Shown in pieces: positions 1 to 64,000 of a stretch of 64,000 bases of DNA. Made by a program: the position numbers and the translations under genes. Location: the NCBI GenBank assembly GCA_965261545.1, contig CBDHDF010000007.1:32001-96000 (forward strand), in the 5' to 3' direction. Under the pieces are notes generated by a model that was given only the letters and a program-made list of their open reading frames with translations, ran no database searches and was not told where the DNA came from. The DNA comes from Bdellovibrionales bacterium. Its GTDB lineage: Bacteria; Bdellovibrionota; Bdellovibrionia; Bdellovibrionales; UBA1609. Each line of letters opens with the position of its first letter. The stretch's first letter is position 1.

Positions 1-30
1 TCTTGTCGAGGTTTGGGGAGAGTATGTCAG

Positions 31-66
31 AAAAAACAAGCCCTCTTGCAACTAAAGAGGGGACTT
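31..66 (-). terminator. Probable intrinsic terminator after rpoD/tRNA
   Basis: Inverted repeat CCCTCTT-gcaacta-AAGAGGG, followed on the minus strand by a T6 run (plus AAAAAA 31-36). Confidence 0.5.
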
Positions 67-155
67 AGAACATAAGCCCCTCTTCGTTGTGAAAAAATGC
101 AATGCTATTTATTAGTCTTGCTTAGTCCTCTTGAGTAAATTGGCAAATGGAGAAA

Positions 156-232
156 TGGTAGGGGTTCCAGGACTCGAACCTGGGATCCTCCGGTTATGAG
201 CCGGATGCTTTAACCAACTAAGCTAAACCCCC
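156..232 (-). tRNA. tRNA with CAT anticodon (Ile2/lysidine type or elongator Met)
   Basis: Reverse complement GGGGGTTTAGCTTAGTTGGTTAAAGCATCCGGCTCATAACCGGAGGATCCCAGGTTCGAGTCCTGGAACCCCTACCA folds as a cloverleaf with encoded CCA. Position downstream of rpoD resembles ileX. Confidence 0.93.
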
Positions 233-396
233 AAGAAATTTCTTGATATGTTTTTTGTTTTTGAAGAAGAAGAAATGGGCCCTTGGTTTTTTGAATAGGA
301 ATAGAGCCGCCTCTTTTGCGCCAATGGGAGATACTTGTAAATTAGGTAGGGCCAATGTAAATATAATAGTTACGCTTACGATGGAAAAGAGGTCTA

Positions 397-2316
397 TCAT
401 TCATTTCCCATGGGGCTGCCCTCACCTCCTCCTGTACCATCGTTGGTGAGATTTGTACTCTCTAAGGCTCCGCTGCCTGATGTATCAATAAGGCCCTTCA
501 GGCGAACAGAGCGGCTGGGATGACGAAGCTTGCGCAATGCCTTTGCTTCAATTTGTCGGATTCGCTCCCTGGTCACATTAAAATCTTGCCCCACTTCTTC
601 CAAGGTGTGGTCGCTTTCTTCGCCAATTCCAAATCGCATGCGCAAAACCTTCTCTTCGCGAGGAGTGAGGGTGGAAAGAACCCGACGAGTTTGCTCAGCT
701 AAATTGAGATTGACAATGGCATCTGAAGGATTGATGACCTTTTTGTCCTCAATGAAGTCTCCAAGAAGAGAGTCTTCCTCTTCCCCCACAGGAGTTTCAA
801 GGCTGATGGGCTCTTTTGAAATTTTTAAGACCTTGCGAACTTTATCAATTTGAAGGTCCATTTTTTCAGCGATTTCTTCAGGAATGGGTTCACGTCCTAG
901 CTCTTGAACTAAAAGGCGAGAGGTTCTTACCAACTTATTAATGGTTTCAATCATATGTACAGGAACACGAATGGTTCTCGCCTGATCGGCAATGGCTCGT
1001 GTAATAGCTTGGCGAATCCACCATGTGGCATAGGTGGAGAATTTATAACCTCGTCGATATTCAAACTTGTCCACGGCTTTCATCAAGCCAATATTTCCCT
1101 CTTGAATAAGGTCCAAAAACTGAAGGCCACGGTTGGCGTACTTTTTTGCAATAGAAACCACAAGCCTTAAGTTGGCTTCAACAAGTTCAGATTTTGCTTT
1201 ATCAGCTTCGCGTTCTCCTCTCCAAATGGATGTGTAGGTATCTTGGATCCAATTAAAAGTCATTTCCGTTTCTTCGTGGAGGCGATTGAGTCTTTCGTTG
1301 GCCATGGATGCAATTAAGTAGTGGCTGCGAAACTGATTAAAGGACAATCCTGTTTCACGAGTCATCTTTGCTAGTTCAAGCTCATTGGCATCGATTTTTT
1401 CATAGCGTTCTATCAATACACCAATATCCTTGGAAAAAGTCTTCTTCTGGGCCTCACGAATGCGACTGAGAAGAGTTGCCATGCGACCCACAAGATTCTT
1501 AAATTTAATGACAATGCGATTGATAGTTTTTCTGTTGAAGTTAATTTTTTCAAAGTTAACCATAAGATCCTGGTTTAATTTGGATAAAGCAGCTTCGGCA
1601 GTTTCAGCATCCTTAGACTTATGGTCATTTAAACAAAGAGCTTTGAAATAGGGGTGGCCCTTCTTTTTATAGGCTTTTACATGGTCTATGAGCTCGTCAA
1701 TTTTTTCAATGTACTCCTGCTCATTGTACTGGGTCTCCTCATCTGTAAGGCCCCGAAAAATGGATTTAACTTTGATGCGCCCTTCATGCAAGCGTTGCCC
1801 CAAGTCTATGACCTCTTTTGCACCAATGGGAGACATTAAAATGGCCCGCACAATTTCACGCTCGCCCTCTTCAATGCGACGAGCAATGGTCACTTCGCCC
1901 TCACGAGTGAGTAGGGAAACACTTCCCATTTTACGGAGGTATAGACGCACAGGATCGTTCCCCCGGGAGTCCTCCCTTGCCGTGGTCTCTTCCTCTTCTA
2001 GTTTTTCGGGATCTGCAAGAAAGAAACTATCCTCATTGTCACTGGCTTTTTGTGGTTTTCCTGGTGAGTCTGTAATAATAACAGAGTTGGCTTCAAGCCC
2101 TTTCATGAAGGCATCTAGCACAGTTGGAGACAGGATTTCAGGGGGTAGCAGTTCATTGATCTCTGCAACTGAGAGTTCAGCATTTTTCTGTGCAAGTGCT
2201 GTAAACTTTTGAATTTCCTCAGCAATTATTTGATACTGAACGGCTTCTGGAACAGCTTCTGAGAGACTTTCCACAGCTTTATGAGCTTTCTTATTTTTTG
2301 CCTTTGCCTTGCTCAT
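397..2316 (-). CDS. rpoD: RNA polymerase primary sigma factor RpoD
   Basis: [11 protein letters not shown] (region 1.2), [59 protein letters not shown]. Confidence 0.98.
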
Positions 2317-2330
2317 GAACTTACTCCTAT

Positions 2331-4265
2331 CTATTTTGAGGGGTCTAAACTTTTCTTCAGATTATGTTTATCTTTATGTATAAGCATAATCTGTTCCAAT
2401 TGCTGAAGTTGCTGTTCTGTGGTTGTCTTGGATCTGAGTCGAAAACTCAGTTCTTTAATCTGAGACTTCATGTGTTTTTCACAAACTCGCCGTAAACAAT
2501 CTTCAAAAAGCTGGTCCCTCCCCTCGTCGTCAAGCTCGGAAATGGGTCGTTCTAGATACAAGGTCATTAGTTGAGGATAATCCACCTGTGAGGATAGTAA
2601 GGCTGTCAATCTACCAAAATTATTGCTGTCTTGTCTATGTTCAAAAATGACACGTCCCAAAATCTCACGAATTCCTGAGTGGGAAAACCGCTCAACAACT
2701 TCTTTTTCTCGAAGCTCCAAGAGGTATTTTTCGTCCATAAGGGCTAGGTTTAACAAATAAGCCTCTTCTTTGGGCCCCCCTCGGAGGGCATAAACCTTGG
2801 TGTTCTTCTTGATATCCTCATGGCTGATGCCCCCATGGTTGATACCTCCATGGGGCGGGGACATCACTTGCACTTCACTCTTTTTAGTCCTTGTTGCTCC
2901 CCCTTTTTTATTTTTTTCCTTTAGCTCTTGCTCCCTTAACTTTTCTCTCAGTCCTTTTTGAACCCAAAATTTTTCTGCATTGAGGCGGCGGCTAATTTCT
3001 GTCACATAGAGTTCCTTAAGACGCATGTCGACAACACGGGTATAGTTGGACGCCAATTTATCCAAAACTAAAACCTTATCAGAGGCTTCTTTCATTCCAA
3101 TTTCTTCAATGATTCTCTCCAGATGATAGATAAAAAGATCTCGTGCTCCCCTCAGAGCTAGCCTTAAAGCATCAGCACCTTCGCTTTCTAAAAAAGTGTC
3201 TGGGTCTTGGCCATCGTTTAAAACACAAATTCTTGGGTGAAGCTTATTTTCCAACAAAATGGGTAGGCTTCTCTGGGAGGCGTCTTGTCCTGCGGAATCT
3301 CCGTCAAAGAGAAGCACCACTTTTTGTGTTACTTTCTGCAATTGATGGCAGTGATTGGCTGTTAATGCCGTGCCAAGAGTCGCCACGACATTTTTGATTC
3401 CCGCTTTTTGCAAGGCGATAAAATCCATATACCCCTCCACAACAATAGCGTAAGAGGCCGCAAGAATATACTTTGCTGACGTATTCAGACCATAGAGAAT
3501 TTTGCCTTTGTGAAAAATCAAAGATTCTGGGCTGTTTAAGTATTTAGGTTGACCATCTCCTAGAATCCGACCTCCAAAGCCCACATAGCGGCCAGCGCGG
3601 TCCACAATAGGAAAGATAAGGCGATCTCGAAATAGATCGTAAAGTCCTTCTTGCCCCTTATCTCGATTTCGCTTCTTCAAAAGACCTAGGGAGCAGGCGA
3701 TTTTTGTAGAAAGATTTCTTTTAGCTAAATGGGGGCCAAGGGCTTCCCAGCGCGCGGGAGCATAGCCAATGCAAAATTTCTTGATAATCTCTTCAGAGAG
3801 GCCACGTCGAAGAGCGTATTGCTGTACACTGTGATCTTTGGAGAGAGACAAAAGATTTTTATGAAAGAATTCAGCTGCAAGCTTATTGACTTCATAGGCT
3901 TGCTTTTTTTCATTGGCACTGCTACCACTGCCGCCATGCTCGCTATAGGTTTGAGCTTCTTTGGGAAGAGGAATGCCCGCCCGGTGAGCCAAGTATTCCA
4001 CGGCCTCAAGAAAGCCCATGCCTTGTATCTCTTCGACAAAGTGATAGAGGTTACCTGCCTTTTTACAACCAAAGCAGTGGTAAACCTGTCTTTCCTCAGA
4101 GACGGAAAAGCTTGGGGTCTTTTCATTGTGTCCGGGAAAAGGGCAGAGCCCCATGTAGCCATTACCTGTGGGACGCAACTCTGTGTGATTTTCTATGATA
4201 TCAATGATGTTATTAGAGGTGCGAACATTTTCGATAAAGATTGAAGAAAACTTCATGGCCTTCAT
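2331..4265 (-). CDS. dnaG: DNA primase
   Basis: CHC2 zinc finger [29 protein letters not shown] motifs EGYMD and FDGDSAG; in the rpsU-dnaG-rpoD operon. Confidence 0.97.
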
Positions 4266-4398
4266 GACATCTCAGTCATGCCCCCCCCATTGCTACAAAA
4301 GGTTTTTCAATGAGAATCAATCCTAACCTTTTGCTTTTTTACTTCCTGCTTTTTTACTTCTTGCTGCTTCAAATTAAATTAAATGCAATCAAATGCAA

Positions 4399-4854
4399 TT
4401 AAAGGCGTTGTTGAATCTTGGCCTTAACCATTTCACTCATCATTTTGTTATCTGCAACTCCCGCCGTTCGAGCCATGGCTTCCTTCATCACAGTTCCCAT
4501 TTGCCCCATGGAGATTGACTCCATGGAGGCTAGAATTTCATCAATAATGACCTCCATTTGGGAGTATGGCATAGAGGCTGGCAAATAAGACTCAAGAAAT
4601 GCAAGCTCAATCTCCTCCTTATCAACGAGGTCCATCCTCCCAGCCCTTTTAAACTGTTCAATGGAGTCCTTTCGCTGTTTAACAAGCTTCTTAAGAACAG
4701 CCATAACATCTTGGTCTGTCAACTCCTGGGGACGCACTTTTATTTCTTGGTTCTTAATTTCTGAGTTGAGGAACCTAAGAGTTGTCAACTTAGCTTGATC
4801 TCGGTCTTTCATTGCCGTCTTGATGTCGGCTGTAATCTTATCTCTTAGCGTCAT
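4399..4854 (-). CDS. GatB/YqeY domain protein
   Basis: KTAMKDRD..LTTLR, KQRKDSIEQF..AGR.DL..KE..E, MGTVMK; usual position after rpsU. Confidence 0.92.
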   Translation of the reverse strand: MTLRDKITADIKTAMKDRDQAKLTTLRFLNSEIKNQEIKVRPQELTDQDVMAVLKKLVKQRKDSIEQFKRAGRMDLVDKEEIELAFLESYLPASMPYSQMEVIIDEILASMESISMGQMGTVMKEAMARTAGVADNKMMSEMVKAKIQQRL

Positions 4855-4890
4855 TTTGTCGCCTCTTATACTAATTAATTGCTGTGCATA

Positions 4891-5100
4891 TTACTTGCTA
4901 CTGTGTAATTCAGATTTTCTTATTTTCTTTAGAAGTCGCTTTTGTGCCGCAATAGACTTTTTTTTCTTCCGAATGCTTGGTTTTTCGTAATGTTCTCTCT
5001 TTTTAACTTCAGAAAGAACTCCTGACTTTTCACAGGACTTCCGAAAGCGTCGAAAAGCCGACTCAAAGGGCTCATTGTCGCGAATTTTCACATAGGCCAA
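4891..5100 (-). CDS. rpsU: 30S ribosomal protein S21
   Basis: [31 protein letters not shown]. Confidence 0.97.
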
Positions 5101-5318
5101 ACTTAATCACCACCTTTCACTTCCCTGCTTGCTATGTTTATCCTTTCAAGGGGAGAACGTCTAGCAACGAAAATTCTTTTTTTATTTTTATAATAACCAT
5201 ATCATTAGTATAAAGCATATCTAATATAATTTAGACAGATATTTAACGCCAAGCATCTAATCGCTGGTAAGGCTGGGGTGTGCCCTAGTTCGTTTAAAGG
5301 TATATTGTCATTTTAAAA

Positions 5319-5879
5319 ATGTTGTCAGTGGAAGGGAGCATTTTGAGGGAAAGAAAGCAAAGAGATATAGATCAGAAAGGTATAGAAGATCAGAGAGATG
5401 TGGATCAGAGGTTCATGGCTCTGGCTCTTGAGGAAGCCCTGTTGGCACAAGAAAAGGGGGAGGTCCCCGTAGGGGCTTTAATTGTAGAAGGTGATAAAGT
5501 GATTGCTCGTGCCCACAATTTGCGGGAGTCCACCTATGATCCCACAGCCCATGCAGAAATTATTGCCTTGCGCAGGGCCTCTGAGTCTTTAAAGTCCTGG
5601 CGTTTGCATAATTGTTCCCTCTATGTCACGCTTGAACCCTGCGTTATGTGTTCTGGAGCTATCGTTCAGGCTCGCTTAAGTCGTATTATTTATGCCACAG
5701 TGGATTCCAAAGGGGGAGGCGTTGAATCACTTTGGTCACTTTGCTCGGACCCTCGCCTCAATCACCAGGTTTGCACTCAGTCGGGTGTCATGGAGGAAGA
5801 AGCCGTTCATCTACTTACACAGTTCTTTCACGAGCGTCGCAAGGCTAATAAGGCCAACAAGGTTAAAAAAAACCACTAG
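5319..5879 (+). CDS. tadA: tRNA adenosine(34) deaminase
   Basis: GEVPVGA, DPTAHAE, TLEPCVMC; true start may be downstream. Confidence 0.93.
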   Translation: MLSVEGSILRERKQRDIDQKGIEDQRDVDQRFMALALEEALLAQEKGEVPVGALIVEGDKVIARAHNLRESTYDPTAHAEIIALRRASESLKSWRLHNCSLYVTLEPCVMCSGAIVQARLSRIIYATVDSKGGGVESLWSLCSDPRLNHQVCTQSGVMEEEAVHLLTQFFHERRKANKANKVKKNH

Positions 5880-6097
5880 CAGGCAGATGATGTTTGTAAA
5901 TCATCTCTAACGATTTTGGCGAAGTGTATCACACCCTTGCCTTTGTTCAGAAAATAATACATTATCGATTTCTTCTTCGATGCCCATTTTCAAAGCCAAC
6001 GGAGCACCAAGCCAGATTAGCCAATAATCAAAGCTAATAACCAGCTAATAAAGAACAAAAAAACACTAATTAAAGAATAAAAAACAAAGGAGAGGTT

Positions 6098-7498
6098 ATG
6101 AGAAAAATTTATTGTTATTCAGGTTTGTCAAATTTGAGATTCTATTCAAATTGGATTTTCAGGTTGATGATACGATGTGTTGTTGTTTTCGTGTTTGCTT
6201 GTATCTCTCTAAATACCTTCACCCCCAGCAAAGCATATGGCTTGGACCCAAAACTAACTCCTCTCGGGGGGGAGAGGGCGGGAAATGCCGAGGGAACAAT
6301 TCCTGTTTGGGAAGGCGGAATCACAACACCTCCAAGCAACTACATTCCAGGAGCCCACCTTCCGGATCCCTATTTCGAAGATAAGGTGTTGTTCACCATA
6401 GACGCCTCCAATGTTGACCAGTACCGAGGTAAGTTGTCCATGGGGCATCAGTATATGTTAGAAAATTATTCCACATTTAAGCTCAATATCTACCCCACAA
6501 GACGTAGTGCATCAGCTCCCCAGTATATTTACGACGCTACAGACTCACTGAATGGCTCAGCAACTCTAGAAGACAATGGCAATGGCGTTGCCAATGCCGC
6601 CATTGGCATACCTTTTCCCGTGCCCGAAAATGCTCTTGAGATCCTTTGGAACCATGTATTGCGTTACCGTGGGCAAAGCCTCCTCACCGATTGGGACAAT
6701 GCCATTGTTTCATCCCAGGGGAATGTCACCATGGCTAGAGATGAAATGAAGCTACTCTTTAATTATTCACTTCCCCACATGACTCCCTCAAAGTTAAATA
6801 ATCTTATGATATTTTATAAGAGAAAAGTTGTCGGTGGAGCATATAATGGCTTCATGGCTTTGGTCCACGAAACCATCAATCAAAAATCGGATCCTCGAAG
6901 AGCTTGGATATATGACCCCTCTGTCGGGCGAGTGAGACGGGCCCCTAACTTGGCTTACGACTATGAATATCCCCATCTTGAAGAATTGCGCACAATAGAT
7001 CAATTAGATATGTTTAATGGAGCCCCGGATCGCTATAACTGGAAGGTCGTCGGCAAACGCGAGGTTTATGTTCCTTACAATAGTTATAAATTGCACAGTG
7101 ACCATTTAAAGTACTCAGAGATACTGACTCCTAAACACCTCAACCCAGATTATATGCGCTATGAACTTCATCGTGCTTGGGTGGTGGAAGGTTATCTCAA
7201 GCCAGAGGCATCCCATTTATTTAAGCGCCGAGTGCTTTATATTGATGAAGACTCTTGGAGTATTCTATTGGCCGATATATATGATGAAGAAAATATTTTG
7301 TGGAGATTTCAAGAAGGTCACCCTATCAACTACTACAATGCTTCGGTTTTTCTAACCACAGCGGAGGTTTACTTCAATTTAGAGTCACAGCGCTACCTTG
7401 CGTCATCTCTCACCAACGAGACATTGGCTCCCATTTTTAACACCCCCCTCTCTCCAAAGGAATTTACTCCGGCGAAGCTTAGAGGCGGTGGGAACTAA
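6098..7498 (+). CDS. DUF1329 family exported protein
   Basis: LTPLGGERAGNAEGTIP.W.GG, RRVRRAPNLAYD-like, FNGAPDRYNW, RYELHR.WVVE, KR..YIDEDSW motifs; signal peptide. Confidence 0.88.
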   Translation: MRKIYCYSGLSNLRFYSNWIFRLMIRCVVVFVFACISLNTFTPSKAYGLDPKLTPLGGERAGNAEGTIPVWEGGITTPPSNYIPGAHLPDPYFEDKVLFTIDASNVDQYRGKLSMGHQYMLENYSTFKLNIYPTRRSASAPQYIYDATDSLNGSATLEDNGNGVANAAIGIPFPVPENALEILWNHVLRYRGQSLLTDWDNAIVSSQGNVTMARDEMKLLFNYSLPHMTPSKLNNLMIFYKRKVVGGAYNGFMALVHETINQKSDPRRAWIYDPSVGRVRRAPNLAYDYEYPHLEELRTIDQLDMFNGAPDRYNWKVVGKREVYVPYNSYKLHSDHLKYSEILTPKHLNPDYMRYELHRAWVVEGYLKPEASHLFKRRVLYIDEDSWSILLADIYDEENILWRFQEGHPINYYNASVFLTTAEVYFNLESQRYLASSLTNETLAPIFNTPLSPKEFTPAKLRGGGN

Positions 7499-7501
7499 TC
7501 A

Positions 7502-10135
7502 ATGGCTATTGCTTTTCGTATGGTTGTTTTGTGCATAGTAACTTTGACCATGGCGATTTTGCACACAGCCGCTTTGTGCAATGAAGAAATTTCTGTCACC
7601 AATGAAGAAACCTCTGTCGCCAATGAAGAAATCTCTGTTGCCAGTGAAAGAGTCGAAACCATTGAGGTTGTGGGTCAGAAACTCAAACAAATCCATGTTG
7701 AAGATAGCACGCCCATAAGTGTTATCCATCGAGAAAAAATTGAGGCTTCGGGCGCAAGTTCCTTGGGAGATCTACTCAGGGATACCATTGAACTTGATGG
7801 TGTGGCATCTGAAAATGTCTATGAACCCAATAGTGGAAGAAGTGTTTTAATGGGCTTGCACTCAGCTCCGGTGCTGGCCTTACTTAATGGGAATCTCTTC
7901 ATAACAGGCCCCGGAAGCCTTTTGTCCCCCCCAGGGGCAGATATCAGTATGATACCACTAAGCGCCATTGAGAGAATTGAAATTTTAAAAGATAGTGTTG
8001 CCGCCATATATGGTGGGGGTGCCATAGGGGGTGTTGTTAATATCATCACACGCAAGGAGGGTGATAAGGGTGAAGTCCTATTTAATTACTCCCAGCCCAA
8101 TGACAAAGGGGGGGCAGAGACTCAGTTCAGTGCCTCTAAAAACTTCTCAGGTCACAGATATGCCATCAACACCTCATTGGGCTACAGCCAAGCCCAATCT
8201 CTCATCGCTGGAGATAGGGATTACATTGCTCCTATTATATCTAATTTTGCAGGTTACCCCACAAGATTTGACTACGATGCGCGAGAAACTCCCATACCCA
8301 TGGCACACAGGGACTGTGAAAAGGGTGGCATAAGTTCTATCAACTCCAATACGGGGTATTGTGAAATGAATATCGCCCCTTTGATGAATATTATTCCAGA
8401 AATAAAGCAATACAGTGGCCTCATCAATATGAACTATAAATGGACTCCCCAGTGGAATTTGGTTTCCACAGCACTGTTTTCTCAGAAGAAAGTTCACTCT
8501 CTTTTGCCTCCCTCGCCAGGAGTTATCTATGCCAGTGATATTCCCGATTTCTTTTTTCGCTTTTTTGAGTCTGGGCATCGAAGCTCTGCACAAGACACCA
8601 CTTTTTACGATATCAACATCAGTTTAAATAACGATGCCGATTCTGGTTGGAACTGGCGCCATCACATGGGCTTTTCGTCATCTCAATTTATATTGGATGG
8701 AAAAAACTTCTTACATGCTCAAGAGGTTAGTAATCTTTATGATTGTCGCCTCGGACCTGATTTTGCTCTTGAAGAGGGGGATTGTGATAGTGGCAATTAC
8801 TTCGATCCCTTTGCAAATAAGGGAGAGCGAGGGGACCTTTCAAGTGCTTTGAGGGAGCCTCATTACGAAGAGCAATCCGCTTTGTTTTCAGTTCAAAGTC
8901 ATGTAGAGGGTGAAACCAGCTTAGGTCTCCAACCCATTGAGCTAAGCGGCGGACTACAGCTTATGAGGGATCTATATAGTTTAGATGCTCCGGAGGACTC
9001 CTATCTCTTAACTCCACAGTTTGATGACGTCACCAAGAAACGCCAAGTCACATCGGCTCTCTTTGGAGTTGGTTCTTTATTTTTTGATTCTAAGCTCAAG
9101 GTTGACCTTAATTTGAGGTGGGATTCCTACAATGACTTTGGGTCAAGCTTTTCTTCACGACTTGCTGCTTTTAACCATGTTTCTACCAATCTTCTTGTGC
9201 GAGGTTCCCTGGGGCGCTCCTTTCAGGCCCCCTCCCTACTATACCGCTACGGTCCCACATCCAATTTATTTGCAAACATTGTAGACAAGGTGGCCTGCGA
9301 AGAAGCCAAAGAGCAAGAAAGAAATGGCGATGAACGCGCCTCCTACAATATTGGCCATTATTGTACTTCTCAGACCATTCCTACAAATGTTGTAAGTAAT
9401 AAAGAGTTAAAAGTGGAATCAGCGGATACGATGAACCTTGGTGTCCTTTTGAATCCCCATAGAAATTTTCATGTGGGACTGGATTGGTGGTATTTGGAAA
9501 GAAACAACTACATAGGTCCCATTCTCTCTGATGGAACTAAGCTAGAACATAGTCAGGGAAAAGAGGCCGAGTTTCCAGAATCCGTGTTTTTTGAGCGTCG
9601 CTTTAATGGTATTTCTGGAGTGAATAATATTATTCAAATTGACACAACAGTGACCAACCTTATTCAAAATAAGGTTTCAGGTTTAGACCTTTCTACATTT
9701 TATCGCCTGCCTTTTGTTAGGGGTCTTAGGGGTGAAATCAGCATACTCAATCAACTCACTTATACTCTCTTTAATAAGATGCAGCCTTTTGCACAGCTGG
9801 GTATTGAAGATCGAGTTGGGTTTTATGGCTACCCCCCATGGAAGAACAACTTGCGTCTATCTTGGGCTATGAATCCATGGGGGGTTAGTTTATTTCTTCG
9901 CTCCTATGCAGGTCAAAAACAAGAAAATAAAGAAGCTCGTTCCCTTCCTTCGCACTCGGAGCTAGACCTTACGATGAGTCTTCAAGTTTTGAAGACATCT
10001 TTTATTCACTTTGGTGGTAAGAATATTCTCGCCACAAGACCTCCTACCCAAGACTCTCAAGTTCATCGATTTAATGGCAGCCTGTATAGTTTAAGAGGGC
10101 CACGCCTTTTTTTAAGTTACAAATATCTTTGGTAG
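7502..10135 (+). CDS. TonB-dependent receptor
   Basis: TonB box-like ETIEVVG, plug motif IPLSAIERIEILKD...AIYG.GA.GGVVNIIT, beta-barrel ending in an aromatic residue (YKYLW). Confidence 0.92.
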   Translation: MAIAFRMVVLCIVTLTMAILHTAALCNEEISVTNEETSVANEEISVASERVETIEVVGQKLKQIHVEDSTPISVIHREKIEASGASSLGDLLRDTIELDGVASENVYEPNSGRSVLMGLHSAPVLALLNGNLFITGPGSLLSPPGADISMIPLSAIERIEILKDSVAAIYGGGAIGGVVNIITRKEGDKGEVLFNYSQPNDKGGAETQFSASKNFSGHRYAINTSLGYSQAQSLIAGDRDYIAPIISNFAGYPTRFDYDARETPIPMAHRDCEKGGISSINSNTGYCEMNIAPLMNIIPEIKQYSGLINMNYKWTPQWNLVSTALFSQKKVHSLLPPSPGVIYASDIPDFFFRFFESGHRSSAQDTTFYDINISLNNDADSGWNWRHHMGFSSSQFILDGKNFLHAQEVSNLYDCRLGPDFALEEGDCDSGNYFDPFANKGERGDLSSALREPHYEEQSALFSVQSHVEGETSLGLQPIELSGGLQLMRDLYSLDAPEDSYLLTPQFDDVTKKRQVTSALFGVGSLFFDSKLKVDLNLRWDSYNDFGSSFSSRLAAFNHVSTNLLVRGSLGRSFQAPSLLYRYGPTSNLFANIVDKVACEEAKEQERNGDERASYNIGHYCTSQTIPTNVVSNKELKVESADTMNLGVLLNPHRNFHVGLDWWYLERNNYIGPILSDGTKLEHSQGKEAEFPESVFFERRFNGISGVNNIIQIDTTVTNLIQNKVSGLDLSTFYRLPFVRGLRGEISILNQLTYTLFNKMQPFAQLGIEDRVGFYGYPPWKNNLRLSWAMNPWGVSLFLRSYAGQKQENKEARSLPSHSELDLTMSLQVLKTSFIHFGGKNILATRPPTQDSQVHRFNGSLYSLRGPRLFLSYKYLW
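7580..7642 (+). repeat. 3 x 21-nt in-frame tandem repeat (NEEISVT/NEETSVA/NEEISVA)
   Basis: AATGAAGAAATTTCTGTCACC, AATGAAGAAACCTCTGTCGCC, AATGAAGAAATCTCTGTTGCC. Confidence 0.9.
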
Positions 10136-10352
10136 CTAATTTGTCCATATTTCTCACAAATTTCTAATTCATCTGATTCAATTTTCAGTTTCAATTTTTG
10201 GCTTCATTCTCAGCTAAATCTTCAACTCAATTTTCAACTCAATCTTCAGTGGACTCTTTCTATCGTCCTGCCATGGAATGGAAGTCCTGCCAATAATTTT
10301 ACATGAAATTACATAAAAAATATCTCTAACCCACTTCATTTCCAATTCAGGT

Positions 10353-10368
10353 TGGCACTTAATATGCT
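10353..10368 (+). promoter_or_regulatory. Putative sigma54 (-24/-12) promoter
   Basis: TGGCAC-TTAAT-ATGCT; GG and GC separated by exactly 10 nt, upstream of the TPR-fliF-fliG operon. Confidence 0.6.
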
Positions 10369-10454
10369 TCTCTATGGAGTTGGACAAGAGTGCCTGACTT
10401 TTATGGCCAGAGCGCTATTTATGGTCAACTTATGGTCAGCACCTTTGTGGTCGC

Positions 10455-12623
10455 ATGTTATTGGTGCTATTTCTTTGTAGGGAGGTTGCCATTTATTTCT
10501 TGATCTGCATCCGTGGCGTCTTGAACCACAGCTCCATGGCTATTTTCTGGACCCTTTGGATAAGCATGGCAAGCATTGTATGGATTCATGGAGCTCATGC
10601 AATCCATGATACCGATTCCTTAGAGGCTGAACCTTTGGGCAAAACAAACCTGGAAGAAGCAGACCATAGACTGGTAAGTCTTCCTTTTCCAAGAATGAAT
10701 GTTGATAAATCTGGAATCCTGAATCATAAATTTGTAGCCTCCCAGCATGGCCTTGAGGTCATACAAAATCTCACAAGAATCTTGGATAGAGACCAAGGCC
10801 CTAAAGAATATGGTAAAGCCTTGTTGTTTCTGGCTGAGGGATACCTCCGTTTGGAAAGACCCAATGAAGCCATGGCTGTTTATAAAGGTTTGGCTTCTTG
10901 CATATCTTACAAGAAATCTATGTCCATCACTCCGTACGATTTAAGTCATCAGTACGACTCTTTGCCATGGAGGCTTGATCTGTTTGCTTACAAAATTTAT
11001 GATAAATGTCAGAAAAGCGGTGGAATCAAAGACTCAAGGATCTTCCAAGAAATGAACCACAGTTGGGGTGATGTTTATTTTCAAAGAAAGCAATTCAGAA
11101 AATCTGTTGATGCTTATCAAAAAGCCCTTCATGAATATCCTGAATTCAAATTCCCTCATGTTTACTACAACTTGGCTGAATCATTGTTTTGGCTAGGCCA
11201 ATGGAATCAAAGCTTAAAGAGTTACCACAGATTTATAAAAACATTCCCATCCCACCCCTATGAGTCCTATGCTTTAGCAAGAATAGGAGAGTTGCTAGAT
11301 ATTTTAGGTGCTAATAAGGAAAAAATCATGGGTACTTTTTCCGAAAATCACTTTCGGTTTCAAGGTCACCCAGGGGCTCAATTGAGTCGAGTGAGATGGC
11401 TTAGTGAAAAAATGAAAGAAATGAAATCACAAAATATTCATAAAGCCCTTGTTGAAATGAGAGAGGTGGCTAAGAAATCATCTCTAATACATATGCGAGA
11501 GTTTGTAGTTTTGAAAGCTGCTGAGAGCTTTCAGCATCGCAATGAACATGACAGATCCTTAAGTTATTTAATCACATTATTGAAGCGGAGTGGTGATAGT
11601 GATAGCATAAATTTTAGAGAGTTTGCAAGAAAGAGAATTGTCGAAAACATTCGTTTTCAGATGAGAGAATTTTTAATTAAGAGTAACTATATGGGTGTTT
11701 TGGAGAAATATAAAGAATATGAAGATGTATGGGATCGATATTTAAATTTAAAGACCAGTCCACAAACCTTAGATATTCATTATTTTTTAGCTTATTCATT
11801 TGAAATGTCTGGCTTTGATGAAGAATCTCTGCGCAGATATAAGGCAATATTATCTCGACTTAATTATTTAAATGAATCAGGTTATTTAAGAAATGTAGAA
11901 AGTATATCTTATTTAAGAGAGAGTCTTCGTTTGAGAGTAGCTGTTTCTTATGTAAAGACAAAACGGCAGGATGAGGCTTTCCTCCTTTTTAAGAAAATAG
12001 GAATAGTTCCAAACAAGAGATATAGGGTGAAAAATAAAATAGAAAGAGCTTTGTGGTTGGCAAAAATATACGAAAAAAGAAAACAATATTTACGGGCTCA
12101 AAATATCTTAGAAGAAGAGATGAAAGGATTACTAAATTTTATTCAACCTTCCCAAGGAGCTTTGTTTATTTCTGCCATGATTTCTTTATCTAAATTGTAT
12201 TTGAATATTGAAAATGAGAATAAAGCCAAAGCTATTTTAAGACAAGCTGAGATATGGATTCAGAAAAATCAGGATTTTAAAATTGGCGATTCTTTGAAAA
12301 AACGATTTTTTCTTACAAAGGCTGAGGTGCTAAAGGGAAGGGGAGAATATAAAGAAGCTCTAGATATCTACATGAAATTTCTTAAAGATCCAATTTCTGC
12401 TCCTTGGGCACGCTTTGTTTATTATAAAGTGGGAGATATTCTCTTAAATCAGGATCAGATACAAGATGTTCAGAAAATAGCTTCGACTTTTTCTGAGGAA
12501 GAAAGCCACTTTTATCATCGTTGGATAGAGGAACGCTTGGATTATAAGAGATGGATAAAAAAACATAAATCATCTATGAAAATGATACAAATGGTTGCTC
12601 GTTTGCATGAAGATTCAATGTGA
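10455..12623 (+). CDS. Tetratricopeptide-repeat protein (start possibly 10536)
   Basis: Repeated TPR helices (YYNLAESLFWLG, YALARIGELLDILG, YYKVGDILL); first gene of the flagellar remnant operon. Confidence 0.8.
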   Translation: MLLVLFLCREVAIYFLICIRGVLNHSSMAIFWTLWISMASIVWIHGAHAIHDTDSLEAEPLGKTNLEEADHRLVSLPFPRMNVDKSGILNHKFVASQHGLEVIQNLTRILDRDQGPKEYGKALLFLAEGYLRLERPNEAMAVYKGLASCISYKKSMSITPYDLSHQYDSLPWRLDLFAYKIYDKCQKSGGIKDSRIFQEMNHSWGDVYFQRKQFRKSVDAYQKALHEYPEFKFPHVYYNLAESLFWLGQWNQSLKSYHRFIKTFPSHPYESYALARIGELLDILGANKEKIMGTFSENHFRFQGHPGAQLSRVRWLSEKMKEMKSQNIHKALVEMREVAKKSSLIHMREFVVLKAAESFQHRNEHDRSLSYLITLLKRSGDSDSINFREFARKRIVENIRFQMREFLIKSNYMGVLEKYKEYEDVWDRYLNLKTSPQTLDIHYFLAYSFEMSGFDEESLRRYKAILSRLNYLNESGYLRNVESISYLRESLRLRVAVSYVKTKRQDEAFLLFKKIGIVPNKRYRVKNKIERALWLAKIYEKRKQYLRAQNILEEEMKGLLNFIQPSQGALFISAMISLSKLYLNIENENKAKAILRQAEIWIQKNQDFKIGDSLKKRFFLTKAEVLKGRGEYKEALDIYMKFLKDPISAPWARFVYYKVGDILLNQDQIQDVQKIASTFSEEESHFYHRWIEERLDYKRWIKKHKSSMKMIQMVARLHEDSM

Positions 12624-12727
12624 ATTATAGATTATGGATAGTGAATTATGAATAGTGAAATGTAAATGATGAGGCATGAAGTATGAAACTATGAACCAAT
12701 GGTAGTGTTTTTAAAGGAGAGATTATA

Positions 12728-13921
12728 TTGATTTATATAATAAGAAGGATTTTTCAAAATCAATTTCCTTGGATTTCAATTCCTTGGATTTCAAAAAGTT
12801 ATCCATGGATAGGACTTTGTTTACTTATATTTTTAGGATTTTCTTATTTCAATCAAAATGATCAGGATGATAAGTCTCATTTGAACCATGCGAACCATGT
12901 GAATGGTGCAAATCATGGAAGAAGTAAGTCGAGTGATGGTAGCCAGAAGCTATTAAATTCTTTGAATGAAGCCACGATTTCTAAGTCTAAGGGGTTAGAG
13001 GATTCTTCTCAGAATTTTCTTTTCAAGGCTTCAAACTCTCAGAATGGGTTTTCTTCTCTAGATACTTATCGACAATCTTTGGCTTCCGAAGCGCTTCTTA
13101 AGGTGAAAAAGAAGTGGGAAGAAGAATTTGAAGAAGGATTAGAATCACTCATCTCAAAAGTTGTTGGACCCGATCAAGTTGTTGTGAGAGCTAATATCAC
13201 CTTCAATGCAAAATATAGAGATACCTTAGAAGAATTGGTGGATTCTGGCTTTGCTGAAACGACAACAAAGATTAGAGAAGCTGCGGGGGGGATCGAAAGA
13301 GTGAGTGTGGCTATTTTGGTTGATGGAGTGGAGAGTCCTTCTCAGAGTGGCTCTCCCCGGTGGGTTCCTCGGCCCCCCCATGAATTGGCGCAACTTGAGA
13401 GTCTCGTAAAAAATGCCATTGGTTTTACAGAGTCACGAGGAGACTCTGTAAAGATTGAAAGCTTACCATTTAATAAGGATAACGGGCCTCATAATCAGGG
13501 ATTGATAAGTTCTTGGGATCAGAGAAAATCCTCTTTATTTAAATGGTCCTTACTAGGTGCAAGCTTTCTTCTCTTTATCTTCTTTGCGATTCGCCCTCTT
13601 GTTTCTTGGATCGCCGATTCTTTCTACGATATCGAAGGACAAAAAGATACGATGAAAGGAGAATCTCCTAATTCCAAAGAATCTTCACAAGCAAGGGGCA
13701 AAGTTTCATCTCAAGCGATATCGGTGGCCACAGATTTAGGGGGACTTCAAGAGTCTTCATACGAAGGAGGCGCTCAATTCTTTTCTCTCAATAGAGAGGG
13801 TTCTTTAGATCCCAAAAAGGTAGAGAGTGAGAAGTTACGAGAGCAGATTGTAGATATTTTAGACAGGAATGAGGAAAAGGCCGTGGATGCTTTGAATATG
13901 TGGCTCATGGAGAAAGGGTAA
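12728..13921 (+). CDS. fliF: Shortened FliF-like M-ring protein (C-terminal ring domain and two TM helices)
   Basis: LESLISKVVGPDQVVVRANITFN, GGIERVSVAILVDG, LESLVKNAIGF..SRGDSVKIESLPF, TM2 with IRPL, C-terminal A.DALNMWL; directly upstream of fliG. Confidence 0.85.
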   Translation: MIYIIRRIFQNQFPWISIPWISKSYPWIGLCLLIFLGFSYFNQNDQDDKSHLNHANHVNGANHGRSKSSDGSQKLLNSLNEATISKSKGLEDSSQNFLFKASNSQNGFSSLDTYRQSLASEALLKVKKKWEEEFEEGLESLISKVVGPDQVVVRANITFNAKYRDTLEELVDSGFAETTTKIREAAGGIERVSVAILVDGVESPSQSGSPRWVPRPPHELAQLESLVKNAIGFTESRGDSVKIESLPFNKDNGPHNQGLISSWDQRKSSLFKWSLLGASFLLFIFFAIRPLVSWIADSFYDIEGQKDTMKGESPNSKESSQARGKVSSQAISVATDLGGLQESSYEGGAQFFSLNREGSLDPKKVESEKLREQIVDILDRNEEKAVDALNMWLMEKG

Positions 13922-13924
13922 CCT

Positions 13925-15055
13925 ATGACAGTATCTTTAAATGACACCATACCTTTAAACGAAAACAATAGTGGCAGTGATAATAATAGGAACATCAATG
14001 ATAGTAGGGACAGCGATAACAGTAGGAGCAGCAATAATAGTACAAATTATGTAAAAAATAATATCTCTTTTCATTCTTTGAAGGGCTTTGAAAAAGCTGC
14101 TATTTTGCTGAACTATTTAGGCCCTTCAGCCACCAAGAAGCTCTTTTGCCATCTGGGTGATATGAAAATTAAGAAGCTTCTTGGAGCCATGGTACGTTTG
14201 AAAGTGGTGCCAGTCACAGTGACACAAAAAATTTTAGAAGAATTTCATAGAATAATTAATGAATCTGATGTTTATATCTTTTCTAATAAGACGACATCTA
14301 GAGAGACCGTGGTGGAAGCTGTGGGTGAAGAAAGAGCCTGCGAAATACTTGCTCGCTTGGGTGCCCACTCAATTTCGGTAAAAAGTTTGGAGAGTTTAGA
14401 GCAAGTAGATACCTCCGTTCTCACTCATTTTCTTCTCAATGAGCATCCACAAACGATCTCTGTGATTCTTGCTCACTTAGAACCAGAAAGAAAAGGTGAG
14501 GTTCTTAAGGATTTTCCAGAGGGACTCCGAGTTGAGGTGGCTTTGCGGTTATCTCAGCTAGATCGTGTGCCTTCGGAGTTTGTTTTGGAATTGGATCGTA
14601 TTCTTAAACAAGAGTTCTCTTTAATGCCCTCCATGGAGTCTGTCACCTTGGGAGGCCCTCAAGTTGTTGCTGATATGTTAAATGCTGTGGATAAAGAAAC
14701 GGAAGATTCCATTATGATAAGGTTAGAAGAAAGAGACCCTCACTTGACCGAAGATATTCGTCGCCGAATGTTCATATTTGAGGATTTGATTCGGGTTGAT
14801 GATAAAGGTATTCAGTTTCTTTTAAGGGAGATTCCACATAATAAGTTATTATTAGCATTGGAAAAAGCCAGTGATGAAGTTAGAAAAAAGATTTTTAAAA
14901 ATCTTTCCCCCCGTGCCGCAGAAATGTTAAAAGAGGATTTAGATCATATGGGACCTTCCAGGTTATCAGATGTTGAGGAGGCGCAAATGGAGATCATTCA
15001 TATAGTACGAAAATTTGAAAAAGAAAAGAAAATGGTCGTTGTAAGAGATATTTAA
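13925..15055 (+). CDS. fliG: Flagellar motor switch protein FliG
   Basis: GFEKAAILL, EHPQTI, MFIFEDL, NLSPRAAEML.EDL..MGP.RLSDVEEAQ; N/S-rich N-terminal extension. Confidence 0.95.
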   Translation: MTVSLNDTIPLNENNSGSDNNRNINDSRDSDNSRSSNNSTNYVKNNISFHSLKGFEKAAILLNYLGPSATKKLFCHLGDMKIKKLLGAMVRLKVVPVTVTQKILEEFHRIINESDVYIFSNKTTSRETVVEAVGEERACEILARLGAHSISVKSLESLEQVDTSVLTHFLLNEHPQTISVILAHLEPERKGEVLKDFPEGLRVEVALRLSQLDRVPSEFVLELDRILKQEFSLMPSMESVTLGGPQVVADMLNAVDKETEDSIMIRLEERDPHLTEDIRRRMFIFEDLIRVDDKGIQFLLREIPHNKLLLALEKASDEVRKKIFKNLSPRAAEMLKEDLDHMGPSRLSDVEEAQMEIIHIVRKFEKEKKMVVVRDI

Positions 15056-15110
15056 TGACTAAAGAGTCATTTAAGTATTAATAAAATTAAAAGAGAAGGG
15101 GGGATGTGCC

Positions 15111-15821
15111 ATGGAGCCATCAAAGAAAAAGTATTCATTCTTGGGTTTGATAACTTGTATTATATTTTTCTCTGGGGCTCTCTTCTTACATCTATACCCC
15201 AACATGCTAAGTGGACGATTGTTTGAAAGATTTTCTTCCTCTCCCATAGAAATAAGAAATTCTAAAAGCCCGAAAAACTTTAAAGATTCTTTGGCAATGG
15301 GACAACAAGGCAAAAAAAGCCAAGGCGGCGCTGCTCACAATAACTACGGTGGTGTGGGTCAGAGTCGTCACGATGATGCAGATCAAAGTCGCAAGGGAAA
15401 TGACAGCCATCGCATCAAAAGAGACCGCCAGCGGCGAACTCACCGTCTCCACTGGCTAGAATCTCGCCAGAGGGAGCTAAAAAAGTGGGAAATGGAATTG
15501 ACTCAATGGGAAGCTCAATTGAGCGATCAAAGAAAGGAGCTTCAACAAAAAATGGATGAACTTAAGAGTTTGAGAAGCCAAGTGACAATTATGTTGAAAA
15601 AAAGAGTGAAAATAAGTGAGAAACAGATTGAAAAACTTGTGGATTTTTATTCGCAAATGGAGCCACATCATGCCGCCAAAATCATTCACAATATGAATGA
15701 GGATTTGGCTGTTGTCGTTTTAAGCCATATGAAAAAAATCAGTGTGGCCCAAATTATGAATCGCCTCCAACCAAAAAAGGTACAAAGATTATCAGAAAAA
15801 TTTGTAGGGTCCCCCATGTAA
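15111..15821 (+). CDS. MotE/FlaA-locus 22.9 kDa-like protein (MgtE N-domain)
   Basis: TM helix and coiled coil, then KLVDFYSQMEPHHAAKII..MNEDLAV.VL..MK...VAQIMNRL.P. Confidence 0.8.
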   Translation: MEPSKKKYSFLGLITCIIFFSGALFLHLYPNMLSGRLFERFSSSPIEIRNSKSPKNFKDSLAMGQQGKKSQGGAAHNNYGGVGQSRHDDADQSRKGNDSHRIKRDRQRRTHRLHWLESRQRELKKWEMELTQWEAQLSDQRKELQQKMDELKSLRSQVTIMLKKRVKISEKQIEKLVDFYSQMEPHHAAKIIHNMNEDLAVVVLSHMKKISVAQIMNRLQPKKVQRLSEKFVGSPM

Positions 15822-15924
15822 CGAGTGATTTCTTATTGGGGTATCCCGTAACTGCTCAGACTTGGTCCCAGGGCGGTTTGCCTTTTTTTGGGTTCTCGTT
15901 GTGTCGGGAGAAAGAGTCTTGGGG

Positions 15925-17883
15925 TTACTTAGCTCCTGTAACAGGCATAAGATTCCTATCACACAGACCATCAAATTCTGGCAGCCTCTTGTCAGCTCTC
16001 AAATTTTCTGACAAGCACTTCAGCCCAATGGCTTCGCCATCACTTGTGGCAGTTTCATCCCAGCCCTTGGGTATATCTAAACCTCTTTGGTCGGTTAAAA
16101 AATCTCTCACCTTATTTTTCATGCTTTGATTAAACCATTGGGTAGGAACCCTCTTCCCACGGCTTGACATTGCTATGTCTTCACCATTTGCCTTTTGTTT
16201 TTTGTAACAGATAGGAAGTTGGCCTTGAGGCAGGCATGTGTAGCTATTATTTAAGTGAATGAAATATTTTTCATAAATATGTGGGTGACCATAAAAGTAA
16301 TCATTGGCCGGCACATAGCTTACAGTATTGTCTGCGTTTATATTTTTAATGGAAAAACTCCAGGATCCATCACTGTATTGACGCTCTCTGAGAATCCGCG
16401 CTCTTATGAGAAGGCCAAAATCTCCAGGGACTTCGTATTTGGGATCTTGGGTGTTCATAGAAATGTAACTAGAGGAAATATATTGAGTGTAAGGATATTT
16501 ATCAACCCAGCAGGCCCCTAAACTTAGGGGGTGATAATAGTGCTGGTATTGAGTAAGTCGCTGAACCTGTTCATCCTGATCCATGGCGGTTATTTCTTTT
16601 TCTCCCACACGGGTGACTCGGAAGAGTTTGTTCAGGTAGGTGCCTTGATCTTTGTCCTCTTCTCTTTCATAAAGGCCAAAGATCATTGGAATTCTTTGAA
16701 TCAATCGCTGAAAGATTTTCTTGCGCTTTTCATGGTTGGAGACTCTTTTCTTAGTCACTTTTTTTTTGCCCTCTCGTGTGAGTGTTTTTAAATTTGCCCT
16801 CTCTTCAAAAACAGTAAGTTCTTTTTTAGAGTGACTATGAGAGTGTCTACTATAGTGGCTAAGAGATTTTATGCGAAGCTTTTTATTTTTATTATTGTAA
16901 AGAAAGCAGCTTGTTATATGAGTTTTATTCATGTGACGTGGTCGCCAAATATGGTATTGGCTCGGGGCTGTGGCTACACCCACATAGTCTCCCTGAAAGC
17001 GACAATGAAAATAAGGCTTATTGCAATTCCATGCTCTGTTGCGAATGGAGAGGGTTATAATATCCCATTCGCAGGTACTTTGGTGGGGATGTCTGAAGGA
17101 GAGTGATCCAAAGGGATGAGACTCATACAAGACAGTACGCGCCACCATATCGACTCCCATGGCAAGCTTTGCTGTGGGGCGATTGATAGGGGCGACATTA
17201 TCTATGAATTTTTCCCACTGTTTGATTAGATTTTCTCTTTGATCGGATGGCCCAGAGTCTTTTTCTAAGCAAAGGCTATTATGAAAAACTTCGATAGTTT
17301 TTGGAATATCCATCTTTGCAAGTTTAGGTAAGGCCCAAGAGGGAATTCTGTTGGTTGGAGTCTCTTGGAATGAGCGGTCTTTGAAAATAGATATGGGTGG
17401 ATTGGCTGTTAAGTGAGTTGCGTGGACAAGGCCCTGTATGGGATTGGCATAGGTTGGTGAGATTGACAAAATAGGTGAGGTTGATGGGGTGAGTGAAGTT
17501 GGTGAGGCTGGTGAAATACTTTGCACATGAACGAATTTGGAACCATGGGGTTTTTGCCCCAAGCCCCCTTGATAAAATGCTCCTTGTTCGTTGATTAAGT
17601 GAGTCCATACCTTTGTTCCAGCTCTGAGGCTTAACCCTATGGGGGCTCCGTCGATATTGAGGAGGGGAATATTTCTAGAGCCTCGAATGTATAATAGTGT
17701 CGGTTGGTACAAATCCTCGGGGTGGCCTGAATCGCTGGGTTTTGGAATAATAACTGTTACAGCGCTTTGAACAGATTCAGAATAAAAAAATAAGTGGGCA
17801 AGGAAGAAAAGAGCCGTCATGTCGAGCCACAATTTTGTCACTTTCCATCTTGTATTCCTTGTATTTTGCTTTGTTGGTAACAA
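15925..17883 (-). CDS. Exported protein with a SleB/Hydrolase_2-like cell-wall hydrolase motif
   Basis: Signal-like N-terminus; VARTVLYES...IRNRA...GVATAPSQYHIW...HYYHP. Confidence 0.55.
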   Translation of the reverse strand: MLPTKQNTRNTRWKVTKLWLDMTALFFLAHLFFYSESVQSAVTVIIPKPSDSGHPEDLYQPTLLYIRGSRNIPLLNIDGAPIGLSLRAGTKVWTHLINEQGAFYQGGLGQKPHGSKFVHVQSISPASPTSLTPSTSPILSISPTYANPIQGLVHATHLTANPPISIFKDRSFQETPTNRIPSWALPKLAKMDIPKTIEVFHNSLCLEKDSGPSDQRENLIKQWEKFIDNVAPINRPTAKLAMGVDMVARTVLYESHPFGSLSFRHPHQSTCEWDIITLSIRNRAWNCNKPYFHCRFQGDYVGVATAPSQYHIWRPRHMNKTHITSCFLYNNKNKKLRIKSLSHYSRHSHSHSKKELTVFEERANLKTLTREGKKKVTKKRVSNHEKRKKIFQRLIQRIPMIFGLYEREEDKDQGTYLNKLFRVTRVGEKEITAMDQDEQVQRLTQYQHYYHPLSLGACWVDKYPYTQYISSSYISMNTQDPKYEVPGDFGLLIRARILRERQYSDGSWSFSIKNINADNTVSYVPANDYFYGHPHIYEKYFIHLNNSYTCLPQGQLPICYKKQKANGEDIAMSSRGKRVPTQWFNQSMKNKVRDFLTDQRGLDIPKGWDETATSDGEAIGLKCLSENLRADKRLPEFDGLCDRNLMPVTGAK

Positions 17884-17992
17884 CGTCCCCCCTTTTTACC
17901 TTGAGATCGGCGCAACTCCATAGCAAAGTACACGCCCCTATAAGCACCGCCCCATAGATATTTATAAATACATTATGAAATGTTGTGAGATA

Positions 17993-18784
17993 CTATGAAA
18001 TATATGGATAGCCTTCAAGCTTTAATAAAAACTTTTTACGATGCACTCCCCCACTGAAGCCATGTATGGCTCCACTCCGAGCAATCACCCTATGACAAGG
18101 AATAACAATGGGAATGGGGTTGCGAGAATTCGCCATACCCACGGCCCGAGCTTTTTTGGGATCCCCCAGCTTATGAGCCTGCTCCTGATAAGAGTAGGCT
18201 TGACCATAGGGTATTTGCTTAAGAGCCATCCAAGCTTTCTTCTGAAACTCTGTTCCATCGGGGGCTAATGGAAGATCAAAGTCCAAGCGCTGACTTGAGA
18301 AATATTCTCCAATTTGAGCCTTGGTGGCTTTAAGTATTTCATTCTGAGATCCATCTTGAAACTTTACAGGAGAAAAAGGACCCCCATCTCCACTTATTTG
18401 ATGATTTTGATGATTTTGGTGATTCTGACGATTTTGGTGATTTTGATGATTTTGATGATTTTGATGGCTATCGTGGTTATGATGACTTTGGTGAGAAAGG
18501 CGAATTTCTTTGGACGCATTGGACACCCTAGATCCACTGGACTTAGTGAGCTTGGAAGACTTAGTGAACCTAGAAGACTTTGAAATATCGAGCTTAGATT
18601 CAAATGAATCCTTAAAAAGTTCTTCAAGTGGATTCTTAAAAAATATGGCCTTAAGAGCATTTTGAGAAGCAAACAAGTGCAGGACTCCCAAAGGTGATGG
18701 AAGCTGTTCATAAAATACATTTGCTTTTTCACTTTGACTTAGCCAACACCAAGTCTGATTTTTTTTAGCCAAGGCCGCCATCAC
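17993..18784 (-). CDS. ogt: Methylated-DNA--protein-cysteine methyltransferase with a repeat insertion
   Basis: SPLG.L, GTEFQKKAW..L.QIPYG, ARAVGMANSRNPIPIVIPCHRVI. Confidence 0.93.
   Translation of the reverse strand: MMAALAKKNQTWCWLSQSEKANVFYEQLPSPLGVLHLFASQNALKAIFFKNPLEELFKDSFESKLDISKSSRFTKSSKLTKSSGSRVSNASKEIRLSHQSHHNHDSHQNHQNHQNHQNRQNHQNHQNHQISGDGGPFSPVKFQDGSQNEILKATKAQIGEYFSSQRLDFDLPLAPDGTEFQKKAWMALKQIPYGQAYSYQEQAHKLGDPKKARAVGMANSRNPIPIVIPCHRVIARSGAIHGFSGGVHRKKFLLKLEGYPYIS
18398..18493 (-). repeat. 9-nt tandem repeat encoding (HQN)n inside ogt
   Basis: Plus-strand units TTGATGATT/TTGGTGATT/CTGACGATT. Confidence 0.9.
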
Positions 18785-18993
18785 CCACCCATCATTAAAG
18801 TAATATCTTGAAAACTCTTCTATGATTTAGTAAACATCTTCCTATGAAGAGGGAGAGAGGCTTGGCTTTCGCCACGCTCCGCAGGGTCAGCCTTTCCCTC
18901 TCCTTCCTTCTTGCCTTGTGCCCAGCCTGACGGCTGGCACGCTGAGTCTCGCTTCGCTTGCCTGAAGGGTAAAAGTGTAAAAGGGCCAAGGGG

Positions 18994-20835
18994 TTACATA
19001 GGCGTCCTCACAAGGCGGAAACCGATATCGCGCCAGCGACCACCAGGCCGAGCGTAGTTACGATTGGAAGAGCGCAGGAGGCGAGCGATGTGCCCCAACT
19101 GCCACCACGTACAAATACGGTTAGAGCCACTTCTCGGACCTCTAGGGTCTGTGACAGACCCAAACCAAGATTCAGAATACTCCCTCTCATACCAATCTTC
19201 GACCCACTCCCACACATTTCCATGAACATCATAAAGCCCTAGGGGATTGGGGCTCAACAATGCTACGGACCTTGATTGTCGGCTTTGTTTGCCAGATCCA
19301 GAGTTCCCCCTATACCAACCATAGTTTTTAAGTTCTGAAGGATTGTCACCAAAGGAGTAGGCTGTTTTTGTGCCTGCTTTTGCACCACCCCTAGCTGCAA
19401 ATTCCCACTCCGCTTCCGTAGGCAAACGGTATTCATATTTGTCACCGTGGGACTCTCTCGCCCTGCGATTGTACTCATTTATAAATTCTTGGACGTCCTC
19501 CCAAGACACTCTCTCCACAGGATGATCGGCACACATTGAAACTCCATCTTGTTCCATATAACTTTCTGGGCAATACCCTTCTTTTTGAAATTTTGAAGGA
19601 TTTGTCCCCGTCACAACAAACCACTGCCATTGAGTCACCTCTGTGGTGCCTTTTTCAGTCTTAGGACTCCCCATGATGAAAGAACCTACAGACATGGGGA
19701 CAAAACCATATTGAGACAATGTTGGTCTCACATAGGCTCTCAAAACACTGTATTCAATACCTGTTTTGTCTTTTGAATAAAGACGTGTCTTCATCCGAGG
19801 GCTTCCTATCACTTCATCCACCAAGCTTTCAATAACTCCATTAAGAGCACTCACGGCATCAGCGAACTCCTGCTTGCTGTCAATTTTTGAGTCAAGTTCC
19901 TCAAGGTTTTTTCTTAAGGTAGCTAATTTTTTTATAAGAGATCCTGCATTTTCTTCTCGATAGTCCTCTATGAACTCTTCTATGCCTGAGACCTTTTCCT
20001 GCGCCTCATCTCTTTGTCGAACGAGGTCATGGAAACGGGGAGCTTCCATGCCCTCTTTATAGGCTTTGACCTGCCGAGCCTCTTTGGGACCTAGGGTAGG
20101 AAGCTCATTAACTCTTAGCACGGATTGAAGGCGACGCTTAAAGTCACTCACAGGGACTTTTCTTATAAATGCACCATGGGGCCGCTGGCAATCACTCACC
20201 TTATCTATAGCAGGACCCACTTCACACTCTTGGATCACAATCTTATCTTCTCCTTGTTGGCTTTTCTCTTTATAAAATAAAATCACATCACCATCGGGGC
20301 CTACAAGATTCACAGAAGAGGGCCTTCTTTTGTCACCCCTCTTATCACTATCACCTCTTTTCGTACCATGAGGACGAGATCCACGAGGTCCGCTGTGGGA
20401 ACCATGGCCGCCATGGGAACTATAACGACCTTGGAAGCCAGATCCATGGGGTAACTGGAGTCGGCCTCCTGATTTTAGGGTGATTCGCCTCATCTTTTCT
20501 TCATGCTTACGAACCACAGCCTTGTAGGAAGCGGCACGATCTTTTGATGTAGATGATGTAGATAAAAATGCAGATAGAGATGCAGAAGAGTCCCCTGATG
20601 GATTTGTATGATTCTGGTTCTGATTCTGATTCTGGTTCTGATTCAGACCTTTGTCTTGACTCTCTCGGCTCTTTTTGCCCTCTTTGTTCACTCGGCTCTC
20701 TTTGCTCAAAAAGGCACATGAAGGCAGAACCATCAACAGTGACAATAACCACAAAAGCAATAAAGGTCTCATGGACCTCATGGGTTTCATTCCTTTCATT
20801 TTTTGATCTCCTTTCATTTTTTGCTTTGGCGGCAC
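18994..20835 (-). CDS. Lipoprotein with C-terminal FGE-sulfatase (SUMF1/CLec fold) domain, partly degenerate
   Basis: Lipobox-like LPSC; FIMGSP, TEVTQ.QW, HPVERVSW, YRLPTEAEWEFAARGG, NPLGLYDVHGNVWEW, GFRLVR. Confidence 0.9.
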   Translation of the reverse strand: MPPKQKMKGDQKMKGMKPMRSMRPLLLLWLLSLLMVLPSCAFLSKESRVNKEGKKSRESQDKGLNQNQNQNQNQNHTNPSGDSSASLSAFLSTSSTSKDRAASYKAVVRKHEEKMRRITLKSGGRLQLPHGSGFQGRYSSHGGHGSHSGPRGSRPHGTKRGDSDKRGDKRRPSSVNLVGPDGDVILFYKEKSQQGEDKIVIQECEVGPAIDKVSDCQRPHGAFIRKVPVSDFKRRLQSVLRVNELPTLGPKEARQVKAYKEGMEAPRFHDLVRQRDEAQEKVSGIEEFIEDYREENAGSLIKKLATLRKNLEELDSKIDSKQEFADAVSALNGVIESLVDEVIGSPRMKTRLYSKDKTGIEYSVLRAYVRPTLSQYGFVPMSVGSFIMGSPKTEKGTTEVTQWQWFVVTGTNPSKFQKEGYCPESYMEQDGVSMCADHPVERVSWEDVQEFINEYNRRARESHGDKYEYRLPTEAEWEFAARGGAKAGTKTAYSFGDNPSELKNYGWYRGNSGSGKQSRQSRSVALLSPNPLGLYDVHGNVWEWVEDWYEREYSESWFGSVTDPRGPRSGSNRICTWWQLGHIARLLRSSNRNYARPGGRWRDIGFRLVRTPM

Positions 20836-21104
20836 TTTACTTAACTCTTGCCCTCTTTAGCCATTGACTTGAACCCATAAACTCACCCACTATCTGAACC
20901 AACCTTAGTCTCATTGACTCAAGCCTACCTACTTGACTTTACTTATGTCACTGAGTGATTGTCGACACAAAATAGTACAAACTTGAATTCCTAGACTTTG
21001 CGAGGACTCCTAGATAAAATTGAAACAGGTTACAGTAGCCAAAACCATTTTTCGGCGGAAATTGCTGTACCATTTTGTAATTTATGAGGAGAAATACATT
21101 GAAT

Positions 21105-21395
21105 ATGTCAAGCCAAAGACTAGATTATTTCCAATATGATGAGCCTCAGGCTCAAAAGCTCTGGATTGATGAGAAAGAGCAGACTATAAATATCATCCTT
21201 ACAGACGGAAGAACCATTTTGGTACCCTTAGCCTTTTACCCCTTTCTTCTTGAAGCTACTAAAGAAGCAAGGAACGACTACCGGCTCTTTGCTGAAAATA
21301 CAGGGATACATTTTAATACCCTTGACGAAGACATTTCCGTAGAGCATTTAGTTTTAGGTAGGAGGCAGCTTCCTAACTTCCCATCCAAAACTTAG
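21105..21395 (+). CDS. DUF2442 domain protein
   Basis: LTDGRTILVPLAFYPFLLEAT...R, GIHF..LDEDISVE.L; RBS GAGGAG before ATG 21105. Confidence 0.85.
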   Translation: MSSQRLDYFQYDEPQAQKLWIDEKEQTINIILTDGRTILVPLAFYPFLLEATKEARNDYRLFAENTGIHFNTLDEDISVEHLVLGRRQLPNFPSKT

Positions 21396-21427
21396 GAGGT
21401 ATTATGTCAAAGAATAAAATATTTGGA

Positions 21428-21496
21428 GTCGAGTAGGGAAGGAGGTTTCCCCCCTCCTCCCAGAACCCAACGTGCGCAACTCACGCATGGCTCCTC
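21428..21496 (-). mobile_element. Group II intron 3' remnant (domains V-VI)
   Basis: Minus strand GAGGAGCCATGCGTGAGTTGCGCACGTTGGGTTCTGGGAGGAGGGGGAAACCTCCTTCCCTACTCGAC: AGC triad, DV stem, DVI hairpin with bulged A and a terminal AC. Confidence 0.7.
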
Positions 21497-21666
21497 TTAT
21501 AGGTTCCCGGTTCCCCTGCCTCCAGTTTCTCGGCCTAGGAGCAAGGGCTATCGGCACCAAAGGCCAATAAACGAAGTGCAGGTCGGGCCAACTGCTGAGC
21601 TTTTTGCACAGCTTGCTCCAAAACCCCAAGTTCCATCAATAAGCACACGAATCCCCTGTGTGTTTT

Positions 21667-23148
21667 TTATCTTCCTTTAGCAAAAGCGATAATGCGTATT
21701 GTTTTGAGAATAATAGCAAGGTCTAAGAGTAATGAGTAATTTTTGATATAAAATAAATCATATTGTAGTTTTTCCCGCGCATCTTCAGTGGAGGACCCAT
21801 ATCTATAAAGTACTTGGGCCCAACCAGTGATACCAGGTTTGACTAGATGCCTTAGTTCGTAATAGGGAATTTCACTTTTAAATTTTCGAACAATTTTTGT
21901 GGATTCAGGTCTTGGCCCAATGAAGCTCATCTCTCCCTTGAGAACATTAATGACCTGTGGGAGTTCATCAATACGAGTGAGTCGTATGAACTTCCCAATG
22001 TTAGTGATTCTCTCATCGTTGAGATGGGTCCATGGAGATCCACTATCTTCGGCATTTATAACCATAGAACGGAATTTATAGATGATAAACTCTCTTCCGC
22101 CTTCACCGACCCTCCTTTGAGAGTAAATAGCAGGACCACGACTTGTGAAATAAATAAGAAGTGCTGTCAACAGCATGAGGGGGGCTGTGGTCATCAGCAA
22201 AAAGATAGACAAGATAATATCGAGAATTCTTTTGACCCTGAGTCCAATGGGGTTGTGCAGTAGTTCAAAGCCACTCACCATGGTGAACCAACCATCTTTC
22301 AAATAAAAGATGGGAACTTTTAGCCAAACTTTTTCATAGAATTCTGCAAGGTCAAAGACTTTGACCCCTCTTAGACGAGCTTGCATTAAGGGCTTGAGGG
22401 TGGAATCAGCAAGGACTGTATTTTCGCCAATAATGACTCCCGACCAGCGACGACTTAACCATTGGTGGCAATCTTCCCATTGCCCCAGTACGGGGAAGGA
22501 AGGTGATTCGCTAGGAGAGGCAGTGGAAGTAGCGAAGGTCGAGGCGGCGGAGGTGGAGTCTTGCGGCAGAAGGGCGTGAAGCTTTCCTTGGTAGTTGGTT
22601 TTTTTAAATTCAGACCAGAGTCTTTGAACAGTGTTTGCCTCTCCAAGGACGAGCCAGTGTAGCTTTTCCACTCGATCACGTGCCCAGTGAGCGAGGGCAA
22701 GCCTCCAACCCATGGCCCAAAGAGTGAATAGGCAAAGGCCACCCACCAGAACGATACGCCCTGTTTCACTGGCGAGTTTGTGCCCACCAAGGAGATAGGT
22801 GAGGGTGACAGTGCATAAGCCCGAAATGAGAGTGGCTGCAATGACTCGCCCATGGGCTCTTAAGCCTGAAATTTGTGACTCTAAACTATAGAGGTCAAAG
22901 ATGTGAAAGGTGATAAAAAGAGTGAGAAATAAAATCAAGTAGGGAATGGATAAAAAGTCTGTGCCACTAAAGTGGCCGAGACGCCATAGGGAGCTAAGGG
23001 CAAAACCACAACATAGGCCAATGACATCAATGGTAAAGACAAATGTGGTAAAGAGACGGCTTAAAAAAGGCGAACTGAGGCGGATGGCACCCTCTGTGGG
23101 TACTGGCAGAGTCATAGTGTCTAAAGAAGCGTGCCTCATGGCTTTCAT
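21667..23148 (-). CDS. Polyprenyl-phosphate sugar-1-phosphate transferase (WcaJ/WbaP-like)
   Basis: N-terminal TM helices, KRILDI, YKFRSM, RIDELPQ..NVLKGEMSFIGPRPE, KPGITGWAQV, YDLFYI. Confidence 0.93.
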   Translation of the reverse strand: MKAMRHASLDTMTLPVPTEGAIRLSSPFLSRLFTTFVFTIDVIGLCCGFALSSLWRLGHFSGTDFLSIPYLILFLTLFITFHIFDLYSLESQISGLRAHGRVIAATLISGLCTVTLTYLLGGHKLASETGRIVLVGGLCLFTLWAMGWRLALAHWARDRVEKLHWLVLGEANTVQRLWSEFKKTNYQGKLHALLPQDSTSAASTFATSTASPSESPSFPVLGQWEDCHQWLSRRWSGVIIGENTVLADSTLKPLMQARLRGVKVFDLAEFYEKVWLKVPIFYLKDGWFTMVSGFELLHNPIGLRVKRILDIILSIFLLMTTAPLMLLTALLIYFTSRGPAIYSQRRVGEGGREFIIYKFRSMVINAEDSGSPWTHLNDERITNIGKFIRLTRIDELPQVINVLKGEMSFIGPRPESTKIVRKFKSEIPYYELRHLVKPGITGWAQVLYRYGSSTEDAREKLQYDLFYIKNYSLLLDLAIILKTIRIIAFAKGR

Positions 23149-23203
23149 CTACCATTCAAAGTGGTACTTGAGACAACAAAAGCTGCTTAGCATCATCTTT
23201 ATT

Positions 23204-24502
23204 TCATAGAAATTTAAAGCCGAGAATTTTTTCGTGACGATAGATCACTCTTCCGAGCTTGTCCCCTTTGATGGGTGAAACATAGCGACACTCCGTGTAG
23301 AGAATCTGAAAGTGATCTCCTTGGCGTTTTTTTGATTTCTCTCCAAAAGTCATGTGGACCACCCAGCGTCCCACATCCATGAGAAGGTTGGGGGAGACCT
23401 CTTTTCCTCTGGCTCGCCGTATAATGGCGTGGCTGCTGGGTTCATCCACAAGGTGAACCCACAGGTCCCAGGGCTTTGACTGGCGCAGTAGTTTGATGTT
23501 TTCTTTGGCATTTTTTCCCACCCAAGCCTCAAGCCCCTCTTGGAGAATTCTTTTGCGAGCTCGAACCTTGAGGGAGCTTTGTTGACCCTTTTTGCGTTGG
23601 CTCCCTTCATGTTGGCTTTCTTTGCTCTGGTGACCTTGGTTGTGCGAGTGACCTTGTTTCTCCAGGCTTTGGAGCTTTTCCTCAAGCTCTCTTTTTCGAG
23701 CTTCAGTTCCCAGAATCTTTTGAGCTTTGGCTTTTTCCTTGGCAAAGCATTTTTCGATATTCCATGCAAGGCTTTTTTGGGAGTCAGTATAGAAACTCCA
23801 TTGATTTGGAACATTGAGGCTTTGGGTTTCCACGAGATGTTTTCCGATCAGGCCCCAGGGAAGTTGCCTTTTTTTTTCTAATTCCTGTGATACTTTTTGA
23901 AGAGCTTTTTCAATATGTGTGACTTTCTGTTTCCATAGATGTTCAGAAATTGAGGAAGAAGAGGCGCGTTGATCCTCATGGAGAGCTTGAAATTCAGAAC
24001 TTAGCTCTCCGAGGGAGCGGCAGGTTGTTGGTAAATAGGTGCTCTTTAGTTCTTCTAAATCTTTGATGGGCTTCATGCTCAGTGTTTTATTCTCGGTGCG
24101 AACAATGAGATTTTGTCCGTGGGGGAACAAGCGCATTTCTAGTTCACATCGACTGTATGTGGGTTCTATTGAATGTTCTCGCCCTTTTAATGCTAAATGG
24201 ATCACTCGTCCAAGCTTTTTGTCACAAGCGATTGAGTCTAGAGACTTTCCGAGGGCATGGGCCTTGAGGAAGAGATAAATGGGTTTATTTTGTGATTTTT
24301 TAGAGAGTCTTGGCTGGGGCATGGGAAGAAGCAAGGGAAGGAGGGGGTGGAGGCTTAAATGCCACCAAGATTTTTGGCCAAAAGCCCAAAAGCCAAACTC
24401 CAAATGCATGTGATGAAAGCGGATTTCCTGGAGTGGGCTCGACTTGAGGCGGCTTAGATCTTCGCAGATCAAGTTGAGTTCGCTGGTGTTGAGTGGTTTC
24501 AT
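23204..24502 (-). CDS. NFACT family (RqcH/FbpA-like, DUF814) protein
   Basis: C-terminal VGKNAKEN..L, DLWVH....PSSH.IIR, YTECRYV..IKG. Confidence 0.8.
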   Translation of the reverse strand: MKPLNTSELNLICEDLSRLKSSPLQEIRFHHMHLEFGFWAFGQKSWWHLSLHPLLPLLLPMPQPRLSKKSQNKPIYLFLKAHALGKSLDSIACDKKLGRVIHLALKGREHSIEPTYSRCELEMRLFPHGQNLIVRTENKTLSMKPIKDLEELKSTYLPTTCRSLGELSSEFQALHEDQRASSSSISEHLWKQKVTHIEKALQKVSQELEKKRQLPWGLIGKHLVETQSLNVPNQWSFYTDSQKSLAWNIEKCFAKEKAKAQKILGTEARKRELEEKLQSLEKQGHSHNQGHQSKESQHEGSQRKKGQQSSLKVRARKRILQEGLEAWVGKNAKENIKLLRQSKPWDLWVHLVDEPSSHAIIRRARGKEVSPNLLMDVGRWVVHMTFGEKSKKRQGDHFQILYTECRYVSPIKGDKLGRVIYRHEKILGFKFL

Positions 24503-24675
24503 ATCATCTTCCTACTATCTTCCTGGAGATAGGTGTGGTAATTTGGCATGGTAATTGTAGATATATAATAGGTGCTTGTTGAGAAATTCAAATGTTTTAT
24601 TTGAATCACAACCCATGTTTTTTAAAATCATAACTAAATCACAACGAGAAAGAGAAAGGTGTTATTGGGGACTTT

Positions 24676-25065
24676 ATGGTTGATAACAGTCTCTATGGAG
24701 AAAAGGCCATACAAGAATCGAATCTTGAGCGCTTTGAGAATCGCACTCAAATTCGAAGATATAGTATTCACTTTACTTGCCCCGAGTTTACTTGTCTATG
24801 CCCTCGAAGTGGCTTTCCTGACTTTGCAACCCTCTTTATCCACTATATTCCAGACAAGTGGTGTGTGGAACTCAAGTCCTTAAAGTTTTATATCAATCAG
24901 TTTCGCAATAAGCCGGTGTTTCATGAAGATGTCACCAATGAAATTCTTGATGATCTTATAAAGCTGCTTGATCCTTGGGAGGTTGAAGTCAAGGGGGACT
25001 TTCATGTGAGGGGAAATATTCATACAGTCGTGACAGCTGTTCATAGAAAGGAGTCCAATGGTTAA
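24676..25065 (+). CDS. queF: NADPH-dependent preQ0 reductase (short type I)
   Basis: PEFTCLCPRSGFPDFAT, VELKSLKFYI, FHEDVTN. Confidence 0.93.
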   Translation: MVDNSLYGEKAIQESNLERFENRTQIRRYSIHFTCPEFTCLCPRSGFPDFATLFIHYIPDKWCVELKSLKFYINQFRNKPVFHEDVTNEILDDLIKLLDPWEVEVKGDFHVRGNIHTVVTAVHRKESNG

Positions 25066-25882
25066 AAATGCCAGTGAATCAACACAGGGGAAGAATCTCC
25101 TTTTTCAAAAAGTGGGGATTTTTATAGATGCTGAAAATATTGAACTCTCAGGCTTAAAGCACCACGAAAGCCGCACGGATTATAAAAAGATTTTGGAGCA
25201 AGTGGGGGATCGGGAGATCACGCGTATTCTCTACTATAAACCTGAGTACAAGGAAATATCTGAAGATTTTGAGGCGTTTTGGAGCACGTTGGGCGGCGAA
25301 ATCAAGCGTCCTGCTAAAAATGCAGATACATTCCTTGTGATTGATGCGGTGACAATGGCTGAGAAGCTCGATGTGGCCATCATTTTAGGGGGAGATAAGG
25401 ACTTTCTGCCACTGATTTGGTATTTGCGTTCAAGGGGTTGCAAGGTTGAAATATGGTCCTGGCCTGAGACGACTTCACCCGAGGTGCAAGGTGCGGCGGA
25501 CTTATATTTTCCTATTACAAAAGAGTACCTTATGAAGGCATCTCAGAAGGTACGTAGGCATAGTGCACCTCCGAAAGTGGGGGCAGAAAAGGGTGGTTCG
25601 ACTTCCACCAAGAGCAGTTCGACTTCCATCAAAGATAATGGAAGAGAGAAGGGCGCTAGTGATAGAGGCATCAAGGACAGGGCTCCCTCTCGCAGAGGTT
25701 CAAGCTCCGGTGAGAACAGGCGTCACCAAAGTACTAAGAGTTCCCAAAGTTCTAATAGCTCTAGTAGTTCCCAGAGTCCTAATAGCTCTCAGAGTTCTAA
25801 TCGTTCTAGTAGCTCTCAAAGTTCGAGTAGTTCCAAGAATTTCAATGGCTCTCAGAATTCCAATGGTTCTCAGAAAAAATGA
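25058..25882 (+). CDS. NYN domain (LabA/DUF88) protein with a Ser-rich tail
   Basis: IFIDAENI, D..LVIDA, GGDKDFLPL...LRSRGCKVE; overlaps the queF stop. Confidence 0.88.
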   Translation: MVKNASESTQGKNLLFQKVGIFIDAENIELSGLKHHESRTDYKKILEQVGDREITRILYYKPEYKEISEDFEAFWSTLGGEIKRPAKNADTFLVIDAVTMAEKLDVAIILGGDKDFLPLIWYLRSRGCKVEIWSWPETTSPEVQGAADLYFPITKEYLMKASQKVRRHSAPPKVGAEKGGSTSTKSSSTSIKDNGREKGASDRGIKDRAPSRRGSSSGENRRHQSTKSSQSSNSSSSSQSPNSSQSSNRSSSSQSSSSSKNFNGSQNSNGSQKK

Positions 25883-25928
25883 GAGGGAGGGTCATCTAGC
25901 CTCCAAGCACAGTGGTCTGTGGTCTTCT

Positions 25929-27425
25929 TTATAGGGCTTGGGGGCTCTTGGAGGGATGTGACTTTTCAACTTCCCACGAAGTGCCTTCGGGGGAGTCCAT
26001 GACAGAAATTCCCCATTGAGAGAGCTGGTTTCTGATTTGATCTGATTGTGTGTAATTTTTGCTTTGTCGAGCCTCCCTGCGGAGTTTGACAAGGTGGTCG
26101 ACTTCAGAGCGTTGAAGTCCTTGTTGGGCAAGCAGTCTGTCGTCAAGTTGGCGTAGGTATCCCTCGGGTTCTTCTTGGAAAAGGGCGAGAATTTCTGCTT
26201 GCTTTCTCAGCCAGTGGTAAAAAACATTGGATATATTTTTTTGCATAGGAGTGACGGGACCGGGATAGCGGCATTTGGCATTGTAAATTCTGAGGACCTC
26301 AAGGAGTCTAGCCAGAGCTTCGGCTGTATTGAAGTCATCGTTGAGGGCCTTGGCAAAACCCTCGTTGGCCTTGTTAACCGCCCCTTGAAAGGATTCGTCT
26401 ATGGGAATAAGTTCTCCATCGGTGGCCAGCTGTTTTTTAGCAAGAGCCAGCGCTGAGTAAAATCTCGCAAGAGAAATAATGGTGCGTTTCACTTGATCTT
26501 CGCTGAAATTAATGGTGCTCCGGTAGTGAGCTATCAGCATCATGTATTTTAATATTTCTCCGTCATACTTTTCGAGAAAAGCTCGGCCTGTTCGAATATT
26601 TCCCAGGGATTTTGACATTTTCTGTTTGCCAAATTCAATCATATTGTTGTGCATCCAGTATTGAACATAGGGTTTGCCCGTGCGTCCTTCACTTTGAGCC
26701 AACTCGTTTTCGTGATGGGGAAAAACGAGGTCCAACCCTCCTCCGTGGATATCAATGGTTTCGCCTAGAAGCTGATAAATCATGGTGGAGCACTCAATAT
26801 GCCAGCCGGGGCGGCCTTGCCCCCAAGGAGAGGGCCAGCCGGCCCCCTTTCTCTCTCCCTCTGGCACTGATTTCCAAAGGGCGAAGTCTGAGGGGTGCTT
26901 TTTGCGTGTGTCCACTTCGATGCGAGAGCCTGATTCCATTGCCTCTAAGTTGTTTTTGCTAAGTTTTCCGTATTCGGGGAACTCTGTAATTGAATAATAG
27001 ACATCTCCGTTGACTTCGTAGGTTTTATTTTTTTTTATGAGATCTTTAATAAACTGGATGATATCACCCATATATTCAGTGACCCTTGGGTTTTTGGTGG
27101 GTGGTTTGAGTTTGAGGCTCTTGTAGTCTTTTTCAAACTCTTTGATATATTTTTCTGAAATTTCGGCGGCAGTGAGGTTTTCTTCTTGGGCTTTCTTGAT
27201 AATTTTGTCGTCAACATCAGTATAATTGTAGATATAGTTCACGTCAAAATTATTTTTCTCAAACCAATTTCTCACCACATTAAAAAAGATGGGGCCACGA
27301 AAGTTACCTATATGCAAAAAATCGTAGACAGTGGGACCGCAAACATACATTTTTACTTGTCCTTCGACTATGGGGTTAAAGTTTTCTTTTTGACCCGTTT
27401 GCGTATTGTGAATCTTTATGGGCAT
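25929..27425 (-). CDS. cysS: Cysteine--tRNA ligase
   Basis: MYVCGPTVYD, HIGN, GRPGWHIECS, FPHHENE, KMSKS. Confidence 0.98.
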   Translation of the reverse strand: MPIKIHNTQTGQKENFNPIVEGQVKMYVCGPTVYDFLHIGNFRGPIFFNVVRNWFEKNNFDVNYIYNYTDVDDKIIKKAQEENLTAAEISEKYIKEFEKDYKSLKLKPPTKNPRVTEYMGDIIQFIKDLIKKNKTYEVNGDVYYSITEFPEYGKLSKNNLEAMESGSRIEVDTRKKHPSDFALWKSVPEGERKGAGWPSPWGQGRPGWHIECSTMIYQLLGETIDIHGGGLDLVFPHHENELAQSEGRTGKPYVQYWMHNNMIEFGKQKMSKSLGNIRTGRAFLEKYDGEILKYMMLIAHYRSTINFSEDQVKRTIISLARFYSALALAKKQLATDGELIPIDESFQGAVNKANEGFAKALNDDFNTAEALARLLEVLRIYNAKCRYPGPVTPMQKNISNVFYHWLRKQAEILALFQEEPEGYLRQLDDRLLAQQGLQRSEVDHLVKLRREARQSKNYTQSDQIRNQLSQWGISVMDSPEGTSWEVEKSHPSKSPQAL

Positions 27426-27505
27426 TTATTTATCCTCCATCCCGTATTTATCCTCCATCTCGTATCAAGGTTTAAGGTTAAGATTTAAGGTTCAGGGTTC
27501 AGGGT

Positions 27506-29005
27506 TCAAGATTGAAGGTCTTGGCACTTTTGAAGGGCTTGTGTGGCACGGCTCAGAAGGGTGGGTTTATCGATAAGAGGTACGAGAACTTTGAGTTCAA
27601 CTCCTTGGGGGTGGCCAATAATTGCCGTACGAATGGGCATGAATAAGAACTTGCCCTTGACGTCACAATCTTTTTTGATCTGTTGTTGAACTTGTCCGAA
27701 CTGATCTTCTGTCATAAAATGATTGGGTGTTGCCTCCACAAGGTTTTTCCAAGCTTCTATGACCTTAGGGGTGGAATCCCAAGAGAGAACCTCTGCGCTT
27801 TCGCCACTCATTTTTAAGGGAGTTTGCGAAAGGTGCTGAAACAAGGGGATGGCGTCGGTGAGGGTTTCCATGGAGGTTTTGGTGGCTTCAAGGGCGGCTT
27901 GTTTCCATTGGGGGTCCTGGGAGAGTTGAAATTCCTCTTTTTCGAAGAGGGGATTTAAATGATGCCATAATTGCTCGTAGGGGAGGGCTCGCAGGTGAGA
28001 GGCGTTGAACCACCTTAGTTTTTTTTCATCAAAGACAGCGGCCGCGGTATGGAGGCGGTCTGTGTCGAAATCTTGGATCATTTCACGGAGGGTCATAATT
28101 TCTTGACCATGGGGAGAACTCCACCCCAGGAGGGCGAGGAAGTTTATCATGGCTTCAGGTAAAAAGCCTTCTCGTTGGTATTGTTGAATACTTGTGGCCC
28201 CATGACGCTTGCTCAATTTTTGCCTGTCACTTCCCAAGATAATCGAGAGGTGTCCAAAGGAGGGCTCATTCCAGCCCAGGGCTTCGTAGATCATCATTTG
28301 CCGAAGGGAATTGCTAAGGTGTTCTTCGGCGCGGAAGACATGGGAAATTTTCATGAGATGGTCGTCAATGGCGCAGCAGAAATTGTAGACAGACATTCCT
28401 GTGGAGCGAGTGAGTACGAAGTCACCCACCATATCCGAGGGAAAAGTCACATCGCCACGAACTAAGTCTTTGAGATGGTAGCTTTTCTTTTCTTCAGGTG
28501 TTTTAAAGCGAACAATGGCGGGGAGACCATCCTTTAGTTTTTTAGAGGCTTCCTCCTGGCTCAGGTTGCGGTAGGGGCTTCTTACTTGGTGGGGAATTCT
28601 TGCTTTTTTCGCAGCTTCCTGTTGGGCTTTGATTTCATCCTCTGTGAGGAAGCAATAGTAGGCCTTTCCCTCAGCGAGGAGCTGATTCACATATTTTTGA
28701 TAAATGTGTTGTCTTTGTCTTTGACGGTAGGGGCCATAGCTCCCACGGTCTTCTAGGGTTTTTGGATCAGGTCCTTCATCCCAGTGGAGCCCCAGCCAGT
28801 GGAGGTCGGCGAGTTGTGCCCTTAGGCTTTCTTCGGAGCTTCGCTCTTCGTCGGTATCCTCCACCCTAAGGACAAAAGTTCCCTGCCTTTTTTGGGCATA
28901 GAGGTAATCGTAGAGGGCTGTTCGTGCTCCCCCAACATGGAGGTGTCCCGTGGGACTTGGGGCAAATCGCACTCTTGTGGCTTGTTGTGGAGCTGTGTGA
29001 GACAT
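27506..29005 (-). CDS. gltX: Glutamate--tRNA ligase (start re-called at ATG 29005 after GGAGG)
   Basis: RVRFAPSPTGHLHVGG, KLSKR. Confidence 0.97.
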   Translation of the reverse strand: MSHTAPQQATRVRFAPSPTGHLHVGGARTALYDYLYAQKRQGTFVLRVEDTDEERSSEESLRAQLADLHWLGLHWDEGPDPKTLEDRGSYGPYRQRQRQHIYQKYVNQLLAEGKAYYCFLTEDEIKAQQEAAKKARIPHQVRSPYRNLSQEEASKKLKDGLPAIVRFKTPEEKKSYHLKDLVRGDVTFPSDMVGDFVLTRSTGMSVYNFCCAIDDHLMKISHVFRAEEHLSNSLRQMMIYEALGWNEPSFGHLSIILGSDRQKLSKRHGATSIQQYQREGFLPEAMINFLALLGWSSPHGQEIMTLREMIQDFDTDRLHTAAAVFDEKKLRWFNASHLRALPYEQLWHHLNPLFEKEEFQLSQDPQWKQAALEATKTSMETLTDAIPLFQHLSQTPLKMSGESAEVLSWDSTPKVIEAWKNLVEATPNHFMTEDQFGQVQQQIKKDCDVKGKFLFMPIRTAIIGHPQGVELKVLVPLIDKPTLLSRATQALQKCQDLQS

Positions 29006-29368
29006 GGGGCCTCCTAAGGATAGCCAAAATAGCAAAGAAAAGAAGCCAATATGCTGGTTATAGGTTTGTTGGTTGGCAAGAGGGACAAATGCCCAAACAT
29101 GTAAGCCTACAATATTATGCTAGTAGGTTGTGAAAAAGTCACTGAATACTTGATGAAAAGTCATTGAATATCGGATTCTGAGAACATTGAGAAAAAGCCT
29201 TGGAAATCAGGTAGGGTCTGATTATAATATTAAGGATAATTTAAAATACGCAGTAGTTATCTTAGAATATAAGAGCCCTAGCTCTATAGAGCTAGGAGTC
29301 GTAGAGCTATAGATTGTAAAAGTTCTATAAACTACAGAGTTATAAGGATAAGTAGGTAGGGTAGTTAT

Positions 29369-29656
29369 ATGACAAAGGCAGAGTTAATCACTTTGATATC
29401 TGAAAGGGCTGACATTACTAGAGTCAAGGCAGAAACGGTTGTGAATACTATTTTTGATTCTATGGTGGAATCTCTGTTAAGAGATGATCGCATCGAAATA
29501 CGAGGATTTGGCTCTTTTGTCAACCGCTCCTATGGGGCTTACCAAGGGCGTAATCCAAGGACAGGTGAAATCATTGATGTCAAAGAAAAGAAGCTTCCTT
29601 TCTTTAAAGCTGGCAAGGAACTTAGAGAGGACCTTAACGACGAAAACTTTGACTAA
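29369..29656 (+). CDS. ihfB: Integration host factor beta / HU family protein
   Basis: MTKAELI, RIEIRGFGSF, GRNPRTGE, PFFKAGKELRE. Confidence 0.85.
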   Translation: MTKAELITLISERADITRVKAETVVNTIFDSMVESLLRDDRIEIRGFGSFVNRSYGAYQGRNPRTGEIIDVKEKKLPFFKAGKELREDLNDENFD

Positions 29657-29752
29657 TTTAGCCCTTACCCTCTCCCTATGATTATTTTTTCTTTTCTTCC
29701 GTGAAGATTGTCTATCGTGAAGGTTTGTCTATTTCTTCCGTGAGGTTTATCT

Positions 29753-30550
29753 GTGTTAGTGGATCCACCTATTTTTATAGCTCTTGATTTGGCCGACAGA
29801 AGTACGGCCATTGAAATGGCGAAAGAAGTGGCCCCCTATGTGGGTGGTTTTAAAATAGGACCAAGGCTTTGTGTGAAGTACGGCGCAGATATGATCTCAG
29901 AGTTGGCTGAATTGGGACAGGTTTTTGTGGACAATAAGTATTTTGATATTCCAAGCAGCATGGAGGCGGCCATACGCACTACTTTTCAAGGAGGTGCAAG
30001 CTTTACAACGGTTCATGGAACATGTGGCCCAGTGGCTCTCAAGCGATTGGCTCAAGTGGAAAAAGAGCTTTGTCGCCAAAGAGAGTTTAGGATTCTTGCT
30101 GTGACAGTTCTTACAAGTTTTCATGCCCAGACACTTCCTGTGAACTGGTCCCGTGAGCCTATTGCCTCCCAAGTTGCAAAGCTTGCTTGTGAGGTTGTGA
30201 ACTCTGGTCTTAGTGGCCTTGTTTGCTCACCCCATGAGGTGAGACATTTAAGAGCTTTATTTCCAAAGTCCTTTTTACTAACTCCAGGGATTCGGTTTCA
30301 GAGACTGCACCAGGACCGATCCCAGAATCAGCAGAGCCAATCTCAGCTTCAGTCTCAGGGTCAGGAGCAAGACCAGGATCAGGTTCGAGTTTTGGGGCCA
30401 GGGGAAGCCATTGCGGCTGGAGCTTCAGCCCTTGTGGTGGGTCGACCTATATACGAGGCGAAAGACCCCAGGGAAGCAGCCAAGAAATTTTGCGAGGCGG
30501 CAAAAACTTCTGTCCCCTGGCCATCCTCACTTAAAGGAGGAAAGGCTTGA
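29753..30550 (+). CDS. pyrF: Orotidine-5'-phosphate decarboxylase with a Gln-rich insertion
   Basis: IALD, FKIG, DNKYFDIPSS, AVTVLTS, GLVCS, TPGIR, VVGRPI. Confidence 0.95.
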   Translation: MLVDPPIFIALDLADRSTAIEMAKEVAPYVGGFKIGPRLCVKYGADMISELAELGQVFVDNKYFDIPSSMEAAIRTTFQGGASFTTVHGTCGPVALKRLAQVEKELCRQREFRILAVTVLTSFHAQTLPVNWSREPIASQVAKLACEVVNSGLSGLVCSPHEVRHLRALFPKSFLLTPGIRFQRLHQDRSQNQQSQSQLQSQGQEQDQDQVRVLGPGEAIAAGASALVVGRPIYEAKDPREAAKKFCEAAKTSVPWPSSLKGGKA

Positions 30551-31374
30551 GGTCGAAGGGAGACTTGAAGTCGAGAAAAAGCCTGGGATCGAAGGGAGAC
30601 TTGAAGTCGAGAAAAAGCTTGGGGCCAAGAAATCAAAAGCGGGGTCCTTGGGTGGCGCCTAGGGATTGTCGAGTGGTGGCGGGCCTTCACTCTTGTTGTG
30701 AGACCTTCCATGTGAGAATCCAAGATATTTGTGAAATGTGGTTGAAAGAAAAAAATCCACAGGGGAGGCTTGGTGACCTATGGAGTGAGGCTCAGGGTCG
30801 AGGGATTAAGGTTGTACATCCCCCTTTGCGTAAGATGGATGAGCTTTGCGTTACGCACCAGGGTGTTATTATTTTTGTATCTTCAAGTCCTTTGTTGGAT
30901 TGGCCTTTCTTGGAAAATATCGCGCGATCTCAGGTTGTGGTGGCAGATGGGGTGGTCGACCCTCGCAATTTAGGGGCTATCATAAGGACAGCTTGGTTGA
31001 TGGGGGTGCCGGGTGTTTTGGTGCCCGCCCTGCGGTCGAGTCCTCTCAGTGGAGCCGTTATGAGGGTGGCCTGTGGAGGAGGTGAGTATGTGGCTGTTGA
31101 GGAGTTTGGAAATCTTGGGAGAACTTTGAAGTCATTGCAAGAAAGAGGCTTTTGGGTTTATGGCTTGGCGGGGCAAGCCAAGGAGGGGCTTTGGAGCTCA
31201 CCTCTGCCAGAAAAGGTGGCTTGGCTGGTGGGGGCTGAAGAAAAGGGGCTTCGCCCAAAGGCTCTGCAAGCTTGTGATAAGGTTTTATCGATTCCCCAAG
31301 TGGAGAGATCCGCCAGCTACAATGTTTCTGTGGCGTTGGCACTGGCCATGGGGGAGTACTGTCGACAGAGTTAA
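30547..31374 (+). CDS. rlmB: TrmH/SpoU rRNA methyltransferase (RlmB-like)
   Basis: HQGV, DGVVDPRNLGAIIRTA, GAEEKGLR, SYNVSVA; 36-nt duplication at 30553-30623. Confidence 0.85.
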   Translation: MRSKGDLKSRKSLGSKGDLKSRKSLGPRNQKRGPWVAPRDCRVVAGLHSCCETFHVRIQDICEMWLKEKNPQGRLGDLWSEAQGRGIKVVHPPLRKMDELCVTHQGVIIFVSSSPLLDWPFLENIARSQVVVADGVVDPRNLGAIIRTAWLMGVPGVLVPALRSSPLSGAVMRVACGGGEYVAVEEFGNLGRTLKSLQERGFWVYGLAGQAKEGLWSSPLPEKVAWLVGAEEKGLRPKALQACDKVLSIPQVERSASYNVSVALALAMGEYCRQS

Positions 31375-31380
31375 TAAGGG

Positions 31381-31456
31381 TGGCGTCCCCAACGAGAGTC
31401 GAACTCGTGTCTTCGCCGTGAAAGGGCGATGTCCTGGGCCACTAGACGATGGGGAC
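31381..31456 (-). tRNA. tRNA-Glu(TTC)
   Basis: GTCCCCATCGTCTAGTGGCCCAGGACATCGCCCTTTCACGGCGAAGACACGAGTTCGACTCTCGTTGGGGACGCCA. Confidence 0.95.
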
Positions 31457-31532
31457 TGGTGACCCGCCATGGGCTCGAACCATGGACCCTCTCCTTAAAA
31501 GGGAGATGCTCTACCAACTGAGCTAGCGGATC
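31457..31532 (-). tRNA. tRNA-Lys(TTT)
   Basis: GATCCGCTAGCTCAGTTGGTAGAGCATCTCCCTTTTAAGGAGAGGGTCCATGGTTCGAGCCCATGGCGGGTCACCA. Confidence 0.95.
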
Positions 31533-31874
31533 AATATCTCAACTCTTGAGGTGGCTATAGTCAAAAAATTGATTGAGATTGTCAACCCACAGGCGGGCGA
31601 CTAATGCGCATCGTTGTAAAACTGAGGCACAACAACTAACTATGAGCATAGAGAATGTTCATGGTGCCGCAGAGGGTGTCCACGACGCTGGGGAGCACAG
31701 TTTTTCTTTGGGTCTCAAGTCCAAGAGAGCTTCATAAGCCTGCCTTTTGTCCTTGCTCGCTTCTTGACTTTTTCACAACGGCGATGGATCATAATTTTAA
31801 TGATATTTAGTGATATTATGACGTCTCTTGTCGAGATCTCTCTGAATCAATCGAGGGGACTGAAAGGATAGCCT

Positions 31875-32396
31875 ATGGACAAAATAGATATAGATAAAGT
31901 CGACTGGATAAAAAATCTTGTTCGTGCCGAACAGCAGATGGAAAAAACAGGAACCATAAATCTGTACAATCAGGAAGACACTGAGGAGGTATTGGAGATA
32001 GAAACTCACGACTTCTTGCAGAATGCAAAGACAGCCTTTGTAGAAGCCGTGTCTTCATTTAACAAACTTAAAGATTCTTCTCTGGGCACGGTGAAAATTT
32101 ATGGTATCGCCAAAACGAAACTTGATTTTATGCTCTTTCGAAATGGTCATAAACTCATTTTTTCAATGAAGCAACCAGGACAAGTGAGCATTTTATTTCA
32201 GAACATAGCAAGTTCTTTTGCTCCTCCTCTCGTGCGCAACGAAGAAAGCAACATCTCTGCTATGAATGAAACAACTATTACAGCTCAGTGGGGGGCCTTT
32301 GGGGATATGAAATGGTCCTACCAAGGTCATGTCGTTCAATTGGACTCTCTTGTAAGGTACTATCTTTCTCGGTTTATTAGAGAGAGTGCTCGCTGA
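31875..32396 (+). CDS. Hypothetical protein
   Basis: 173-aa ORF with RBS AAAGGA; no family recognised. Confidence 0.75.
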   Translation: MDKIDIDKVDWIKNLVRAEQQMEKTGTINLYNQEDTEEVLEIETHDFLQNAKTAFVEAVSSFNKLKDSSLGTVKIYGIAKTKLDFMLFRNGHKLIFSMKQPGQVSILFQNIASSFAPPLVRNEESNISAMNETTITAQWGAFGDMKWSYQGHVVQLDSLVRYYLSRFIRESAR

Positions 32397-32493
32397 GTTT
32401 CATCTTGACCTTAGCTTTGAGGAGCAACACCCGAAATCTTCTTAAACCACACCATCTTATCATCTTAAACCCTCTTAACTTGAAAGCCTGACA

Positions 32494-33201
32494 TTGCCGC
32501 CAAAGAAAACATTAGAAAAAAAAAGAAAACAACAGCCTCAGTCTCATAATGCTTTATTCAATGAAACTTTCCTTAATGAGAGGTACTGTCTAGATATTTT
32601 CCGTCACGGACGACAAAAGCACTGGAGGGGTCCCCTGAATTTTCAAGATTCTCTGGATGGGCTCACTCCCGTTTTAAGACAAAAATTTGGGAAGAATATC
32701 CTCAATTTTCGTTGTAAGTTGTTGAATATTCATGATATAAATCTTTACCGTGGAGTTGGCAGGAATTTGCTTTCTAGGCCGATTTTGCTTATAATGAGTA
32801 GTATCTGGAAGCTTCGCCACGAGACCATTGTGGAGTTGTTTCAGATGGGTACAAATTTGGGTGAGAAGGATCAACAGTTCCTTATTCAAAAGGCGGTGGA
32901 TTATATCCACCGAAACGATTCAGATTTTACTTTAAATGTACTCAGTAAGATTGAAAAAGAAAGTATCGAGGAGGATCAAAGAGTTATGTCAGCATTGCAA
33001 TGTTCTTTGGATGAAGCTGAAGAAAAGGGTCTTAAAAAGGGTCGTGAAGAGGGCCTTAGGGGCCTCAAAGAGGGCCGTGAAGAAACAGCATTACGAATGA
33101 TTCAAAATGGCTTTGAGGTAGAAGCGATTTGTTTATGTACTAGACTCACTGCCAAGGAAGTGGAGGAATTGCGTAAAAAAGCCAAAAACACAAAGTCCTA
33201 A
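32494..33201 (+). pseudogene. Rpn/YhgA-like (Transposase_31) gene with the nuclease core deleted
   Basis: N-terminal SHNALFNETF motif joined directly to the HG...W segment; C-terminal EEKGLKKGREEG...ETALRM...G.E...I...T.LT..EVEELR typical of Rpn. Confidence 0.7.
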
Positions 33202-33245
33202 CAGCAACCCTCTCTAAATCAGTAATAACAATGGGTAGCCGACCC

Positions 33246-33719
33246 CTAGGCTATTTTTTTATTATGCTTTGTCTTGTGGACATCCTTTTTGTTATCTCCC
33301 CCTTTATGATGGGCACATTTTGTATTCTTTGAGAAATGCAAGTTCATGTCTTGCCTTGCGATTTCCATACCCATGAGGTCTTGAATCATATCTGTTTTGG
33401 CAGACTCGACAAAAGAGAGTACCTTGAGGTCTTGAAAAAGAATCTCACTCACCAATTCTTCTTTATAGGCAATAGCTTCTTGCACCTCGCATTGGTCTGT
33501 TTCTTTAAAAGAGATATTGTCCAAGCTATTTTCGCTGATACCCCCAATTTTTTCACTCACTTGGTTGAGAGCCTGTAAGATAATCTCCCTACGGCTATAA
33601 AATTTCTGTAAATCTCCAAGCATTCCTTTGTCTAATTTGAGCAATTGATTCTTATTCACATTGTAGAATTCTCTTAAATATTTATTTCTTTCATGAAGTA
33701 AATCAATGAACCCTTCCAT
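33246..33719 (-). CDS. Helical hypothetical protein, possibly FlgN-like
   Basis: All-helical 157 aa (LL.ERN.YL..FY..N, FYSRRE.IL, IL.QDL.VLS.VE); family call is tentative. Confidence 0.5.
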   Translation of the reverse strand: MEGFIDLLHERNKYLREFYNVNKNQLLKLDKGMLGDLQKFYSRREIILQALNQVSEKIGGISENSLDNISFKETDQCEVQEAIAYKEELVSEILFQDLKVLSFVESAKTDMIQDLMGMEIARQDMNLHFSKNTKCAHHKGGDNKKDVHKTKHNKKIA

Positions 33720-34099
33720 GGTTCCCCCTTGACCTTTGCTCTTTTAATGTGGTTCCGTTCCTTTAGTTCTGTATTTTCTTTCGGCTTGTCACTCATCATT
33801 CTTAACGGTGTTTTGGTTTTCTCAGGGGTGAACTGGATAACTCTGATTTATTCTTGGCTTATGACTTGCGCTTCCATGGGCCTTTGTCGAGCCCCCATTC
33901 ACTTTTCACTCTTCTCGCCTTCACTCCTCAAGACCTCTTTCAGTTCGTGTTGTGATCTTACAGGCCGTCCTTAGCAGTCTGGTGACATAACTTTGTGAGA
34001 AACGGGAACTGGTGCGATGCATAAATAGAGCGTTTTGCGGTTAACACATTGCTCAAATAAAGAGTGCATGTTAGGACTATTTTGTTATAAGAAAATAGT

Positions 34100-34180
34100 A
34101 AACCAACATCTCGCAATTTACTCTGGTCTCTAGGGCATTTTCCCATGGGCTCAAACATTGTGGGAGAAGCCTAACCAGAG
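34100..34180 (+). promoter_or_regulatory. rpsB leader (S2 autoregulatory, t44-like)
   Basis: Stem CTCTGGT (34121-27) / ACCAGAG (34174-80) enclosing TGTGGGAG..GCCTAACC; extended -10-like TGTTATAA at 34083. Confidence 0.55.
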
Positions 34181-34187
34181 AGGTCAT

Positions 34188-35171
34188 ATGTCTCATATCA
34201 CTTTAAAAAGTATGCTTGGTGCAGGTGTTCATTTTGGCCACCAAACCCAACGGTGGAACCCTAAAATGAAGCCCTATGTTTACACAGCAAGGGGTGGTAT
34301 TCATATCATTGACCTGCAAAAATCCCTTATCCTCGCCAAAAGAGCGGCTGCTTTCATCAAAGAATCTGCTTCTGGAGGGGAGCGTCTTATTTTTGTGGGT
34401 ACAAAAAAGCAAGCCATTGAACCCATTCACGAAGCTGCCGTCAGATCTGGTCAGTACTGGGTGACAAAGCGGTGGTTGGGGGGAATGCTGACGAACTTTA
34501 CAACAATTAAGGCAAGCATTGATCGTCTCAAAAAAATTGACCGTATGCGTGACAAAGGGGAACTTAGCTTCTTTTCTAAAAAGGAGCGAGCCCGTATGGA
34601 AAAAGAATATCAAAAACTTGATGAATACCTGAGTGGTATTCGCAATATGAAGGACAACCCCTCGGCTCTTTTTGTGGTTGACCTCAACAAGGAGCACATT
34701 GCTGTGGCCGAGGCCAAAAAACTGGGAATTAAGGTTGTAGGCATTGCCGATACAAATTCCAACCCTGAATCTGTGGATTACCCCATTCCTGGGAATGACG
34801 ACGCCACTCGATCCATTCGACTTTTTACAGAAATGATTGCTGATGCCTACTTGGAGGGAGTCAAAGAGTGGGAGGCCAAGAAAAAAGTCATTGATCCCGA
34901 AGTGACTAAAGAAAAAACCGCTGGGATCAAAGAAGGTGTTACTCCTGAGGGGGGGCCATCTGTGATTAGGGTGGCCAAGGGACGGAAGCTCGTGGCTGCA
35001 GGGACAGCAGAAGATGTCGAAATTGAACAAGAGTTAGAAATGCAACAAAAGGAAGTTGGTGGAGTGACTGAAGAAAGTCTTGTGGAAACAAGTGAAGCAG
35101 CTCTAGGAAGTGACGCACCTGTCGAAGGGAAGCAGGGAATTCAACCTATGGAGATTAAAAATGGCCATTGA
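34188..35171 (+). CDS. rpsB: 30S ribosomal protein S2
   Basis: GVHFGHQT.RWNPKM, RWLGGMLTNF, PIPGNDDA; long acidic C-terminal tail. Confidence 0.98.
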   Translation: MSHITLKSMLGAGVHFGHQTQRWNPKMKPYVYTARGGIHIIDLQKSLILAKRAAAFIKESASGGERLIFVGTKKQAIEPIHEAAVRSGQYWVTKRWLGGMLTNFTTIKASIDRLKKIDRMRDKGELSFFSKKERARMEKEYQKLDEYLSGIRNMKDNPSALFVVDLNKEHIAVAEAKKLGIKVVGIADTNSNPESVDYPIPGNDDATRSIRLFTEMIADAYLEGVKEWEAKKKVIDPEVTKEKTAGIKEGVTPEGGPSVIRVAKGRKLVAAGTAEDVEIEQELEMQQKEVGGVTEESLVETSEAALGSDAPVEGKQGIQPMEIKNGH

Positions 35172-35814
35172 TGCATCATCAGTAAAAGAGTTAAGAGAAA
35201 AAACAAGTGCTGGAATACTCGACTGTAAAAAGGCTTTGGAAGAAACCCAGGGCGACTTTGATAAAGCTATCGATTGGCTACGAACCAAGGGCTTAAGTCG
35301 AGCTTCTAAAAAGGCAGGTCGCACTGCCGCCGAAGGATTGGTTGCATCTTATATTCATGGAGAAGGACGCATTGGTGTCTTGTTGGAAATAAATTCAGAA
35401 ACAGATTTTGTGGCTCGTAACGAAGAATTTAAGAGTTTTGTAAATGATATTGCTATGCATATTGCAGCTTCAACTCCCCGGCATGTGAGTTCTGAAGAGA
35501 TTCCCGAAGAAGCTCGCAACAAAGAAAAAGAGATTCTTCTCCTTAAGGGAAAGGAGGAGGGCAAAAAGCCTGAGTTGATGGATAAGATTATCAATGGGCA
35601 ACTCAAGAAGTGGGAGTCTGAAATTTGCCTTCTAAGCCAGCCCTTTGTCAAAGACCCAGACAAAAAGGTGGGTGATTATTTAAAGGAAACCATTGCAAGA
35701 ATTGGTGAAAATATTGTCATACGCAGGTTCCAGCGCTGGGAATTGGGTGAAGGTATTGAGAAAAAAACAGACAATTTTGCTGAAGAAGTTGCTGCACAGG
35801 TGAGACAAGGCTGA
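35161..35814 (+). CDS. tsf: Elongation factor Ts (short form)
   Basis: VKELREKT.AG..DCKKAL, EINSETDFVA. Confidence 0.97.
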   Translation: MAIDASSVKELREKTSAGILDCKKALEETQGDFDKAIDWLRTKGLSRASKKAGRTAAEGLVASYIHGEGRIGVLLEINSETDFVARNEEFKSFVNDIAMHIAASTPRHVSSEEIPEEARNKEKEILLLKGKEEGKKPELMDKIINGQLKKWESEICLLSQPFVKDPDKKVGDYLKETIARIGENIVIRRFQRWELGEGIEKKTDNFAEEVAAQVRQG

Positions 35815-35845
35815 GCAAGGGCTGAACGAGGGTTGAGCAAGCTGA

Positions 35846-36580
<735 letters not shown>

Positions 36581-36637
36581 AAACCCTAGGAACCTTGGTT
36601 CAAAAATAGGGAAAATTAGGAAAAATAGGGAGGAAAA

Positions 36638-37210
36638 ATGGTCGAAGAAGAAGTGGTCGAAAATTTAAATATAACCACTGAAGAAAACATGAATAAAACT
36701 GTTGAATCTCTGCGTGGTGGACTCAAAAAAGTTCGTACTGGTCGTGCGCAAGTGTCTATGCTTGACAATGTGAAAGCGGATTGCTACGGAAGCCTCACCC
36801 CCATGAACCAGATGGCAGCTATTTCTTGTCCAGACCCCAAGTCGTTCTTAATTGCCCCCTGGGATGCCAATCTTCTTAAGAGTATCGAAACAGCTATTGT
36901 GAGAAGCGATCTTGGTATGTCCCCCCAGAATGATGGCAAAGTGATTCGTCTCAAGTTACCTGAGTTAACAGAAGACCGACGTAAGGAGTTGGTAAAAACC
37001 ATCAAAAAAATGACAGAGGATGCTAAGGTGGCTATTCGAATGGCTCGAAGAGATGCCAATGAAGCCCTAAAAAAGGCTCTTAAAGAAAAAAAAATCTCTG
37101 AAGACGAACAAAAAAGAAGTACAGACGAGATTCAAAAACTCACAGATACTTTCATAAAAAAAGTAGATGGCATCATGGTCGAAAAAGAAAAAGACCTCAT
37201 GACTTTGTAG
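36638..37210 (+). CDS. frr: Ribosome recycling factor
   Basis: VRTGRA, PELTEDRRKELVK, KVAIRMARRDAN. Confidence 0.97.
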   Translation: MVEEEVVENLNITTEENMNKTVESLRGGLKKVRTGRAQVSMLDNVKADCYGSLTPMNQMAAISCPDPKSFLIAPWDANLLKSIETAIVRSDLGMSPQNDGKVIRLKLPELTEDRRKELVKTIKKMTEDAKVAIRMARRDANEALKKALKEKKISEDEQKRSTDEIQKLTDTFIKKVDGIMVEKEKDLMTL

Positions 37211-37291
37211 AATGGCTTGGGTCATCTTGGTTTATATATGAAAAGAATCCTTATAAAGAAAAAAGTTTATTAAAACAAAGGGGCTATTAGC

Positions 37292-38125
37292 GTGAGTACC
37301 ATTCCCAATCATCTAGCAATTATAATGGATGGAAATGGGCGTTGGGCAAGGGCGCGTGGCCATGGCCGCCATTATGGTCATGTGCGAGGGGCTCAAACAG
37401 CAAAAAAGATCATTCAATTTTGTGCTGAACAGGGCCTTAAGCACCTGACCCTTTTTGCTTTTAGCACCGAGAATTGGTTTCGTCCTCCTGGGGAAATTTC
37501 TTTCCTTATGAGCTTAATGCATAGGCAACTCCATCGTGAAAGAGAGAATTTGGTTAAAAATAACATGTGTTTTCGGTGTGTGGGGGACAAGAGTCGACTC
37601 CAACCCACATTGAGAAAGCTTATTGAGGAAACAGAAGAGACAACAAAGCACAATACAGGAATGACCCTTGTGTTTGCCTTGAGCTACAGTGGTCGGCAAG
37701 AGATTCGCCATGGATTTGAAAAGATATTAAAATTGGTAGAGTCGGGGCACCTTAAAGCCTCTGACATCAACGATAAACTTATTTCAGAGTCCCTAGAGTC
37801 ATCTTTCTTGCCAGATCCCGACCTCATTATTCGCACCAGTGGAGAAACAAGAATATCGAATTTTTTTCTGTGGCAGGCCGCCTATAGTGAAATTTACTTT
37901 ATAGAAAAATGCTGGCCTGATTTCTGTTATGAAGACATTTTATCTTCTTTTCGTCGATTTTCACAAAGTGAACGCCGCTACGGTGAAGTCTCTGCCTCTC
38001 CTGCGGAGTTAACTCCTCCCACGGAATTGACTTTCCCCAAGGAACAGGCTCCCCCTGCGGAATCGATATCTAAAGACCATTTGCGTCAACCCCCTCCCTT
38101 TCTTGCTTCTTCTTTTGTGAGATGA
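37292..38125 (+). CDS. uppS: Undecaprenyl diphosphate synthase
   Basis: HLAIIMDGNGRWA, FAFSTENW.RP, DLIIRTSGE.RISNFFLWQ. Confidence 0.97.
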   Translation: MSTIPNHLAIIMDGNGRWARARGHGRHYGHVRGAQTAKKIIQFCAEQGLKHLTLFAFSTENWFRPPGEISFLMSLMHRQLHRERENLVKNNMCFRCVGDKSRLQPTLRKLIEETEETTKHNTGMTLVFALSYSGRQEIRHGFEKILKLVESGHLKASDINDKLISESLESSFLPDPDLIIRTSGETRISNFFLWQAAYSEIYFIEKCWPDFCYEDILSSFRRFSQSERRYGEVSASPAELTPPTELTFPKEQAPPAESISKDHLRQPPPFLASSFVR

Positions 38126-39000
38126 GTTTGCTTTCTACCCTAAAAAGGTCTTTTAAAAGACCCTTGGCCGTAAGAGTGATGTCTACCCTTGTGGCCATTT
38201 CATTATTAACAGGCATCTATGAGTTTTGGGGAAGTTTGGGTTTTATATGGATGGGGTGTCTTGTGTCCTTTTTTGCAACCATCGAATTTTTGCAAACAGC
38301 TCTTCTTTCGTTGAAAGAAGAAAGGCTTCTCCAAGTGATATTTGTCTTCTTGACCACCTTTTTGTTGGTCACTCCACTTGTGGTGTCATGGCCCCACCCC
38401 TTTTTCCATTTGGCTCTTTGGGGGCTTGGAGCTGTCCTTTTGTTCTCTGCTTCCCTCTGGCAACTCAAAGACAAGTGCAGCAACCAAAAAATACTGACCA
38501 ACCTTGTTCTCTTGCTTTTGGGTCTTTTTTATTGCTCGATACTACCGGCACTGACCCTATTCCTCCTTAAACTCCCCGTAGGAGTTTTTTGGTTCTTGTC
38601 CCTTCTTACAGTTGTTTTATCGGGGGATACCTTGGCCTATTTAGGTGGACGACTTTGGGGAAAGCGAAAACTCCACCCACAGATTTCACCAAAGAAGACA
38701 ACCGAGGGGGCCCTGTGTGGTCTTCTAGGTTCTATTCTTGGCGCAGGTATTTCATTTTTATGGTGCCCCATTGAAGCTGAGATACCTTTGGTTACTTTCC
38801 TCATTCTTGGAGGAGGAAGTGCTCTCTTAGCCCAGTGTGGAGATTTATTTGAATCTCTTATTAAGAGAGTGGGAGACGTAAAAGACTCGGGAGCATTCAT
38901 GCCCGGTCACGGGGGTGTTTTGGACCGCATTGACGGAATTCTCTTTGCCTCCCCTTTATTCTTGATCGTAGCTTTATTTTATGACAGTTCTATTTTATAA
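38122..39000 (+). CDS. cdsA: Phosphatidate cytidylyltransferase
   Basis: ISPKKT.EG, GDLFESLIKR..VKDSG..MPGHGGVLDRID. Confidence 0.96.
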   Translation: MSLLSTLKRSFKRPLAVRVMSTLVAISLLTGIYEFWGSLGFIWMGCLVSFFATIEFLQTALLSLKEERLLQVIFVFLTTFLLVTPLVVSWPHPFFHLALWGLGAVLLFSASLWQLKDKCSNQKILTNLVLLLLGLFYCSILPALTLFLLKLPVGVFWFLSLLTVVLSGDTLAYLGGRLWGKRKLHPQISPKKTTEGALCGLLGSILGAGISFLWCPIEAEIPLVTFLILGGGSALLAQCGDLFESLIKRVGDVKDSGAFMPGHGGVLDRIDGILFASPLFLIVALFYDSSIL

Positions 39001-39100
39001 TTTACAAAAGTTCTATGGTCGTTCCTATAGTCACTCTATTTTTCTTATGATGGTTCTATAACAGTTGATTTTTATCAATAAATGAGGAGATAATAGATTC

Positions 39101-40774
39101 ATGATGCATTTTATTCAAGAAGGTTTTTCATACATTGGCCCCTCTTTTATTCTCCTTGGTCTTCTCATTTTTGTTCATGAATTCGGACACTTTTTCATCG
39201 CAAAATGCTGTGGTGTGCGAGTGGAAGTTTTTAGCCTAGGCTTTGGCAAAAAGATTTTTCAATTTCGCGGTGGTGATACAACCTACTGTATTTCACTGAT
39301 TCCCCTTGGTGGATATGTCAAGATGTTTGGCGACGACCTCAGTGCCCAGGTTTCTGATGAAGACAAAGCTTTTTCATTTCTACACAAGAATGTGGGACAG
39401 CGTATTGCCATTGTTTTGGCAGGGCCTTTAATGAATTTTATTTTTGCCGCCTTTTTATTTACGTGCATTGCCATAATTGGCCAGAGAGTGGCGTCGCCCA
39501 CTCTTGGTGACATTGCCCCTTCGTCTGAAGCTTTTCAGGCCGGCTTTCGTTCAGGGGATAAAATCCACTCCATCAATGAAACAAATATTTATACGTGGCG
39601 TGAGGCTCAAGAAATCATACGTCGCCATACGAATCAACCTCTAAGTTTCACCGTCAACAACTCCTTTACAGGGCCACGGAACTTCAGGGCCACACCCTCT
39701 CATATTGATAATAGTGACATCTTTAGTTGGAGTAAAAAAGTGGGGGGTTTTGGGGGGCTAGGCACCTCATCAAAGGCGCCTCTCGTGGGTGTTCCCAGTG
39801 CAGATAGCTTAGCCGCCAGGGTGGGGATGGAGTCTTTGGATCTCATCACCCACATCAATGGAAGAGAAATTCTTTATTGGCGTGACCTTGGGCCTCGGCT
39901 TTTTGCCGAAATCCAAAAGAGTAAAGAACTTATCTTGACAGTCAAGCCCTATATTCATGGCAAAGATACAAACTCTCGAGATATTTCCTTGGGAGATTGG
40001 GTCCCTGAATCTGTGGACTCTGCTCTCTCAGAACTCGGAGTGGAGACCACAGAACTCTACCTTCTTCAAGTCGTGAAGGGGTCTCCATCAGAGCGAGTGG
40101 GTCTACGCCGTGGTGATAAGCTTATTTCTATTCAAGGAGAGCCCGTCATGATATGGGATGACGTTCTTCGGTCTGTAAAAGGTTTTAAGGATTCGGAGGT
40201 TCCCCTTGATTTTGTCATATTGAGAAAGGGAGAGTCCCAAAGCTTTGTTATCAAGCCTGAAATAAAAGAACATATGAACAGTGAACTGCAAGATGAAAAG
40301 AGATTTATGGTTGGTATTGTCTCTGCCATGACTTCCGTGGGAACTCCACCAATCACAAAGACAACATCAAATCCCCTTGAGGCTATTAGGGAAGGCATTG
40401 AACAATCTTTCCACTGGACCAACCTTGTTGTTCTGAGCCTTGTACGCCTTGTACAAAATGAAATCTCACCCCGTAATATTTCCAGCGTTATCACCATGGG
40501 CAAAGTGGCGGGCCAGTCTTTTAAAGTAGGTCTTTCCCCCTTCCTAAAAATTATGGCAATAATTTCCATCAACTTGTTTCTTGTCAACCTTCTTCCCATC
40601 CCGGTGCTTGACGGTGGGCATCTTATGTTTCTTATTATTGAGGCTCTTCGTGGTGCCCCCATTAGTGTCAAAAAAATGGAAATGGCTCAGCAAGTGGGGC
40701 TTATCATTATGATGGCTTTGATGGCCTACGCTTTATTTAACGATGTTTCAAATCTCCCACCTTGGCCTTGGTAG
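39101..40774 (+). CDS. rseP: RIP metalloprotease RseP (three PDZ domains)
   Basis: HEFGH, GGYVKM, AGPLMN, NLLPIPVLDGGH. Confidence 0.96.
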   Translation: MMHFIQEGFSYIGPSFILLGLLIFVHEFGHFFIAKCCGVRVEVFSLGFGKKIFQFRGGDTTYCISLIPLGGYVKMFGDDLSAQVSDEDKAFSFLHKNVGQRIAIVLAGPLMNFIFAAFLFTCIAIIGQRVASPTLGDIAPSSEAFQAGFRSGDKIHSINETNIYTWREAQEIIRRHTNQPLSFTVNNSFTGPRNFRATPSHIDNSDIFSWSKKVGGFGGLGTSSKAPLVGVPSADSLAARVGMESLDLITHINGREILYWRDLGPRLFAEIQKSKELILTVKPYIHGKDTNSRDISLGDWVPESVDSALSELGVETTELYLLQVVKGSPSERVGLRRGDKLISIQGEPVMIWDDVLRSVKGFKDSEVPLDFVILRKGESQSFVIKPEIKEHMNSELQDEKRFMVGIVSAMTSVGTPPITKTTSNPLEAIREGIEQSFHWTNLVVLSLVRLVQNEISPRNISSVITMGKVAGQSFKVGLSPFLKIMAIISINLFLVNLLPIPVLDGGHLMFLIIEALRGAPISVKKMEMAQQVGLIIMMALMAYALFNDVSNLPPWPW

Positions 40775-40871
40775 GAAGTAAGCTAAGCAAGAATTCATTC
40801 TTCTCATTGGTTCGTAGGTGGAAAAAAATGTTACGCACTATTATAGATAGTAAATAGTGGGAGAACTATTG

Positions 40872-41669
40872 CATATGGTGGTTTTGGCCATAGATACAAG
40901 CACTTCTATGGGAAGCATGGGGTTTTATGAAATCCACAAGGATCAATGGACCCTCCTTGCAGATAAGAACTGGGTAGGTTCTCACTCTGAAGTCATCACA
41001 GAAATTCTCATGGAGTTGCTCTCACAGGCTCAGTTAAAGCTAAAACAATTAGAGAGGATTTATGTGGGGATAGGTCCTGGAAGCTTCACGGGACTTCGTG
41101 TCTCCATCAACCTTGTGAGGACTATTTCTTATAGCTTTTCCATTCCCGTAGGAGCCGTCAACTCTTTAGCCCTTCTGGCTTGGCCCCATGCCCACCGCCA
41201 TGGTCAAGAAAACAAAACACTGAGCCTTATGAAAGCACAGAAAAATATCGTCTACGCTGGTGCGTACGCTTCCATTCAAAAGAATTTTAAGGAACTTCTT
41301 GCTCCCACATCCATGGGGGATACAGAATTACTTGGATATATCGAAAGCCACTTCATAGCCCCTCCTGCGGACCCCATGGTGGTTCCATTAACTTCATCGA
41401 CTCCATTAGTTTCATCAGTTCCATCGGCTTCTTCTGACCCTACACCTCCGATTCTATGTGGTTGGATTCACGATGAGCTCAAAGAGAAAATCGCCCAAAA
41501 GCATTCACTTCAGATACTTACATCCACACCAAGGTCCAGCCATTTGGTTGAGTATTATCTCCTTGGTCCACATAAATTTAAGCCCATGGCTTGGAGAGAG
41601 ATTGTTCCCCTTTATATTCGAGCCTCTGCAGCAGAAGAGATACAAAAAGAGAAACAAAAAATGAAATAA
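40872..41669 (+). CDS. tsaB: t6A biosynthesis protein TsaB
   Basis: LAIDTST, GPGSFTGLRV, PLYIR. Confidence 0.92.
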   Translation, partial: HMVVLAIDTSTSMGSMGFYEIHKDQWTLLADKNWVGSHSEVITEILMELLSQAQLKLKQLERIYVGIGPGSFTGLRVSINLVRTISYSFSIPVGAVNSLALLAWPHAHRHGQENKTLSLMKAQKNIVYAGAYASIQKNFKELLAPTSMGDTELLGYIESHFIAPPADPMVVPLTSSTPLVSSVPSASSDPTPPILCGWIHDELKEKIAQKHSLQILTSTPRSSHLVEYYLLGPHKFKPMAWREIVPLYIRASAAEEIQKEKQKMK

Positions 41670-41805
41670 CTCAAACCTCTCTATGACAAAAGTGTGTGAC
41701 CCTGCCATGTTGCTGTGCCTATAATAAAGATGAGAAAAAGGAAGATAACTTCTAAGAATGAATTAAGAATGAATTAAGAATGAATGGGTCCTATGAAAGG
41801 CTTTT

Positions 41806-42459
41806 ATGACTTCCCCAATTCACCAACAGAGTTACTATGAACTCCTTGAGGTGACAACTTCGGCATCTTTGGATGAAATCCAAAAAGCTTATTCGCGCAC
41901 AAAAAAACTATACTCACTGGATCGTCCCGCCCTTTATTCCATGTTTTCCAAAGAAGAGGCCCAGGAGTTGCTTCACCTTATCGAAACAGCTTATCAAACC
42001 CTTAGCCACAAAATGAGAAGACTGAATTATGATTTAGAGTTAAAAAATAATAGTTTGAATATTTCCAATCACTCTATTCATTCCATGAAAGCAATAAGCT
42101 TTACAGCTATGCAAAAGGAGGGAGTCTTGCCCAAGGGTTTTGCAAGATCCAAAGTGAGTGTTTATGAGGTGGTGCCTCAAACTGAAGAATGGATATCCAA
42201 TGAGATTGTTTTCGATGGGAGTTTTCTGCAAAAGGTTCGAATGTATAAAAATATAGATTTGGAAAAAATGAGCCAGGTGACTTGTATTAGTCGCAGTTAT
42301 TTGGCAGCCATTGAATCCAATGACTTTGAAGCTTTGCCTGCGGCGGTCTTTGTTCGTGGTTTTATCATTCAAATTTGTAAAACGCTTCACTTAAACAGCG
42401 AAAAGATGGCTAACACCTACATGCATTACTTTAACAAGGGTTGTGTTGGGCAAAGTTAA
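41806..42459 (+). CDS. J-domain-like plus HTH_25 (RodZ-like) protein
   Basis: SYYELLEV...AS.DEI.KAY N-terminus; GSFLQKVR...ISRSYLAAIE..DFEALPAAVFVRGFI. Confidence 0.8.
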   Translation: MTSPIHQQSYYELLEVTTSASLDEIQKAYSRTKKLYSLDRPALYSMFSKEEAQELLHLIETAYQTLSHKMRRLNYDLELKNNSLNISNHSIHSMKAISFTAMQKEGVLPKGFARSKVSVYEVVPQTEEWISNEIVFDGSFLQKVRMYKNIDLEKMSQVTCISRSYLAAIESNDFEALPAAVFVRGFIIQICKTLHLNSEKMANTYMHYFNKGCVGQS

Positions 42460-43411
42460 GAAGGTCACCTTGGTGATCCAAGAAGAAAATTCTCAGCAAA
42501 GATTAGATAAAGCTTTGTCATTTCTCCCATCTATCAAAACAAGGTCACAGGCCACCAAGCTTATTCAAGTAAAATCTGTCTTTTTTAAAGGAAAGCCTGT
42601 GAAGGCATCTCATACAACATCTCTCGGAGAAAAGTTTGAAATACTTATTCCTATTTGTGAAAAGTTGAAGCCCTATGAATTTCCCTTAAATATTTTATTT
42701 GAAGACAAAGACATCATTGTGGTGAATAAGCCCTCAGGACTTGTTGTTCATCCCGCTCATGGCCATGGGGAAGACACCTTGGTCAACGCTCTTATCGGTC
42801 GTGGCACCCCTCTTTCCACGGGTTCCCATGAATTGAGGCCAGGAATTGTTCACCGACTGGATAAGGACACCAGTGGAGTTTTGGTTGTTGCTAAAAATAA
42901 CCATTCCCATAGCTTCCTCGGCCAGCAATTCAAGCAAAGGCAGGTGATGCGGTCTTATTGGGCTCTGCTTTTTGGTGAGCCCAAAGTTAATAAGGGTACC
43001 ATTTCAAGTTACTTGGTTCGCCACCCCAAAAACCGCAAAAAATACGCCTCCCTACGAGCTGAGGGACCCTCTGATCAAGGCAAGCTGGCGATTACCCACT
43101 ACAAAACCCTTAAAACCTTTCTCTCAGGATTGAGCCTCGTGCAGTGCCAATTAGAAACGGGAAGAACCCACCAAATCAGGGTTCACATGTCGGAGAGAGC
43201 TCACCCCATTGTGGGAGACCTTGTCTATGGAGGAGGCAAGGCCCTTAAAAGAGTCCCATCAAAAAGAATAAGAAAAGTCTTATCCTCCATGAATCGCATT
43301 GGGCTTCACGCTTTTGAGCTTAAGTTTCAGCATCCTGAGACCCATGAATGGATGCACTTTCAAAGCGACTGGCCAAGTCAAATTCAAGACATTCTCTCTC
43401 TTTTGTCCTAA
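42443..43411 (+). CDS. rluD: RluA-family pseudouridine synthase (RluD-like)
   Basis: S4 domain, VVNKPSGLVVHP, HRLDKDTSG, LETGRTHQIRVH. Confidence 0.9.
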   Translation: MLGKVKKVTLVIQEENSQQRLDKALSFLPSIKTRSQATKLIQVKSVFFKGKPVKASHTTSLGEKFEILIPICEKLKPYEFPLNILFEDKDIIVVNKPSGLVVHPAHGHGEDTLVNALIGRGTPLSTGSHELRPGIVHRLDKDTSGVLVVAKNNHSHSFLGQQFKQRQVMRSYWALLFGEPKVNKGTISSYLVRHPKNRKKYASLRAEGPSDQGKLAITHYKTLKTFLSGLSLVQCQLETGRTHQIRVHMSERAHPIVGDLVYGGGKALKRVPSKRIRKVLSSMNRIGLHAFELKFQHPETHEWMHFQSDWPSQIQDILSLLS

Positions 43412-43625
43412 GTCTGAGACTCGTTCTTAAAACCTGACACAAGAATTGTAAGAGAAAAACCGACAGCCTCCCCATAGAGCTTCAATCCCTTCATGGTAGA
43501 GCTTATCAACATCAGGGGCCTCCTCACTACGGCAACTTTATGAGAAATGCGAGTGAGTTGGGCGAATGGGACAAGTGGCACTATTTTTGCTGATAACACC
43601 TTTACAACATATAAAGGAGGTTGGT

Positions 43626-43850
43626 GTGTCACAAAAATTAGAAAAACAAGTTCAAGAAGTTTGTTTATTGTCCCAGCTTAAAGAGTTTGGACTTAATCCT
43701 AAGGATTGGTTTGTGAATATTAAGGGCTCTGGTGATGCCGTGGAAGTGATACATCGCAGGGACAATGACATCAAACTATGGGGAAACCTATGTTTTGAAA
43801 ACTTGATACTCAGGTTTGCTTTTTTAGAATTGAGAACCACCCACTGCTGA
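43626..43850 (+). CDS. Small hypothetical protein
   Basis: Strong RBS AAGGAGG (43614-20) before in-frame GTG 43626. Confidence 0.55.
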   Translation: MSQKLEKQVQEVCLLSQLKEFGLNPKDWFVNIKGSGDAVEVIHRRDNDIKLWGNLCFENLILRFAFLELRTTHC

Positions 43851-44722
43851 CTACTTACTTAGCCCGGAGGTGTGTCAAAAGGGACTGTAAAAATAATTGT
43901 GTAACTGCAATTTTTTTCTTAAATCTTAAAGCCACTTATGTGGCTCCACTCCTGGTAAAAAGCACAGTCCCATATTATTCGTCAATGTATAATTGACATT
44001 TTTTCCTTCAAGCGATTTTGTCAGTCACAATGCATTATAAGTTAATGGGGAGGTGGACATCTTCGCTGGTCTATATAATTGGCCTCTTTAGTTACTCTGG
44101 ACTTTTGATTGTATTATGGAGCCGTAATGGGATCATATCAGAACTGGAAAGAACTCAAATAAATAATTATCATCTTGGTTGAAAAAAAATCAGCAATGGC
44201 TCTCTCAAAAAAATGGAAATTCCAATCTCATCAAAGGGTTCATGTGTTTAGGTTCCCATACTATATTACCCCCTTTTTTTTATTTTTTTTAACTTAGGAT
44301 ATTCGAGAAATACCAGAATTGGGATGAAATATGAAAAAAAATGGGAACCCAAATCTGCACCAAGAGGGCATGTATTTAGGTTCCCATACTATATTACCCT
44401 AACCATAGTCTCGGTATTCCAGTACTTCTGTCAACGCCTTAGAGGGGCTTTTAAGCCCCCTTATAAGGCAGGTGGTGGACCTTATTAAAAAACTTAGTTG
44501 TCAAAACGGTCACCGTATTCAATGGCAAACCTGTTCATGGCTGGCTTCCAGTTGTGTAATGGTCGTGTCCATCGCTTAGAGGCCATTTTTATCGCTAAAT
44601 ATACAACTTTTAAAGCCGACCGATCACTGGGAAATATCTTACGATTTCTGATCGCCTTGCGGATCACGCTATTTAACGACTCTATGGCGTTTGTGCATAG
44701 GTGTTCGTGGTTTTTTATTCTT

Positions 44723-45967
44723 TCATAGCAAGACCTTTTTAGCCATATTCATTGATGTTTTTCGCCGTCGGTAGTTTGTGTCATAAATTTCATGGGAGAA
44801 TATCTTGATCTTCTCTATCAAAATATTTAAATACTTTTGAGATGAGCTTAGGAGATATTTGATAAAATCAGAGGCTAATAAGACGGTAACCTTAGCAACT
44901 CTTTGAAACGATGTGGAGTCATTTTGTTCCTTATTGAGTTTAGTTCTTCCTATCCTCAAAACAACACTTGATGTGAGGTGAGCCGCTAATGAAGCAAGAA
45001 GAAGACTCTCTATGATATTTTGATCGTTTGAGGTGATCTGATTTGCATTCAAAGAATTCTTACAAGATTTGAAAATAAGTTCACATTGCCAACGTAAACG
45101 ATAAATTGGATATATGGACTCCGCTGCCACATCTAAATTCGTGCAATACCAATGATAGCGTTTTTCGGAGGAATTCCAGAAGCCTACAATTCTCAAACTT
45201 ACCCATTTACCATTGGACAAGACACTGCCTATAAATTCAACAACATCGTTTTTTTTCTTGAGTTTAATATCAGAGAACTCTTTTCCAACATAGTAATCTG
45301 GCAAACCTTCAACAACAGCATCAATAAGAATAGAGGCATTTGACTTCACTCTAGACAAGAAAAATCCTTTAGCTTCATGAATAGATGACAATAAGCCATA
45401 GTCCCAATATCCCAAATCAAAGATGACTAATTTTCCAACGAGTTCCTTTATATCAGGAAAGCACTTCCTATCGTTAGTGGAAGACGGAGTTAATTCGAAC
45501 CAAGTCATTATACCACTGAATAAACTGAAACAAGCGTGCCATTTAATTCCTGCGTTTGTTCTTGTCCCTGGAAAATTCTCAGATGCTCCATCCCAAAGGC
45601 TTATTGTGCTTGAGTCAACAAGAAGAACGTCTGAGACTCCCAGTTGTAATAATATGGCTTTGCTCCCATGAAAAGCTCCATGAGATAGCTTTATCATGAG
45701 CATTTCAACCAGTTTACTCAGAAGCTCTTTTAATCTTTTTCTAGAGAGTCTTTCCCAGAAGCTGTGTCTTTCAATTCTTAATCCTAAATGACTTATCATA
45801 AACCTCCTAATTCCCTCTATTGAATATGTCTTAGAGTCTCCCTGGAATGACAAGACAAGAGCCACAATAAACTCAAGAGGTGGAATGGTTGCCCGAGAGT
45901 CCTTTTCAGGAATAACTTTCTTGAAACATTTTTTGATCGTTTTAAGTGTTTGAGCTTCCGTGCTCAT
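44723..45967 (-). CDS. IS4-family transposase
   Basis: LVDSSTI, IFDLGYW, FFLSRVK, YRLRWQCELIFK (YREK motif). Confidence 0.93.
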   Translation of the reverse strand: MSTEAQTLKTIKKCFKKVIPEKDSRATIPPLEFIVALVLSFQGDSKTYSIEGIRRFMISHLGLRIERHSFWERLSRKRLKELLSKLVEMLMIKLSHGAFHGSKAILLQLGVSDVLLVDSSTISLWDGASENFPGTRTNAGIKWHACFSLFSGIMTWFELTPSSTNDRKCFPDIKELVGKLVIFDLGYWDYGLLSSIHEAKGFFLSRVKSNASILIDAVVEGLPDYYVGKEFSDIKLKKKNDVVEFIGSVLSNGKWVSLRIVGFWNSSEKRYHWYCTNLDVAAESIYPIYRLRWQCELIFKSCKNSLNANQITSNDQNIIESLLLASLAAHLTSSVVLRIGRTKLNKEQNDSTSFQRVAKVTVLLASDFIKYLLSSSQKYLNILIEKIKIFSHEIYDTNYRRRKTSMNMAKKVLL

Positions 45968-46072
45968 ATTTGCCCCCTGCGTTTAAAAAATAAAAATTTC
46001 CTCCAATTAATCTTGACCTATTAAGATACTAACGCGAGAATCATTAAGTCTGTAGATAACTCACTTGTATCT

Positions 46073-46537
46073 ATGCGGATTCATTGTATTCGACAGGAGC
46101 AAAAAATAGCAATGATTTTTGGACTTTTAATATTACTTTCTTTGGGATCCTTTATATCTCTTCTTATTTCCTTATTGGTATTTGGATTTGGTTATTTACT
46201 GGCACTCATCCTCCCATTAACTCAGATGCAAGCATCTTCTTTGTTTTTTGCTTCACTCACACTTTTGGTTCTTACATGTATTTTTATGATGCTCATATCT
46301 CAATTTAAAAATCGTTACTTTCACCAGAATCTAGGAGATATTCTTTTTGATAATTTGGATGAGGATTTGGAAGATGAAAAGCAAAAAAAAATTGTAACTG
46401 AAGATATGTCTGCATCACAGCAGAAAAATGACCAAAGCGAAAAAATTGGAAGAAATCAATCCTGTCCATGCGGAAGTGGAAAGAAATTTAAATTCTGTTG
46501 TTCCCAAAAGTCCACAGTTCTTTCGTTACACAATTAA
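46073..46537 (+). CDS. Membrane protein with C-terminal SEC-C zinc motif (IS passenger)
   Basis: Hydrophobic N-terminal helices, then KIGRNQSCPCGSGKKFKFCC; lies between the IS4-A IRs; start may be 46112. Confidence 0.82.
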   Translation: MRIHCIRQEQKIAMIFGLLILLSLGSFISLLISLLVFGFGYLLALILPLTQMQASSLFFASLTLLVLTCIFMMLISQFKNRYFHQNLGDILFDNLDEDLEDEKQKKIVTEDMSASQQKNDQSEKIGRNQSCPCGSGKKFKFCCSQKSTVLSLHN

Positions 46538-48103
46538 GTCTCTTAAAACACATGGCTTGTCGTGGATATCAAATGTCAATCTGCGTCCATTTCTCAAAAT
46601 ACCATCTATAAATATTTGTATCTATTCAGGGGGGCATGAGTTTACAGAGAGAGATTTATATTTTCTCTGGTAAGAAGGAGCAATTTACCTCTTGAACTCT
46701 GCTACCCCCTGAACAGTTACAAATATTTATAAATCGCCCACTTCCCTCTATGTAAAAAAGGAGGCTTGAAAAGTATTTCCATTAATTCGGAATTAAAATT
46801 AGAAAAAAACCACGAACACCTATGGGCGTTTGTGGTATAAAAAATCTTTCTGATTTCATCCGGATAATCGAAAATAGTGATGAGATTGTCCCAATTCCTA
46901 CGCCAAGACTTTTCAATATTCGGATACTTTGAAGACCACTTGGTACAAAATTCCTCAAGGGCCTTTTCAGCTTCTGTCAGAGTCGTAGAGCCATAAATGG
47001 ACTTGAGGTCTTGGGCGACAGCTTTCATATCCTTGGAAGGAACATAGCGAAGGGAATTGCGGACCATATGGACAATGCACAGTTGTACTTTAGACTTGGG
47101 AAAAGCCGCTGAAATGGCTTGAGGAAAACCTGTAAGACCATCTACAGAAAATATAAATACGTCTTTCAACCCTCGATTTTGCAGCTCAGTCAAAACACTC
47201 AACCAAAACTTTGAACCCTCATTTTCAGAAATCCATAGGCCCAACAAGTCTTTCTGACCCTCCTCTGTAATACCAAGAGCTAGGTAAATCGCCTTATTAA
47301 TAACTCTCTTGTCTTGATGGACCTTCACCACGATACAGTCCAAAAATACGATAGGGTAAGTGCTATCCAAGGGGCGGTTCTGCCAAGCCGTAACTTCATC
47401 AATAACAGCATCCGTCACGTTGGCTATCACTGAGTGGGATATCTCTGCACCATGGTAGAGGTCTTTGATAGCTCCTTGAATATCCCTGGTCGTCATTCCC
47501 CTCGCATAGAGGGTCAGAATACTGTCTTCAAAGCCCTCAAGACGAGTCTTGCCTTTGGGAATGACTTGGGGCTCAAAGGAGGCACTTCGGTCACGGGGGA
47601 CCTGAAGCTCCACCTCGCCTTTCTCTCCCTTTATGGTCTTTCTACTGTAACCATTGCGAGTGTTGGATTTGCGGGTCTCAGACTTCTCATGCCTCTCATA
47701 ACCTAGGTGATCGTCCATTTCCGCATTAAGAGCTGTCTCTAAAACAACCTTCATCAGTTGACCCGTTATGTCGGATAAATCCTTTTGGGTCTTGACGTTC
47801 TTCGCTAGTTCCTTGCCTATTGTCTTGATATCCATTTTGCCTTCTCCTTTCAGGATGATAGTTCATCCTAATATGATTCGGCAGTTACACAAAATAGTTT
47901 ACAGGCTCTGTCAAAATAAGTTGAACGATTTAATCATTTTGTCTTAATGATTAAATCACTAGAAATAATCAATTTATTTTGACACACCTCCTTAGTTTGG
48001 CACATATGTGGTTGAGAACCCATAGTTCTTTGCGCTTCTTATCAAAGCCAGAGATAGATTGAATATTCTTATCACTAAAGCAATTTTTCACAAGTACAGG
48101 AAT

Positions 48104-49520
48104 CAATGCCGTTTCCTTAAGCCACCACACCCCTCTGCCTCTGCGTTAAGCTATTTCTTTTAAAAGAACTCCCAGCGCTTTTGATAGACCTTTCATAGCT
48201 TCTTTTGAAGTGCCTCCTCTTCTCCATTGAAATCTTCATCAGCAACTTTATCTGCTTCCTAAATTTCTGATAGAGCCCCGCAACAAAAAGAGGGATGCTA
48301 TCCATTATGAAATCAAGAATCAGTTTAAAGTTAGGTTTTTTGTAGTCATTTTTTACCAACTGATTCACACTGTCTTCATCCTCATTTATGCTCATTTGAA
48401 TCTTTGTATAATTGAAGAGCCAAAAATAAGAATACAGCTCTTGCAATATTCCATTAAGGCTTGTTGAGTGCCACTGCTCCATTTTCATTGTCGATGTAAA
48501 ATCACGAAATGTCGTTTCTATTTCCCAACGACGAGAGTAAAGAGCAACCATATCCTTCTTGTCCAAGGAGCCATGCGGAAGATTAGTGGCCAAAACAGAG
48601 AACTCCCCAGTCTTTGGGTTTTTATACTTATAGAGATGAATGACCACCCCCTCAATAACCATTTGTGAATACCAACCTGGGCCATTAAATAAATTTACGA
48701 TGGGGATAAAAGTAGAGCCTCGCTTACAACGCGCAATAAAGAAGTTACTGGCTTGAGCATGGGCCTTAATAATCTCTGTAGATAAATAAAGCCTATCGTA
48801 GAGAGTTATGCTATTACTCTCAAAACTACCTATCATTTGAATAGCATTGGCGATTTCGTTGAGAGCGGGAGAAAAGCAAAGATTCTTTGTCACACCCGAT
48901 AAAACGTCATAAGCATGAGATAGATACATACGTAAGAAATGAGTTTCCATCTCATTTGGGCAAGGGTACCCACAATAACCCTCCTTTAAAAGATCTTTAG
49001 AGCGAGGAAGTGCTAATTGGTCGCCATCTATGGCATAGATATAAAAACCATGAAACGTTTTTCTCAATGGTTCGTAGTCTGTAATCAGAGATTCAAAGAT
49101 ATCTTTGAAAAATAGGTAAGAAATACTTTGACGTATCTTGCTGAGACTGCTTTTGACTGGCATGAGAAGCAGGTCACCAAAATGAGTCCATACCGTCTTA
49201 AGAGCGATTTGGTAGCCTTCGTAATTTGTTCCGGAAATAAGATAGATAATGGTAAAAAAGAAAATTTGAGGATTAAATTTTCGATTCCTTTTTTGTTTTT
49301 CTGGATCGACAAGGTGCTCTGGCTTGAAGGAAGAATCAAGTTTTGGTAGAATAAAATGGTCATCTGTGACGCGAACTCGTCATTTGGGGGCTTTCGAGAT
49401 CAATATTGGATTGCATGTGACTTACTCCTTGGTTGAGGGTTGGGTGTAAAATAAAACAAGTCTTATTCTTGTCGATTTATCTAATGATTTCAAGAGATTT
49501 TTCTTAAGGAAACGGCATTG
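48104..49520 (-). mobile_element. IS4-family element B, copy 1 (1417 bp)
   Basis: Perfect 18-bp IR CAATGCCGTTTCCTTAAG; no flanking TSD. Confidence 0.9.
48117..49416 (-). pseudogene. IS4-B transposase with a frameshift near the 5' end
   Basis: ATG 49416 after AAGGAG is out of frame with the long frame (RNRKF...AIDGD, YDRLY, YSRRWEIETTFR) ending at 48117. Confidence 0.75.
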
Positions 49521-49729
49521 AGTCTGGAGTAGATGCCACTGCCTTTCATAGGGTTTCATACGAATGAAAAGTTCTTCTTCAATTTGAGAGCATTCTTTTT
49601 TCAAAAAATCTATTCGATCAAGAATGCGTTGAAGAACAAAACGATTTTCTTCCGTCATCTTTCCCGACAGGGCGTAAGAAAATTCTTCGGTCTTTTGACG
49701 TAAAGACCCTCTGGCAAGAGACATCAATT

Positions 49730-51642
49730 CCCGAGTTTGACAGCAGCATCTGCGTCAAACGAATGATATTAAAGGATTAACGCATATAGTTGTATTTTGT
49801 TTATCCACACTTGTGGGCATTAAGGATTCTGGGAGGGATGGGGACGCCTGCGGCTTTAAATAAGGAGTTGGCATTGCCAGTGATATCTGTGCGGGTCCAA
49901 ATGACTTGATCACGAATTTTAACAGGGATAGCCCTAACTTCCTTGAGTTCCCTCATGGCCTCTACAACAGTTAAAGGTCGCTCTTTAACATGACCAATGC
50001 CTATGGCTGGGCTTTTTAGGTTCATCTTCTTATCTCTTAAACATTTTGTAAGGTGGGCCTCACAAAGATAAGTTAAAAAGCATAGAGTTAAATGTCCAAT
50101 AATCCTCTGGTCTGTCCAATGGAAAACAGGACGTGTTTTCAAAGTCCCTTTTAACTCACCAAAAGCATCTTCAATTTTCCACAATTCTTTGTAGTTGATA
50201 ATAATCTCATCTGCCGTCAAGTCTTTGACATTTGTAAGGACGGCAAAAAAACCATCAATTTTTTCATCTAATTCTATTTGTTCTGCATTTAATTCATGTT
50301 TTTTATTTTTGTCGTCAGCCATCTTTACATATTTCTTATAACCTTTATTGGAAACAAAAGTACTAGACTGAACACCTTTAGAAGATAGTTTTCCTTCGAT
50401 CTTTTCAAGAAGGGATTCTCTAGATTTTTTATCTCTCTCTGCTCTTTTCCTAGACCAAGTCACAATACATCTATGCCCCCCATGGTCTGTTTCGTAAACA
50501 GCAAGCTCATTCTCATATACCCAGCTAAAACGATTTAAATCATAGACCTCTTGTTTCTTTTCTTTTTTTAAAGATCCAAGCTTCATACCAACAATAAACT
50601 CGCTTTGATCCTCACTGAGTTTGTCAGTATTAGCCTTTGATAAAAGCCCCCTATCAGCCACAAAAATGAAACGGCGTACATTAAACTTTTTTCTCATTTT
50701 ATCAACAATATCTGAAAGCGTCTTGCCTTCAAAAGTATTACCAGGGAAAACCTCAAAACCTAAAGGGATGCCATCCCGATTCACCAACAAACCAAAGACA
50801 ACTTGGGTGCAGTCTGATCGTCTCTCTTTACTATAGCCAAATTGACGAAGTTTCCCTAAGTCTGTTCTTGTACTCTCGAAGCGTAAGGTTGTTAAATCAT
50901 ACAACACAATGTCTACTTGGAAATTAAATAAATCTCGCCCCACCCAATAAAGCGAGTTCTCTATTTCATCCTTATGGGAGGCAAGTAAGTCCATAGACCG
51001 ATAAATATGCTGGAGACTCAAATCACCCTTAATCATGTCTGGGTAAAAAGATTTTTGCCAATACTCAAAAACCTTTAACTTGGAACTAGGAGCAATAAAT
51101 CGGGTGGCAACTAAGGTAAAAATCACCTTACATAAATCAAATTGAACTTTCTCATGAGAATCTTTTATGTCTTTGAGGGTCTTATTGATACCCAGTTGAT
51201 CAAACAACTTTTGTAAAATCAGCAAGGGACCCAAAATGAAAGTCTCTTCGATGTAAAGCTCCTTAGCCAATTGACTCACAGTGAGAAGCTCTCGGTGGCG
51301 GGATACGGCCTGCGCCAAACTATTAATCTTATCCTCTCCTCCTTCTCCAGCCTTACCTAAGGACATGAGCATGCGTTTTTTGGATTTGCCTTTTTCTCTG
51401 TAGGACTCCACAAGGTGGTAGTAGCACTGACCTTTTGAGTTTTTAGTCGTTTGGATGTACATGAGGATATTTTCTACATATTTCTATGATATATCAATAT
51501 TTAAAACGATAAAATCCTATTTTGTTTTCTACACTTTTTTTACGTCAATTTTAATTTTTCCAGCAGCTACCATTATATTTCAGTACAACCCCAATTTCTG
51601 GAAATTTCGCATTTTAACGCAGATGCTGCTGTCAAACTCGGG
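49730..51642 (-). mobile_element. IS1634-family element, copy 1 (1913 bp)
   Basis: 26-bp IR CCCGAGTTTGACAGCAGCATCTGCGT; long direct duplication 49521-49729 = 51709-51917. Confidence 0.95.
49801..51462 (-). CDS. IS1634-family transposase
   Basis: LYDLTTLRFE, FGYSKERRSD..QV, VFPGNT.E, VADRG, YKELWKIEDAF..LK, RPVFHW. Confidence 0.95.
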   Translation of the reverse strand: MYIQTTKNSKGQCYYHLVESYREKGKSKKRMLMSLGKAGEGGEDKINSLAQAVSRHRELLTVSQLAKELYIEETFILGPLLILQKLFDQLGINKTLKDIKDSHEKVQFDLCKVIFTLVATRFIAPSSKLKVFEYWQKSFYPDMIKGDLSLQHIYRSMDLLASHKDEIENSLYWVGRDLFNFQVDIVLYDLTTLRFESTRTDLGKLRQFGYSKERRSDCTQVVFGLLVNRDGIPLGFEVFPGNTFEGKTLSDIVDKMRKKFNVRRFIFVADRGLLSKANTDKLSEDQSEFIVGMKLGSLKKEKKQEVYDLNRFSWVYENELAVYETDHGGHRCIVTWSRKRAERDKKSRESLLEKIEGKLSSKGVQSSTFVSNKGYKKYVKMADDKNKKHELNAEQIELDEKIDGFFAVLTNVKDLTADEIIINYKELWKIEDAFGELKGTLKTRPVFHWTDQRIIGHLTLCFLTYLCEAHLTKCLRDKKMNLKSPAIGIGHVKERPLTVVEAMRELKEVRAIPVKIRDQVIWTRTDITGNANSLFKAAGVPIPPRILNAHKCG

Positions 51643-53017
51643 AGACTTCACATTGCCTCCTATTTCTGCAATCAAAAGCGCTGCACTTAATTCGTCAATT
51701 CCAGGTATAGTCTGGAGTAGATGCCACTGCCTTTCATAGGGTTTCATACGAATGAAAAGTTCTTCTTCAATTTGAGAGCATTCTTTTTTCAAAAAATCTA
51801 TTCGATCAAGAATGCGTTGAAGAACAAAACGATTTTCTTCCGTCATCTTTCCCGACAGGGCGTAAGAAAATTCTTCGGTCTTTTGACGTAAAGACCCTCT
51901 GGCAAGAGACATCAATTTAGAAACTGATCTCTCTCCATTAGCTATGGCACGAATCATGGCCATACCAGATACGCAGTCAGCTTTAGACATTGCATAGGTT
52001 AAACGAATGCCTGAATATTCAAGAACCTTATACATACGATTTTGTTCCGAAGATATTTGGCGGATCGTTTTTGTACGATAACGAGCCAAAAGTCTAATAG
52101 AACGAATCTCACGTGGAGGAATGAAGCTAGCTCTTAGAAGACCACAAGCACCAAGCTCTGCAATCCACTGGCTATCCAACACGTCAGTTTTTTTACCAGT
52201 AATATTTTTGACATGAAAGGCATTGATAACATCTACTTCATAACCTTTTTCTGTCAAATCATCGTATAAAGAATTCCAATAAATCCCTGTGCTCTCAAAA
52301 AGAACTCTCTCAACCTTATGTGGCTTCATCCAAGAGCGCATTCTAGGAAAATTTTTTGGAAAATTCTTGAACTCTTTTGTGAAAAACTTCTTCTTACCGT
52401 CTTCCACTTTGACAATCGTACACATCAACATATGTTGATGAACATCTATTCCACAAACAGAACTATAAATAGTTCCTGTCCAGGGAAGAAAGTTAAGTAG
52501 TTTTAAGTATTTACATGCCTTCCCTTTAGATTTTATGCTTTAAAATGGAGTCCATCAAACATAATCCGTGTAAATTCAGTTACTTACATAAAACGGAAAA
52601 ATAAAATAAGTTCCCCCCCCTCTCTTGACGAACCTTTCACAGCCCCTCCCTTTCAGTGACTTATGTGGCTATCAACTGGTTACTTGATATGAGAGGAAGA
52701 GTTGGATCAACCTGTGTTTCCACCGTGGTGATTTCAAACCTCCTTCAGGGAAATAACATTACGTTGCGCATCAACTTCAAAAAATACTTGACGTGTTTTT
52801 TCAGAGAAATAATTTTTGATATTTTATTCTTCATTTATTTTTTATGTAGGTTTTAGGAGGCGTGGGAACCTCTCTATGAGGTAGAATTCTTATCCATGTT
52901 CTCCGAGAACCTCTCTGATTTTTTTCTTCTTAAAAGACATCCTTGCTCACTTTTTTCCCTCAAAAAAACGTATGTTAATATAAAAATTAAAGAGAAACTT
53001 TCACCAAAGGGGGGACT

Positions 53018-54382
53018 ATGCGCCATTTGAAGAAGACACAGTTGGGACTCTTTTCCCAATATCCTAACCACCAACTCAGTACAGAATTGCAGCAAATTAA
53101 TAACATCATTGATCGCCATCCAGAGTTTGCCCATATGGTTCATGAAGACCTTGTTAAAGAAAAGAAAGATTCTGGTGATATTGGTATGACATCGGAGCAA
53201 GTTCTCAAGGTGGCTATTCTTAAATCCATAAGAGGTCTTTCCTATCGTGCGTTAGCCTTTAATCTTGTCGATTCAGTATCCACCAGAGCTTTTCTGGGCC
53301 TTGAATTGGAAGAAAATTACGCTCACTCCACCTTACAGGACTTGATTGTTCAAATAAGTGAAGAAACTTGGGGAATTATTAGCGCCTCTTTAGTTTCAGA
53401 TGCAAGAGATCAAAAGATTGAGCCGTGTAAGAAAATGAGATTGGACAGTACAGTGACGAAATCAAATATTCATCATCCAACGGATGCATCGCTTTTATAT
53501 GACTGCATAAGAGTTACAGAAAGAGAATTTAAAAAAGTTCGTAAAAATGTCATGAAAGATTTTTGGCGACTTATTTCAAGAGAAGATCTTAAGAGAGCAA
53601 AAACCTTGCTTTACAAAATTAATAATTCCAAAAATGATGCGGAAAGACTACCTTGCTATAAGGAGCTTTTAAAAATCGCTACCAAATTGAACAAAGGATT
53701 ACCTGATACCATCAGAAAGATAAAAAAAGAACAAAAATGTGTGAAGATGAATGCTTTGAAAAAGAGTCTAAAACAGTTAGAAAATGTTGCCTTCTACCTG
53801 GAAAAAATCATCTTTCAAACTCAAAAAAGAGTTATTGAGGGGAAAAAAGTATCTTCTGAAAAAAAGGTCCTATCCATCTTTGAACCGCATACAGACATTA
53901 TTGTAAAGGGGCAAAGAGAAGTCGAGTTTGGGCATAAAATCTTTCTGACCTCAGGGCAAAGCAACATGATTTTAGATTGTCAGATCCCTGATGGCAACCC
54001 CGCAGACTCTGATATGTTTTTAAAAGTTATGAATTCAGTGACACAAACCTATGGGGCTTGCCCTGTAAAAGTAAGTGCAGATGGTGGGTTTGCTTCAAAA
54101 GAAAATCTTGAAGAGGCCAAAGAGATGGGGGCTAAAGATGTTTGCTTCCCAGAAAAAAAAGGAATGAAAATATTAAAGATGGTTAAAAGTGCTTGGGTCT
54201 TTAAAAATCTTCTCAATTGGAGAGCCGGAATAGAGGCTGTTATTTCATTCCTTAAGAGATGTTTTGGTATGAGAGTTGCTTACTGGAAAGGGCATGATGG
54301 TTTTAAGAGGTATGTAAAGAATGCCGTTTGTGCCTATAATTTTGTTGTCTTGGCAAGACATGAATTATCAACTGTCACCTAA
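53018..54382 (+). CDS. ISNCY/IS5-like DDE transposase
   Basis: RLDSTV..SNIHHPTDASLL, SIFEPHTDIIVKG.REVEFGHK, ADGGF, WRAGIEAVIS.LKR.FG. Confidence 0.9.
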   Translation: MRHLKKTQLGLFSQYPNHQLSTELQQINNIIDRHPEFAHMVHEDLVKEKKDSGDIGMTSEQVLKVAILKSIRGLSYRALAFNLVDSVSTRAFLGLELEENYAHSTLQDLIVQISEETWGIISASLVSDARDQKIEPCKKMRLDSTVTKSNIHHPTDASLLYDCIRVTEREFKKVRKNVMKDFWRLISREDLKRAKTLLYKINNSKNDAERLPCYKELLKIATKLNKGLPDTIRKIKKEQKCVKMNALKKSLKQLENVAFYLEKIIFQTQKRVIEGKKVSSEKKVLSIFEPHTDIIVKGQREVEFGHKIFLTSGQSNMILDCQIPDGNPADSDMFLKVMNSVTQTYGACPVKVSADGGFASKENLEEAKEMGAKDVCFPEKKGMKILKMVKSAWVFKNLLNWRAGIEAVISFLKRCFGMRVAYWKGHDGFKRYVKNAVCAYNFVVLARHELSTVT

Positions 54383-54540
54383 ATTTATCCATTAGGAATA
54401 ACAGCAATGGACCAGGTCGAAGGTGCTAAAATCTTCCAAAGGTAGGGGTGCGTCTTCAAATCGAAAAAACTAGGGCGCAAGTCGCTTAAAGACCTTTTTC
54501 CCCTTAATCTGTAGAGTTTGTGTGGCAAATCTCCAACTCT

Positions 54541-54580
54541 CACTCCCCCATTGAGGCATTGGGAGGCTCAATGGGGAGTG
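54541..54580 (+). terminator. Strong hairpin downstream of the ISNCY transposase
   Basis: CACTCCCCCATTGAG ... CTCAATGGGGAGTG. Confidence 0.5.
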
Positions 54581-54658
54581 TCAGAGAACAAAAAATGGGC
54601 CTTTCTGGACAGAAACTAAATAATATCCACATGACTCCTCCTTTCTGTTAGAAAAAAA

Positions 54659-54845
54659 GAAGGTGATAAAACTAGAGCCTTGGGATTTTGCCATAAATTC
54701 TAAAGCGAAAATAGGTCAACTTACTATACGTCCATACACTCAGAGTGCAGGTACATGCGTGGGTTCGATCCAAAGCTCAAGACCATGTTACTTCACGGAA
54801 TTAAAATTACCAATCTATTCAACGGCCACTCATCTTATCACCTTC
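54659..54845 (+). ncRNA. Candidate IS110 bridge RNA
   Basis: Perfect 11-bp closing stem GAAGGTGATAA / TTATCACCTTC; two internal-loop domains; ATGTTACTT at 54785-93 equals the element-end junction at 55038-46. Confidence 0.7.
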
Positions 54846-55147
54846 CAATAATGTTATTGCTTTATCCTTTATTGTATCGGAATCATACATGACAAAAATA
54901 CCATCAAAAGTCCAGAGTAACTAAAAGAGGCCAATTATATAGACCAGCGAAGCTGTCCACCGAGTTGCTTCGTGCAAAGAAGTGGGGGCCTAGATAAGAT
55001 TCATGGGCGTGGGTGGGGAAGCAAGGCGCCCCCATGAATGTTACTTCAAATGATAGGTAGTTTTGAGAGTAATAGCATAACTCTCTACGATAGGCTTTAT
55101 TTATCTACAGAGATTATTAAGGCCCATGCTCAAGCCAGTAACTTCTT

Positions 55148-57060
55148 CCCGAGTTTGACAGCAGCATCTGCGTCAAACGAATGATATTAAAGGATTAACG
55201 CATATAGTTGTATTTTGTTTATCCACACTTGTGGGCATTAAGGATTCTGGGAGGGATGGGGACGCCTGCGGCTTTAAATAAGGAGTTGGCATTGCCAGTG
55301 ATATCTGTGCGGGTCCAAATGACTTGATCACGAATTTTAACAGGGATAGCCCTAACTTCCTTGAGTTCCCTCATGGCCTCTACAACAGTTAAAGGTCGCT
55401 CTTTAACATGACCAATGCCTATGGCTGGGCTTTTTAGGTTCATCTTCTTATCTCTTAAACATTTTGTAAGGTGGGCCTCACAAAGATAAGTTAAAAAGCA
55501 TAGAGTTAAATGTCCAATAATCCTCTGGTCTGTCCAATGGAAAACAGGACGTGTTTTCAAAGTCCCTTTTAACTCACCAAAAGCATCTTCAATTTTCCAC
55601 AATTCTTTGTAGTTGATAATAATCTCATCTGCCGTCAAGTCTTTGACATTTGTAAGGACGGCAAAAAAACCATCAATTTTTTCATCTAATTCTATTTGTT
55701 CTGCATTTAATTCAGGTTTTTTATTTTTGTCGTCAGCCATCTTTACATATTTCTTATAACCTTTATTGGAAACAAAAGTACTAGACTGAACACCTTTAGA
55801 AGATAGTTTTCCTTCGATCTTTTCAAGAAGGGATTCTCTAGATTTTTTATCCCTCTCTGCTCTTTTCCTAGACCAAGTCACAATACATCTATGCCCCCCA
55901 TGGTCTGTTTCGTAAACAGCAAGCTCATTCTCATATACCCAGCTAAAACGATTTAAATCATAGACCTCTTGTTTCTTTTCTTTTTTTAAAGATCCAAGCT
56001 TCATACCAACAATAAACTCGCTTTGATCCTCACTGAGTTTGTCAGTATTAGCCTTTGATAAAAGCCCCCTATCAGCCACAAAAATGAAACGGCGTACATT
56101 AAACTTTTTTCTCATTTTATCAACAATATCTGAAAGCGTCTTGCCTTCAAAAGTATTACCAGGGAAAACCTCAAAACCTAAAGGGATGCCATCCCGATTC
56201 ACCAACAAACCAAAGACAACTTGGGTGCAGTCTGATCGTCTCTCTTTACTATAGCCAAATTGACGAAGTTTCCCTAAGTCTGTTCTTGTACTCTCGAAGC
56301 GTAAGGTTGTTAAATCATACAACACAATGTCTACTTGGAAATTAAATAAATCTCGCCCCACCCAATAAAGCGAGTTCTCTATTTCATCCTTATGGGAGGC
56401 AAGTAAGTCCATAGACCGATAAATATGCTGGAGACTCAAATCACCCTTAATCATGTCTGGGTAAAAAGATTTTTGCCAATACTCAAAAACCTTTAACTTG
56501 GAACTAGGAGCAATAAATCGGCTGGCAACTAAGGTAAAAATCACCTTACATAAATCAAATTGAACTTTCTCATGAGAATCTTTTATGTCTTTGAGGGTCT
56601 TATTGATACCCAGTTGATCAAACAACTTTTGTAAAATCAGCAAGGGACCCAAAATGAAAGTCTCTTCGATGTAAAGCTCCTTAGCCAATTGACTCACAGT
56701 GAGAAGCTCTCGGTGGCGGGATACGGCCTGCGCCAAACTATTAATCTTATCCTCTCCTCCTTCTCCAGCCTTACCTAAGGACATGAGCATGCGTTTTTTG
56801 GATTTGCCTTTTTCTCTGTAGGACTCCACAAGGTGGTAGTAGCACTGACCTTTTGAGTTTTTAGTCGTTTGGATGTACATGAGGATATTTTCTACATATT
56901 TCTATGATATATCAATATTTAAAACGATAAAATCCTATTTTGTTTTCTACACTTTTTTTACGTCAATTTTAATTTTTCCAGCAGCTACCATTATATTTCA
57001 GTACAACCCCAATTTCTGGAAATTTCGCATTTTAACGCAGATGCTGCTGTCAAACTCGGG
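55148..57060 (-). mobile_element. IS1634-family element, copy 2 (1913 bp)
   Basis: Same 26-bp IRs as copy 1; 145-bp TSD 55003-55147 = 57061-57205. Confidence 0.95.
55219..56880 (-). CDS. IS1634-family transposase (two aa differences from copy 1)
   Basis: VASRF vs VATRF and KKPEL vs KKHEL; otherwise appears identical. Confidence 0.95.
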   Translation of the reverse strand: MYIQTTKNSKGQCYYHLVESYREKGKSKKRMLMSLGKAGEGGEDKINSLAQAVSRHRELLTVSQLAKELYIEETFILGPLLILQKLFDQLGINKTLKDIKDSHEKVQFDLCKVIFTLVASRFIAPSSKLKVFEYWQKSFYPDMIKGDLSLQHIYRSMDLLASHKDEIENSLYWVGRDLFNFQVDIVLYDLTTLRFESTRTDLGKLRQFGYSKERRSDCTQVVFGLLVNRDGIPLGFEVFPGNTFEGKTLSDIVDKMRKKFNVRRFIFVADRGLLSKANTDKLSEDQSEFIVGMKLGSLKKEKKQEVYDLNRFSWVYENELAVYETDHGGHRCIVTWSRKRAERDKKSRESLLEKIEGKLSSKGVQSSTFVSNKGYKKYVKMADDKNKKPELNAEQIELDEKIDGFFAVLTNVKDLTADEIIINYKELWKIEDAFGELKGTLKTRPVFHWTDQRIIGHLTLCFLTYLCEAHLTKCLRDKKMNLKSPAIGIGHVKERPLTVVEAMRELKEVRAIPVKIRDQVIWTRTDITGNANSLFKAAGVPIPPRILNAHKCG

Positions 57061-57102
57061 ATGGGCGTGGGTGGGGAAGCAAGGCGCCCCCATGAATGTT
57101 AC

Positions 57103-57840
57103 TTCAAATGATAGGTAGTTTTGAGAGTAATAGCATAACTCTCTACGATAGGCTTTATTTATCTACAGAGATTATTAAGGCCCATGCTCAAGCCAGTAAC
57201 TTCTTTATTGCGCGTTGTAAGCGAGGCTCTACTTTTATCCCCATCGTAAATTTATTTAATGGCCCAGGTTGGTATTCACAAATGGTTATTGAGGGGGTGG
57301 TCATTCATCTCTATAAGTATAAAAACCCAAAGACTGGGGAGTTCTCTGTTTTGGCCACTAATCTTCCGCATGGCTCCTTGGACAAGAAGGATATGGTTGC
57401 TCTTTACTCTCGTCGTTGGGAAATAGAAACGACATTTCGTGATTTTACATCGACAATGAAAATGGAGCAGTGGCACTCAACAAGCCTTAATGGAATATTG
57501 CAAGAGCTGTATTCTTATTTTTGGCTCTTCAATTATACAAAGATTCAAATGAGCATAAATGAGGATGAAGACAGTGTGAATCAGTTGGTAAAAAATGACT
57601 ACAAAAAACCTAACTTTAAACTGATTCTTGATTTCATAATGGATAGCATCCCCCTTTTTGTTGCGGGGCTCTATCAGAAATTTAGGAAGCAGATAAAGTT
57701 GCTGATGAAGATTTCAATGGAGAAGAGGAGGCACTTCAAAAGAAGCTATGAAAGGTCTATCAAAAGGGCTGGGAGTTCTTTTAAAAGAAATAGCTTAACG
57801 CAGAGGCAGAGGGGTGTGGTGGCTTAAGGAAACGGCATTG
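57103..57840 (+). mobile_element. IS4-B copy 2, 3' half only (inverted relative to copy 1)
   Basis: Near-identical to the reverse complement of 48104-48841; ends in IR CTTAAGGAAACGGCATTG. Confidence 0.9.
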
Positions 57841-57921
57841 ACCCCTGACTGAATCTCTTTGATCGACACAGGATGCTACTCCCCGATGGGGATGCTCTCT
57901 ACCGCATCAAACTCTATTGTT

Positions 57922-60753
57922 CTATTGCCAAGGGCAATGAGACCCCACAAGACTTAGACAGGGGGTAAATGAGAATATCTCACTGGCAAGTTGTTGAATG
58001 TCCTTGGCACTTACAGAGGCCAGCTTGTCTCGGAAGTAAAAGGCTTCATCATAGGGCAAGCCATAGATTTCGTTAAAAATCATAGCTGAGGCTGTGGAAG
58101 AATTTCTTTGAAGTTCGATATCGTGTTTACCAATAAGATACTTTCTAGAGCGATCAAGCTCATTCTGAGACACCTTATTTTCAGCCAACTTAGCAAACTC
58201 TTTTTTCATCATAAGAACCGCCGTCTCTACTTTTTCGGGAGAGCAGCCTATGTATCCACCAAAATAGCCAGCATCTATACCATCAAGACGTAGAGGTGAA
58301 ACAGTATACGCCAAAGATGCCTTATCTCTCAGTTCAATAAACAGACGGCCCCCTTGCCCTGATAAAAGAGCCTGAATGACTTCCAAGGTGTAACGCCGAG
58401 GGTCTTGAAAAGTAAGACCTGGATAAATTAAGGCGAGATGAGATTGTTCTTTTGTAGACTCCATAAACAACTTCAAGGGTTTGGTGGGGTACTGATAAGA
58501 GAATTTTTCGCTGTAGGATATTCCAGAAGGATTTGCTTCAGAAGGATTCTTTCCAGAAAGATTTTCTTTAGAATTTTCCATCTGTTGCGTTGATTTCTCT
58601 TTCCACAGCTCTGTGACTTGATTCAAAGAATTGATAACGGCATCCCGGTCAACAATATCTCCCACAACGGCAATACAAAGGTCTTTGACATTTGTCGACC
58701 GATAAAAGAAACTCCTTAACTTTTCTGTGTCAAGAGCCTTCACTGTGGATTCACTCCCACAAAAATCTTTGGCATAGGGGTGTCCCTTAAATAGATGATC
58801 GTGGAGATTTCGAAAACATTCCTGGGCCGGATGGTCAGACCTTGTTTTTACCACCTCTAGCATCATGGATTTTTCTCTTTCCACAGCCTTGCCGCTAAAA
58901 AGAGGTTCCGTGAGAACCTCCCTAAAGAGGTTATACATGGGATCCCAAAAGGGTGAAAGAGTGGTCATAGAGAGGCCGACAGTGTTTCTTCCACCAAATG
59001 CATGGATATTTGAAGCCATGTGATCCATTTTAGCGTACATAGTGGTCTCATCTGTGCTTTCCGTGCCAGCGGACCAAACTCTTGACAATAGGTTTGTGAT
59101 ACCTGTTTCAGTCTCCTTTTCAGCTCTTAAGCCACCAAGAAAGGCGCACTTCATGTTGATGACGGGAGTTTCATCACTGGGTTTTAATATGAGCCTTGCC
59201 CCGGATGTTAGCGTGATTCTTTCTACATTCGACAAAGCTTTGGGAAAAGAATTTGCCTGACCTTGCTTTTGTTGTTTGCTTTTGGGTCTTGGCCACTGGA
59301 TTTTTATTTCTTCTGAATTTATCTTTGAAGAAGCTTTAGAAGCAGACTCAGAAGAAGATGTAGAAGAAATCTTTGAATTTAAAGAGGGATTTAAAGAAAG
59401 GCTCTGTTGATAGTTTTGGCGGAATTTTTTTATCCATTGTTGAGATATCTCTTTATAAGCGAGACCTTCATGATTATCAGCGATATCTTCATGGTTATGA
59501 TTGTTGTTATGACTATGGCTATCCTTGTTAGGTCCGACAAGAACAAAGTTGAGGGTTTCGGGTCTGATATATTCTTTAAAAACCCTCAATAAATCGAAAT
59601 AGGTGATCTCCTGAACCTGCCTTAAATATTTTGCATGGTACTGGTGATCGCCAAACATTTGTTGATAGAAGCCCGCCTTTCTTGCCAATCCATCCACAGT
59701 TTCCATGGAAAAGAACTCTTCGCTTTGAAGGCCAACAATGGCTTTTGCTATTTCGGACTCCGTCGGAGGGTGGGCGAGAAGACCTTTTAGCTCTTCGAGG
59801 AGAATATCTAGGGTTTCATTTATTTTTTCTTTCTTTAAAGAGACTGAAATGGAGAAAAAGCCTGGGTCCATGGCAACAAAGAGACCTGAGTGGACGTAAT
59901 TGACCAAGGGCCTTTGAATGCGAAGAGATTGAGTGAGCCGAGAACTGTCTCCCTGGGCAAGAACCATGGAGAGAACCTCTAGGGGAGGGATGTCTTTGTG
60001 TCTCACGCTGGGAATGCGCCATGCCAAGTGAAGAGTCGTCTCTTTAAACCTTGAGTCCAGGACTTCAATGCGAGACTCTTTCTGGGAAGGTTCAACTTTT
60101 CTTTGAACTCTTTTGAGTTTGTGGGGCTTCAATTCTCCAAAGTACTTCTCCACTTGGCCCTTCATGTGTTCTGAGTTAAAGTCGCCAACAACAAGCAAGG
60201 TCATATTGTGAGGCACGTATCTGGATTGAAAGTATTGAACCAGTTTTTCTCTTTGGATGTTTGTAATGACTTGCTCCTGACCGATGATAGGTTGACCATA
60301 GGGGTGGTCCTTATAAAGGGAGGCAAACAAAGATTGACTGGCGTGACGATGGGGGTCATCAAGAGTTCTTTTTATCTCTTCAAGAACCACTTCTCGCTCG
60401 CTATCGATCTCATGAGTCTCAAAGCGTGGAAACCCCATCATTTCACAAATAACCTCCAAGCCCGCTTCGATAAAATCCTTGGAAATAGTGACATAAAACA
60501 CTGTTTCATCAAAGGATGTGTAGGCATTGAGTTGTCCTCCCGCACTTTCTACAGCATTGGCAATATCGCCCACACCAAATTTTTTTGTTCCCTTAAATAC
60601 AAGGTGCTCAATAAAGTGACTGATTCCTTCCAGCCCCTCCTGCTCATCGGCACTTCCTGTTTTGACCCACATTTGAATGGAGACGACAGGAGATTTGTGA
60701 CTTTCAATGATGAGGACCGGCAGCCCATTTTTTAATTGAATTTCTTGTGTCAT
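57922..60753 (-). CDS. M16 family zinc peptidase (fused two-half form)
   Basis: GISHFIEHLVFKGT (HxxEH), NAYTSFDET, RLFIELRDKASLAY. Confidence 0.93.
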   Translation of the reverse strand: MTQEIQLKNGLPVLIIESHKSPVVSIQMWVKTGSADEQEGLEGISHFIEHLVFKGTKKFGVGDIANAVESAGGQLNAYTSFDETVFYVTISKDFIEAGLEVICEMMGFPRFETHEIDSEREVVLEEIKRTLDDPHRHASQSLFASLYKDHPYGQPIIGQEQVITNIQREKLVQYFQSRYVPHNMTLLVVGDFNSEHMKGQVEKYFGELKPHKLKRVQRKVEPSQKESRIEVLDSRFKETTLHLAWRIPSVRHKDIPPLEVLSMVLAQGDSSRLTQSLRIQRPLVNYVHSGLFVAMDPGFFSISVSLKKEKINETLDILLEELKGLLAHPPTESEIAKAIVGLQSEEFFSMETVDGLARKAGFYQQMFGDHQYHAKYLRQVQEITYFDLLRVFKEYIRPETLNFVLVGPNKDSHSHNNNHNHEDIADNHEGLAYKEISQQWIKKFRQNYQQSLSLNPSLNSKISSTSSSESASKASSKINSEEIKIQWPRPKSKQQKQGQANSFPKALSNVERITLTSGARLILKPSDETPVINMKCAFLGGLRAEKETETGITNLLSRVWSAGTESTDETTMYAKMDHMASNIHAFGGRNTVGLSMTTLSPFWDPMYNLFREVLTEPLFSGKAVEREKSMMLEVVKTRSDHPAQECFRNLHDHLFKGHPYAKDFCGSESTVKALDTEKLRSFFYRSTNVKDLCIAVVGDIVDRDAVINSLNQVTELWKEKSTQQMENSKENLSGKNPSEANPSGISYSEKFSYQYPTKPLKLFMESTKEQSHLALIYPGLTFQDPRRYTLEVIQALLSGQGGRLFIELRDKASLAYTVSPLRLDGIDAGYFGGYIGCSPEKVETAVLMMKKEFAKLAENKVSQNELDRSRKYLIGKHDIELQRNSSTASAMIFNEIYGLPYDEAFYFRDKLASVSAKDIQQLASEIFSFTPCLSLVGSHCPWQ

Positions 60754-60770
60754 AGTTTAAAACCCTTCTT

Positions 60771-61919
60771 ATGGCTTGTGGAGTTTACGTTCATATTCCC
60801 TATTGCATTCAGCGTTGTCATTACTGCGATTTTACGACCTTTGAGCAAAGCCAGCTGATGCCCCCTAAAGACTATATCTCTTTGATTATCCAGGAAATTC
60901 GCTTGCGTGCCTCAATGATCCCCAGCAAACTCATGGAGTCCATTTACTTTGGCGGGGGAACTCCAAGCCTCATGCCTGCCGAGTTCATTCTATCTATTAT
61001 TGAAGAGCTTGCAAGCCATGGTTTTCAAAGGGGACCAGAATGTGAGGTCACAATTGAAATCAACCCAGCTACCATTGATGAAAAAAAGCTCCAAACCTAT
61101 TTAGAGGGAGGTATCAATCGCTTTAGTCTAGGGGCTCAATCTTTTAGCGAGACTCGGCTTAAAGCCTGTGGTCGTGAACATAGCGTTCAGCAAACGCGAG
61201 ACACACTGGAGTTGCTGAAAGCCCATGTGAAAAACTTTTCCTTGGATATCCTGTTTGCCCTTCCTCACCAGAGTCTCAATGAGTTGAAGATAGATTTAGA
61301 GGAGGTGCGCCAAGTCAACCCTCCCCATGTCAGCCCCTATCTTCTCACGGTTCCGAAGGGGCACCCCATGTCACGGGGAAGGCCCCCCGAAGGAGAACAG
61401 GTGGCGATGTTTCATCTTATAGAGTCTGTGCTGGGTGATATGGGACTTCAAAAATATGAACTCTCTAACTTTTCTAGGCCACACTTTGAATCCGTTCACA
61501 ATAACACCTACTGGTCGGATGAAAACTATTGGGGCCTTGGGCTCAGTGCCCACTCCTATTTTAGGGAGTGGAAGACTCGTTTTTGGAACCCTAAAACTTG
61601 GCCCGAATACTTAGAGTACCTAAAGTGCCTAAAAGGCATGAAAGGAAAAGGAAGCCACTTTGATAAAAATTACTCGGAGAAATTGAGCGAGGGCGAATAT
61701 GGCTTTGATTTTGTTCATACGGGGCTAAGGCTTTCCAAGGGAGTGGAAAAAAAGAAGTTTTATGAACGACTTGATGTCAAGGTGGCTCATAGCTTGAGCC
61801 AAAAACTCACAGAGCTTGAGGAGAGGGGCTGGGTAATTTCCAATGATTCCACATGGAAACTGACAAAAGAGGGGCAGTTGATGAGCAACCAAGTGTTTGC
61901 TGCACTTCCTATTACTTGA
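60771..61919 (+). CDS. hemW: Radical SAM heme chaperone HemW (HemN-like)
   Basis: YVHIPYCIQRCHYCDF, YFGGGTPS, YELSNF, HNNTYW. Confidence 0.92.
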   Translation: MACGVYVHIPYCIQRCHYCDFTTFEQSQLMPPKDYISLIIQEIRLRASMIPSKLMESIYFGGGTPSLMPAEFILSIIEELASHGFQRGPECEVTIEINPATIDEKKLQTYLEGGINRFSLGAQSFSETRLKACGREHSVQQTRDTLELLKAHVKNFSLDILFALPHQSLNELKIDLEEVRQVNPPHVSPYLLTVPKGHPMSRGRPPEGEQVAMFHLIESVLGDMGLQKYELSNFSRPHFESVHNNTYWSDENYWGLGLSAHSYFREWKTRFWNPKTWPEYLEYLKCLKGMKGKGSHFDKNYSEKLSEGEYGFDFVHTGLRLSKGVEKKKFYERLDVKVAHSLSQKLTELEERGWVISNDSTWKLTKEGQLMSNQVFAALPIT

Positions 61920-62108
61920 CGAGTCATCTTCCATGAATAGTGGGTGAAAGCACCTGACAAAACCCAAAGAATGTGCATAGTATGATGACACATGGTGCAT
62001 GCAAGGCACGAGGCTTACCAGTGATGCCACCATGGTGGGGTGGGTGACGGAATGGAGTATTGGAGTACTAAGAAATTCAAGATGAGCTATTGTTAAAGGA
62101 GAGGACCA

Positions 62109-62840
62109 TTGAAGGAGATTGGGAATAAGAAAGATAATAATTCTAACAATTCTAGCAGTTTTAGAAGCTCTAAAGACTCTCTGGAGCCAAAGGTCACCAA
62201 TACACCAAAACCCCAAGAAGTAGGAAACCCAGAGAGGCTGGAATCATTAGAGAAAGAAGAGAATTCACATAAAAATACGCTCGCAAAGGAAAAAAGCTAT
62301 GAAGAGGCTATCACTAAAATTGAAGAGCTTAAGAAAGAACTTCTCTACCTAAAAGCTGAATTTGACAACTATAAGAAACAGTCTATTAAAGAGAGGTCTA
62401 ACCTTATTAAGTACGGTGGAGAAGGCTTGGCTGTGGCCTTGCTAGATATCTTGGATAATTTTGAAAGAGCATCTCAAATAGAGGTGAATATGGAAACCCT
62501 TGAAAGCTTTAAGCAGGGAGTTGAAATGACAGCATCAGGACTTAAGTCAGTTCTTCAAAGCTTTGGCATCGAAGAGGTGAGCAGTCTTCACCAACCTTTT
62601 AACCCCAGCTTCCATGAAGCCATTGGCCAAGAAGAAAGCTCTGAAGTTCCCACAGATCATGTCACTCAAGTTTTTAGAAAGCCCTATAAATTTCACACCA
62701 AAGTTATTCGACCGGGTCAGGTTGTGGTTGCCAAAGAAAGTTCTTCATTGGAAATTTCAATTTCCCCCGAAGCTTCACCCAAAGACTCTAGTGCTGATGC
62801 AAGTATTGATGCAGGTGTTGATACTGATGCAAAGAGGTAA
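62109..62840 (+). CDS. grpE: Nucleotide exchange factor GrpE
   Basis: AEFDNYKK, LDILDNFERA, FNPSFHEAI, VIRPGQVVVAK. Confidence 0.95.
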   Translation: MKEIGNKKDNNSNNSSSFRSSKDSLEPKVTNTPKPQEVGNPERLESLEKEENSHKNTLAKEKSYEEAITKIEELKKELLYLKAEFDNYKKQSIKERSNLIKYGGEGLAVALLDILDNFERASQIEVNMETLESFKQGVEMTASGLKSVLQSFGIEEVSSLHQPFNPSFHEAIGQEESSEVPTDHVTQVFRKPYKFHTKVIRPGQVVVAKESSSLEISISPEASPKDSSADASIDAGVDTDAKR

Positions 62841-64000
62841 AATCCTTCTTTTTTCATTTTTCTTTATAACCCATTGTTACCATTTGCCTCGCAAAGTGCC
62901 TCCCGTCATCTCGCCCATCAATATTAAGGAAAAATTGAAAACAGCTAAGAAGCTTCACAATCACGGCCAACAACAGCAAGCCCTTCTTCATTTGCAAGAT
63001 GTTGTGGGCGAATCACCCTTTTCTGACTCGGCAGATGATGCCTATATGCTTATGGGGCAGATATATTACAAAAATGAGAGATATAAAAAATCCTATAAAT
63101 CTTACCTTTCGATTGTTAAATCAAGCACTCAAAGTCCTATTGAAATAAATGCCTACTTGGGAGCCGCCAAAAGCCTTTACCAATTGGGTCGATACGATGA
63201 AAGTTTTTCACTTATCAATCAGGGCCTCAAGCACCCGTCCATTGATGATAAAAACAATAGCAATGCTTTGGTTGAAATGAGAGAACTAAAGGACCGTATC
63301 TTTGATGGACTTGGAGATCAAGTCGATGCCTTGGAAAACCTCATCTATCTCTCCAAGGTGCATCCTCATGCCAAGCAAAGAATGAAATACGAATTAAAAG
63401 CAGTTAAGATCGTAAATTCTCATCTCAATGTGGAAGAACTTTTATTTGTTTCTAAAAAAGAGTTATTTGCATTCATTCACCCCCAAGCCCACTTTCGTTT
63501 GGCCTCTCACTATTATGAAGAAAGAAATTTCTTTAAAGCCCAGTACCATACAAATCATATTTCAAAGAAAAATTGGTATCTCTATGAGAAAGCCCAAAGA
63601 CTTTTCAAGCAGATGGTTTCTCGAAACAAGGTTCATACAAAAACGATTGGAGTCATTCTTCCTCTGACGGGGAAGCACTCTCGATGGGCTCGAAAGTCTC
63701 TTAAGGGCCTTCAGTTAAGCCTTGGCATTTTCAGTGAATTAGGGAACCCGGGAAATTCAGGGGGAGCAGGAAGCCTAGGGAAGCCAGCAAGCCTAGAAAA
63801 GCCAAAAAGCTCAGGAAAGCCAGGGGACGCCTATACACTTGCTGTTGTGGATAGTCGGAATCACCACGATTATGCAAGAAGAGCTGTAGAAAACCTTGTT
63901 GTGGAAAACAATGTTATCGCTATTGTTGGTGGTTTGCTGACAAAAACCGCCACAGCCATTTCAGCCAAGTCTCAAGAGTTAGGTGTGCCCAATATTAGCT
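62827..64000 (+). CDS. TPR plus periplasmic-binding-fold protein (LppC/LpoA-like), runs off the window
   Basis: Open frame from ATG 62827 to the window end: DDAYMLMGQIYY TPR, TIGVILPLTG.H, LAVVDS, VIAIVGGL; not in the ORF track because it has no stop. Confidence 0.8.
   Translation, partial: MQRGKILLFSFFFITHCYHLPRKVPPVISPINIKEKLKTAKKLHNHGQQQQALLHLQDVVGESPFSDSADDAYMLMGQIYYKNERYKKSYKSYLSIVKSSTQSPIEINAYLGAAKSLYQLGRYDESFSLINQGLKHPSIDDKNNSNALVEMRELKDRIFDGLGDQVDALENLIYLSKVHPHAKQRMKYELKAVKIVNSHLNVEELLFVSKKELFAFIHPQAHFRLASHYYEERNFFKAQYHTNHISKKNWYLYEKAQRLFKQMVSRNKVHTKTIGVILPLTGKHSRWARKSLKGLQLSLGIFSELGNPGNSGGAGSLGKPASLEKPKSSGKPGDAYTLAVVDSRNHHDYARRAVENLVVENNVIAIVGGLLTKTATAISAKSQELGVPNIS

Follow-up and report, generated by a model that had tools for sequence, protein, structure and literature searches.

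A putative bridge RNA of an IS110-family element whose guides match the ends of an IS66-family element

A damaged IS110-family element in the window

The window is a 64,000-nucleotide stretch of a Bdellovibrionales genome (G000:C7:32001-96000) and carries a damaged copy of an IS110-family insertion sequence. The recombinase gene of this copy lies on the minus strand and starts with a GTG codon at 54630. An inserted IS cuts the gene after its first 14 nt (54617–54630); the gene resumes at 52471, and its body (51643–52471, minus strand) is cut at 51643 by copy A of an IS1634-like element, with loss of the right end of the IS110 copy. The inserted IS (52472–54616, plus strand) encodes a 454-aa transposase with DDE_Tnp_1 and DUF772 domains. 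A preliminary description of this DNA labelled it ISNCY and proposed that its removal restores an IS110 gene starting at 54630 on the minus strand, which proved correct. Excision of 52472–54616, with its 6-bp duplication, joins 54617–55044 to 51643–52471 exactly as in uninterrupted copies, where the corresponding 428-bp and 829-bp stretches meet with a 6-bp overlap, and the joined frame corresponds to an intact one of 400 aa. A BLAST search of the whole genome gave ~40 copies of these two stretches.

An intact 400-aa recombinase frame is found at L021:1501-2703. The protein matches DEDD_Tnp_IS110 (PF01548, E 2.9e-23) and Transposase_20 (PF02371, E 6.1e-13), so that a DEDD (RuvC-like) recombinase domain is combined with a C-terminal Tnp domain, as in the IS110 family. 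The window copy itself is dead, with one IS splitting its gene, another truncating it, and its right end gone. The candidate bridge RNA gene that it retains has the same sequence as in the intact copies found at other genomic locations.

The left end of the element (54997–55042, minus strand) comprises a terminal hairpin and an 8-bp subterminal repeat (54997–55004) that is inverted relative to AGATTCAT near the right end. The leader between the left end (55042) and the recombinase start (54630) measures 415 nt, ~150 nt more than the leaders of relatives, and the right end measures ~90 nt. The last 42 nt of the left end occur a second time at 57061–57102 (minus strand), within the long target duplication made by copy B of the IS1634-like element. 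The latter element (553 aa), found in the window at 49521–49729, 49730–51642, and 55003–57203, is flanked by very long target duplications: 143 bp at copy B (~55146–57061) and at least 209 bp at copy A, beyond whose truncation point a 209-bp repeat of the recombinase body lies at 49521–49729.

Two further observations concern the recombinases of this genome. The A-run that follows ...GCAGG in the recombinase copies (e.g. L021:1501-2703; L001:481-1440) occurs in three lengths: nine A in 14 copies, which leaves the 400-aa frame open, and seven A in 18 copies or eight A in three copies, both of which are frameshifted. These differences could reflect slippage, phase variation, or homopolymer assembly error. 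A second, distinct IS110-family recombinase type (PF01548, 56.5 bits) is encoded at G000:C7:469153, C11:753766, and C7:187106.

A conserved RNA structure upstream of the recombinase gene

A protein search returned thousands of relatives of the recombinase, and the closest ones with available DNA (40–48% protein identity) have leaders that can be aligned. A search of the genome contigs with the single protein gave 13 pattern matches, none of which was confirmed, and was repeated with alignment A1. Alignment A2 was built from 11 relatives (~40–45% protein identity), with the window element left out. RNAalifold predicted 49 base pairs from A2, 29 of them with compensatory changes. A covariance model built on this alignment, R1, was run over both strands of 100 sources (378,313 bases) and gave 55 matches, each immediately upstream of a recombinase gene and 28 nt from its start codon throughout. 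The window stretch is matched over the full length of the model (54656–54848, 193 nt, minus strand; 57.7 bits, E 1.5e-13). The proposal that this stretch encodes a conserved IS110 bridge RNA, with a structure kept in homologous leaders, is thereby upheld by a model from which the window element was absent.

Among 53 distinct matching sequences, 90.5% of the cells in paired columns can pair, and 43 of the 49 pairs change on both sides. The covariation score was 0.511, compared with 0.151 for shuffled alignments (0 of 500 reached the observed value) and at most 0.095 when partners were slid; these figures lean high, as the 53-sequence alignment was fitted to R1 and its rows are related. A search of Rfam with positions 51000–58000 of the window, both strands, gave no match at E values up to 1.

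In the sense orientation, the predicted RNA is closed by a long stem, P1, that encloses two modules. The 5' strand of P1 (54835–54846, minus strand) pairs with 54659–54669, which ends 28 nt before the GTG codon. The 11-bp closing stem noted previously at 54659–69/54835–45 is present as a perfect complement, and all 13 pairs of the helix change on both sides among relatives. Module A consists of P2, the loop segment A5, hairpin P3, the loop segment A3, and the return strand of P2. P2 (54781–54827, minus strand) is formed by GGCCG (54823–27) and UGGUC (54781–85) and includes two G-U pairs; four of its five pairs change on both sides, and of the 51 sequences with letters at both end positions, 36 have a G-U pair there. 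P3 (54797–54811, minus strand) shows changes on both sides in five of five pairs, and 96.6% of its cells are paired. Module B then follows as P4, B5, hairpin P5, B3, hairpin P6, and the return strand of P4, before P1 closes. P4, whose 5' strand is 54768–54778 (minus strand) and whose partner is 54675–54686, corresponds to the second stem seen previously (54675–86/54768–78); it contains one bulge and one U-G pair that reads as a C-A mismatch on the plus strand, and 10 of its 10 pairs change on both sides. In the donor-module hairpin P5 (54730–54754, minus strand; helix 6 of the model), 97.6% of the cells are paired and the end pair is U-G in 49 of 50 sequences. The window copy itself forms 36 Watson-Crick and seven G-U pairs at the 49 paired positions, with one A-C and five other combinations.

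Element ends and junctions

All ends are given in gene-sense orientation. Of 50 left ends, 42 read [variable flank]-GTAAC-ATTCATGGGGGCGCC. The right ends, 37 in number, all read ...CCCCGGAGATTCAT-AGTAA (in summary form ...GAGATTCATAGTAA), followed by C in 32 cases, G in four, and A in one. The pentamer GTAAC is therefore common to both ends, being present at 42/50 left and 32/37 right ends. Ten of the 37 right ends adjoin a left end directly, forming a tandem junction that has the same sequence as a circle junction, and two adjoin a left end after a partial right-end repeat. Fourteen, plus one variant, are followed by TATTCAGGG; the remaining ten lie elsewhere, four of them inside other IS110 copies.

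An 8-bp perfect inverted pair is formed by AGATTCAT at positions -11 to -4 of the right end and ATGAATCT at +37 to +44 of the left end. CTTTCA / TGAAAG is kept in relatives, and the left copy lies far inside the element, unlike the printed IS1111 pattern.

The genome also contains tandem arrays of the element with a period of ~1702–1858 bp (G000:C7:121000-128203 and elsewhere). In the two tandem right ends that are not direct, the left end begins after a 19–22-nt repeat of the right end. At six places within G000:C2:345416-383676, left-end fragments of ~45 nt are preceded by GGGGTGTA, not GTAAC, and these fragments recur within a larger unit. Two relatives show unusual surroundings as well. 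In L053, the DNA on the downstream side repeats the upstream flank in reverse complement, which points to either an inversion or two inverted copies at the locus. The whole of contig L023 (1966 bp) was assembled from a tandem or circular form, since a right–left junction lies upstream of its leader.

Insertion into the ends of an IS66-type element

The sequence TATTCAGGGGG occurs at 48 sites in the genome, 32 times after GTAAC, 13 times after GTATC, and three times after other bases. IS110 copies occupy 14 of the 32 GTAAC-TATTCAGGGGG sites, leaving 18 empty, versus none of the 13 GTATC-TATTCAGGGGG sites, and all 14 insertions have the same orientation. Site- and orientation-specific insertion, no target duplication, and junctions of abutted ends are all as in the IS110 family. 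The target element encodes an IS66-family transposase (PF03050, E 1.5e-49). We considered whether the two versions of the site represent separate target families; this was rejected, as the DNA behind the two common site versions comes from the two ends of one IS66-type element. The flank left of GTAAC is variable because it lies outside the IS66-family element. No inverted copy of the target end was found within 3.5 kb. IS4321 and IS5075, of the IS1111 family, reportedly insert into the terminal repeats of Tn21-family transposons, a finding said to go back to Partridge and Hall in 2003. As in that case, the fixed target here is the terminal inverted repeat of another element, entered in one orientation; unlike it, the end that is entered belongs to an IS66-family element and not to a Tn21-family transposon, and the subgroup is a different one.

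The exchange point can be narrowed further. At off-target junctions, TTAAC-ATTCATGG is paired with GTAAC-CTATGC, GTAAG is found at four right ends, and one right end joins ...GTAA to the site GAAAA-GCTC. Because these junctions reduce the bases common to both partners, and because the GTATC sites are unused, the crossover pair is most likely the AA of GTAAC, corresponding to TT at 55041–42 on the plus strand.

Several observations bear on the history of individual sites. The left end of the IS110 element (C-ATTCATGGGGGCG, window 54997–55042) resembles the IS66-type end that it targets (GTAAC-TATTCAGGGGGTG). The left flank in the window (55045–55060) begins at TTCAAATG of an IS4-type element present in ~108 copies, and the same 8 bp end the flank (G000:C7:128204 onward) of the array at G000:C7:128203. 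This fits a history in which an IS66-type element sat in the IS4-B copy with an 8-bp duplication, IS110 entered both of its ends, and a later rearrangement parted the halves by 41 kb. We had also considered the window left flank as an off-target site guided by A3, and now prefer the reading of an IS66-type element within IS4-B. On contig G000:C10 (reverse-strand 86394 and 97449), one IS110 copy lies within the B3 site of another copy's bridge RNA gene, with the left junction ...GGACGTATA-GTAAC and the right junction ...CATAGTAA-GTTGACC. At this site, then, the DNA of a donor-like guide was itself used as a target.

Loop segments matching the target and the element's own ends

The unpaired segments of the two modules were compared with the junctions. 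In module A, A5 (54812–54822, minus strand; sense UUGAAUAGAUU) is complementary to CTATTCA(G) on the gene-sense strand just to the right of GTAA. A3 (54785–54796, minus strand; sense GUGAAGUAACAU) is identical to the left junction, covering flank, GTAA, and CAU, so that beyond the flank and the shared bases it reaches the first 2–3 nt of the element. When A3 was compared with the left junction of the same element in 15 relatives, 109 of 150 positions agreed, versus a mean of 81.7 and a maximum of 98 in shuffled pairings (0 of 10000 reached 109); the count keeps two junctions mis-placed by the search pattern. The preliminary description had noted that one guide matches the element's own junction, and this is sustained, its 9-mer ATGTTACTT being the complement of A3. 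In the window, ATGTTACTT occurs only at 54785, 55038, and 57096, as described (three matches versus 0.48 expected; 2 of 100 shuffles reach three). The site at 57096, however, is not independent evidence, because copy B of the IS1634-like element made a 143-bp target duplication in which 55003–55145 is repeated at 57061–57203.

In module B, B3 (54718–54729, minus strand; sense GUAUAGUAAGUU) has the same sequence as the right end, ...AUAGUAA. In 14 relatives, its first 8 nt match the right end of the same element at 108 of 112 positions, two of 16 relatives without the right-end motif having been left out, whereas shuffled pairings averaged 88.1, with 102 as the highest value (none of 10000 reached 108). 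At least seven different right-end 8-mers are each matched by their own B3 guide. The shuffle counts for A3 and B3 overstate significance, as related sequences are not independent. B5 (54755–54767, minus strand; sense CGAACCCACGCAU) holds a motif, CGAACCCC, that is conserved in the alignments. By eye, B5 resembles positions +27 to +43 of the left end as a direct repeat, both in the window element and in relatives. A search by eye for a 5' donor guide in both senses found none, with conflicting registers among relatives. Three of the four expected guide segments, A5, A3, and B3, could thus be placed.

Since A5 matches the target, A3 the left junction, and B3 the right end, module A would bind the target and module B the donor. 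The earlier assignment was the opposite one, with the loop of ATGTTACTT and AATCTATTCAA called donor-binding; that loop appears to bind the target, and the one called loop 1 is the predicted donor-binding module. Read on the plus strand, AATCTATTCAA is complementary to the guide predicted to bind CTATTCA of the target, an IS66-family end. A5 is the variable segment of the family and, by eye, matches the right flank only in part in single-copy relatives, so that the target-loop assignment rests mainly on the insertions of this genome. It also has an extra A between the 7-nt match and UU; crossover pairing on the usual target would therefore be imperfect. With AA assumed as the core, position 6 of each handshake seems to fit the other partner in both modules.

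The same structure could be read as a 5' UTR element that governs the translation or stability of the recombinase message, or as a DNA site, with the matches to ends and target serving as protein-binding repeats. A fixed distance of 28 nt from the start codon in every relative would suit such a role, as would the direct repeat that B5, by eye, seems to form with a subterminal part of the left end. Under that explanation, however, it would be surprising that variable loop segments covary with the ends of each element and the stems covary in a way that preserves pairing, and that the layout of two modules with paired guides is the one that accounts of experimentally shown bridge RNAs and seekRNAs describe for the same protein family. 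We regard a control element or DNA site as very unlikely and think it probable that 54656–54848 on the minus strand encodes the bridge (seek) RNA of this IS110-family element, with target module A and donor module B.

The strand of the predicted RNA

The preliminary description placed the bridge RNA on the plus strand, reading divergently from the recombinase gene, with the ATGTTACTT loop as the donor-binding loop, a TT core, and a lost other end beginning TT-GAATAG. Part of the evidence does point this way. On the plus strand, the 9-mer occupies the 5' half of its loop and repeats the local junction exactly (over 11 nt, ATGTTACTTCA, in the window copy), which suits the IS621 rule that the 5' guide has the sequence of the left flank and core. 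Single-sequence folding, a weak test of strand, favored the antisense orientation in 17 of 53 sequences and the sense orientation in 35; for the window copy, the energies were -54.4 kcal/mol (sense) versus -42.7 kcal/mol (antisense).

The comparative data argue for the minus strand. Paired cells contain 265 G-U versus 55 A-C combinations (7 versus 1 in the window copy), although this count and the helix figures come from an alignment fitted to the sense model and lean towards sense. The wobble pairs at helix ends are kept in 36/51, 44/53, and 49/50 sequences, and each would be a C-A mismatch on the opposite strand. RNAalifold, run on A2 from sequence alone, gave -39.55 kcal/mol and 49 pairs for sense compared with -26.11 kcal/mol and 37 pairs for antisense. 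When the mirrored structure was evaluated on the antisense alignment, the energies were -36.3 against -37.5 kcal/mol; this result was set aside because non-pairs are not forbidden in that evaluation. That all R1 matches lie on the gene strand is likewise uninformative, because the model was built that way. Guide polarity also distinguishes the strands: the guides read towards the crossover on the sense strand only and away from it on the plus strand.

The junctions of the element copies also contradict the earlier reading, and its predicted other end is refuted. GAATAG is absent from the predicted place in all 37 right ends, each of which reads ...CCCCGGAGATTCAT-AGTAA, and is instead the complement of CTATTC in the target; CTATTCA is a conserved target sequence and no end of the element. 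The proposed TT core (55045–46) is flank, present in three of 42 left junctions, two of which are the window junction and its duplicate. Against a transcribed minus-strand RNA, a scan for sigma-70-like promoters found none on the minus strand of the leader and none on either strand across the right–left junction; the only match in the leader scan lay on the plus strand, outside the element. The four sequencing runs that contain this stretch come from one study, and none of them is recorded as RNA.

G-U pairs, alignment folding, and guide polarity together make it very probable that the RNA is encoded on the recombinase (minus) strand, and we consider a divergent plus-strand RNA extremely improbable. 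The strand appears to have been misread because the order of the guides is reversed relative to the IS621 rule and equals the order printed for IS1111 seekRNAs. The reversed order that the earlier reasoning detected is thus real, while antisense transcription as its cause does not hold.

Comparison with IS621 and IS1111 systems

The published descriptions of guide arrangement allow this order to be compared between subgroups. For IS621 and ISEc21, the match to the bottom strand (left guide) is described as lying 5' of the match to the top strand (right guide) in each loop; with "top" taken as gene-sense, the leading guide of each loop has the sequence of that strand (PMC11208160, PMC11187229). 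Each guide is drawn as running towards the crossover, with a 5' guide of 7+2 nt and a 3' guide of 4–7 nt plus core, followed by two handshake bases for the other partner (PMC11208160, PMC11208158). For the IS1111 seekRNAs of ISEc11, ISPa11, ISKpn4, and ISPst6, the complement of the top strand is printed ahead of that of the bottom strand, read 5' to 3' (Siddiquee et al. 2024, PMC11187229).

As described for IS621 (Durrant et al. 2024; Hiraizumi et al. 2024), the present system has a DEDD recombinase with a Tnp domain, a predicted RNA in the long left end that lies upstream of the gene and on its strand, a target module followed by a donor module, and in each module guides to either strand whose overlap is a 2-nt crossover, with handshake-like matches of 2–3 nt. 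The layout is that of the IS110 group, with a long left end of 415 nt, a right end of ~90 nt, and the RNA upstream of the gene. The guide order, unlike that of IS621 and ISEc21, has A5 complementary and A3 and B3 identical to the gene-sense strand. In contrast to IS621 as described, with "top" taken as gene-sense, the 5' guide here would pair with the right-hand part of the top strand, and the 3' guide with the left-hand part of the bottom strand. Further differences from the IS621 accounts are that the whole RNA is closed by one long stem, that the donor module forms a three-way junction rather than a simple internal loop, and that the protein has 400 aa.

With the same convention for the top strand, the present guides share with the described IS1111 seekRNAs the placement of the top-strand complement 5' of the bottom-strand complement. 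Multi-loop donor bases, which are described for many IS1111 members (Durrant et al. 2024), are a further likeness, and the subterminal inverted repeats (8 bp here; 7–17 bp in the IS1111 group) may be another. Unlike the IS1111 elements, described as having their non-coding region downstream in a long right end, the RNA is upstream here in 55 of 55 model matches. CazIS110-1 (bioRxiv 10.1101/2025.10.25.684509) resembles the present element in its tandem repeats, which are described there as by-products; the likeness is drawn from the published description, and the mechanism was bench-tested there and is inferred here.

Discussion

We propose that the conserved leader structure acts as an IS110-type guide RNA that would direct insertion to the termini of an IS66-family element. 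The RNA would be transcribed from the minus strand, fold into two modules closed by P1, bind the recombinase, and work as the RNAs of IS621 and IS1111 do. In the target-binding module, A5 would pair with CTATTCA(G) on the gene-sense strand of the target, and A3 with the other strand across flank-GTAA and, handshake-like, 2–3 nt into the left end. Together, A5 and A3 would specify approximately GT-AA-CTATTCA, the first bases of the IS66-family terminal repeat. Module B, a three-way junction of P4, B5, P5, B3, and P6, would bind the donor, with B3 identical to the right end plus the crossover pair, and recombination would cross at the AA of GTAAC.

The element appears to be a new member of the IS110 family, and one of its features, a reversed guide order combined with an upstream RNA, is possibly undescribed. 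Relatives with recombinases of ~400 aa and an upstream RNA, a large clade, were found in Proteobacteria, Chloroflexota, Actinomycetota, Bacillota, Acidobacteriota, and others. We offer more tentatively the idea that this clade of upstream-RNA IS110 elements with recombinases of ~400 aa uses the IS1111 guide order and a three-way donor module in which B5 corresponds to a left-end-repeat motif and not to a junction guide; such a clade, of which the present element would be a specialist for IS66 ends, might link the IS110 and IS1111 architectures, and we hold this broader reading to be doubtful.

Had the bridge RNA been antisense to its recombinase, it would have represented a new architecture; that claim fails for this element. 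Because guide order differs between subgroups, the strand of a bridge RNA cannot be called from the IS621 rule that the left guide comes first. The covariance model now covers a wide clade of IS110 leaders that is absent from Rfam. With ~40 copies in one genome, and with 14 filled and 18 empty GTAAC sites beside 13 unused GTATC sites, the element provides a natural example of which target bases matter: a single A-to-T change in the presumed crossover pair accompanies zero insertions at the 13 GTATC sites. If the broader reading is true, the recombination frame of this clade would be flipped relative to the gene in comparison with IS621. The reversed order, if indeed undescribed, would bear on the relationship between the IS110 and IS1111 layouts and on the design of guides for engineering these recombinases.
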